Under the pieces are notes generated by a model. The model did no database searches. It was not told the DNA's origin and saw nothing but the letters and a program-made list of their open reading frames with translations. Shown here piece after piece: positions 1 through 35,685 of a DNA stretch of 35,685 nt. Position 1 is the stretch's first letter, and every line of letters begins with the position of its first letter. A program made the position numbers and the translations under genes. Origin of the DNA: Minisyncoccota bacterium (lineage in GTDB: Bacteria > Patescibacteriota > Minisyncoccia > Minisyncoccales > PWPS01). The stretch spans positions 1 to 35,685 of the forward strand of contig JAIPIL010000003.1 in assembly GCA_021734685.1 (NCBI GenBank), in the 5' to 3' direction.

Positions 1-89
1 AAATTATGCGATACATTGTTTGTATTATTTTTTATTGCCACTATACTATCATTAAAAATTATAGCTACTTTTGATGTTAGATTATTCAT
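1..89 (-). CDS. 5' part of a hypothetical protein running off the window edge (MNNLTSKVAIIFNDSIVAIKNNTNNVSHN...)
   Basis: ATG at 89-87 on the minus strand, 29 bp downstream of the nucleotidyltransferase stop, open to the window edge. Too short to assign a function. Confidence 0.45.
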   Translation of the reverse strand, partial: MNNLTSKVAIIFNDSIVAIKNNTNNVSHN

Positions 90-118
90 AAGAAATACAT
101 TTCTTATCTACTCATTGA

Positions 119-1222
119 TTATTTATAATTTTTTATAATATCGTATGAAAATAGTCTATCTATCAAACCACTTTTATCTTTCATTTTAATTTCAGAATTG
201 TACTGATCAAAAATTACTGTCATAACATCATTATTTATATAATTATATTTCTGATAAAGTATATCAACGTTCTTTATTGTTAATATGTCTGGAAAAACTT
301 TAATAACATAATTTAGAGCAAAAAATACATGTCTATCAAAACCATATCTAACAGAATCATTAAATATTTTTTCAGGGTTGATTTCTTTAAAATATGCTTG
401 GATAAATACATATATATCAACAAATTTATATAAATCCAGGACCTTTCTTTTTTTAATAAGATCTATCAATGCTGAGTCTTTGTAAAAGTGGCTACATAAG
501 TGAATAAATAAATGTTCTTTTTTGAGCGAATAGATCGAGAAATTATTATCAACAGGAATAAGAACTCTCTCATCCAAAAAATAATCCACTGCTTCGTCGG
601 GGCTATCTGGTTTCCAGTTTAATGAAAAATTAACATCAATATCAATGGTTTTAATATTTTTTTCATTTACAATTTTGACAAAAGGTGCCATCTCTCCTCT
701 AGTATTTATAGACTGTGCAATTGTATCCTGATTAAACTCATCAATAACACCATTCTTGTAATTATATTTGCCTTGCAAAAAACCTAGCTCATGCAAAGCT
801 TTTTTTACACTTTGGATTGACTTTTTTGACACTAAAATATCAATATCATTAAAAGCCCTAGTGCCTGTCGGATAAATAATGTGCGATAAAATTGATCCCT
901 TTAAGAAAACGTGTTCTATATTTGCTTTACGCAACACTGAAAAGATGCTTTTAATGTACTTTTTTTGCAGTTCTGTCCTTATGCTTTGTGACTGGTGAAT
1001 CATATATATTGTAAAAAATACAGGAAAATCAAGCTTTCGTAAATTGATTGCGTTTATATTTTCATATGCAAGACCGGCAACTCGGTGATAACACAAATAT
1101 CCCAAGATTTCAATCCAATTTAAATCCTTATTCTCAAGTACTGCAAGTAACTTATCTTTTTCCCTTTTTTTATTGCCAAACTTTATTATTTCTAATACAG
1201 CATCATATTCTTTTTTTATCAT
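119..1222 (-). CDS. Nucleotidyltransferase family protein (NTP_transf_5-like)
   Basis: Motif FLKGxxL...YP..TRAFNDIDILV, helical N-terminus with HRVAGL, and C-terminal EHLFIHLCSH...Y.F.DI, all typical of the family. Confidence 0.8.
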   Translation of the reverse strand: MIKKEYDAVLEIIKFGNKKREKDKLLAVLENKDLNWIEILGYLCYHRVAGLAYENINAINLRKLDFPVFFTIYMIHQSQSIRTELQKKYIKSIFSVLRKANIEHVFLKGSILSHIIYPTGTRAFNDIDILVSKKSIQSVKKALHELGFLQGKYNYKNGVIDEFNQDTIAQSINTRGEMAPFVKIVNEKNIKTIDIDVNFSLNWKPDSPDEAVDYFLDERVLIPVDNNFSIYSLKKEHLFIHLCSHFYKDSALIDLIKKRKVLDLYKFVDIYVFIQAYFKEINPEKIFNDSVRYGFDRHVFFALNYVIKVFPDILTIKNVDILYQKYNYINNDVMTVIFDQYNSEIKMKDKSGLIDRLFSYDIIKNYK

Positions 1223-1262
1223 AAATTATTCCATAAGTTAAATAATCAAAACAAAGATTTCG

Positions 1263-2153
1263 TTATGATAACTCAAAGTAATTATCAACAGTGCACCCTA
1301 ATTCTTTTTGTACTGGAAATTCTTTGTTTAGTCTCTTCCAGTCTCTATTAGAGAGTTTAAATTTATTGACATCTAAAATTTCATCGATATGTTTCTTATT
1401 AGAACTTTTAAAGACAATGGAAACCCCGTCTTGTTGTAAAAGCCATTTAGCTGCAATTTGTGTGTTTGTTTTATTATATTTTGTAGCCATTTCATCCAAT
1501 ATTTTATATGTTCCTGTGCGATAATAAGAATCTACAACTCCAGGATATGAAAGTAGGATAGGTCTCCATGCAATAAAATGAATTCCATTCCTTTTGCAAT
1601 AATAGATAATACCTTTTCTTTGAGACTCACGACAAACAAGGTTATATTGATTTTGAATTGCATATAAAGGACTGTTTAGTAACTGAGAATACTTTTTTAT
1701 TATATCAATTCCTACATTACTCAATCCTACATTTTTAATAAGACCCATGTCAAGAAGTTTATTTAAGGCGCCCACTGTTTCCTCAATAGGAACAATGAGA
1801 CTTTGCTTATGAATATAATATAAATCAATATACGGGGTATCTAATCTTTTTATAGATTCCTTACAAGAATTAATCACATTGTCATAAAAGAGATTATATT
1901 CACGAACCTTAGTAGCTATAAAGCATTTATCTCTAGAGATATGTTTTATTGCTTCTCCAATCAGTAATTCAGATTTTCCACCTGCATAGCTTTCCGAAGT
2001 ATCTATGTGCGAAATACCTTTATTAATTGCATATCTAATAGCATCAATATCTTTTTGATCATTATTGTTTGGATTCGGAGTTATTTCTCCTCCCATACGC
2101 CATGTTCCTAAACAAACTTTTAAATAAGAATATCCATTATTAATCGAATTCAT
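1263..2153 (-). CDS. Aldo/keto reductase
   Basis: LGTW, HIDTSESY (Asp/Tyr), IATK (Lys), IDLYYIH (His), GLSN, QNQYNL. The catalytic tetrad is intact. Confidence 0.92.
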   Translation of the reverse strand: MNSINNGYSYLKVCLGTWRMGGEITPNPNNNDQKDIDAIRYAINKGISHIDTSESYAGGKSELLIGEAIKHISRDKCFIATKVREYNLFYDNVINSCKESIKRLDTPYIDLYYIHKQSLIVPIEETVGALNKLLDMGLIKNVGLSNVGIDIIKKYSQLLNSPLYAIQNQYNLVCRESQRKGIIYYCKRNGIHFIAWRPILLSYPGVVDSYYRTGTYKILDEMATKYNKTNTQIAAKWLLQQDGVSIVFKSSNKKHIDEILDVNKFKLSNRDWKRLNKEFPVQKELGCTVDNYFELS

Positions 2154-2259
2154 AAATTTAATAATCTCTATAAATAATTTATCTTACATTATGCCACAAT
2201 TACATAATAATACTTGTGGTGCAATACTGCAAAAATAAACTTTTCATTTCTTTTATATA

Positions 2260-3612
2260 TTAAATATTTATTAAGTTATTAAATCTCTCGATATCTCCCT
2301 CGGAATAGACAACTAATTCTTCAAGAACCTTAATGCCAGCACCATCATTAATAGTTTCTAACGCTAACTTTGATCCTCTTTTTAGGTCATTAATTACTTC
2401 TAATCCAAAGAGATTCAAGGCAACCTCCATCGCCACTGCTTGTTTGAGCTCTTTATTCCCACGACCAATTAAAATTTTAATAAATTCATTAAAATTTTCC
2501 CTTTGGTTCTGAGCAGTCTCTATGTGTTTAAATGGTCTGAAGTCAAACCCAAAATCTTTCGGAGCGATTTCTTTGACAGTTATTCTGTTCTTAATAATTT
2601 GAGTAATTTCGGTGTTGGCTGCTATGGAAATTTGATCAATAATCGGCGTACCATATAAATCTTTTCCCTGCAACACAAGAATATTTTTGTTAGGATACAA
2701 TTTACTCAAAATACCCAAACATAATCTTGTTGATCCTCTTGTCAGGCCATAATTAATTAAATCAACATTAACCGGATTTACTATAGCTGCTCCACCGACT
2801 AGCCCAGCAAATACTTGAACATCGTGCAAACAACCATCGTATACATAATTTAATCGGGGAACGATAGTATTGATATCGAATATTCCAAGTTTTGTTATAA
2901 GTGAAACCTCGGCCATCTTATCAATTGGTAAATTTAGGTTTACTCCAACAAGTTCGAATATATCACCCGACCCAGTTATACTAGAAGTCGCCCTAGATAC
3001 AGTTTTTTCTACTACAATATTTTCTCCAATCTTTTTACCAACTGCCGCTGTAATAATAGCAGCCATCGAACTAATATTTAATAATTTGATTTCTTTTTTA
3101 CCACTACCAGCTAAACTAATTAATTTTGCCTTGTTTTTATCAAGATTTATTTTCTGTTGGATGCTAAAATTATCTAAGCTAAGGGCTGATGTAATTATTG
3201 CTATTCCATATTCAACTGCTCTGTCAAAATTTTCAGGACTATTCATAAATGACCATAATGAACCATAAAAGCACCCCATTAAAATATCTCGATATTTTTT
3301 ATCGTTATCAGAAATTTTAAGTATATTTAAAAACACGCCCCCTACTTTTTCAGGAGGAGGCGACACATTTCCTTGTAAAAAAGAAAGGCATTTCAGGAAA
3401 TTTTCATCTGTTTTTAATTTTTCAAGACTACTATCTGAAAATCTATTGAATTTTGAAAAGTAGTAAAGAGCTAAAATCCCTTGATATACATTCAAATCAT
3501 GGTCAGAACTATTAACCAAATTTAATACATTAAGAATTTCTGATTCTCTAAAATCATTGCCATCTATTATGTGTTCTGTAAATTTTATGATTTTATTTAT
3601 CTGCTTTTCCAT
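2260..3612 (-). CDS. Divergent anthranilate-phosphoribosyltransferase-like protein (glycosyltransferase family 3 fold) with extended N-terminus
   Basis: AGSGKK...LNISSMAAII, KTVSRATSSITGSGDIFELVGV, IDQIS and I.P.DFG align with TrpD GTGGD/NIST/KHGNR.SS..GSAD/DE motifs, but with key substitutions. Confidence 0.75.
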   Translation of the reverse strand: MEKQINKIIKFTEHIIDGNDFRESEILNVLNLVNSSDHDLNVYQGILALYYFSKFNRFSDSSLEKLKTDENFLKCLSFLQGNVSPPPEKVGGVFLNILKISDNDKKYRDILMGCFYGSLWSFMNSPENFDRAVEYGIAIITSALSLDNFSIQQKINLDKNKAKLISLAGSGKKEIKLLNISSMAAIITAAVGKKIGENIVVEKTVSRATSSITGSGDIFELVGVNLNLPIDKMAEVSLITKLGIFDINTIVPRLNYVYDGCLHDVQVFAGLVGGAAIVNPVNVDLINYGLTRGSTRLCLGILSKLYPNKNILVLQGKDLYGTPIIDQISIAANTEITQIIKNRITVKEIAPKDFGFDFRPFKHIETAQNQRENFNEFIKILIGRGNKELKQAVAMEVALNLFGLEVINDLKRGSKLALETINDGAGIKVLEELVVYSEGDIERFNNLINI

Positions 3613-3697
3613 AATCGCCTACCTCAAAGCCTTAAATAATTTCTATAACATTGAGCAGTCAAACTCTCTCTAGTGCTTTAATAATTAAGGGATATTT

Positions 3698-3828
3698 TTA
3701 ATTCTTAGATGTTTCTTCTATTACTTTTCTTACCCCTTCTGCCCTTTTAAAGAACCACAAAAATGACCAATGTGCAACTTCCCCGTTGGTCTATCCCCAG
3801 TAAGAATTCTTTTTTTATTACTGCTCAT
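3698..3828 (-). pseudogene. trpS: Tryptophanyl-tRNA synthetase remnant (N-terminus joined to a C-terminus-like segment)
   Basis: Hand translation from ATG 3828: [32 protein letters not shown] (stop 3732-3730), which is the TrpRS TGDRPTG.LHIGH motif. The -1 frame from 3748 reads [16 protein letters not shown], resembling the TrpRS C-terminal GAEKAR..AEET helix. Confidence 0.85.
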
Positions 3829-3871
3829 ATAGTTTAGATTATAATTTATATCAACCAAAAAAACAACAAAC

Positions 3872-3904
3872 CCCCCATGTCCAACCCCGGGTTGGACATG
3901 GGGG
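3872..3904. repeat. Perfect 16-bp GC-rich inverted repeat
   Basis: CCCCCATGTCCAACCC-C-GGGTTGGACATGGGGG, lying between the divergent trpS remnant and the glyS promoter. Confidence 0.9.
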
Positions 3905-3932
3905 TTGCAAAATTATTTTTTTTAATTATAAT
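3905..3932 (+). promoter_or_regulatory. Putative sigma70 promoter of the glyS leader
   Basis: TTGCAA (3905-3910), 16 nt spacer, TATAAT (3927-3932), just upstream of the structured leader. Confidence 0.6.
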
Positions 3933-3942
3933 TATTTTTATC

Positions 3943-4121
3943 GGGTTTAACTGAGGGAGATTGGCGCCCCTCTTGATATCAGGAGACTCCTGTAGATCAA
4001 AGTTAAACAAATTAAGGTGGCTTAAAAGAGGTTTAACTCTCTTTAAGCAAACTAGATGGAACCGCGGGTAGAAAACTCGTTCTAGTGATTAAAAGGTTTA
4101 ATCATTGGAGCGAGTTTTTTT
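3943..4121 (+). promoter_or_regulatory. Glycine T-box riboswitch (transcription attenuator)
   Basis: Antiterminator: ACTAGA(4051-56), bulge TGGAACC(4057-63), GCGGGT/ACTCGT, TCTAGT(4081-86). Bulge UGGA pairs with the tRNA-Gly UCCA end. A mutually exclusive terminator spans 4072-4121. Candidate specifier GGC at 3963-3965. Lies directly upstream of glyS. Confidence 0.88.
4072..4121 (+). terminator. T-box intrinsic terminator
   Basis: AAAACTCGTTCTAGTGATTAAA-AGG-TTTAATCATTGGAGCGAGTTTT stem (several G-U pairs) followed by a T tract. Confidence 0.85.
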
Positions 4122-4142
4122 ATTAATTAATAATTTAAAGAT

Positions 4143-5537
4143 ATGGAGAAAAAAACTTTAGAAGAAGTAGTATCATTTTGTAAAAGAAGAGGTTTCATTT
4201 TTCAATCATCCGACATATATGGAGGATTTGCTGCTATCTATGACTATGGTCATTACGGAACCCTTTTGAAAAATAACATCCGTGATGCTTGGTGGAAAAG
4301 CATGGTTCAAGAAAGAGATGATGTTTATGCTCTTGATAGTGCTATTTTTATGCACCCTAAAACATGGGAGGCATCTGGACACTTGGCTGGATTTGATGAT
4401 CCCCAAGTTGACTGTAAAAAATGTAAACAAAGAATGAGAGCTGACCATATTCTTGAAGAATTTGGAATAGAGGCCGATAAAGCTCCGATGGAGTTCATAA
4501 ACGAAAAGATAGATGAACTAAAAAAAGAAGGAAAAGTTAAGTGTGTGAACTGTGGATCAACTGATCTAACTGAAGCAAAAAGATTTTCTTTAATGGTAAA
4601 GTCAAACATCGGTTCCCCAGTAGATGTCCTTTCCGAAGAGAATGTTGTTTATCTTCGCCCAGAAACTTGTGGAGGAATATACTTAGAGTATAAAAATATG
4701 ATGAACTCTGTTCACCCAAAACTTCCTTTCGGGATTGCTCAAATTGGAAAAGCTTTCCGCAACGAGATCGTTGCAAGACAGTTTATCTTTAGAACCAGAG
4801 AGTTTGAACAGATGGAGATGCAGTACTTCCTTCACCCTGACCAGATGAAAGAAAAATACGACTTCTGGCACGAGCTTCGTTGGAGTTGGTATCTAGAGTA
4901 TGGAATTCCAGAAGAAAAAATGAACTGGCACAAACACGATGTGATGGCTCATTACGCAACAGAAGCCTATGACATAGAGTTCAACTTTGATTCTCTTGGT
5001 GGGTTTAAAGAGGTAGAAGGAATTCATGCTAGAGGAGATTGGGATCTCTCACAACACTCTAAACACTCTGGAGTTGATCTAAGCTACACTGATGATCAAA
5101 CAAAAGAGAAGTTTATTCCACACATTATGGAAACCTCTGTTGGATTAAACCGTCTTGTTTTAATGTTTATTGATAACGGATATACAAAAGAAAATGTTGA
5201 TGGAGAGGAAAGATTGGTGTTGAAAATAGACAAAAGATTATCTCCAATAAAGGTTGCCATCTTCCCACTTATGAAGAATAAGCCAGAGATAATGGAGCAA
5301 GCAAAAAAAATCCACGAATCTCTTAAGAGAAAGTGGATGTGTGAATTTGATACCAGCGGAAGTATCGGAAAAAGATACCGAAGACAAGATGAGATCGGAA
5401 CTCCTTACTGTGTTACTGTTGACTTTGACTCCTTGTCAGATAAGTCAGTAACTGTAAGAGATAGAGACACGATGAAACAAGAGAGAGTTAAGATAGAAGA
5501 TCTTGAAAGTTATCTTTCTGAGAAACTGTCCCTATAA
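4143..5537 (+). CDS. glyS: Glycine--tRNA ligase, alpha2 (homodimeric) type
   Basis: CKRRGF, YDYG..G, LRPET, QIGKAFRNE, FRTREFEQME, GSIGKRYRRQDEIGTP; insertion with two CxxC pairs. Confidence 0.97.
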   Translation: MEKKTLEEVVSFCKRRGFIFQSSDIYGGFAAIYDYGHYGTLLKNNIRDAWWKSMVQERDDVYALDSAIFMHPKTWEASGHLAGFDDPQVDCKKCKQRMRADHILEEFGIEADKAPMEFINEKIDELKKEGKVKCVNCGSTDLTEAKRFSLMVKSNIGSPVDVLSEENVVYLRPETCGGIYLEYKNMMNSVHPKLPFGIAQIGKAFRNEIVARQFIFRTREFEQMEMQYFLHPDQMKEKYDFWHELRWSWYLEYGIPEEKMNWHKHDVMAHYATEAYDIEFNFDSLGGFKEVEGIHARGDWDLSQHSKHSGVDLSYTDDQTKEKFIPHIMETSVGLNRLVLMFIDNGYTKENVDGEERLVLKIDKRLSPIKVAIFPLMKNKPEIMEQAKKIHESLKRKWMCEFDTSGSIGKRYRRQDEIGTPYCVTVDFDSLSDKSVTVRDRDTMKQERVKIEDLESYLSEKLSL

Positions 5538-7688
5538 TACTGGCCACTCTTCTATCATCAGTGTTTCCTTTTTGTCTGAAAAAGGAAATCGTTGATATAT
5601 CTCCTCGGTAACATAAGGCATAAAAGGATGCATCACCTTTAAGGACTCAAGCAGGATTCTTCTAAGAAGATCCTGTCTTGTTTTCTTTCTGCTCTCATCA
5701 TCAAGCACGCTTTTTGAATCCTCCAACACTTTATCAGCAAAAGTATGCCAAATATAATGATAAATAGTTTCCGCAGAAAGAGAAAACTTAAACTCTTCTA
5801 AGTTTTTTGTTGTTTCTTTGGCTGCCTCTACAAATTCACTATATATCGCCTTGTCCTCATCACTCCAATCTTTCTCAGTAACGCTGTTATCATAATCTTC
5901 AGTTCTCATCATTATGAATCGTGATATATTCCAAATCTTGTTTGCAAAGTTGCGATATCCGCGAATCTTATCCTCAGAAAGTTTAATATCGTTCCCCGGA
6001 GCAGAACCGATTACAAGAGAGAGACGAGTTGCATCTGCGCCATACTCATCAACCATATCAAGTGGATCTATTGTGTTTCCCAAAGACTTGCTCATCTTTT
6101 TTCCTTTTCCATCACGAACCATTCCGTGGAGATAAACATTTTTGAAAGGAATCTCGCCAAGGTTATAGGTTGTCATCAAGATCATTCGAGCCACCCAGAA
6201 GAACAAGATATCATATCCCGTCTCTAAAACATCAGTTGGGTGATACTTCTTTAAATCTTCTGTTTCTTTTGGCCAACCCAAAGTGGAAAAAGTCCAAAGT
6301 CCTGAAGAAAACCAAGTATCTAAAGTGTCCGGATCCTGTTCCCATCCTTCTTCTTGTGGTGGATTGATATCACAGTAAGTTTCACCCTCTTTATACCAAA
6401 CTGGAATCTGATGACCATACCATATCTGCCTACTAATACACCAGTTGTGAAGATTATCTATCCACTGGTAATATATCTTATTAAATCTATCCGGAAATAT
6501 TTTCACCTCCCCTGTTTCAACTACTTTCTGCATAAGTTCCTTTAATGAAACCTCATCTCCTGTTTTAAATCCCTTTATCTTTGAAAAAGAAAGGTTAAAT
6601 TTTTTATTAACATCAACAAACCACTGTTTTTTTATCTGTGGTTCTATTACTCCTCCTCCCCTACTATTTAGAGCAACTCGGTGAGTGTAATTTTCTTCAA
6701 CTTTAACAACCAATCCTTTTTCGCGAAGTTTTTCAACAACAAGCGCTCTTGCCTTTTTAATCTTTAATCCTTCAAATTCTTTTGCGATTGGAAGCATCTT
6801 TCCATCAAATCCAATAATTTGTTCTTTTTCTAAATTGTGTCTTTCTGCAATCTCAAAATCAGTGTTATCATGCCAAGGAGTGATTGTCATTACTCCTGTT
6901 CCAAACTCAGGATCAATAACATCATCCTTGATTACTGTTGCAATTACTTCTCCATTAATCCACTCCACAGTTATTTTTTGACCGTGTTCATATTTTTTAT
7001 AGCGCCTGTCATCGGGATGCATTACAACATATTTATCCCCAAGCTTTGTTTCTGGGCGAGAAGTTGCTATTACAAAAGGACCAAACTGAAGATAATAAAA
7101 AGATGTTTTTTCTTCTTTATACTCTATCTCATCGTCTGAAACAGTGGTCTGCATAAAAGGATCCCAGTTAACAATTCGTGCTCCTTGATAAATAAGTCCA
7201 TCGTCATACATTCTTTTAAAAGCAGTTCTAACTGCTAAGCTTCTCTCTTCATCAAGAGTAAACGCCTCTCTACTCCAATCCAAAGAAGCTCCCATTTTTT
7301 TAACTTGATTTATTATTGTATCGTGATTATCTTTTGCAAACTGATGAACTCTCTCTAAAAAAAGATCACGACCAAGATCGTGCCTCGTCTTTCCTTCTTT
7401 TTCGTATATTATTTTTTCAGTCTTGTTTGCAGTTGCAATCGCTGCATGATCAGTTCCAGGAAGCCAAAGCGTTTTCTTTCCTCTCATTCGGTTAAAACGA
7501 ACTAAAGCATCTTGATACGCAAGCATTGCCGCATGCCCCATGTGTAGTTTTCCTGTAACATTTGGTGGAGGCAGTACAACTGTATATGACTCCCCTTCCG
7601 GAAGATTGTCTGGATTAAAGTATCCGCTATCTTCCCAAAGTTTATAATTTTTTTCTTCGCAAAGTTCGTGATTATATTTTTTTTCCAT
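5532..7688 (-). CDS. valS: Valine--tRNA ligase (no C-terminal coiled-coil arm)
   Basis: PPPNVTGKLHMGH, GTDHAAIAT, WCISRQIWYGH, DTWFSS, KMSKS. Start moved to ATG 7688 (MEKKYNH), which avoids overlap with idi. Confidence 0.96.
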   Translation of the reverse strand: MEKKYNHELCEEKNYKLWEDSGYFNPDNLPEGESYTVVLPPPNVTGKLHMGHAAMLAYQDALVRFNRMRGKKTLWLPGTDHAAIATANKTEKIIYEKEGKTRHDLGRDLFLERVHQFAKDNHDTIINQVKKMGASLDWSREAFTLDEERSLAVRTAFKRMYDDGLIYQGARIVNWDPFMQTTVSDDEIEYKEEKTSFYYLQFGPFVIATSRPETKLGDKYVVMHPDDRRYKKYEHGQKITVEWINGEVIATVIKDDVIDPEFGTGVMTITPWHDNTDFEIAERHNLEKEQIIGFDGKMLPIAKEFEGLKIKKARALVVEKLREKGLVVKVEENYTHRVALNSRGGGVIEPQIKKQWFVDVNKKFNLSFSKIKGFKTGDEVSLKELMQKVVETGEVKIFPDRFNKIYYQWIDNLHNWCISRQIWYGHQIPVWYKEGETYCDINPPQEEGWEQDPDTLDTWFSSGLWTFSTLGWPKETEDLKKYHPTDVLETGYDILFFWVARMILMTTYNLGEIPFKNVYLHGMVRDGKGKKMSKSLGNTIDPLDMVDEYGADATRLSLVIGSAPGNDIKLSEDKIRGYRNFANKIWNISRFIMMRTEDYDNSVTEKDWSDEDKAIYSEFVEAAKETTKNLEEFKFSLSAETIYHYIWHTFADKVLEDSKSVLDDESRKKTRQDLLRRILLESLKVMHPFMPYVTEEIYQRFPFSDKKETLMIEEWPVL

Positions 7689-7693
7689 AACAA

Positions 7694-8194
7694 CTAAAAG
7701 AATTTTCTGATTTCTTGAATAAACCAAGGAGTAAACTTCTCAGGAGTTCGCTCAACTTCTTTTTTTAAATCATCAAGAGATATCCACTTCATCTCTTCAA
7801 CTTCTTCTGGGGAAGGATTAACTTCTCCGCTATAAACTCCTTTTAAGACATAGCAAAACTCATTTTCTGATCCGATATCCTTGAATTTCGCACTATAAAC
7901 AAAAGAACCAACCTCTTCTAATTCACAAGAAAAACCAAGTTCTTCAAAAAGGCGTCTCTTTCCAGCTTCTAAAAGATCTTCATTAGGAGCAGGGTGACTA
8001 CAGCAGGTATTGCTCCAGTACTCTCCCCAAAGCATTTTTTCTTTTGCTCTTTTTTGGATCAACAACTCATCTTTGTCATTAAAAATAAAAACACTGAAAG
8101 CTCGGTGAAGCTTTCCTTCTCCAAGATGAGCTTTTATTTTTTCTTCTCTCCCAACTTCTTGATCTTCTTCATTAACAAGAACTACATAATTCAT
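7694..8194 (-). CDS. idi: Isopentenyl-diphosphate delta-isomerase type 1
   Basis: K..AH...LHRAFSVFIFN, WSNTCCSHP, RRLFEELG, ENE, FTPWF. Confidence 0.95.
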   Translation of the reverse strand: MNYVVLVNEEDQEVGREEKIKAHLGEGKLHRAFSVFIFNDKDELLIQKRAKEKMLWGEYWSNTCCSHPAPNEDLLEAGKRRLFEELGFSCELEEVGSFVYSAKFKDIGSENEFCYVLKGVYSGEVNPSPEEVEEMKWISLDDLKKEVERTPEKFTPWFIQEIRKFF

Positions 8195-8209
8195 AACAAC
8201 TATTTTAAA

Positions 8210-8653
8210 TTACTCTCCCAAAACTAAAACTTGATAATAACGAGTTCTGGCACAGTCAAGTTCCAGAAACATAACTCTCTGCCACGGTCCCAGTTGCATC
8301 TCTCCTTCTATTAGATTAAGAGTTACCGTTGAGGGAAGACAGATCGCTTTACAGTGAGAGTGGCCATTAGCGCACTCATCGTCACACATATTAACTGTTC
8401 TTATCTCAAAGTTATCATGATTATAATCACCATCCATTGGGGCAACTTTATCTAATCTTTCTCTAATATCTTTAAGAAGCAGGGGCTCGTTCTCGTTTAA
8501 GATAAGAGCTGACGAGGTGTGCATAATCTGAATGTTTACCACTCCGTTTCTAACTCCACTCTCTTTAACAAAAGAAACGATATTATCAGTAACATCTATA
8601 AACTGATACGCTTCCTTCGTTTTTAATTCATGCTTTGTGTGTACAGTTTTCAT
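8210..8653 (-). CDS. YjbQ/UPF0047 family protein
   Basis: FIDVT, HTSSALILNENEP, Y.HD, NGHSH, LGPWQRVMFLELD..R.R. Confidence 0.9.
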   Translation of the reverse strand: MKTVHTKHELKTKEAYQFIDVTDNIVSFVKESGVRNGVVNIQIMHTSSALILNENEPLLLKDIRERLDKVAPMDGDYNHDNFEIRTVNMCDDECANGHSHCKAICLPSTVTLNLIEGEMQLGPWQRVMFLELDCARTRYYQVLVLGE

Positions 8654-9660
8654 ATTTTTCTTGTTAACATAAAATTAATCATATCTTCCATTATACCAAC
8701 TTCTTCGTTTTTTTCAAATTCACTGATAGCAATACGCGCTTCCTTCATATATTTTTCAGCAAGTTGAACCGCTCTTTTTTTTGCTTCTGTTTTTAATATA
8801 ATATCCTTGGCTCTTATCAAGTCTTCGTCTTTCAAGTGTTCTTTGTTTATTAATTCCCACAACTCTCCTTTCTTGTCTTCTTCAAGAGCAAAAAGAACAA
8901 CAACATTTCCCCCTTTTCTTTCTTCAATATCTTTCCCTATCTTCTTTCCAAACTTTTTTTCTTCGCCAAAAATATCTAAAATATCATCTTGTATCTGAAA
9001 CGCCATTCCTAAGTTAAAACCATATTTTTTCAAAAGTTCAACCTCTTCACTACTTCCTTTCCCGCACACTCCCCCCAGATGACAACTTGCCTCAAATAAT
9101 CTTGCTGTCTTCTTTTCGGCCATCATTAACGCATCCTCTATTTTAATATCTTTGTATCGGTTTTCCTTCACGAAGTTCTCTTCTTCTCTTCCTTTTAATT
9201 CTTGTAAAACATCAACTGTTTCTCCTTCGGTTAAAACTTCCAATGCTTCTGCTAATATTTTTACACATTTTTTTGGAGAAGAAGACTTCAGTCCTCCTTT
9301 TGGGATAACAGATGCATAGTGCATCGCAACACACTCTGCTCCTGAAATGCCAAGTTTTTTCCACAAAGTAGGGTCTCCTCTTCTAATCTCACTGTGATCA
9401 ATCATATCATCAATAATTAGTGAGTAGTTGTGTAAAATCTCAACTGCTCCTGCTGAACATAAAGCGTCTTCTGTCTTTCCTTTAACTGCTTTACAGCTTA
9501 AAATAACAAAAGCTGGACGCAGTCTTTTGCCTCCAGCTTTTACTTGATAAAGCACTTCTTCTTGAAACCTTGATCCAAGACAAGAAGAAAGAAGTTCTTC
9601 TATCACTGGATCAACTATTTTTTTAACTTGTTCTAAATAAGAACTAATGTTTTTTTGCAT
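8650..9660 (-). CDS. Short-chain polyprenyl (geranylgeranyl/farnesyl) diphosphate synthase
   Basis: GGKRLRP, first Asp-rich motif HNYSLIIDDMID..RRG, KKTA, second motif FQIQDDILD, GKDIEE.K. Confidence 0.92.
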   Translation of the reverse strand: MQKNISSYLEQVKKIVDPVIEELLSSCLGSRFQEEVLYQVKAGGKRLRPAFVILSCKAVKGKTEDALCSAGAVEILHNYSLIIDDMIDHSEIRRGDPTLWKKLGISGAECVAMHYASVIPKGGLKSSSPKKCVKILAEALEVLTEGETVDVLQELKGREEENFVKENRYKDIKIEDALMMAEKKTARLFEASCHLGGVCGKGSSEEVELLKKYGFNLGMAFQIQDDILDIFGEEKKFGKKIGKDIEERKGGNVVVLFALEEDKKGELWELINKEHLKDEDLIRAKDIILKTEAKKRAVQLAEKYMKEARIAISEFEKNEEVGIMEDMINFMLTRKI

Positions 9661-12367
9661 ATTTAATATATTTATAACCTTCTCCCGCCCATAAAACAGA
9701 AGACGATATTATTATTATAAACAAAATCTCCTGAAAGGACAAAGGAACAAAATGAAAAACATCTCTCACTTTTGGAGTAATTATCACTGCAAGTTGCAAC
9801 AAGGTTCCAATAAAAAGAGAAATTATTACATACTTGTTACTTAAAAATCCTATCTTAAAGATAGACCTTGTCATTGAACGCATATTTATCGCATTATAAA
9901 GTTGAGTAAACGCTAAAACGCTAAAAACAGCTGTTCGGGCTTTGTTTAACCCTTCTCCGTTATCATAAAACATATCAAAAACAATAATTGAAAGAACAAA
10001 CATAATTCCGACCATCATTATGAAGAAAGGAAGTATCTCTTTTGTCAAAATAGTTTCTTTTTTGTTTCGTGGTGGTTTTCTTAAAACATCTTCATGTTTT
10101 GGTTCAACGGCCAAAGAAAGAGCCGGAAGTCCATCAGTCACAAGGTTTAACCATAATATCTGGGTAGGAAGAAGCGGAAGTGGAAATCCAAGGAGCAAAA
10201 AAAGAATTATTGTTCCAATTTCTCCAAAATTTGTTGTTATCAAGAAAGCACTTGACTTCCTAGTGTTCTCAAAAACAACCCGCCCTTCTTCTATTGCACT
10301 TACAATTGATGAAAAATTGTCATCGGCAAGAACAATATCCCCTACTTCTTTAGTAACATCTGTTCCCATTATTCCCATCGCAATTCCAACATCTGCTTGC
10401 TTAACTGCAGGAGCATCATTAACTCCATCACCAGTCATCGCTATTATCGCTCCTTGTTGTTGCAGGGTTGTTGCTATTCTCAACTTCATCCGAGGAGTTA
10501 AGCGAGCAAAAACATTAACATTTTTAACAGCATCTTCAAGTTCTTCATCGCTCATCTTTACTAGTTCGGATTGTTCAAGTGCATCTGGGTAATTTTCTTT
10601 TTTTTGTTTTAAAATATTAACTTCTTTTGCAATTGCCACTGCTGTTTTTTTGTGATCTCCGGTCGCCATTACTACCCTTATCCCTGCTAAATTTGCTTTC
10701 TCAACTGCCTCTTTAACTTGTAGTCGCGGAGGATCAATCATTCCAACCGCCCCACTAAAAACAAGACTATCAAGCATATCCTCATTTATCATATTAAAAT
10801 TATCTTCAACTTCTTTGTATGCTAACCCGATAGTCCTCATTGCTTTTTCACTCATCTCCTCAATCTCAGCAATAATCTGTTTCTTTTTTTCTTCAGTAAA
10901 CTCTTTCACTTCTCCATTTTCTCTTATTTTAATTGCTCTCTTTACTACTTCTTCTGGGGAACCAGTGACATAAATCTCTTTTTTGTCGCCTATCTTTAAT
11001 AAAGAAGCTCTTAGTTTTAACTTGGAGCTAAACGGCATATCATCTATCTTTTTTTCAGAACTTTCAACCACTTCTTTTTTTAATCCAGCTTTTTCAGCAA
11101 GAACAAGCATCGCCCCTTCTGTTGGATCTCCTATTATTTCATAATTATCTTTACCATCATCGCTACGAGTTATTTCTGCTTGATTACAAATCTCGGCAAT
11201 ATGAAGCAACTTATCAAGGTCATTTTCTTCTTGTGGCAAAATAACCTGCTCATCTCTGTAAAAACTTCCTTCTGGCGTCCACCCTTCTCCACTAACCATT
11301 ATCTTGTCGCTGTTTGGAAGAGAAATCTCTCTAACTGTCATTGTGTTTTGAGTTATCGTTCCTGTTTTATCAGTAATTATATGATCAACAACGCCAAGCG
11401 TTTCTGTTACCGGAAGATGTCTTATTATCGCACTTCTTTTTGCCATTCTTGTTGCTCCAACTGCCAACACAACCGCCAAAATTGCTGGTAATCCTTCCGG
11501 AATTCCAGAAACAAGAGCTGCTATTGATCCAAAAAGCGGTTCTTCAAAATCACTAAATCCATTTTTAAAAGAAGCTCCATTTTTGACAACTGATATAAGA
11601 AATATTAAACCTGCTCCAGTAAAAGAGAAGATAGCCATTCTTCTTGTGAGAATTGATACTTTCTCTTCAAAATGTCCTTTTTCTTTCTTTATACCTCCAA
11701 TATCTTCAGCTATTCCTCCAAAAACTGTACTGCTTCCTGTTGCAACAACAACCCCCTTCCCCCTTCCTCCAGAGATAAAAGTTCCCATCCAAGCCATATT
11801 TTTCTTGTCTCCCAACTCAATGTTTTTTTGTAAAACTTCTTCATCTTTTCTAACTGGCATTGATTCTCCGGTTAGTGATGATTCGTTAGTCCTTATTTCT
11901 CTTACATCAAAAAGACGAACATCGGCTGGAACTCGATCACCTTCTTCAAGAAAAACAACATCTCCAGGAACTATCTCTTCAGCAAAAATTTTAAGCAGTT
12001 TTCCCTCTCGGTAAACTTTCGCCATCGGAACAACCATCTTTTTAAGAGCATTTATTGCTTGTTCTGCTTTATACTCTTGTATAAAGCCAATTACAGCATT
12101 AACAATAACAATCGCAATAATAACATAAACATCAATCCACTTCCCAAAAAGACCAGCAATAACCGCCGCAGAGATAAGAACATAAATCAGGCCGTTGTTA
12201 AACTGTTTTAAAAATATAAAAAACGGATGACGAGAATCACCCTCACTAATTTTATTACTGCCATACTTCTTAATGTTTTCTTCTACTTGTTTTTTATTAA
12301 GACCTTCTCTCTTTGAAAAAAATTCATTAAAAACTTGCTCTATGTTTTTTGTATGCCAGTTGTTCAT
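9644..12367 (-). CDS. Cation-transporting P-type ATPase (P2A, Ca2+-like)
   Basis: LTGES, IPEGLP, phosphorylation site DKTGTIT, DPPR, TGD, TGDGVND, M6 QILWLNLVTDG. Confidence 0.94.
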   Translation of the reverse strand: MNNWHTKNIEQVFNEFFSKREGLNKKQVEENIKKYGSNKISEGDSRHPFFIFLKQFNNGLIYVLISAAVIAGLFGKWIDVYVIIAIVIVNAVIGFIQEYKAEQAINALKKMVVPMAKVYREGKLLKIFAEEIVPGDVVFLEEGDRVPADVRLFDVREIRTNESSLTGESMPVRKDEEVLQKNIELGDKKNMAWMGTFISGGRGKGVVVATGSSTVFGGIAEDIGGIKKEKGHFEEKVSILTRRMAIFSFTGAGLIFLISVVKNGASFKNGFSDFEEPLFGSIAALVSGIPEGLPAILAVVLAVGATRMAKRSAIIRHLPVTETLGVVDHIITDKTGTITQNTMTVREISLPNSDKIMVSGEGWTPEGSFYRDEQVILPQEENDLDKLLHIAEICNQAEITRSDDGKDNYEIIGDPTEGAMLVLAEKAGLKKEVVESSEKKIDDMPFSSKLKLRASLLKIGDKKEIYVTGSPEEVVKRAIKIRENGEVKEFTEEKKKQIIAEIEEMSEKAMRTIGLAYKEVEDNFNMINEDMLDSLVFSGAVGMIDPPRLQVKEAVEKANLAGIRVVMATGDHKKTAVAIAKEVNILKQKKENYPDALEQSELVKMSDEELEDAVKNVNVFARLTPRMKLRIATTLQQQGAIIAMTGDGVNDAPAVKQADVGIAMGIMGTDVTKEVGDIVLADDNFSSIVSAIEEGRVVFENTRKSSAFLITTNFGEIGTIILFLLLGFPLPLLPTQILWLNLVTDGLPALSLAVEPKHEDVLRKPPRNKKETILTKEILPFFIMMVGIMFVLSIIVFDMFYDNGEGLNKARTAVFSVLAFTQLYNAINMRSMTRSIFKIGFLSNKYVIISLFIGTLLQLAVIITPKVRDVFHFVPLSFQEILFIIIISSSVLWAGEGYKYIKYAKKH

Positions 12368-12375
12368 CTTTAAAA

Positions 12376-13035
12376 CTATTTTATTAATTTTCCTTTTTTA
12401 TTTTTCCATTTTTCAACTTCTTTATGATTGCCAGAAAGAAGCACCGAAGGCACTTTCCATTTTTTTTCATCTGCTTCAAAAACCTCGGGCCTTGTATACT
12501 GTGGATACTCAATAAAAGACTCTTTCTTTTTTCTTTCTTTCAAGAAAGATTCTTTTCCAATAACCCCAGGAACAAGTCGTGCCACCGTTTCAACTACGGC
12601 CATTGCTGGAATTTCTCCTCCCATAAGAACAAAGCTTCCGATTGATATTTTTTCATCTGCAATATGCTTTGCAACTCTCTCATCAACTCCTTCATATCTT
12701 CCACATATCATTATAACTTGATCGTACTCTGTTAACTTGCTTGCTTTTTTTTGGTTAAATTTTTTACCTCTCGGAGTAAACAAAACTACTAAAGATTTTT
12801 TATTTTTTAGTTTTATATCAGAAACCGCCCGATATATCGGACCAACCTTCATCACCATTCCACTTCCTTCTCCGAAACAAGCATCGTCAACCGTTCTGTG
12901 CTTATCCGTTGTCCAGTCTCTTAGGTCATGAACATTTACCTCAAGAAGCCCTTTTTCACACCCTTTGTGCAAAATCCCTTTTGAGAAATACTCCTCAAAA
13001 AAAGAAGGAAAAATTGTTATTACATCAAAACGCAT
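12376..13035 (-). CDS. trmD: tRNA (guanine37-N1)-methyltransferase
   Basis: VDD..FG.G.GMVM, ICGRYEGVDERV, SIGSFVLMGGE, EYPQYTRP, VP.VLLSGNH. Confidence 0.97.
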   Translation of the reverse strand: MRFDVITIFPSFFEEYFSKGILHKGCEKGLLEVNVHDLRDWTTDKHRTVDDACFGEGSGMVMKVGPIYRAVSDIKLKNKKSLVVLFTPRGKKFNQKKASKLTEYDQVIMICGRYEGVDERVAKHIADEKISIGSFVLMGGEIPAMAVVETVARLVPGVIGKESFLKERKKKESFIEYPQYTRPEVFEADEKKWKVPSVLLSGNHKEVEKWKNKKGKLIK

Positions 13036-13048
13036 AATTGTTATTTAT

Positions 13049-13083
13049 AAAAAAAGCAGTGCTATATGATTATAGCACTGCTT
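13049..13083 (-). terminator. Intrinsic terminator after khpA, overlapping a putative trmD promoter
   Basis: Perfect 13-bp stem AAGCAGTGCTATA/TATAGCACTGCTT (13054-13083) with a T tract on the minus strand. TTGAAA(13096-91)-16-TATAAT(13074-69) overlaps it. Confidence 0.75.
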
Positions 13084-13102
13084 AATATGTTTTCAATCTT
13101 TT

Positions 13103-13429
13103 TTAGAGTTTTATGTCCTCTAATCCTTCTTTTTTGTCATCTGAAGAATCTTCTTCTCTTGGTTTGTAAGTGCTACCTTCGGGCTCAGCAATTTTCAAGT
13201 TTATTCTTGCTTTGCGTTTAAGTCCGATGGTGCGAACCAAGTCTCTTATTGCTTTTGCTGTTGATCCACCTTTTCCGATTATTTGTCCCATATCATCGGC
13301 GTGGACTCTAAGTGTAAGCAATACTCCCATCTCATCAACTTTTCTTTCTATTTCTACTGAGTCGGGGTTATCTACTAAACTCTTCACGATAAATTCCAAG
13401 AAATCCTTGTCTGAATTTTCTTTAACCAT
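13103..13429 (-). CDS. khpA: KH-domain RNA-binding protein KhpA (YlqC/UPF0109)
   Basis: FLEFIVKSLVDNP, DMGQIIGKGG.TA.AIR (GxxG loop), downstream of rpsP. Start moved to ATG 13429 (MVKENSD). Confidence 0.92.
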   Translation of the reverse strand: MVKENSDKDFLEFIVKSLVDNPDSVEIERKVDEMGVLLTLRVHADDMGQIIGKGGSTAKAIRDLVRTIGLKRKARINLKIAEPEGSTYKPREEDSSDDKKEGLEDIKL

Positions 13430-13540
13430 AAGTATATTTTTTATCGTACAAGGGGTGCAATGAAGCAAATTAAGTAATCTTTTTTTGCATCTCACTCCCC
13501 CGCTTATTAAGTAATTCGACCTTTTCTTATCCTCTATCTG

Positions 13541-13568
13541 ATTTTATCTTTTATAATAATTCTGTCAA
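13541..13568 (-). promoter_or_regulatory. Putative sigma70 promoter for khpA
   Basis: TTGACA (13568-63), 16 nt spacer, TAAAAT (13546-41). Confidence 0.55.
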
Positions 13569-13573
13569 GTGGA

Positions 13574-14125
13574 CTATTTTTTCTTTTCTTCTGCTTTCTC
13601 TGCTGGTTTATCTTCTTTTTTTGCAACTTCTTCTTTTTCCGGTTTATCTTCTTTTACTTCTTCTACCTCCTCTGGTTTCTCTTTTGTTTCTGGAGCTTCT
13701 TCTTTTGGTTCTTCCTCTTTAGCTTCTTCTACTTTTTCTTCTTTTTCAACCACTTCTTCTTCAGAGGCCTCTTCTTTTGCTTCTTCTTTAACTTCTGAAG
13801 CTTCTTCTGCTGATTTCTTCTCTTCTGCTTTTTTGCTCATCTTTTCTTTTCTCTTATTTGTCAAAGAAACAACTTGTTTCTTTTCTCCTTCGATTATTTT
13901 TTTCTCAATTAAAAGATTATTCACCCTGTCTGATGGTTTTGCTCCGTTTCCAATCCACTTCAGTGTTTTTTCCTTGTCTATCTCACAATCTTTTGTTAGG
14001 GGATTATAAAATCCAACATCGGCGATAAATCTTCCGCTTGCTGGGGGGTTATTTTTATTAACAACTCTTATTCTGTAAAATGGTTGGTGTTTTCTCCCTG
14101 TTCTAAAAAATCTAATTTTAAGCAT
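13574..14125 (-). CDS. rpsP: 30S ribosomal protein S16 with long Glu/Lys-rich C-terminal tail
   Basis: MLKIRFFRTGRKHQPFYRI, G.YNP, W...GAKPSD.V, then about 90 aa of E/K low-complexity sequence. Confidence 0.95.
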   Translation of the reverse strand: MLKIRFFRTGRKHQPFYRIRVVNKNNPPASGRFIADVGFYNPLTKDCEIDKEKTLKWIGNGAKPSDRVNNLLIEKKIIEGEKKQVVSLTNKRKEKMSKKAEEKKSAEEASEVKEEAKEEASEEEVVEKEEKVEEAKEEEPKEEAPETKEKPEEVEEVKEDKPEKEEVAKKEDKPAEKAEEKKK

Positions 14126-14145
14126 ATTTATTTTATATTATTACT

Positions 14146-14832
14146 TCACAAGTCTTTTAGCGCCTTTTTTGCTGCTTCTTCTTCAGCCTCTTTTTTTGAA
14201 TCACCCTTCCCTTCTCCTATTTTTTTTTCGCCTACAAAAACTCCCATAACAAATCTTTTTCTGTGATCTGGCCCTTCTTCTTTTACTACTTCGTAGTGAG
14301 GAGTAATGTTTGATTTTTCTTGAACTTTTTCCTGAAGTTCTGACTTTGGATCACGATAAGTTCCTAGCTCAATTATTTTTTCTAATCTTGATATTAGGTA
14401 TTTTTTTATAAAAGCATCTGCTTCTTCGTATCCACGATCCAAGTAAAGTGCCCCTATAAAAGCTTCAAAAGTGTTTGCTAAAATACACAAACGAGCTTTT
14501 CCTTTCTCTCCTCTTTCTCCTTTTGACAAAAGAAGAAAATCTTCAAAACCTAACTCATTTGCTGTGTCTCCGATCTCCTTAGTGTTAACCAGTGATGCCC
14601 TCCATGTTGTTAGCTTTCCTTCTGATTCTTCTGGATACTTAAAATAAAGATACGAAGTAACAACAAGTTCTAAAACAGCATCTCCTAAAAATTCTAACCT
14701 TTCATTCTGACCAAGATTAAAATCAGGATTTTCGTTTAAATAAGAGCGGTGGCAGAAGGCCTGAACAAGCAAGTTCTTGTCTTCAAACTCCACTCCTATT
14801 TTTTTTTCAAGTTCTTTAAATTTTTCTTCCAT
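14146..14832 (-). CDS. rnc: Ribonuclease III
   Basis: H.SY, NERLEFLGDAVL, FEAFIGALYLD, dsRBD DPKSELQE...GPDH...G.G.SKKEAE. Confidence 0.97.
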   Translation of the reverse strand: MEEKFKELEKKIGVEFEDKNLLVQAFCHRSYLNENPDFNLGQNERLEFLGDAVLELVVTSYLYFKYPEESEGKLTTWRASLVNTKEIGDTANELGFEDFLLLSKGERGEKGKARLCILANTFEAFIGALYLDRGYEEADAFIKKYLISRLEKIIELGTYRDPKSELQEKVQEKSNITPHYEVVKEEGPDHRKRFVMGVFVGEKKIGEGKGDSKKEAEEEAAKKALKDL

Positions 14833-15266
14833 TATTCCGTTTTATCGTTTTCAATCTCCTTATAAACAGTTCCCAGTATTCCGTTGACAAATCTACCTGA
14901 ACTGCTTCCGCCAAACTCTTTCGCCAACTCAATTGCTTCATTGATAGCCACCTTTGGAGGAACTTCCTCCTTTTTTGAATAGATAAGCTCATAAAGCCCC
15001 AGACGAAGAACATTACGATCAATAATTGTCATCTTCTCTAATGGCCACTCTGGAGCAGCAACAACAATTATATTATCAATCTCTTTCTGATTATCTAAAA
15101 CACCTTTTGTTAAGCTTTCAATAAACTGAACATCTTCCTCTTTTTTCATCAACTTTTCACAGTTTCTCTTGACTACATCTTCGTAGTTTTTATTTTTCTC
15201 ATCAAAAAAATCTAACTCATAAAGAGTCCTAACTGCAATTGATCGTGCTAGATGCCTTGATGACAT
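14832..15266 (-). CDS. nusB: Transcription antitermination factor NusB
   Basis: R..AR, W...[29 protein letters not shown]. Confidence 0.96.
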
Positions 15267-15271
15267 ATTAA

Positions 15272-15556
15272 TTACTTCTTTTTTGATAATGATGCTGGGT
15301 CTAGTGGTTTTTCTTTTTCTTTCTCTTTCTTTACCGCTTCTTTGGTTTCTTTTACTTTCTCTTCTTTCTTCTTCTCTTTCTTTAAGACATCAATAATCTC
15401 TCTTCCTTTATAATAACCGCAAGCTTCACATACAGTGTGCATAACTTTCTTCTCTTTACACTGAGAACACTCTGTGAGGGTTGGCTTCTCAAGATAAATG
15501 TGCATCCTTCGTTGATTTCTTCTTCCTTTTGTTTTTCTCTGTTTTGGTACTGCCAT
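15272..15556 (-). CDS. rpmF: 50S ribosomal protein L32 (Zn-binding form, K/E-rich tail)
   Basis: [14 protein letters not shown], CxxC...H.VCxxCGYY.G. Confidence 0.96.
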
Positions 15557-15598
15557 AATTTATTGTTTAGTTCTAATCTAACGCTTTTACTGCTAAAG

Positions 15599-15627
15599 AT
15601 TATATCAAAAAACCGAAAAACTTGCAA
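15599..15627 (-). promoter_or_regulatory. Putative sigma70 promoter of rpmF-nusB-rnc-rpsP
   Basis: TTGCAA, 17 nt spacer ending in TGa (extended -10), TATAAT. Confidence 0.65.
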
Positions 15628-15649
15628 CAGCAAACAAAAACTAAAGCAT

Positions 15650-16396
15650 TCAGCGCCCAGGACGCCCAACTTTTTTAACCGCAAGGCCAACTGCAAAGGC
15701 ATAAGCGTGATGCTCTCCGAACTTGTTTATCTGATAGTCTTTTTTTCTTCCCTGCTGTTTTATAGAAACTTTTTGTCCTTTTTTATTTTTTTCTATTTTT
15801 GAGATATAGATATCAGCCTCTTTCTCTTTTCCGTAATATAGTATCTTCTGTTTTTTACCCTCCCCCACTTCTCTTACCCGGTAGTTATCAATATTAAGAA
15901 CAAGCACCCCCTCTTTTCTTGTTTTTTTTGCCAAAACTTGATACTCATCAACTAAATTATTCATATCAGAAAAACCCTCTTTATATCGCTGTGTTATATT
16001 AGTGATAATAGAAATATCTGGTTTTATTATAGACAGTAGATATCTCATATCTCCTTTATCTGAAGATCCTAAACTTAAAACCAAAAAATCAGGAAACTTT
16101 TTTTGAAATATCTTTAACGGTGCTTTTAAAATTGCAGGAATCCACTTTTTATACTCGTTATATCCACTTGGAAGATAAAGAATTGATAGCGGTAAACCAA
16201 TCTCAGTATTAAAGTTTTTTGGATTTGCTCTTACCGTAAAACCAGCCTCTTCTAGTCTTCTTTTAACTTCTTTCTTAACAAAACTCTTGTTTGTGCTTCC
16301 TGCTACTGCAATCACAACCGGCTTGTGAATAAAAAGCACAATCTTTGTTATTGTTTTCAAATAATACTTTAAAAATGTTTTTAGAATAAACTTCAT
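15650..16396 (-). CDS. Truncated, degenerate Mur ligase (MurF-like central domain only)
   Basis: KPVVIAVAGSTNKS (P-loop position), NFNTEIGLPLSIL, LVL.LG....GDM.YL...KPDISIITNI, VLN.D. No C-terminal domain. Confidence 0.78.
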   Translation of the reverse strand: MKFILKTFLKYYLKTITKIVLFIHKPVVIAVAGSTNKSFVKKEVKRRLEEAGFTVRANPKNFNTEIGLPLSILYLPSGYNEYKKWIPAILKAPLKIFQKKFPDFLVLSLGSSDKGDMRYLLSIIKPDISIITNITQRYKEGFSDMNNLVDEYQVLAKKTRKEGVLVLNIDNYRVREVGEGKKQKILYYGKEKEADIYISKIEKNKKGQKVSIKQQGRKKDYQINKFGEHHAYAFAVGLAVKKVGRPGR

Positions 16397-16398
16397 TT

Positions 16399-17583
16399 TT
16401 ATAAAAATAACTTTTCTAGCCGATTAAAAACTTCTAAAATATCTTCTTCTCTTCTTCCAAAACTCAGCCTGATATGCCCTTCCCCGTTCGGCCCAAAGGC
16501 AACTCCAGGAACAACCGCCACCTGACTCTTCTCAAGCAACCAGAAGGCAAACTCTCTTGAATCAACAACCTTCTTCTTTTTCTTGATATCAACAGCTTCT
16601 GGGTTTATCTTGGGGAAAATATAATACGAACTATCCGGCTTAACAAAACTAAAAACACTGTTTAGTTTTTCAATTCTTTCACACATCATATCTCTCCTTT
16701 TTTTATATCTCTCTCTAAACTCATTTATTTTTTCTTCTCCAATTTCCAATGCTCCCATTGCTCCGTACTGTGATATCACTGGAGCACAAGTAACTAAACT
16801 GTCGTGAACTTTTATTATCTCACGAATATTTTCTTCATCACTATGAAGATAAGCAACTCTCCACCCAGTCATCGCAAACGCTTTAGAGAAAGAAAAAATT
16901 CTTATAACTCTTTTTCTTAGTTCTGGGAGTTCAGCTAGAGAGAAAAACTCTTTTTCATCGTAAATAAAATCTTTGTAAACTTCGTCTGAAATAAGAAAGA
17001 GATTGTGCTTTTCTGCTAGTTCTGCTAACTCCAACAACTGCTTCTTGCTATATATAGTTCCGGTTGGATTGTTAGGATTACAGTAAAAAATAGCTTTTGT
17101 TTTCTTGGTAATAACCTTCTTATACTTCTCTATATCAAAACTCCACCCTTCTTCTTCGTTTAACGGAACAAAAACCGGTTTACATCCAGCAAGTTTTATT
17201 ACTTCCTGATAACTAGTATAAGTTGGCTCGGGAATTATAACCTCATCTCCGGGATTGGTTATCGCCATAATCGTTGCTGTAATTCCTTGAATTGATCCTG
17301 CTGTCACTAAGATCTCTTTCTCCCAATCATAAAACATATTCTCTTTCTCTAAAGACTCTTCTATCAACTCTCTCAACTCAGGAAGCCCAGGAGACAAAGA
17401 GTATTTTGCAACCACTCCCCTTTTCAAAGCTCGCTCCACCCTTCTTTTAATAAAGTCAGGAGTATCAAAATCAGGAATTCCCTGTGCCAAAGAAACTGCA
17501 TCAGGATACTTTGAAGCCCGAAGTTCTATCTCTTTAATTGTTGATAACTTAATATCCTTAACTCTCTCAAACATAAACCCCAT
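16399..17583 (-). CDS. PLP-dependent aminotransferase class I/II (aspartate aminotransferase-like)
   Basis: SLAQGIPDF, PGLPELR, NPNNPTG, ISDEVY, SFSKAFAMTGWRV (PLP lysine), VVPG.AFG...HIRLSF. Confidence 0.93.
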   Translation of the reverse strand: MGFMFERVKDIKLSTIKEIELRASKYPDAVSLAQGIPDFDTPDFIKRRVERALKRGVVAKYSLSPGLPELRELIEESLEKENMFYDWEKEILVTAGSIQGITATIMAITNPGDEVIIPEPTYTSYQEVIKLAGCKPVFVPLNEEEGWSFDIEKYKKVITKKTKAIFYCNPNNPTGTIYSKKQLLELAELAEKHNLFLISDEVYKDFIYDEKEFFSLAELPELRKRVIRIFSFSKAFAMTGWRVAYLHSDEENIREIIKVHDSLVTCAPVISQYGAMGALEIGEEKINEFRERYKKRRDMMCERIEKLNSVFSFVKPDSSYYIFPKINPEAVDIKKKKKVVDSREFAFWLLEKSQVAVVPGVAFGPNGEGHIRLSFGRREEDILEVFNRLEKLFL

Positions 17584-17588
17584 CTTTT

Positions 17589-17807
17589 TTAGATTATTTC
17601 AACTCTTTTTTTTGAACTCTTGTGGCCACTAACAATGCTAACATCAGAAAGTGGAACTTTAAAGTAGTTGGCAAGCAAGCGCATCACTTTTTTGTTTGCC
17701 TTTCCGTCAACAGGAAGCTCTTTAACTTTTACTTTAAAGTGATTTTCATCAATCTTTTCAACTTCATCCTCTCTAGCCTTAGTTTTAACAGTAACAAACA
17801 CTTTCAT
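17589..17807 (-). CDS. DUF167/YggU family protein
   Basis: V.VK.KA, PVDGKAN, LA.YF.VP.S.V.IVSG.KS..K. Confidence 0.9.
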   Translation of the reverse strand: MKVFVTVKTKAREDEVEKIDENHFKVKVKELPVDGKANKKVMRLLANYFKVPLSDVSIVSGHKSSKKRVEII

Positions 17808-17834
17808 TTATTAAATCCTAACTAATAGTATCTC

Positions 17835-17863
17835 ATTCTAATATATTTCCTTTTTTCTTGCAA
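17835..17863 (-). promoter_or_regulatory. Putative promoter of the DUF167-aminotransferase-Mur-like operon
   Basis: TTGCAA, 17 nt spacer, TAGAAT. Confidence 0.5.
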
Positions 17864-17894
17864 AAAAAATGGCACAGATCCGACCTGTGCCATT
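17862..17894 (-). terminator. Intrinsic terminator after the HEPN gene
   Basis: Minus strand AATGGCACAG-GTCGGAT-CTGTGCCATT followed by a T tract. Confidence 0.8.
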
Positions 17895-17922
17895 AAGTTT
17901 CTGATGTCTTAAGGCAAAAAAT

Positions 17923-18369
17923 TTATTTATTCTTCTCTTGTTTTGAAATAAAACTTGAAATTTCTTTTTTAAATAATTCTAAATCTTTTAAATTTTCACT
18001 AAGAACTTTAAAAATGATTTTCCTGTCTATTTCTCCATATTCATGAACTAGTAAATTTCTCAAACCTATCATTCTGGTTATTTTTTGAGATAAATCTTCC
18101 GAAATTACTTTTTTTCCGAAAAGAATTGAGATGGCGCCATAATTATCTTCAGGTCTTTTCAAGTTAAGATCAATTATTATTAAATGAGAGGTATCAATAA
18201 TTGTTTGAATTGAAAGTTGAAGATATCTTTCAGTGTTTCCAAATAAGTGAAAATCAGACAAAAACTTTTCTTCATCTTCTATCTCTTGACGAAGTTGATA
18301 AAGATAACCTAAATACTCTTGAAAATTATCTAATTTATTTAAAATTTTCTGATAAGTTAAAGATGTCAT
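17923..18369 (-). CDS. HEPN (DUF86) RNase toxin, HepT-like
   Basis: ERYLQ..IQ..ID and the RNLLVHEY (RX4HXY) motif; 1 bp from the MNT gene. Confidence 0.9.
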   Translation of the reverse strand: MTSLTYQKILNKLDNFQEYLGYLYQLRQEIEDEEKFLSDFHLFGNTERYLQLSIQTIIDTSHLIIIDLNLKRPEDNYGAISILFGKKVISEDLSQKITRMIGLRNLLVHEYGEIDRKIIFKVLSENLKDLELFKKEISSFISKQEKNK

Positions 18370-18370
18370 A

Positions 18371-18778
18371 CTAATAGTTTAAAACTCTTTGATTATATTT
18401 TTCTAATACTGGTTTAAAGTCAAAATAATCATTAAGAGTCTTTAATTCAAAATCAACTCTTTTGTCTTGAGATCTTTCAAAAATTATTTTCCCTTCTTTT
18501 AAAACCACATACTTCAAAAAAGATGAAGCCGTGTTTAAGACAACTATATCCGTGTCTTTCTTGAGAAGTTTTGAAATCTCGCCAATTAATTCTAATCTTT
18601 TTTCAAAAAAATCATCAACTTGATGTTTATCAAAAAACAATCCTATATCTATGTCGCTTTTTGAAATGCTCGTTCCTGTTGCCTGAGAACCGAATAAATA
18701 GCAAAACAAAACCCCTTCTTCCTGTTGAAGAAATCCTTTAAGTTCCTTAATCATATTTTCTAAATCTTGTTTTTCCAT
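18371..18778 (-). CDS. Minimal nucleotidyltransferase antitoxin, MntA-like
   Basis: YLFGSQATGTSISKSDIDIG (GSX10DXD), DIVVLN.A, V..EG. Confidence 0.9.
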   Translation of the reverse strand: MEKQDLENMIKELKGFLQQEEGVLFCYLFGSQATGTSISKSDIDIGLFFDKHQVDDFFEKRLELIGEISKLLKKDTDIVVLNTASSFLKYVVLKEGKIIFERSQDKRVDFELKTLNDYFDFKPVLEKYNQRVLNY

Positions 18779-18820
18779 AATCCAAATAAGACTCTTTTAT
18801 TATAACAAAAAATAAAAATA

Positions 18821-18865
18821 AAACAAAAAAATGTCCTAGGTGACACCTATGACATTTTTTTGTTT
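18821..18865 (-). terminator. Hairpin / bidirectional terminator after the serpin gene
   Basis: AAACAAAAAAATGTC-C-TAGGT-GAC-ACCTA-T-GACATTTTTTTGTTT. Confidence 0.75.
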
Positions 18866-18875
18866 CTTGTTTTTT

Positions 18876-20189
18876 TTAGAGTGTTGGGTTAACTACTCTT
18901 CCCATAAAAAGGATGTTTCCGCTTTTTTCTTGGATGATGAAGATGAACGGGTGGTCAGCTTTGAACTGTTTTTTTTCTTCGGGCATCGCAGATTCCATCA
19001 TCACAACTCCTGTTGCTGCTGCTGCTTCTGTTCCTTTTTCGTCAACTGTGATGTATGCGCTGTGAACAACCTTTCCAATAAAAAGAGACTTGTCACCGTT
19101 CATTCCTGAGAAGTCGGCACCGCCACTAAAAGAGCGAGTCATTCCAAGAGCTTGCAAATAATTTTTTAACTGATAATCAGATTCAAGTTCAAACTTTGGA
19201 AGATAAACGGCAACCTCTTGTTTGTATGCTTTAGTTGCAACTGTTTTTATTTTATCAACGGTAATGGTGTTTTCAACGGCAGATAAATCATTTTCCCTAG
19301 GAAGAACGACCATCATTGATACTTCCTCTCCTTTGTAAGGCATCTCTAAAACTTGGATCAGTTCATCCTCATAATATCGGTACTCTCCATCGGTCTTCTG
19401 CATCATCTCAACTTGAACTGTTTCATCACTATCTACATAAAAATCACTCTCTGTTGTATTTTCTTCATCAAACTCGTCTTCCCAGTCCCCCTTGAAGTAT
19501 ATTGCGTTAGTAATTACCAAGCGAGTTAAGTCTGAAAAAGAGTTTTCTGGAAAGAGTTCGTCAATTATATCGTTTGTTTTTTCCGCAACCCAACTGTTAA
19601 TAATCTCTCTTGCTTTCTCTGGATCTTTTCCAAAATCAATGTTTCTAGCTACTCCCCCGTAAAATCTTTCTGTTGCTTCGGTGAAAGTAGGAAGAAGGTT
19701 GTAGTCCTCTTGAACCCACAAGGCGTTTGCTGTTTTCATCTCGTAGTTATCGTTATCTGCATTAAGACGATTGTAGATACTTGCAACCGCAGGTCTGCGA
19801 ACACTATCTCCTTCCGGAAATCCAAAAACAGAAACTATCTCTTCTGCAGTTTCTTCTCTTGCTCCTTCGTAAACTATTGCAAGTGCGGTAGAGATGCTGT
19901 ATGGGGATATAAAGACATTTTCTTTTTCTTCTTTAATTATTTCTTTATAGATCTTTAAAGCAAACTCGTTATTTGCATCTTCTACCGCTTTAACTCCTTC
20001 TGGAGTTACTCCTTCGTCATCGGCAGTAAAAGTAGTTTCACTTTCTCCTCCTCCTAAAGAAAAGATATAAGAAAGAAATGTTTTGTTTTTTATCTCTTCT
20101 TCTGTGTATCCAGCAATGAGGATAAGCGAGACTCCGATGAAGAGAATAAAAAGAGACAAGATTGATAATAATAAAAACTTTTTAACCAT
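18876..20189 (-). CDS. Serpin (serine protease inhibitor) with N-terminal signal/membrane anchor
   Basis: NVFISPYSI, INSWV..KT, NAIYFKG.W, LPKF, hinge DEKGTEAAAAT, FKADHPFIF, ILFMGRV.NP; hydrophobic first 26 aa. Confidence 0.96.
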   Translation of the reverse strand: MVKKFLLLSILSLFILFIGVSLILIAGYTEEEIKNKTFLSYIFSLGGGESETTFTADDEGVTPEGVKAVEDANNEFALKIYKEIIKEEKENVFISPYSISTALAIVYEGAREETAEEIVSVFGFPEGDSVRRPAVASIYNRLNADNDNYEMKTANALWVQEDYNLLPTFTEATERFYGGVARNIDFGKDPEKAREIINSWVAEKTNDIIDELFPENSFSDLTRLVITNAIYFKGDWEDEFDEENTTESDFYVDSDETVQVEMMQKTDGEYRYYEDELIQVLEMPYKGEEVSMMVVLPRENDLSAVENTITVDKIKTVATKAYKQEVAVYLPKFELESDYQLKNYLQALGMTRSFSGGADFSGMNGDKSLFIGKVVHSAYITVDEKGTEAAAATGVVMMESAMPEEKKQFKADHPFIFIIQEKSGNILFMGRVVNPTL

Positions 20190-20239
20190 ATATTTAATTT
20201 ATAAAAACTAATAATAATTAAAATAGCAGGTTTTAAAAA

Positions 20240-20821
20240 TTATAAAAGCCTAAATGACTGACGGTGGATGTCACAAGGACCGTGTTTTAGTATCATCTCG
20301 CGGTGAAGTTTTGTTCCGTATCCTTTATGTTTATCAAAGTGATAAAAAGCATACTTCTTGTGATAATTGTTCATTATTCTGTCTCTTGTTACTTTCGCAA
20401 TCACTGACGCCATACTGCACTCCAAAACACTCTCATCTGCTTTTGGAAGTGATCTCTGTTCGTGATTAATGTTTACTCCAAAGTTACCATCAATAATCAG
20501 AACGCACCCCTCAATACTAATCTTCTCAACTGCCTCCTGCATTGCAAGTTTTGTTGCTTGTAAGATGTTTATCTGATCTATTATTTTTTCTGAAACAACT
20601 CCCACTCCCCACTCAATCTCTGGATGATTCGTTAGTATCTCATAAAGCTCTTCTCTTCTTTTCAGGGTAATTTTTTTAGAATCCCTAATATTTAACCGGT
20701 TCTCTTTTAGATAAGAATCCATCTTTTTTATCTTCACCGCAGAGGCAACAACAGGCCCTGCTAACGGCCCCCTCCCCGCCTCATCAACCCCAACAATTAT
20801 TTTCTCCAACGATTTTGCCAT
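20240..20821 (-). CDS. rnhB: Ribonuclease HII
   Basis: GVDEAGRGPLAGPV, DSKK, IDG, ASVIAKVTRD, HKGYGT..H. Confidence 0.97.
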   Translation of the reverse strand: MAKSLEKIIVGVDEAGRGPLAGPVVASAVKIKKMDSYLKENRLNIRDSKKITLKRREELYEILTNHPEIEWGVGVVSEKIIDQINILQATKLAMQEAVEKISIEGCVLIIDGNFGVNINHEQRSLPKADESVLECSMASVIAKVTRDRIMNNYHKKYAFYHFDKHKGYGTKLHREMILKHGPCDIHRQSFRLL

Positions 20822-20852
20822 ATTATAAAAAATGATTTATTATTATAGCACA

Positions 20853-20887
20853 GTCAAATGTCAAATGTTAATTATTAAATGTCATAA
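20853..20887 (+). repeat. Imperfect heptamer tandem array (GTCAAAT-like, 5 units)
   Basis: GTCAAAT GTCAAAT GTTAATT ATTAAAT GTCATAA, ending 2 nt before the dnaE ATG. Confidence 0.55.
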
Positions 20888-20889
20888 CT

Positions 20890-23800
20890 ATGTCCTTCAC
20901 TCACCTACATGTTCATACCGAATACAGTTTACTTGATGGTCTTACAAAGCTAGACGATCTTTTAGATTATGTTAAGGAAAACGGAATGGATGCCGTCGCA
21001 ATCACTGATCACGGTGTTCTTTACGGTGCAATAGAGTTTTACAAGAAAGCAAAAAAAGCTGGCGTTAAGCCAATTATCGGGTGCGAAGTGTATGTCGCCT
21101 TTGATGGAATGCACAACAAAAGGCCAAACATTGACAACAAATCTAATCACCTTGTTCTTCTAGCAAAAAATATAAAGGGCTATCAAAACTTGGTGCGATT
21201 AGTGAGCAAAGCCCATCTTGAAGGATTTTATTACAAACCAAGAATAGATAATCAACTTTTAGAAGAACACACTGAGGGATTAATCTGCCTCTCTGCTTGT
21301 CTTAAAGGAAAAATCCCTCAACTCGTCCTTTCTGGGAAGTATGATGAGGCAAAAAAACTTGCTCTTCACTATAAAAATATATTTGAAAAAGATAGCTTCT
21401 ATCTTGAAATCCAAAATCATCCAAACACTCCTGATCAAGAAAAAGCAAACAAAGAACTGGTAAGAATCTCAAAAGAAACCGGAATTCCTCTTGTTGCAAC
21501 TTGCGACTCACACTATCTAAGACCAGAAGATGCGGAAACACAAGATATATTAATGTCTATCGGGACTGGCTCTGATATAAATAATCCTGACCGAATGTCA
21601 ATCATTCATGATGATTTTTCAATGCCTGCTCCTGAAAAAATGAAAGAGTTGTTTAAAAATGTTCCTGAAGCAGTTGAAAATACAGAAAAAATTAAAGATC
21701 TTTGCAATCTAGAAATTGAGTTAGGGAAAAGAATACTCCCCTACTTTCCGCTTGAAGAAGGAAAAACTGCAAACGATATGCTTCAAGAGTTGTGTGAAAA
21801 AGGAATTCCGGAAAAGTATCGCCCCGAACAAGAAGAAGAGGTTAAAAAAAGATTAAAAGAAGAGATGGATGTCATTGTTGGCGCTGACCTCTCTTCTTAT
21901 TTTCTAGTTGTCCAAGATTTTACTGTCTGGTCAAAAAAGAACAACATCGTAGTTGGTCCCGGAAGAGGTTCTGCTGGTGGATCAATTGTTGCTTATCTTA
22001 TCGGAATAACAAACATTGATCCTCTCCATTACGGATTAATCTTTGAGAGATTTTTAAATCCCGGAAGAGCAAAGGTTTCTCTTCCTGATATTGATCTTGA
22101 TTTTGCTGATAAAAGAAGAGATGAGGTTATCTCATATATTGGAGAAAGATATGGAAAAGACCGTGTAGCACAGATTATAACTTTTGGAACGATGGCTGCT
22201 AAGGCTGCAATTCGTGATGTTGGAAGAACGCTTGGTTATCCTTATGCCTACTGTGACAAGGTTGCAAAGATGATTCCCCTTGGAGCAAATCTAAAAGAAA
22301 CAAAGGAGAAAATTGCTGACTTTAGACAGCTATATGACACTGATGAGAAGGCTCGCCGAATGATAGATCAAGCTGAAAAGTTAGAGGGAGTTGTCCGCCA
22401 TGCATCAACACATGCCTGTGGACTGGTTATCTCCAATAATCCCTTAACAGACATCGCTCCTCTTCAACACCCAACCAACAACGGAGAAGGAGTTCTTACT
22501 CAGTATGCGATGGAGTCCGTTGAAGATCTAGGACTTTTAAAGATGGATCTGTTGGGCTTAAAAAACCTAACCATTCTTGAAAACACCCTGAAAAGAATAT
22601 ACGCAATCAGTAAAAAAGATATTGATTTAGAAAAAATCCCCCTTGACGATAAAGAAGCCTTCAAAATCCTAAAACAAGGAAACACAGTAGGTGTGTTTCA
22701 ACTGGAGTGTTTGTCTGGAGACACTATTATCTCCAATACAACAATTGAAAAACTATACAAGAGAAAAGACAAAAAAAGAATCACTTCTTTATATCTAGAT
22801 GAAGGAAAGATCCATCTTAACGAGATATTAGATGTTGTAAGTAGCGGAAAAAGAAAAGTTTACACTTTGATCACAGAAAATAACCGATATATAAAAGCCA
22901 CAAAAGGTCATCGCTTCCTAACTAAAGACGGCTGGAAAGAGTTAAAAGATATAAGGGTTGGAGAAACTGTTCTAATGAGAGAAAAAGCAAAACACCTTGT
23001 TTACAGAAGATGTGAATTGTGTAAAAAGCAAATTTACGGAAATCCAAGAAAGGAGGCAAAATTTTGTTACCGATGTTCAGCGCTTACTTATAAAAATCCT
23101 AGTAAACCAATCTCAAGAGAAAAAATAAAAAAAGCAAGAGTAGAATTTTACGCAAACGGTGGAAAACCGTGGAATACAGGGTTAACAAAAGAAAATAGTG
23201 ATATATGGAGGGAGACATCAAAAAAAATTGCCACTGCTCTTACTGGGAAAACACTTGAAGATCGTTACGGAAAGGAAAAAGCAGACAAGATAAAGAAAAG
23301 AATGTCAGAAAGATTTAGTGGGTCAAAAAATCCGATGTTTGGAAAAACCCCTCCTCATGGAAAAAGAGGGTTCCGTAAAGATTTAGGTCACTTTGTTCGT
23401 TCTTCGTGGGAAGCTGATTTTGCAAGAATATTGAAGCTATACAATTTAGATTATCAGTATGAACCAAAAACATTTCCTTTGACAAGAGAGAATGGAGAGA
23501 TTATCAACTACACCCCTGATTTTTATGTTCCATCTAAAAACACTTTTTATGAAATAAAGGGATTTTTACGACACCCCGATAAAGAAAAAATTGAGTTATT
23601 TGAAAAACAATACCCACAATATAACTTTGTTTTAGTCAACAATACTCTTTTTGCCGAACTTGCTTTAAAATATAAAACTCTAATTAATTGGGAGTGTCCA
23701 CAAATTCCTAAAAAAGGATTTAGTTTTGTTAAAATTAAAGAAATTAAATACTCTGGAGTAGAAGAAACCTATGATATTAAGATGAAATCCCCTGCGAACA

Positions 23801-25179
23801 ACTTCCAAGCAAGTAGTTTTATCGTTCATAATAGCGGAGGTATGCAACGCTACTTAAAGCAGTTGAAGCCTTCAAATATTGAAGAGATTATTGCTATGAT
23901 CTCTCTTTATCGTCCTGGTCCGATGAAGTTTCTTCCTGACTACATTGCAAGAAAAAACAAAAAGAAAGAGATTGTTTACCTCCACCCTTCTTTGGAGCCG
24001 ATTCTGAAGCCAACTTACGGAGTGCTTGTTTTCCAAGAACAAGTAATGCAGATCGCAACCGACTTGGCTGGGTTTAGTAAAGAAGAAGCTGATACCTTAA
24101 GAAAAGCGATCGGTAAAAAGATAAAAGAACTGATGGATAAGAAGAAAGGACAGTTTATAGAAGGAATGGGGCAAAACAAAATAAATGAAAAAATTGCAAG
24201 AGAGATATGGGAGTGGATAGAACCGTTTGCGCAGTACTCTTTCAACAAAAGTCACGCAGCAGCTTACGCTCAGATCGCTTATCAAACCGCGTATCTGAAG
24301 GCTCACTACCCTCGTGAATTTATGTCTGCTCTTTTAACTGCGGATCAAGGAGATACTGAAAGAGTTGGTTTTCTTATTAACGGCTGTAAAAAAATGAAGA
24401 TAGAAGTTCTTCCTCCTGATATCAACGAAAGTTTTATGGGGTTCAGTGTTGTTCCTGATAAAAACGAAATCCGTTTCGGATTATCAGCAATTAAAAATGT
24501 TGGAGACAAGGTAGTTGAAGTTATCGTAAAAGAAAGAAAAGAAAACGGAGAATTTAAATCACTTGATGATTTCCTCTCCCGAATCCAACCACCAACTCTA
24601 AACAAAAAGTCACTGGAAAGTTTAGTGAAGTCAGGCTCTTTTGATCGTTTCAAACCACGAGAAGACCTTATCTATAACCTTGAACGATTATTAGAATACA
24701 GCAGAGAAAAGGGAAAGTGTAAAGATAATGGACAGTCAGGATTATTTGATACGGATCTTACAGAGTGTGAGCTTAGTTTAGAGAAAGCCCCTGAAGTTAA
24801 CCATCAAGAAAAACTAAAGTGGGAGAAAGAGCTACTTGGTCTTTTTGTTACTGGACATCCGTTAGAATATCTGAAAGAAAAAACAAGAAACGGCGGAATT
24901 ACAATTAAAGAAGCAAAAAAACAGATAACCGACACTCGAGTAAGAGTTGGAGTTGTTATCTCGGCAATTAAAAAAATAACCACAAAAAAAGGTGATCCGA
25001 TGCTCTTTATTACTGTTGAAGATCTTGAAGAGACGATGGAAGTGATCGTTTTTCCAAAAACCCTTGAAAGCAACGGAACAATCTTTGAAGAAGGAAGATC
25101 AGTCTTCATATCAGGAAAGATAAACAACCGCGACGAAGTACCAAAAATAATATGCGAAACCGCAATGCCGATAGAATAA
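20890..25179 (+). CDS. dnaE: DNA polymerase III alpha subunit (intein-containing precursor; about 1054 aa after splicing)
   Basis: PHP HLHVHTEYSLLDG, GPGRGSAGGS, PDIDLDF, KMDLLGL, LYRPGP, YSFNKSH, C-terminal OB fold. Confidence 0.97.
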   Translation: MSFTHLHVHTEYSLLDGLTKLDDLLDYVKENGMDAVAITDHGVLYGAIEFYKKAKKAGVKPIIGCEVYVAFDGMHNKRPNIDNKSNHLVLLAKNIKGYQNLVRLVSKAHLEGFYYKPRIDNQLLEEHTEGLICLSACLKGKIPQLVLSGKYDEAKKLALHYKNIFEKDSFYLEIQNHPNTPDQEKANKELVRISKETGIPLVATCDSHYLRPEDAETQDILMSIGTGSDINNPDRMSIIHDDFSMPAPEKMKELFKNVPEAVENTEKIKDLCNLEIELGKRILPYFPLEEGKTANDMLQELCEKGIPEKYRPEQEEEVKKRLKEEMDVIVGADLSSYFLVVQDFTVWSKKNNIVVGPGRGSAGGSIVAYLIGITNIDPLHYGLIFERFLNPGRAKVSLPDIDLDFADKRRDEVISYIGERYGKDRVAQIITFGTMAAKAAIRDVGRTLGYPYAYCDKVAKMIPLGANLKETKEKIADFRQLYDTDEKARRMIDQAEKLEGVVRHASTHACGLVISNNPLTDIAPLQHPTNNGEGVLTQYAMESVEDLGLLKMDLLGLKNLTILENTLKRIYAISKKDIDLEKIPLDDKEAFKILKQGNTVGVFQLECLSGDTIISNTTIEKLYKRKDKKRITSLYLDEGKIHLNEILDVVSSGKRKVYTLITENNRYIKATKGHRFLTKDGWKELKDIRVGETVLMREKAKHLVYRRCELCKKQIYGNPRKEAKFCYRCSALTYKNPSKPISREKIKKARVEFYANGGKPWNTGLTKENSDIWRETSKKIATALTGKTLEDRYGKEKADKIKKRMSERFSGSKNPMFGKTPPHGKRGFRKDLGHFVRSSWEADFARILKLYNLDYQYEPKTFPLTRENGEIINYTPDFYVPSKNTFYEIKGFLRHPDKEKIELFEKQYPQYNFVLVNNTLFAELALKYKTLINWECPQIPKKGFSFVKIKEIKYSGVEETYDIKMKSPANNFQASSFIVHNSGGMQRYLKQLKPSNIEEIIAMISLYRPGPMKFLPDYIARKNKKKEIVYLHPSLEPILKPTYGVLVFQEQVMQIATDLAGFSKEEADTLRKAIGKKIKELMDKKKGQFIEGMGQNKINEKIAREIWEWIEPFAQYSFNKSHAAAYAQIAYQTAYLKAHYPREFMSALLTADQGDTERVGFLINGCKKMKIEVLPPDINESFMGFSVVPDKNEIRFGLSAIKNVGDKVVEVIVKERKENGEFKSLDDFLSRIQPPTLNKKSLESLVKSGSFDRFKPREDLIYNLERLLEYSREKGKCKDNGQSGLFDTDLTECELSLEKAPEVNHQEKLKWEKELLGLFVTGHPLEYLKEKTRNGGITIKEAKKQITDTRVRVGVVISAIKKITTKKGDPMLFITVEDLEETMEVIVFPKTLESNGTIFEEGRSVFISGKINNRDEVPKIICETAMPIE
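22708..23832 (+). mobile_element. Intein in DnaE (375 aa, residues 607-981) with embedded nuclease
   Basis: Interrupts the conserved GVFQLE|SGGM. Begins CLSGDT, block B ATKGHRFLT, block F TYDI, ends FIVHN followed by Ser+1. Confidence 0.95.
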
Positions 25180-25188
25180 ATAATATAA

Positions 25189-25435
25189 AATTTTCAATTT
25201 TCAATTTGGCAATTTTCAAAACAATCATCTGTCATTCTGAACGAAGCGTAGCGTAGTGAAGAATCCCACTGTTTTTGCAGTAACTTGAGATTCTTCGGCT
25301 ACCGCCTCAGAATGACGGTGGGATGTCATTCCCACCCCTCCCTTGTCATTCCCGCGAAGGCGGGAATCCAGTTTTGGATTTTGAATTTTGGTTATTGGTG
25401 CTTATTTAGGATTTGGTGCTTAGGATTTGGTGCTT
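25189..25435. repeat. Intergenic repeat mosaic (heptamer array, long palindrome, dRS3-like palindrome, 14-mer repeats)
   Basis: AATTTTC x3-4 (25189-25217); GTCATTCTGA...TCAGAATGAC with inner GAAGAATC/GATTCTTC (25231-25316); ATTCCCGCGAAGGCGGGAAT (25348-25367); TTGGTGCTT x3 (25395-25435). Confidence 0.8.
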
Positions 25436-25510
25436 TTCCATATATATTGTCAAACGACGCTTTTAGTACTAAAATGTACTTATCACTATTAATAAATTAA
25501 AAATTACAAT

Positions 25511-27238
25511 ATGTCTGAAAATAATATTGAGAAAGTTAGGCACTCGCTTGCTCACATTCTTGCTTGTGCTATAAAAGAAATGTATCCGGAAGCAAAAATC
25601 GGAGTTGGTCCAGCAATTGACAACGGTTTTTACTATGATTTTGACAACATAAATATCAGTGAAACAGATCTTCCAAAGATTGAGAAAAATATGCGAAAAA
25701 TCATTAAAAAAGGAGTTGTTTTTGAAAAACAAGTTGTTGACAGAAAAGAAGCAGAAAAAATCTTTAAAGATGAACCATACAAGTTAGAACTTCTTAATGA
25801 TATTGAAGAAGAAGAGATTTCTATTTATAAAAGTGGAGATTTTGTTGATCTCTGTTCTGGCCCTCATATTGAAAATTCAAAAGAAATAAACCCTGAAGGA
25901 TTTAAGCTTGAACGAACTGCTGGTGCTTACTTTAAAGGATCAGAAGACAACAAGATGCTTCAAAGGATATACGGATTGGCATTTGAAGACAAAGAAAAAC
26001 TTCAAGATTACATCGCAAAAAAAGAAGATGCCGAAAAAAGAGACCATCGAAAGATAGGAAAAAAACTAGAACTCTTTATGTTTGATGATGAGGTTGGACA
26101 AGGTCTCCCCCTTTATCTTCCAAACGGAGGAATGCTTCGCTATCTGTTAATGAACTTTGCAATGGAAACTTATCTTGATCACGGATATGAGATTGTTTCA
26201 ACTCCTCACATCGCAAGAGAAGATCTTTGGAAAAGATCAGGGCATTTAGAGCTTTATGCAGAAGATATGTATAGTCCAATATCAGTTGATGATAAAAACT
26301 ACCGCTTGAAACCAATGAACTGCCCTTTCCATGTTAAGATGTATAACTTAAGAAAAAGAAGCTACCGAGAACTTCCTTTAAGATGGGCAGAGATGGGAAC
26401 TGTTTACCGTTATGAAAAATCAGGAGAGTTGCACGGATTAACAAGACCACGAGGATTCACTCAAGACGATGCCCACATTATTTGTACTGAAGATCAGCTT
26501 TTCCAAGAAGTTATAAACGCCTTAAAACTGGTTCAGTATATATACAAAACACTGGGAATGGAAGATCTGAAATTTAAACTGTCAGTTAGAGACCCAAAAA
26601 ACATTGATAAGTATTTTGGAGACAATAAAGATTGGGAAGAAGCAGAAAAATCACTTAAAAGAGCAATTAATGAAGTTTCCTCTTCTGGATATGAGATTGA
26701 CGAAGGTGGTGCTGTTTTTTACGCTCCAAAAATTGATATTGACGCCGTAGATGCTGTTGGAAGAAGTTGGCAGTTGTCAACAATTCAGGTTGATTTTAAT
26801 CTTCCTTACCGTTTTGATATGACCTACATCAATGAAAATGGAGAAGAAAAGACTCCGTTTATGATTCACCGCGCTCTCCTCGGTTCTTTGGAAAGGTTCT
26901 TAGGCGTTTACATAGAACACACTGAAGGAAACTTTCCTGTTTGGTTATCTCCAAAACAGGTTCTTGTCATCCCTGTTTCTGAAAAATTCGCTGATTATGC
27001 CGAAGAAGTTTTATCAGCATTAAGAAAAAAAAGAATAAGAGCATCTTTAAGTGGAGAAAACGAAACTTTGGGAAAAAAAATAAGAAACGGAGAAGTGCAA
27101 AAAGTGCCATATCTTGTTGTGGTTGGAGAGAAAGAAAAAAATGAAAAAACAGTTAGCGTCCGATATCATGGAAAAGACGAAGGAGTTATTAACCTTGATG
27201 ATTTTGTTAAAAAATTAAAAGAAGAATCAAGTATATAA
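25511..27238 (+). CDS. thrS: Threonine--tRNA ligase (no N-terminal TGS domain)
   Basis: RHSLAH, GP.I..GFYYDF, DLC.GPH, RDHRKIG, KPMNCP.H, R.RGFTQDDAH, IHRA..GS.ERF. Confidence 0.97.
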   Translation: MSENNIEKVRHSLAHILACAIKEMYPEAKIGVGPAIDNGFYYDFDNINISETDLPKIEKNMRKIIKKGVVFEKQVVDRKEAEKIFKDEPYKLELLNDIEEEEISIYKSGDFVDLCSGPHIENSKEINPEGFKLERTAGAYFKGSEDNKMLQRIYGLAFEDKEKLQDYIAKKEDAEKRDHRKIGKKLELFMFDDEVGQGLPLYLPNGGMLRYLLMNFAMETYLDHGYEIVSTPHIAREDLWKRSGHLELYAEDMYSPISVDDKNYRLKPMNCPFHVKMYNLRKRSYRELPLRWAEMGTVYRYEKSGELHGLTRPRGFTQDDAHIICTEDQLFQEVINALKLVQYIYKTLGMEDLKFKLSVRDPKNIDKYFGDNKDWEEAEKSLKRAINEVSSSGYEIDEGGAVFYAPKIDIDAVDAVGRSWQLSTIQVDFNLPYRFDMTYINENGEEKTPFMIHRALLGSLERFLGVYIEHTEGNFPVWLSPKQVLVIPVSEKFADYAEEVLSALRKKRIRASLSGENETLGKKIRNGEVQKVPYLVVVGEKEKNEKTVSVRYHGKDEGVINLDDFVKKLKEESSI

Positions 27239-28788
27239 TGGCAAAAATATCTCCTTTAACTCAAAAAATAATAAAGGATTTCTCCAGAGAAAAAAAATCT
27301 TCCAAAAAGAAGAGTGATTATTTTGTTAGGATAGAAAGAACCCCTAGAAACAGTGTTTTTAGAAATAAGATGATTGAAAAAGGAGAAAAAGGAGAAAAGC
27401 GAGCTTTAAGAAGAAAAGTAGTTGTATTTTTTTTAAGAAAAAGATTGTTTAGTAAAGATCTTTTACAGACAAACCCAAAAAGCAACGCTCGTCTTCTTTT
27501 TGCTGAAATAATTAGCCGTGGATATCTCTCAAAAAACAAAATTAAAAACTTAAAATTTCAAAAAGTTAGCGCTGTTCTGGAAAAATATTCCTATCTTTTA
27601 AGACACTCTCCTGATCAAAGGATGGGTTTTAAGTGGTGGATTATTGAGGTTGCTTCTTGTGAATTAGAAGAAGTTATATGGTCAGCAAAAGAAGAGAAAA
27701 TATTTACCTCGTATATGGCTCGCTATTTGATGGAAGAAGCCGAGATTGAAAGTAGTTCAAAAAAAATAAATAGCACTTTTTTATTTCGGATATCATCAAA
27801 AAAAGCAATCTTTAAGGGAGTAGATCTTCCGGTTTTCAGTTACTACTTTATAAAAAACAAATATCCTTTCTGGAGTGAGGCGTCAGAAAAGGATCTTGAA
27901 AAAGTAATAACAACAATCAGTGAAGACAAGGAAGATATTGAAAAAGAGTTTAGAGGCACTGCCTATAAGAAAGTTTTTCTTTTTTGCAAAAAAAACACCC
28001 TCCCCTTTCTTGCTATAAAAGATCTTTTCAATCAAAATTCAAAAAAAATAAAGAGTCTTCTTTCTGATCCACAAGAAGTAGAAAAGGAAGTTAAAAAAAT
28101 ATACGAAGAAAAGAAAAAGGAAGTTGAAAAAACAATTTACCTCTCTACAACAACTCTTGCTTTCTTTTTATTTATTTTTAATTTTTCCTTTTTCAATTTC
28201 ACTGTTAATAATTTTGACGCTCTTATCGGCGTCTTCCTCCTCCCTTTCCTTGTTCTACTTCTAACTGTAAGCACTTCCCTTCCTCTTGATAAAAACAAAA
28301 ACAAACTATTATTAAAGGTGATTGATATTGTTTATAAAAAAGAAAACAAAGAAAAAAGAAAAATATCTTTAAAGAAGCATAAGAAAAGTGTTGTTTTTGC
28401 GATAAATATGTTCTATTCTTTATTTTTTGTTGTTTTAATCGCTCTTTTTATTTTCATTCTTTTTATTGTGGAGATGAAGACAAGCAACTCTTTTGTTTTC
28501 TTTTTTCTTCTTCTCTTATCATCTTTCCTTATGGTAAAAATAAGAAAAAAAGTAAAAGATCTTTTTGTAATAGAAAAGAAAGAGAAGATAACAGAAGTTG
28601 CCCTTGATGCTCTTTCTTTTCCTTTAATAAAGGTAGAAAAAGCACTTGAAATTAACGAAAAAAAATGTCACCCTGCTTTTATAATAACTGAAGCATTAAT
28701 AAAAATGAGAAAAAAAGATATTGTTGATCTTTTTAATAACTGGAAGTTGAAGTTAAAACAAAAAAAAGAAAAAATATACGAAATTTAA
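27238..28788 (+). CDS. Hypothetical membrane protein (basic soluble N-terminal domain, about 4 C-terminal TM helices)
   Basis: 516-aa ORF coupled to thrS by a TAATG overlap; two pairs of hydrophobic segments in the C-terminal half. Confidence 0.75.
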   Translation: MAKISPLTQKIIKDFSREKKSSKKKSDYFVRIERTPRNSVFRNKMIEKGEKGEKRALRRKVVVFFLRKRLFSKDLLQTNPKSNARLLFAEIISRGYLSKNKIKNLKFQKVSAVLEKYSYLLRHSPDQRMGFKWWIIEVASCELEEVIWSAKEEKIFTSYMARYLMEEAEIESSSKKINSTFLFRISSKKAIFKGVDLPVFSYYFIKNKYPFWSEASEKDLEKVITTISEDKEDIEKEFRGTAYKKVFLFCKKNTLPFLAIKDLFNQNSKKIKSLLSDPQEVEKEVKKIYEEKKKEVEKTIYLSTTTLAFFLFIFNFSFFNFTVNNFDALIGVFLLPFLVLLLTVSTSLPLDKNKNKLLLKVIDIVYKKENKEKRKISLKKHKKSVVFAINMFYSLFFVVLIALFIFILFIVEMKTSNSFVFFFLLLLSSFLMVKIRKKVKDLFVIEKKEKITEVALDALSFPLIKVEKALEINEKKCHPAFIITEALIKMRKKDIVDLFNNWKLKLKQKKEKIYEI

Positions 28789-28791
28789 ACT

Positions 28792-30021
28792 ATGAAATAT
28801 CACATAATAACATACGGCTGTCAGATGAACGAAAGTGACAGCGAAAGAGTATCATCATTTTTCCAAGAAAACGGACTCTTGGAGGGAGATGAAGAAGAAG
28901 CTGATGTTATCATCTTTACTGCTTGCAGTATTCGTCAGTCAGCGATAGACAGAGTTATCGCAAGAGGAAAAGAGATAAAGAAAAAAAAGGAAAAGCCAGT
29001 AACAATTCTTACAGGATGTGTTCTTGAAGAAGATAAAAAAAGTTTATCTTCTATTTTTGATTACATTTTAGATATTAACGACCTCCCTCACTGGCCACTT
29101 CCCTTTCTTAGCAAAAGCAGTAAACAATACTTTGAAATCGTTCCAAAAAGAAACGGTATTAGTGCCTACATATCAATTATGACTGGTTGTGACAACTTCT
29201 GCACATACTGTGTTGTTCCTTATACTAGAGGAAGAGTATCTTGTCGTCCAACAAAAGAAGTTTTAAAAGAAGTTGAAGAGGCCGTAGAAGAAGGACACAA
29301 AGAGATCTGGTTTCTCGGACAAAATGTAAACGCCTATAAAGAAGAACTAACTTTTGGAGAACTACTAAAAGAAACAAACAAAATAAAAGGTGATTTCTGG
29401 ATAAGGTTTACCAGCTCTCATCCAAACGATTTTACCGATGATATGATTGAGGCGATGAAAAACTGCAAAAAAGTAACCAACTACCTAAACCTTCCTGTTC
29501 AATCTGGAAACGACGAGATTTTGAAAAAAATGAACAGACCATACAACATTTCAGAGTATAAAAAAATTATTACAAAAGTAAAAGAAGAAGTCCCCGATGT
29601 GTTTATATCAACCGACATAATTGTTGGTTTTCCCGGAGAAACAGAAAAACACTTCCGAAGTACCCTAAATCTCTTTAACGAAATCTTGTTTGATATGATA
29701 TACATCGGAAAATACTCTCCCCGAAAACAAACTGTTGCCTATAAGATGAAAGAAACAGTTTCTCCAAGCGAAAAAAAGAGAAGAGAAAAGGTTTTAAATG
29801 AACTACTAAAAGAAAGTAATCTTGAAAAAAACAAGCAATATATTGGAAAAAAATTAAAAGTGCTGGTTACTAACTCTAATAGTAAAGGATTACTGGTTGG
29901 AAAAACAAAAAACTACAAAAGCGTTAGTTTCAAAGGAAGTAAAAAACTGATCGGCAGTTTTGTTGATGTTAAAATAAATGACTACTCTCTATGGGGATTA
30001 AAAGGAACAAAGATAAGTTAA
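28792..30021 (+). CDS. miaB: tRNA-i6A37 methylthiotransferase
   Basis: TYGCQMNESDSE, C.IR, TGC, radical SAM GCDNFCTYC, DIIVGFPGET, TRAM domain; adjacent to miaA. Confidence 0.93.
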   Translation: MKYHIITYGCQMNESDSERVSSFFQENGLLEGDEEEADVIIFTACSIRQSAIDRVIARGKEIKKKKEKPVTILTGCVLEEDKKSLSSIFDYILDINDLPHWPLPFLSKSSKQYFEIVPKRNGISAYISIMTGCDNFCTYCVVPYTRGRVSCRPTKEVLKEVEEAVEEGHKEIWFLGQNVNAYKEELTFGELLKETNKIKGDFWIRFTSSHPNDFTDDMIEAMKNCKKVTNYLNLPVQSGNDEILKKMNRPYNISEYKKIITKVKEEVPDVFISTDIIVGFPGETEKHFRSTLNLFNEILFDMIYIGKYSPRKQTVAYKMKETVSPSEKKRREKVLNELLKESNLEKNKQYIGKKLKVLVTNSNSKGLLVGKTKNYKSVSFKGSKKLIGSFVDVKINDYSLWGLKGTKIS

Positions 30022-30896
30022 AAGTTGTTGTTGTCTTAGGACCAACCTCTTCTGGAAAAAGTGATCTCGCCGTTGAGATCTCTAAAAAGTTTAACGGCGA
30101 AGTTATATCAGCTGATTCAAGGCAAGTTTACAAAAAGATGGATATCGGTTCTGGAAAAGTTACCGAAGAAGAGATGCAAGGAGTCCCCCACTATCTTCTT
30201 GATGTTGTTGATCCTAAAAAAAGATTTAGTGTTTCTGATTATAAAAAACTTGCTGAAAAAGCAGTAAAGCAGATTGCTGAAAAAGGAAAACTACCTATCG
30301 TTTGCGGAGGAACTGCTTTCTATATAAAAGCACTGATGGACGGGGTTGTTTTTCCTAAGGTTTCCCCTGATTGGACACTAAGAAGAAGATTGGAGAAAAA
30401 AACTACAGAAGAGCTTTATCAGGAGCTTGAAAAAAAAGATCCGCAAAGAGCGGAAAATATTGACTCTAAAAACAAAGTAAGGTTGATAAGAGCGTTAGAG
30501 ATAATATCAAAAACAAAAAAGCCAGTTCCTAAGGTAAAAGAGGAACCGCCATACAACTCACTATATATAGGAATAGATGTTGATCAAGAAGAATTAGAAG
30601 AGAGAATAGAAAAAAGACTGGACCGCCGAATTGAAGAAGGAATGATTGAAGAAGTTCGTAGCTTAAAAGAAGATGGCGTTTCGTGGGAACGGCTTGAAGA
30701 GTTAGGATTAGAGTATCGCTGGATCGCTCGCTACCTCCAAGGGAAGATTGATTACGAAGAAGCAAAAGAGAGGCTGTCCACTGATATAAAAAAGTTTAGC
30801 AAAAGACAAAGAACATGGTGGCGAGGAGACGAAAGAATCCACTGGATAAAAAACCTAAAAGAAGCAGAAGATCTAGTCAACAGCTTTATAAAATAA
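29991..30896 (+). CDS. miaA: tRNA dimethylallyltransferase
   Basis: GPTSSGKS, ISADSRQVY, GGT.FY, RLIRALE, KRQRTW. Confidence 0.96.
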   Translation: MGIKRNKDKLKVVVVLGPTSSGKSDLAVEISKKFNGEVISADSRQVYKKMDIGSGKVTEEEMQGVPHYLLDVVDPKKRFSVSDYKKLAEKAVKQIAEKGKLPIVCGGTAFYIKALMDGVVFPKVSPDWTLRRRLEKKTTEELYQELEKKDPQRAENIDSKNKVRLIRALEIISKTKKPVPKVKEEPPYNSLYIGIDVDQEELEERIEKRLDRRIEEGMIEEVRSLKEDGVSWERLEELGLEYRWIARYLQGKIDYEEAKERLSTDIKKFSKRQRTWWRGDERIHWIKNLKEAEDLVNSFIK

Positions 30897-30900
30897 AAAC

Positions 30901-30925
30901 AGGGGGTTGTGTAGAACAACCCCCT
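30901..30925. terminator. Hairpin between the convergent miaA and small hypothetical gene
   Basis: Perfect 10-bp stem AGGGGGTTGT-GTAGA-ACAACCCCCT. Confidence 0.75.
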
Positions 30926-30947
30926 TTGGTTAAGGGCTCAAGTGTTT

Positions 30948-31151
30948 TCATATCGCCAGCACACTTTCCTCTGGCTCTAACGAGACACTCGAGACCCTTC
31001 TTTTATTGCTGTTGTTGTAAATGGCCGAAATTTCGGCCAAAGGAATGCTCTTCACGACCTCATCATCTCCCTGAGGCAAGAAAAAAAGCATTCCCCTCTC
31101 TATCCAATGTTCCTCGGTGGCACCATCAGGGCGCCGGATGGTAATTTTCAT
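30948..31151 (-). CDS. Small hypothetical protein (67 aa)
   Basis: Strong SD AAAGGAGGT just before ATG 31151; overlaps the 3' end of the upstream gene. Confidence 0.6.
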   Translation of the reverse strand: MKITIRRPDGATEEHWIERGMLFFLPQGDDEVVKSIPLAEISAIYNNSNKRRVSSVSLEPEESVLAI

Positions 31152-31503
31152 CACCACCTCCTTTCTTAAAAGTTACCTTCATAGAGTCGCCGTCAACTAC
31201 GGCGATCATCTTATGCCTATTGCACAAGGTTTCGATTTCCTTCAGAGAAATATCATGCAGAGAAATCTCTTTTTTTCTGAGAAGAAAAATGACTTCTTCA
31301 ACCATCTCCTGAACTTCCTCCTTTTTCCAAAGAAGGATGAAGGGAGAGAAAAGAAAAATCCATTTCGGGGTATAGGCAATCAGCCCCGGATGAGAAGCGC
31401 TTTGATCAAAGACATATAGCATTCCACCAACAATCCAGGCACCAAAAGTAAAAGTAGAGAGAACACCTACAACGAACAAGCTTGTGAAAAGAACTGATTT
31501 CAT
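31126..31503 (-). CDS. Hypothetical membrane protein (125 aa, 2 hydrophobic segments)
   Basis: SD AAGGAG before ATG 31503 (MKSVLFTSLF) and a consensus promoter upstream. The ORF-track start at 31578 would run through the promoter. Confidence 0.65.
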   Translation of the reverse strand: MKSVLFTSLFVVGVLSTFTFGAWIVGGMLYVFDQSASHPGLIAYTPKWIFLFSPFILLWKKEEVQEMVEEVIFLLRKKEISLHDISLKEIETLCNRHKMIAVVDGDSMKVTFKKGGGDENYHPAP

Positions 31504-31537
31504 ACTATTCTCCTTTTTTCGTTTCTGTTTATCGTAT

Positions 31538-31566
31538 ATTATATAAATAATAATGATATTTGTCAA
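31538..31566 (-). promoter_or_regulatory. Perfect-consensus sigma70 promoter
   Basis: TTGACA (31566-61), 17 nt spacer, TATAAT (31543-38). Confidence 0.8.
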
Positions 31567-31586
31567 GAGAAAAACCATAAAACAAC

Positions 31587-31626
31587 AAAAAAGCTGTGCG
31601 GGGGTGGAGTCCGCACAGCTTTTTTT
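31587..31626 (-). terminator. Intrinsic (bidirectional) terminator after gatB
   Basis: AAAAAA-GCTGTGCGG-9 nt loop-CCGCACAGC-TTTTTTT. Confidence 0.8.
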
Positions 31627-31638
31627 CTTTTAAGCTCT

Positions 31639-31659
31639 TCCCAAGGTCCGACCTTGGGA
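31639..31659. repeat. Palindrome with AGGT-CCG-ACCT core
   Basis: TCCCAAGGT-CCG-ACCTTGGGA, immediately after the gatB stop. Confidence 0.75.
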
Positions 31660-31663
31660 GTTT

Positions 31664-33115
31664 TTAGTTTAGTTTTTGTTTTAGGATTTTGTTTGCTTGA
31701 TCGGGAGATGCTTTTCCTTTTGTTTTTGCCATTACTTTTCCTATTAAGAACTGTAAAACTTCAATTTTTCCTTCTTTGTATTCTTTAATTGCTGGCTGAC
31801 TTTCAGTTATAACCTCATCAACTACTTTTTCTATCTCCCCTTCGTCGCTAATCTCAGAAAGTCCCTTTTCTTGAATCACAACTGAAGCATCTTTTCCGCT
31901 TTCAAACATTTCTTTTATCACTATTTTTGCTATCTTGCTTGATATTTTTTTGTTATAAACAAGAACTACAAAGTCAGCAAACTTTAACGGATTTATTTTT
32001 GTTTCATTAACTAATCCTCCGTTCAACATTCCAAGAACTTCACTAAAAAGATAATTTTTAGCAATCTTTCCAACTTCTTTTTTTGCTTCATTCTTGTTTA
32101 TCTTTTTCAAGGCTAGCTGAACTGTTTCTTCAAAGTAATCTGCCACTTCTCGGTTATCAATAAAGACCTCTATTTCGTTCTCTTTATCTACCCCATACTC
32201 CTCCTTAAAACGATTTCTTTTCTCTTTTGGTAGTTCTACTCCAATCTCTATTCCATCTTTCTTAAAAGGGCTTTCATTTAAAAACAAAGGGGGAAGATCT
32301 GGCTCTGGAAAGTAACGGTAATCATGAGCATTTTCTTTTGCTCTTTGAGAAAATGTTTCTTCTCTCTGATCGTGCCACCCTCTTGTTTCTTGGACAACCA
32401 ACTCCCCTCTCTCAAGGACTTCTCTTTGTCTTTTTATCTCATACTCTGTTGCGTTATAAACAGTGCGGAAAGAGTTTAGATTTTTAATCTCTACCTTCGT
32501 TCCAAACTCTCCGTTCTCTTTGCAAAGAGAGATGTTAACTTCAACCCTCATCTGCCCCTGATTCATATTTGCTTCTGAAACTCCAAGATAACGGAGAATA
32601 AGTTGTAGTTCTTTTGCAAATCCACGAGCTTCTTCCGCGCTTCTTATGTCTGGCTCTGTCACAAGCTCCATCAAAGGAACTCCTGAGCGGTTAAAATCAA
32701 TAAGTGATTCTTTTTCTTTTTCGTTGTGAACAATTCTTCCTGTATCTTCTTCAAGGTGAATACGATTAATTCTTATCTTTCTATCCCCCACCTCTAAATA
32801 ACCATCATAACAAAATGGTTTTTCATCTTGTGATATCTGATATCCTTTTGGGAGGTCTGGGTAAAAGTAATTTTTACGATCAAAGCGGGATTCATCTCTT
32901 AAGCTACAATTCAGTGCCTTCCCTGCTTTCAAAACACTAATAACTGCTTCTTTGTTTATTACCGGAAATGTTCCCGGATGCCCCAAACAAACAGGACAGA
33001 TATAGGTATTAGGACTTCCTGCTTCAGCATTATTAGGACAAGAACAAAACATCTTTGATTTTGTTTTCAACTGAGCGTGAATCTCTAATCCTATTACAGG
33101 CGTATATTTTTTCAT
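31664..33115 (-). CDS. gatB: Asp-tRNA(Asn)/Glu-tRNA(Gln) amidotransferase subunit B
   Basis: IGLEIHAQL.T.SKMFC, FDRKNYFYPDLPKGYQISQ, HLEEDTG, YRYFPEPDLP. Start moved to ATG 33115. Confidence 0.97.
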   Translation of the reverse strand: MKKYTPVIGLEIHAQLKTKSKMFCSCPNNAEAGSPNTYICPVCLGHPGTFPVINKEAVISVLKAGKALNCSLRDESRFDRKNYFYPDLPKGYQISQDEKPFCYDGYLEVGDRKIRINRIHLEEDTGRIVHNEKEKESLIDFNRSGVPLMELVTEPDIRSAEEARGFAKELQLILRYLGVSEANMNQGQMRVEVNISLCKENGEFGTKVEIKNLNSFRTVYNATEYEIKRQREVLERGELVVQETRGWHDQREETFSQRAKENAHDYRYFPEPDLPPLFLNESPFKKDGIEIGVELPKEKRNRFKEEYGVDKENEIEVFIDNREVADYFEETVQLALKKINKNEAKKEVGKIAKNYLFSEVLGMLNGGLVNETKINPLKFADFVVLVYNKKISSKIAKIVIKEMFESGKDASVVIQEKGLSEISDEGEIEKVVDEVITESQPAIKEYKEGKIEVLQFLIGKVMAKTKGKASPDQANKILKQKLN

Positions 33116-33119
33116 TTTT

Positions 33120-33776
33120 CTAATTATTAGATTCTTCTTCTGCGATCTCAACTCCGGAACTACTTCCAATGATATCCGCTCCTGCTTCTATCATTTTTTT
33201 TGCTTGTTCATAATTACCTATATTCCCCGAAGCCTTTACTAAAAGCCCGGGAGCATTTTCTCTCATCATTTTTAGATGACGAGCTTTTTCTTCAGCTTCT
33301 CTTCCTTCAAGGGGGTCTTTTGATGTTGCTGTTTTAACACAAATTGCTCCCGCTTCTTTAACCATTTGTGAAGCTTTTTTTATCTCATCATCGGTTAAAT
33401 ATCCTGATCCGATAATCACCTTTGTTGGAGCAATTGCACAAACCGCTTTCAGATCTTCTAAGACTTTTTCGTGTCTATCGTGCTTCATATCAATAATGTT
33501 CATCACAATATCAACCTCGTCAGCTCCGTCTTCTCTGACTTTTTTACACATCTCCACTCTTTCTTCAGTGCTACTTAATCCCATTGGAGGATCAACGAGA
33601 ATAACTGTTTTAACATCGGTTCCTTCTAACTCTTCAGAAACAACTTTTGTCCACTCAGGATTAACACATACTCCGTGAAATCCATACTGCTTTGCTTCTT
33701 CACAGGTTTTTTTAATATCTTCAACTGTTGCATCTTTCTTAATATTTGTGTGATCAATTTTTTCTGTAATAGACAT
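33120..33776 (-). CDS. deoC: Deoxyribose-phosphate aldolase (somewhat divergent)
   Basis: IDHT, VCVNP, GADEVDIVMN, KVII, VKT (Schiff-base Lys), VKASG, AGA..IG.S. Confidence 0.85.
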   Translation of the reverse strand: MSITEKIDHTNIKKDATVEDIKKTCEEAKQYGFHGVCVNPEWTKVVSEELEGTDVKTVILVDPPMGLSSTEERVEMCKKVREDGADEVDIVMNIIDMKHDRHEKVLEDLKAVCAIAPTKVIIGSGYLTDDEIKKASQMVKEAGAICVKTATSKDPLEGREAEEKARHLKMMRENAPGLLVKASGNIGNYEQAKKMIEAGADIIGSSSGVEIAEEESNN

Positions 33777-33817
33777 ATAGTGTTTTTAAATTAAATTATT
33801 ATAATTAATAATATAGC

Positions 33818-33847
33818 AAAAAAGAGCCCCTTAATCAAGGGCTCTTT
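33818..33847 (-). terminator. Intrinsic terminator after thyX
   Basis: Minus strand AAAGAGCCCTT-GATT-AAGGGGCTCTTTTTT. Confidence 0.75.
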
Positions 33848-33870
33848 GCTTTATAGACCAAGGCCTATAT

Positions 33871-35211
33871 TTATATTTTTCTTTCCGGAAAAGGATTTTT
33901 TTCTACTGCTTTCATATCTCGGCCACAGTATCTCCCTCCTTCTCCACACTTTCCAGTTAAAACGCAGTTTGGCGCCATTGCTCTTGCAAGAGGATGATCT
34001 TGAAGTTGCTCCTGTAAAGAGCGAGCCACTTCATATATCTCTTCTTGGGCACACCAGCATAGTCTTTTTGAAAGCTCGTGAACCACTGCGTTGTATGACC
34101 CTTTCTTGTGATACTTGACCATCGCTCCGTAGGGGGCAAGAACAAGCATCAAGCTTTCTGGAAGTTCATCTCGGAGAGAGAGCCAGCTGTTAAAAACATC
34201 TTCTGCCTCGCTCTCTAATCCCAAGCCATCAAGAACTGGTGGAAAGTAGAACTTTCCGTTAAAAGAGGGCCTACTTCTTCTCACTGTCCGGTGTCTCTGG
34301 TCTTGTCCCATTGTTGCAATGGAAATTTCTATCTCTGTTTCAATATCCAGAACATTGTTATCCATTAAGTGAGGAGAAAAGTGAGCAAGATCAACGGGAT
34401 GCATCTCTTCTGATTTTGGTAAGATGAAGTCTTCAACTCCTTCCTTGTTTATCAGTTTCGTTTTTGGTTTTTTTGCAATTCCGCTAAAACCATCGCACCA
34501 ACCAACAGCACTTATCAATTCGGCATGCTCTCTTCTTTGAAACGCAAACTCAAGCTCTGGCCACTTTTCCAAAACAATATCCACCATCTTTTGAGTAACA
34601 TCGATCATTCCCGGAGACCAAGCGGAGCGGTACATCCCTGCCAAAGCAGAAATATTAACCGTGTACTCTAACGCCGTTGGAAATACAACTGGGATAAACA
34701 TTCGTAACTGCTCTTGTGCAATCTTCGGAGCATTTTTCTCAATGTAAGAAGCTGAGGCGTTTGGTCTTTCTTCTTTGATCAACCGTTCAACTTCTTTCAC
34801 TGCTCTGTTAATGTTTGATTGGTAAACAGTTATCGCCTTCTGGATGTAGTTCAGAACAAGCTCCCTGTTTTTCACTTCCGGCCAGTAGTGCTTAATATAT
34901 CCTTCAATCATATCAAAATCAGGATTATTAAACATCTTTCCACAAAAACGACCCGAGCGTTGGCTGGTATTGTAGAAAGGGCTTGCCAGATGTAACCCAA
35001 ATGTAACATCACCAATCGCAATATCTTCTATCAAAAATGTGCAGTAGAAGTGTTGAAAAGTTGTGTGATGTCCTGTTCCCCAAAGGTTGTTTTCAATATC
35101 AATTGTTTTGCCCCACTCTGGAGCAGTGTCTTGATAGCAAACCTTTGCTGCATGGGAAATTGACTCTAATGGATTCTTTGTTGGCCAGTTTATTAAACTT
35201 GCTTTAATCAT
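33871..35211 (-). CDS. thyX: FAD-dependent thymidylate synthase, tandem two-domain form
   Basis: N-terminal AA..CY...GHHTTFQH and SQRSGRF; second domain QDQRHR and KRLC..AQEEI; C-terminal PNC...C.EG..YCG; next to tmk; SD AAAGGAGG. Confidence 0.8.
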   Translation of the reverse strand: MIKASLINWPTKNPLESISHAAKVCYQDTAPEWGKTIDIENNLWGTGHHTTFQHFYCTFLIEDIAIGDVTFGLHLASPFYNTSQRSGRFCGKMFNNPDFDMIEGYIKHYWPEVKNRELVLNYIQKAITVYQSNINRAVKEVERLIKEERPNASASYIEKNAPKIAQEQLRMFIPVVFPTALEYTVNISALAGMYRSAWSPGMIDVTQKMVDIVLEKWPELEFAFQRREHAELISAVGWCDGFSGIAKKPKTKLINKEGVEDFILPKSEEMHPVDLAHFSPHLMDNNVLDIETEIEISIATMGQDQRHRTVRRSRPSFNGKFYFPPVLDGLGLESEAEDVFNSWLSLRDELPESLMLVLAPYGAMVKYHKKGSYNAVVHELSKRLCWCAQEEIYEVARSLQEQLQDHPLARAMAPNCVLTGKCGEGGRYCGRDMKAVEKNPFPERKI

Positions 35212-35257
35212 AGTTTCCTCCTTTAACCTTTAATAATAAAGAATCTCCCCCCTTATC

Positions 35258-35685
35258 CTATAACCCTAAAACCTTTTTAACTTTGTTATGTATCTCTTCT
35301 CGTGATAAAAGCTTTCCTTCTTTGTCAAGACACTCAACAGCAATAAACTCCTCTGGATACTCTTTTGCCATCTCTAAATAAACACTTAAACTATCGGCAA
35401 GATGTTTTTTATCTTCCTCATGAATGTCTCTTTTTTTATCTCCTAAATAAAGGTGTTTTTTCGCTTTCTTCTCTTTGTCAGTAATTTTTGAAGAAAGCTC
35501 GTATGAAAAAGCTGTTGATGTTTTAAGAATAACCGTAACATCCGGCTTTGGTATTTCAAATATTTTATACTCCAAATTATACAGCCACTTGATATACTCT
35601 TTTCTTTCCTTCTTGTCTTTTATCTTTCCTCCTTGATGAGCAACATTAGAAGAAACATATCTATCAGAAACAACCACAAATCCTT
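35258..35685 (-). CDS. tmk: Thymidylate kinase (5' end outside the window)
   Basis: VVSDRYVSSNVAHQG, E......PKPD, DIHE; the frame is open to the window edge. Confidence 0.88.
   Translation of the reverse strand, partial: GFVVVSDRYVSSNVAHQGGKIKDKKERKEYIKWLYNLEYKIFEIPKPDVTVILKTSTAFSYELSSKITDKEKKAKKHLYLGDKKRDIHEEDKKHLADSLSVYLEMAKEYPEEFIAVECLDKEGKLLSREEIHNKVKKVLGL

Follow-up and report, generated by a model that had tools for sequence, protein, structure and literature searches.

The clusters for indolmycin and chuangxinmycin carry a resistant second synthetase (TrpRS), as do those for mupirocin (IleRS) and albomycin (SerRS); to our knowledge, the known inhibitor pathways contain no TrpD-fold protein, PF14907 enzyme or TrpRS paralogue. 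Lasso-peptide clusters of Firmicutes encode a kinase and nucleotidyltransferase pair, PadeK or PsmK with PsmN. Mobile elements are also known to enter a protein gene and replace the function that is lost, as phage 21 and e14 do in icd. With respect to TrpD-fold proteins, the accessible text of PMC9835598 describes GTGGD as the PRPP-binding loop of anthranilate phosphoribosyltransferase and an Asp-Glu pair as its Mg2+ holder, and describes the DNA-binding TrpD2/YbiB proteins as missing GTGGD.

The locus described here lies at the left end of a window of 35,685 nucleotides, which is the whole stretch of DNA analysed and an entire contig (C5) of a 30-contig assembly; the genome is only 86% complete, and the assembly holds no sequence left of position 1. 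The features considered are the following.

1..89, minus strand: P-loop (Walker A) protein, first 29 codons; N-terminus matches its counterparts in loci L027, L034 and L032; runs off the contig
119..1222, minus strand: PF14907 NTP_transf_5 nucleotidyltransferase, 367 aa (E 1.1e-31, 110.7 bits; cut-off 31.2)
1263..2153, minus strand: aldo-keto reductase, 296 aa (PF00248 Aldo_ket_red, E 2e-58, 198.2 bits; cut-off 24)
2260..3612, minus strand: TrpD-fold protein of a distinct family, 450 aa (PF00591 Glycos_transf_3, E 3.7e-17, over the cut-off)
3613..3745, minus strand: module-side upstream spacer, no similarity to trpS of the relative G012
3730..3828, minus strand: resident trpS remnant; codons 1-28 homologous to G012 trpS, then four foreign codons and a stop
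3872..3904, no strand: palindromic hairpin, a dispersed repeat that separates trpS from the glyS leader, terminator-like; Logan contigs end or start here
3942..4087, plus strand: glyS T-box leader, host side, outside the module (Rfam RF00230, 36.6 bits, E 2e-5; gathering score 93)

We propose that positions 1-3745 would be the proximal half of a horizontally mobile six-gene module of 7-8 kb, which would have replaced the resident trpS past codon 28 in the assembled DNA molecule and would serve a tryptophan-linked small-molecule mechanism. We hold this explanation as a whole with moderate confidence. The identity of the module and the breakage of trpS are very probable, and the tryptophan-linked mechanism is put forward tentatively.

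Gene content, recurrence and spread of the module

The genes over 1-3745 are co-oriented on the minus strand and comprise the TrpD-fold protein, the aldo-keto reductase, the nucleotidyltransferase and the start of a fourth gene. An earlier note, made from the sequence alone, had described AT-rich, co-oriented genes that continue past the window edge with no adjacent trp biosynthesis gene. We confirmed both the gene calls and the low GC, and found that its hand counts of G+C were exact (12/60 at 181-240, 25/60 at 4801-4860), that the minus strand from 89 to 1 codes for the N-terminal 29 residues of the P-loop protein situated after the nucleotidyltransferase in related modules, and that the window ORFs include no trp biosynthesis gene. 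GC content is 29.4% over 1-3745 compared with 35.5% over the remaining contig (29.5% and 35.5% with the boundary at 3828), and the GC profiling that the note had called for ranked 1-3828 as the 10th lowest of 697 assembly-wide segments of 3828 bases (mean 34.9%, sd 2.3%). Among 264 long ORFs, the GC percentile is 1.5 for the nucleotidyltransferase gene, 4.9 for the reductase gene and 15 for the TrpD-like gene. GC3 is ordinary in all three genes (40th, 13th and 44th percentile, respectively), which speaks against the proposed explanation. All module proteins are basic, as expected of AT-rich genomes, and their isoelectric points give no hint of nucleic-acid binding. A promoter and terminator scan of 1-4200 returned 36 promoter-like sites against 25.8 expected and was uninformative on a module promoter.

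We found the TrpD-like gene in 55 loci, 13 from other genomes and 42 from metagenomes, a count that overstates independence because it includes near-duplicates (for example L064-L067, L061/L063 and L031/L070). With genes labelled by blastp against proteins annotated in module loci, 13 loci represent a variant with the aldo-keto reductase (AKR variant), 37 a second variant with the order (UbiA)-paralogue-epimerase-like-methyltransferase, and five are too short for typing. All eight AKR-variant loci that extend 2.3 kb or more downstream contain the nucleotidyltransferase; where at least 6 kb is available, a module TrpRS is present in 26 of 26 loci and a divergent TrpRS paralogue in 25 of 26. Homologues of 2260-3612 thus co-occur with AKR and NTP_transf_5, as the earlier note had anticipated, and always with a TrpRS; the ordinary trp operon setting that it had named as contrary evidence was absent, no trp biosynthesis gene lying beside the TrpD-like gene in 13 Pfam-annotated loci. 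By these sequence comparisons, the three window genes belong to a rare recurrent module. The AKR variant has the gene order TrpD-fold protein, aldo-keto reductase, PF14907 nucleotidyltransferase, P-loop protein, divergent TrpRS paralogue and full TrpRS, which would place the last two and a half genes beyond the contig end. This far half, including the TrpRS that the explanation needs, is absent from the 86% complete assembly. A literature search, with subscription journals and supplements outside its scope, returned no paper on the module, and nothing on it was found in the accessible text of PMC12455944.

On TIGR00233 (cut-off 176.75), scores of the module TrpRS range from 241 to 267 bits; in this protein HIGH appears as TVAN or TIAN and KMSK(S/T) is kept; the paralogues keep KMSKS and have PTGGT or PTAGT at the HIGH position. 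Four of the five other module-bearing genomes checked also encode a canonical TrpRS (331-359 bits), and so hold a second synthetase of the same specificity beside the housekeeping copy; in the source genome the module TrpRS is off-contig and the resident gene is broken. As in the clusters with a resistant synthetase, an extra TrpRS sits within a conserved set of enzymes, in four of those five genomes with the canonical copy elsewhere, but in the window the resident trpS has been destroyed rather than kept.

The TrpD-like gene was found in none of 40 relatives and gave one weak match among 400 further genomes sampled from the phylum, a distribution that supports the horizontal acquisition suggested in the earlier note. 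Module GC stays at 29-38% whatever the flanks (28-48%) and is below them in 14 of 19 loci. One related module lies between two 92-nt direct repeats with a spacing of 8160 bases, and these repeats duplicate the end of a MacB-like gene; such repeats come from that related locus only. Just one module end is assembled in the window, and the visible part has no recombinase: no integrase, transposase, end repeat or tRNA gene was seen there, and the repeats or inverted repeats flanking the island amounted to short AT-rich chance pairs. Judged by its distribution and sequence, the module is probably horizontally spread.

The trpS remnant and the junction at 3745/3746

An ATG at 3828-3826 opens a 32-codon frame that carries a TrpRS N-terminal signature and ends at a stop at 3732-3730. 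TIGR00233 matches 3742-3816 (E 2.6e-4, 18.7 bits) over model positions 2-26 of 328 only, and no full-length resident trpS scores over the cut-off. In the relative G012, the order is valS-glyS-(T-box)-hairpin-trpS and trpS is intact (325 aa); the window fragment is 92.6% identical to that TrpRS over 27 residues. We found that window positions 3746-7799 share 88.7% nucleotide identity with G012, and that similarity is zero left of 3746. The ancestral trpS site in the source genome is empty, and a profile search of the 30 contigs of this 86% complete genome found no full TrpRS. Comparison with G012 indicates that the fragment is the resident gene, cut after codon 28 and outside the pathway. The earlier note had taken it to lead the cluster and to represent an auxiliary synthetase; neither view survives, as the fragment is continuous with host sequence and broken at 3745/3746, and the module's own TrpRS is placed beyond the contig end. 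Broken TrpRS genes adjoin the TrpD-like module end in two other lineages (L035 and L064-L067), which brings the number to three with the window. Loss of trpS would be tolerable because the module, although that gene is absent from the assembly, would supply its own TrpRS. The module would in this way resemble phage 21 and e14 in entering a gene and bringing what keeps its function, but it would supply a whole substitute gene rather than a gene end, with no integrase seen and one junction visible. By eye, the last 50-60 bases of the spacer resemble the leader of the TrpD-like gene in other modules; blastn-short among module upstream regions listed no match to the window.

The junction between module and trpS is real DNA. 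An independent 1574-base contig from run X1 spans 2327-3900 with one mismatch, and a piece from run X4, which belongs to another study, spans 3459-3774, reaching 29 letters past the junction, under the tool's 31-letter bar. Parts of the stretch that lack contig cover in X2 and X3 were excluded as evidence, as were the small-share runs, X5-X7.

The TrpD-fold protein and its partner enzymes

The product of 2260-3612, the gene to which the genome's PF00591 matches are confined, belongs to a family of 96 members with 39-83% identity. Its AlphaFold model (pLDDT 87.7) predicts a TrpD / nucleoside phosphorylase II fold: the best PDB matches in Foldseek were all TrpD (E 1e-15, TM to target 0.77-0.82). 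An ESM Atlas search gave generic 'Glycos_transf_3' clusters only. With TrpD (TIGR01245; PDB 1zyk, 1zvw, 9ucw) it has in common the two-domain fold, NIS(S/T), the Lys of KHGN, the SSxxGSxD stretch and the xNP loop. It differs in being about 100 residues longer at the N-terminus, in replacing the His of KHGN with Thr and the Asn with Ser, in never lying in a trp operon among the annotated loci, and in scoring 97.4 bits on the TIGR01245 equivalog for anthranilate phosphoribosyltransferase, under the 199-bit cut-off. When the motif positions were aligned to GTGGD and DE of 9ucw, we found GSGKK (G169 S170 G171 K172 K173) in the place of GTGGD, invariant in 23 aligned members, and DQ in the place of the Mg-binding DE (D326 nearly invariant, Q327 invariant in the same set). 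Since both motifs are missing, PRPP chemistry by this protein appears doubtful, and the phosphoribosylation of a non-anthranilate amine or base that the earlier note had proposed finds no backing in the sequence. Absence of the PRPP motif, a trait in common with the DNA-binding TrpD2 proteins, would fit nucleic-acid and small-molecule roles alike; the gene context of TrpD2/YbiB differs from that of the module.

The aldo-keto reductase is 66-82% identical to its counterparts in 11 related modules, and no NCBIfam equivalog scored over its cut-off. Read by eye with no reference alignment, its translation contains DTSESY, ATK and YYIH, which fit an Asp-Tyr-Lys-His tetrad at what we take to be the tetrad positions. 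The nucleotidyltransferase shares 57-84% identity with the same-position gene in eight related modules and has no relatives in the PDB (best E 0.62). Pol-beta-type nucleotidyltransferases carry a G-S ... D-x-D signature, and K108, G109 and S113, together with D126, I127 and D128, are invariant in nine members here. The P-loop protein is 385-391 aa long in related modules and has no Pfam match over cut-off; of eight members, three gave weak KaiC-type P-loop matches and one a match to Hpr_kinase_C (E 0.028). We rejected HPr kinase as the identity of this fourth gene, as a PDB profile search gave only a KaiC-type P-loop stretch (E 0.019). Like the lasso-peptide pair, the module joins a nucleotidyltransferase, here of PF14907, to a P-loop protein that comes after it and whose HPr-kinase-like signal is weak, but the annotated module loci showed no lasso cyclase, precursor or PqqD-like gene.

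In the mechanism that we tentatively suggest, the TrpRS paralogue would most likely activate tryptophan or a close analogue and transfer it to an acceptor that is unusual or is not a tRNA. The partner held by the TrpD-fold protein would most likely be a phosphorylated ribosyl or a nucleotide-like one, with no PRPP-Mg chemistry of the usual kind. Reduction, phosphorylation and nucleotidylation of the product or of an intermediate might follow, carried out by the reductase, P-loop protein and nucleotidyltransferase, respectively. Charging of tRNA-Trp would be sustained by the module TrpRS, which would be an immune copy or simply a replacement.

Competing readings of the locus

Although the junction itself is real, the link from the trpS stump to glyS requires separate consideration. 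The module-side contig has a depth of 5.9 and the glyS-side contig a depth of 21.1; the latter carries 54 different letters left of 3896, and the two meet only within the hairpin, which suggests that most cells have another left flank. Because this hairpin is repeated (five exact copies, in C5, C11, C12, C14 and C25), the module-glyS link depends on the join made by the original assembler and on synteny with G012. The module arrangement is a minority variant in the population, or possibly a wrong link, in which module and stump would derive from another molecule or a co-occurring close strain and would have been joined to the glyS contig via the hairpin. This origin would account for the depth gap, the 54 differing letters, the breaking of independent contigs at 3867-3906 and the backbone at 7x without a module in run X2, yet we judge it unlikely. 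The 120 bases from junction to hairpin, which cover the start of trpS and the promoter region, share 91% identity with the G012 sequence that adjoins the same hairpin, T-box and glyS, so a trpS stump belongs at exactly this site in the genus; the T-box is conserved in G012, its RF00230 score here being below the gathering score. Moreover, X1 contains no second, diverged glyS-side contig at ~6x, and its bins over 4001-6000 sum to 21.1-22.7, as fits a shared right flank. Even a wrong link would leave the module-into-trpS junction unaffected.

With regard to function, the module might act on tRNA-Trp rather than on a small molecule, with the TrpD-fold protein as a TrpD2/YbiB-like nucleic-acid binder, the paralogue as a tRNA-binding scaffold or a modifier resembling GluQRS, and the tRNA repaired or marked by the kinase-like protein, the nucleotidyltransferase or the methyltransferase. 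CmoB is a tRNA U34-modifying enzyme, and the methyltransferase of the second variant resembles it (E 2.3e-17, below cut-off); two of the six module genes are of TrpRS type, GTGGD is missing as in TrpD2 proteins, and RtcB lies directly upstream in one of 13 genome loci (L034). We nevertheless judge this role unlikely, given that 20 loci scanned have no tRNA gene inside the module, that the reductase is characteristic of small-molecule chemistry, as is the UbiA-type enzyme found in some loci, and that PDB profile and fold searches gave TrpD enzymes only, with no YbiB/TrpD2-named chain among the matches listed. Less probable again is a selfish 'addiction' cassette, in which the paralogue, TrpD-fold protein, reductase, kinase-like protein and nucleotidyltransferase would build a tryptophanyl-adenylate-like TrpRS inhibitor; landing in or beside the resident trpS and protected by an immune TrpRS, it would let trpS decay and leave the host dependent. 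The account that fares worst, and that we regard as very improbable, is that of the earlier note, in which the trpS fragment is a decayed resistance or tailoring gene of the cluster and PRPP-dependent phosphoribosylation by the TrpD-like protein precedes reduction and nucleotidylation. Co-oriented genes that recur together, the TrpD fold, and a reductase and nucleotidyltransferase over their family cut-offs agree with it, but the fragment is a resident gene cut at 3745/3746, GSGKK and DQ stand for GTGGD and DE in all or nearly all of the 23 aligned members, and the TIGR01245 score is under the cut-off.

Ultra-small Patescibacteria are thought to be nearly without accessory chemistry. A rare module that fills over 1% of such a genome, passes from one distant lineage to another and carries a copy of an essential translation enzyme would depart from that picture, and the displaced resident trpS may represent a synthetase replacement in progress, still polymorphic in a natural population. 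Should its product act on TrpRS, the module would yield synthetase inhibitors from a new source and would show a novel means by which mobile DNA becomes indispensable; should the module instead work on tRNA-Trp, it would represent a new system centred on tRNA. In both cases, the TrpRS paralogue and the TrpD-fold family that lacks the PRPP motif are uncharacterised enzymes to which genetics offers a clear handle.

The island at the contig start and the resident trpS

The earlier note had described AT-rich, co-oriented genes and a trpS fragment at the contig start, and both gene calls and the GC comparison confirmed this description; its hand counts of GC were exact on recount. The features of this end of the window are as follows.

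Features of the island, its edge and the glyS leader
Bases 89 to 1, minus strand: start (29 residues) of a fourth gene, running off the contig (translation)
119-1222, minus strand: PF14907 (NTP_transf_5) nucleotidyltransferase (Pfam score above cut-off)
1263-2153, minus strand: aldo-keto reductase (Pfam score above cut-off)
2260-3612, minus strand: 450-residue protein with a Glycos_transf_3 (TrpD-type) domain (Pfam score above cut-off)
From an ATG at 3828, minus strand: trpS fragment, a 32-codon frame with a TrpRS N-terminal signature
3942-4087: T-box leader of glyS (36.6 bits, E 2e-5, well below the Rfam gathering score of 93)

None of the three complete island genes reached an NCBIfam equivalog cut-off; the TrpD-like protein scored 97 bits on the NCBIfam TrpD model (cut-off 199). 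The island segment, 3.8 kb at the contig start, has a GC content of 29.5%, versus 35.5% in the remaining contig, and ranks tenth lowest among 697 same-size windows of the assembly, while the GC3 of its genes is ordinary. We saw no integrase in the window. Elsewhere in the assembly, AT content peaks on contig C25 at ~28000-35800, where 3.8-kb windows have 25.8-29.3% GC; no other region falls below the island, and this one is possibly a further island. Within the window, bases 18001-18500 (25.2% GC) are the minimum among 500-base windows apart from the first 500 bases, and a terminator-like hairpin lies at 4072-4118 in the T-box leader region.

The close relative G012 has the order valS, glyS, T-box leader, hairpin and an intact trpS of 325 residues. 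We found that window positions 3746-7799 share 88.7% nucleotide identity with this locus, and that the similarity ends abruptly at 3745/3746, within trpS codon 28, leftwards of which lie foreign genes. From this alignment, we conclude that the fragment is the resident trpS, cut off, and not a gene of the cluster itself as had been proposed.

A second trpS position tells of an earlier loss. In five relatives of the same genus (L018-L022), a canonical trpS (~360 bits on the TrpRS model TIGR00233) lies between two conserved genes; in our assembly the same two genes stand 43 bases apart on contig C16 (~12895-12939), with the canonical trpS cleanly absent. By this comparison, trpS was lost earlier in this lineage too. 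In G012 and a further genome, G011, the sole trpS is of a lower-scoring type (241-254 bits), located beside glyS in G012; the short G011 contig does not reveal the gene's neighbours. Among the 41 genomes searched, 38 contain a full TrpRS, and none was found across the 30 contigs of our assembly (456 kb, 86% complete, with C5 in full as the window). The pattern points to serial displacement of trpS within the genus.

A recurrent module with its own TrpRS

The TrpD-like family is tight: 96 relatives at 39-83% identity are followed by a gap down to ordinary TrpD (27%). It is also rare, being present in none of the 40 relatives searched (13 of the same genus, 11 of the same family and 16 of the same order), and among 400 other genomes sampled evenly from the phylum there was a single weak match of 119 bits. 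We collected 13 module loci from genome contigs, annotated by Pfam and NCBIfam, and 42 from metagenome contigs, and labelled all 55 by blastp to the proteins of the 13; near-duplicates among them mean that 55 is not a count of independent events. In 13 loci, the module is of the window type: TrpD-like protein, aldo-keto reductase, PF14907 nucleotidyltransferase, P-loop protein (385-391 aa), divergent TrpRS paralogue (~400 aa) and TrpRS (~365 aa). A second type, found in 37 loci, consists of the TrpD-like protein, in some cases a UbiA-type enzyme, then the paralogue, an epimerase-like Rossmann protein, a methyltransferase and TrpRS. The remaining five loci were too short to classify. Loci in which the six-gene module is complete include L027 and L042.

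Where at least 6 kb of downstream sequence was available, TrpRS was present in 26/26 loci and the paralogue in 25/26; likewise, the nucleotidyltransferase was present in all eight loci of the aldo-keto reductase type with at least 2.3 kb downstream. No trp biosynthesis genes were seen in the 13 annotated loci. Judged by this gene content, the three window genes make up one half of a module that recurs, and its other half presumably follows beyond the contig end. In six loci of the second type (L031, L036, L038, L060, L069 and L070), the gene immediately upstream of the TrpD-like gene encodes a 7TM-GAF histidine kinase (715-742 aa), and in L034 an RtcB gene directly precedes the module.

The module is foreign in composition: its GC keeps to 29-38% where flank GC spans 28 to 48%, with the module below its flank in 14 of the 19 loci with sufficient flank. 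In L028, direct repeats of 92 nt (96% identical, 8160 bases apart) flank the module, and the second copy consists of the terminal part of a MacB-like gene. In two further lineages, the TrpD-like end of the module adjoins broken TrpRS genes. In L035, two frame pieces with stops occupy 6852-7333 (G044:C6:10707-11122), upstream of the TrpD-like gene and divergent from it; they are 92% identical to residues 13-85 and 106-153 of the TrpRS of the module itself and represent a decayed partial duplicate. In the other lineage (L064:1070-1399 and L065, L066, L067:8703-9032), a 109-residue open frame matches a housekeeping-type TrpRS over the C-terminal third of the latter. In L047, a metagenome contig of 8008 bases on which the module is complete, tRNA-Ser(TGA) genes at the two ends (50-139 and 7870-7959) point in opposite directions. 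Either the assembly has folded back on itself here, or inverted tRNA copies bound an element.

The junction and its probable link to glyS

In sequencing run X1, probably the source run, an independent contig of 1574 bases spans 2327-3900 with one mismatch; thus, the junction between module and trpS is real DNA. Run X4, from a separate study, yielded module pieces at ~97% identity, one of which covers 3459-3774 and so extends 29 letters past the junction, below our threshold of 31.

The module side and the glyS side meet only in a 32-base palindromic hairpin (3872-3904), which has five exact copies in the assembly (the others on C11, C12, C14 and C25) plus partial copies, and at which the independent run contigs break. 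Module-side contigs have a depth of 5.9-6.0 versus 21.1 for the glyS-side contig, which carries 54 differing letters left of 3896, and in run X2 the backbone is present at 7x and the module absent. Because of the depth gap, the module-free run and the repeated hairpin, the module arrangement is a minority variant, present at roughly one-quarter depth, or possibly an erroneous join. Against a wrong join, the 120 bases from junction to hairpin are 91% identical to the start of G012 trpS, which stands beside the same hairpin and glyS leader. Since this stretch matches at the equivalent place, we consider it probable that the module is linked to glyS as assembled.

The TrpD-fold protein, the synthetases and a possible function

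The AlphaFold model of the TrpD-fold protein (pLDDT 87.7) matched only TrpD structures. Alignment to TrpD revealed that the protein, alike in fold, is unlike TrpD at three motifs: GTGGD is replaced by GSGKK, K-H-G-N by K-T-V-S and D-E by D-Q, each invariant or nearly so over 23 family members. According to a review of the enzyme, GTGGD is the conserved TrpD loop that touches PRPP and the anthranilate amino group, the Asp-Glu pair provides Mg ligands, and the TrpD2 proteins are DNA-binding relatives of the same fold without the PRPP motif (PMC9835598). Given these roles, the GSGKK and D-Q substitutions leave the PRPP chemistry suggested in the earlier note unsupported, and the protein is unlikely to be an anthranilate phosphoribosyltransferase.

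On TIGR00233, the module TrpRS reaches 241-267 bits, above cut-off, and it retains HIGH as TVAN or TIAN as well as KMSK(S/T); the paralogues retain KMSKS and have PTGGT or PTAGT at the HIGH position. Four of five module-bearing genomes encode a canonical TrpRS (331-359 bits) elsewhere as well, and only the module copy is present in the remaining one, a MAG whose completeness is unknown. As a rule, then, the TrpRS of the module comes on top of one already present. For the molecule assembled here, the module TrpRS would be the sole TrpRS, and we infer that it makes loss of the resident trpS tolerable.

We tentatively propose, at somewhat less than even odds, that the module is a tryptophan-linked small-molecule pathway. 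Trp would be activated by the paralogue, and the other module enzymes would make or decorate a partner of ribosyl or nucleotide-like kind; the module TrpRS would act either as an immune copy or as a replacement. The main functional rival, a module function centred on tRNA-Trp, seems to us unlikely. We found no description of the module in the openly accessible literature that was searched. What is new is the landing of such a module in a resident trpS, together with its apparent polymorphism in the population.

Follow-up and report, generated by a model that had tools for sequence, protein, structure and literature searches.

Current accounts hold that terminator-type T-boxes need a long Stem I to catch tRNA fast, and that short Stem I's need a Stem II clamp. 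The leader of a glycyl-tRNA synthetase gene in a Minisyncoccota genome has neither, yet such leaders have been kept across dozens of candidate phyla radiation (CPR) lineages before this essential synthetase gene. How so small a leader could read tRNA-Gly is the question that the locus raises. We analysed it within a stretch of DNA of 35,685 nucleotides (the window, meaning the whole of this stretch), which belongs to a genome assembly of 456,561 bases in 30 contigs that is 86% complete. An earlier note on the same DNA had described a glycine T-box with a miniature anticodon-reading domain, and we followed up its claims by folding, by covariance-model searches and by comparison with homologous leaders.

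The glyS leader in the window

The leader (3940-4125, plus strand) sits between a promoter-like site at 3905-3932 and an ORF at 4143-5537 on the same strand. This ORF encodes a protein of 464 aa that scores 605 bits against NCBIfam NF003211 (cut-off 312) and also matches Pfam and TIGR00389, which stands for the dimeric type. We identify it as glyS, the gene for a dimeric-type glycine--tRNA ligase and the presumed target of regulation. The promoter-like site is of the sigma-70 type (TTGCAA-16-TATAAT, with the -35 hexamer at 3905-3910 and the -10 hexamer at 3927-3932) and agrees with the consensus at 10 of 12 positions; the transcript is expected to start near 3939-3941. From the -10 box it is 13 nt to the first helix of the leader, P1, and from the end of the hexamer 124 nt to the T-box bulge, close to the spacing of about 110 nt between promoter and T-box that had been noted before.

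P1 closes the 5' domain by pairing GTTTAACT (= GUUUAACU; 3945-3952) with AGTTAAAC (= AGUUAAAC; 4001-4008), an assignment that draws on minimum free energy (MFE) folds, compensatory pairs and a strand-swap test. Directly inside P1 is the specifier hairpin (3953-3972), a miniature Stem I whose 5-bp stem (GAGGG, 3953-3957, with CCCTC, 3968-3972) carries a 10-nt apical loop, AGATTGGCGC (= AGAUUGGCGC; 3958-3967), with the glycine codon GGC at 3963-3965; folds, the loop consensus and double changes in the stem all point to it. The folds also place a second hairpin within P1 (UUGAU..CAGGA-GAC-UCCUG..AUCAA, 3973-4000), which is a lineage-specific insert. A short single-stranded stretch (4009-4014) links P1 to the purine string AGGUG (4015-4019), which corresponds to the RRRxG motif as given in the relevant part of PMC7583486 and forms the 5' flank of Stem III (4020-4048); in the family alignment, columns A76, G77 and G80 of this string are invariant. 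On its 3' side Stem III is followed by a conserved AA (4049-4050). The antiterminator (4051-4086), which the Rfam alignment, the fold and covariation in helix A1 identify, consists of helices A1 (4051-4056/4081-4086) and A2 (4064-4069/4075-4080), with the T-box bulge UGGAACC between them (4057-4063). It overlaps at 4072-4086 with an intrinsic terminator (4072-4121), which is made of a hairpin at 4072-4118 and a run of seven T at 4115-4121. The discriminator half is canonical, with RRRxG, Stem III, AA, the bulge and a competing terminator all in their expected places, which bears out the textbook antiterminator and terminator noted earlier.

The tip of Stem III, GGTTTAACT (4030-4038), repeats the 5' strand of P1 (3944-3952) and offers an alternative partner for 4001-4008. 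This repeat is not present in the closest relatives, L017 and L072, and is probably due to chance or a recent event.

The host genome has genes for tRNA-Gly(GCC) (contig C25, 17971-18043) and tRNA-Gly(UCC) (contig C4, 7259-7331). The discriminator is U in both, so that after CCA addition the 3' end reads UCCA and is complementary to the UGGA of the bulge. The tRNA-Gly genes of six related genomes likewise have discriminator U in 10 of 10 cases, and the anticodon loop ends in A37 A38 in all 10.

The surroundings of the leader hold features of their own. Convergent with glyS, and overlapping its end by 6 bases (5532-5537), is a 731-aa ORF for a class I synthetase (5532-7727, minus strand), with matches to tRNA-synt_1 and Anticodon_1 and a weak match to the LeuRS editing domain. 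On the far side of the leader, an ORF of 32 aa (3730-3828, minus strand) has the HIGH motif typical of the N-terminus in class I Trp/Tyr-tRNA synthetases and breaks off after it. Its match to PF00579 covers positions 4-24 with 17 bits and it looks like a gene relic; a complete PF00579 gene is present on contig C20. On the minus strand this ORF is preceded by a GC-rich hairpin of 15 bp (3904 to 3872) with a U-run, a hairpin that the close relatives L017 and L072 share, and it is followed by a TrpD-like ORF (2260-3612, minus strand) that scores under its family cut-off.

The unconstrained MFE fold of 3940-4125 contained both the three-way junction and the terminator (-64.2 kcal/mol, z = -6.08), and 0 of 200 shuffled sequences folded as well. 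Taken alone, the 5' domain (3945-4008) reached -20.3 kcal/mol (z = -2.84), which 2 of 200 shuffles equalled, and the stability of the 5-bp specifier hairpin by itself was not unusual (z = -0.84). At -25.7 kcal/mol (z = -9.7), the terminator is far more stable than the antiterminator alone (-9.5 kcal/mol), suggesting that termination is the default state.

A default Rfam scan of the window, at gathering thresholds, returned 0 matches. With an E-value threshold, RF00230 matched 3942-4087 with 36.6 bits (E = 1.5e-6), far under its gathering score of 93 bits, which accounts for the silence of the default scan. Among the features by which T-boxes are recognized, the leader has a UGGNACC bulge that matches the discriminator, an overlapping terminator, a Stem III flanked by RRRxG and AA and a codon that matches the regulated gene, and it lacks a score above the gathering threshold. 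In the host's family, just 1 of 28 genomes has a T-box above the Rfam cut-off; in CPR genomes, T-box regulation escapes notice at default Rfam thresholds. The RF00230 match had been expected to cover the 3' part alone. Instead, it runs end to end on the model, with 8 bases standing in for 74 consensus positions of the central part of Stem I, and the Rfam alignment of the window contains no distal part of Stem I. The deleted positions agree with the earlier reading that no long Stem I, AG bulge or distal loops are recognizable. We also considered a K-turn, as Rfam put UGA/GA of the window on the K-turn positions, and rejected it, the letters not being kept in homologues (for example, UAAGGG in L007 and L010).

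Homologous leaders, their conservation and covariation

Searching the 28 genomes of the family with RF00230 at E <= 0.01 gave matches in 16 genomes. The same bulge context was present at 13 of those loci, 12 of them before GlyRS orthologues and one (L021) before a ThrRS-like gene. A covariance model, R1, built from an alignment (A1) of the 12 GlyRS leaders, matched 13 of the 28 family genomes and 14 of 151 genomes in an even sample of the order, where it contributed two new glyS leaders (L026 and L027), the remainder being mostly thrS leaders. Across the phylum, an evenly drawn set of 151 genomes held no further glycine-type leader, the 7 other matches being mostly thrS or other T-boxes, which indicates that the type is patchy. 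A pattern that combined the bulge context, the purine string and the loop, applied to one genome per species, yielded 34 loci. Removal of 9 exact duplicates and of a chance match (L069, GC-rich and labelled Stellaceae, in which the structure is absent and R1 gives no match) left 38 distinct leaders. By their record labels nearly all are from Patescibacteria metagenome-assembled genomes (MAGs), namely Nealsonbacteria, Falkowbacteria, Moraniibacteriota, Parcubacteria and some binned as 'Saccharibacteria'; L062, L068 and L081 are nominally 'Gammaproteobacteria'. With 38 homologous leaders, mostly from Patescibacteria-group MAGs, the proposal of a distinct compact architecture in a CPR lineage holds.

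The loop follows the consensus GRGAUU-GGC-N and spans 8-10 nt, on a specifier stem of 3-8 bp (the 2 bp scored for L015 are an under-count). The specifier triplet is GGC in 36 of 38 leaders and GGA in 2; conservation of loop and bulge letters is partly built in for the 24 leaders found with a pattern that fixes them, and the 14 obtained with no loop pattern have GGC in 13 cases and GGA in 1. Before the codon, position -1 is U in 38/38 (14/14 without the loop pattern) and position -2 is U in 37/38 (13/14 without it), while A occupies -3 in all 38 and G occupies -4 in 37. GGC is thus conserved in homologous leaders, a check that the earlier note had suggested, and the loop together with the folds upholds its miniature anticodon-reading domain with the codon in an apical loop. 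One of the two GGA leaders, L011, comes from a genome (G007) that has tRNA-Gly(UCC) and is 66% complete, so that a GCC tRNA may lie in the missing part.

From the codon to UGGA it is 54-100 nt. Between the specifier hairpin and the purine string lie 14-55 nt, which include the 3' strand of P1 (5-9 nt of them in P1), and across the 38 leaders this interval has no conserved sequence motif. A hairpin ending at a T-run follows in 38/38 leaders, 57-98 nt past UGGA, with the start codon well beyond. Upstream, 36 of 38 leaders have a promoter that agrees with the consensus at 9 or more of 12 positions, 15 of them perfectly (12/12), and between the end of the -10 hexamer and the loop motif there are 9-59 nt, too few to accommodate a long Stem I. 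The promoters of L061, L062 and L065 are placed so close that little beyond the hairpin itself would fit. GlyRS is encoded downstream on the same strand in 37 of 38 cases, as the first ORF in 32, as an ORF that begins before the locus ends in 1 and after one intervening ORF in 4; the locus of L068 ends too early to show a downstream gene. The intervening ORFs, in L049, L052, L062 and L082, encode 191-211 aa, and two resemble small membrane proteins; the switch may control more than glyS in these four. A further locus, L100 (G289:C1:702654-702780, minus strand), has a hairpin GGAA-GUGGCG-UUCC, with GGC in the loop as in L015, together with a UGGA bulge and a terminator; its downstream ORF, of 143 aa, is not glyS.

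The three-way junction proved less general than the hairpin. It had been called perfect, and in the MFE fold of the window it is, whereas as a conserved core it did not stand, given that a second hairpin inside P1 occurs in just 14 of 38 leaders and varies in sequence and length. The junction is thus a feature of the host's lineage and not of the glycine type. Thirteen of the second hairpins appear in MFE folds (L001, L017, L072, L008, L009, L012, L015, L052, L056, L064, L067, L070 and L082); the fourteenth is in L055, whose MFE fold missed the specifier hairpin. Where present, they have 4-7 bp and no conserved loop of the AGUA/GAA type. The other 24 leaders have a short 3' strand instead, often A-rich. 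Several of them lack a P1 next to the specifier hairpin, among them L071 and L081, both of which fold as a plain hairpin and have no P1 at all.

Covariation among related glyS leaders had also been put forward as a check. Alignment A3 comprises 39 matches (the 38 leaders and a weak second match in L068) and, being fitted to the model, leans towards its structure; in it, standard pairs fill 98.8% of cells against 85.9% in shuffles, 13 of 20 pairs are changed on both sides against 6.2 in shuffles, and on each of five measures the observed value is reached by 0 of 500 shuffles. When the partners are shifted by 1-3 columns, pairing falls to 41-52%. Double changes affect 6/6 modelled pairs of Stem III, 5/6 of helix A1 and 2/3 of those modelled in the specifier stem, and helix A2 hardly varies. 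Covariation therefore backs Stem III and helix A1 as well as the specifier stem. Stem III is paired in 97.8% of cells over the 39 sequences, which bears out the hairpin of this kind reported earlier at 4020-4048.

As the 3' strands of P1 are out of register in the MAFFT alignment, we used a partner-swap permutation test for this helix instead of a column-wise count. Over 37 leaders (L027 left out), own strands paired at a mean of -6.29 kcal/mol and swapped strands at -3.15 kcal/mol, and 0 of 2000 permutations reached the own mean. A cruder count, of contiguous helices that have 5 bp or more and lie no further than 2 nt from the hairpin, gave 28 of 37 leaders with their own strands and 49% of swapped pairings, a modest excess; the strands are AT-rich and some of the leaders are close kin. 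In the consensus fold of the four closest leaders (L001, L072, L017 and L008), which is the three-way junction, P1 shows 2 compensatory pairs and 1 G-U change. The swap test supports P1 as the closing helix.

A proposed mechanism and its alternatives

We consider it likely that the leader is a tRNA-Gly-responsive T-box transcription attenuator that controls glyS; tRNA binding, charge sensing and antitermination are, like the start site, predicted from sequence features. Transcription would start a few bases before 3945, and the nascent RNA would form P1 and the 5-bp hairpin that displays GGC (3963-3965) in its apical loop. This loop would pair with the GCC anticodon of tRNA-Gly, and UGGA at 4057-4060 would capture the free 3' UCCA of uncharged tRNA-Gly. 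Capture would stabilize the weak antiterminator against the stronger terminator, so that RNA polymerase would read on into glyS. Charged tRNA-Gly would not be accommodated, and transcription would stop at the U-run (4115-4121).

As to how so little RNA could hold a tRNA, one reading, which we hold to be slightly less likely than not, is a fifth T-box class: a self-sufficient minimal switch, measuring about 105-145 nt from P1 to the antiterminator, that would decide during transcription and with just two tRNA contacts, at the anticodon and at the NCCA end, with no elbow platform, Stem II or helper protein. For tRNA binding, a codon-anticodon helix made up of G-C pairs throughout may be enough, together with the invariant loop context. 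The 8-10-nt loop GRGAUU-GGC-N would be pre-organized and would strengthen that helix, the U at -1 could pair with A37 of the tRNA as a possible fourth pair, and P1 would be a stiff spacer on the way to the discriminator. Two further contacts were considered. A pair between loop position -2 and tRNA position 38 has no support: the sole variant, L015 (G for U), comes from a genome (G006) whose tRNA-Gly(GCC) still has A38. A loop-linker pseudoknot, of GAUU with AAUY just 5' of the purine string, would be possible in about 26 of 38 leaders, AAUY not being universal. The base after the codon is a point against the attenuator reading: it is A in 17, G in 14 and U in 7 of the 38 leaders, whereas the part of PMC7583486 on this position reports a purine there as essential in glyQS.

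Transcriptional T-boxes generally need a long Stem I, and truncated Stem I's barely bind tRNA without Stem II, according to the sections of PMC7583486 that deal with them; where both are missing, tRNA binding by the leader alone might therefore be too weak or too slow. We regard it as rather unlikely, if a serious alternative, that the T-box works with help, a protein or a further RNA contact replacing the elbow platform and Stem II. The requirement of short Stem I's for Stem II, in the pertinent parts of PMC7583486 and PMC10482949, argues for such help, and every specifier hairpin has beside it an A-rich strand of 5-8 nt or else a small hairpin about equally tall. One candidate would be the A-rich 3' junction strand, and another the second hairpin, whose loop would dock on the codon-anticodon helix like the Stem II purine string. 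However, A-richness is expected anyway in AT-rich leaders, the interval between specifier hairpin and purine string lacks a conserved motif, and no candidate protein gene is linked.

All T-boxes with demonstrated function as terminator switches have a far larger anticodon arm, and the 5-bp hairpin alone has the unremarkable stability given above, as one would expect of a degenerate T-box that does not read the anticodon and senses any uncharged tRNA ending in UCCA, or of a constitutive attenuator, with the GGC loop kept for another reason. We find this improbable: within the 5' half, nothing else is as well conserved between distant lineages as the loop, the triplet varies from GGC to GGA alone and so still specifies glycine, P1 and the hairpin stem covary, and the linkage to glyS is kept in 37 of 38 leaders. 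Least probable of all, to the point that we give it very little credence, is an ordinary T-box of the glyQS type with a long Stem I and a start far upstream, a possibility that the earlier note had itself named as fatal to its claim. In its favor, the start site is a predicted one and a strong hairpin (3872-3904) stands just upstream, yet this hairpin is a plain 15-bp GC-rich stem without T-box motifs that lies upstream of the -35 box. Upstream sequence is unconserved between lineages, Rfam shows no distal Stem I, and the near-consensus promoters close to the loop in 36 of 38 leaders counter a distant start, placing the predicted one nearby.

No natural T-box would be smaller than the glyS leader, which recommends it for structural studies and for the engineering of tRNA-responsive switches. 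The persistence of a leader with neither a long Stem I nor a Stem II clamp points to a simpler way of reading tRNA, to an unknown helper or to slower transcription kinetics in CPR organisms.

Comparison with known T-box classes

A 2023 classification (PMC10482949), in the parts that bear on this comparison, distinguishes four T-box classes. Class I has a long Stem I with an elbow platform, an internal loop that holds the specifier, and a Stem II. Class II, which is glycine-specific, has a Stem I as in class I with an internal loop that holds the specifier, and a single-stranded linker replaces Stem II. Class III has a short Stem I without the platform and the specifier in an apical loop of 5-6 nt, and requires Stem II; class IV has an intermediate Stem I. 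Classes I and II generally act by termination control, and classes III and IV mostly on translation. A typical Stem II domain takes about 70 nt and its pseudoknot 21 nt, by the figures in the corresponding section of PMC7583486, and the glycyl T-boxes in the available part of PMC11404447 (2024) are long-Stem-I forms only.

Like class II, represented by glyQS and glyS of Bacilli (the Bacillus subtilis glyQS type), the leader has a GGC specifier, a UGGA bulge for discriminator U, a linker in the place of Stem II, a Stem III with RRRxG and AA flanks, an intrinsic terminator and a glycyl-tRNA synthetase gene as the regulated gene. Unlike class II, it has no long Stem I with an AG bulge and a distal loop (IDTM) that stacks on the tRNA elbow, nor does it have an S-turn-containing internal loop for the specifier or a K-turn that is conserved. 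Its codon lies in the 8-10-nt apical loop of a 3-8-bp hairpin, just 54-100 nt from UGGA.

In its 5' part the leader resembles class III, the ileS T-boxes of Actinobacteria such as Nocardia farcinica and Mycobacterium tuberculosis; in the descriptions available, these too have a short Stem I without the platform and a specifier in the 3' part of an apical loop, followed by a mostly purine base. The class III ileS T-boxes, as the relevant parts of PMC10482949 and PMC7583486 present them, are isoleucine-specific and mostly translational, sequestering the Shine-Dalgarno sequence, have a loop of 5-6 nt and need a Stem II with an S-turn and a IIA/B pseudoknot for tRNA binding. The glycine leader, in contrast, has a terminator with a U-run, a loop of 8-10 nt and a P1 that encloses the hairpin. 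Most glycine leaders have no room for a Stem II domain, and 24 of 38 have no hairpin after the specifier hairpin. The glyS leader thus joins a class III-like Stem I to a terminator and, in the manner of class II, does without Stem II. This combination is not described in the available parts of the T-box reviews and classification (PMC7583486, PMC10482949) or in the titles and abstracts of the literature searched, and we found no T-box literature for the candidate phyla radiation, Patescibacteria or Parcubacteria.

Further counterparts are thrS leaders of related CPR genomes (L021, L028-L034, L036, L038 and L095-L098). These have a short hairpin with a 7-nt apical loop, CUACCAA, that contains the Thr codon ACC, a UGGA bulge and a terminator; GCGAUUG precedes the hairpin, and a further small hairpin and GGACUAAGC follow it. 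They resemble the glycine leaders in belonging to the same phylum, in combining a tiny codon-presenting hairpin with a terminator and in scoring below the Rfam threshold. GCGAUUG, the extra small hairpin and GGACUAAGC are, in contrast, absent from the glycine leaders, and the glycine type appears to be the most reduced of the short-stem CPR leaders.
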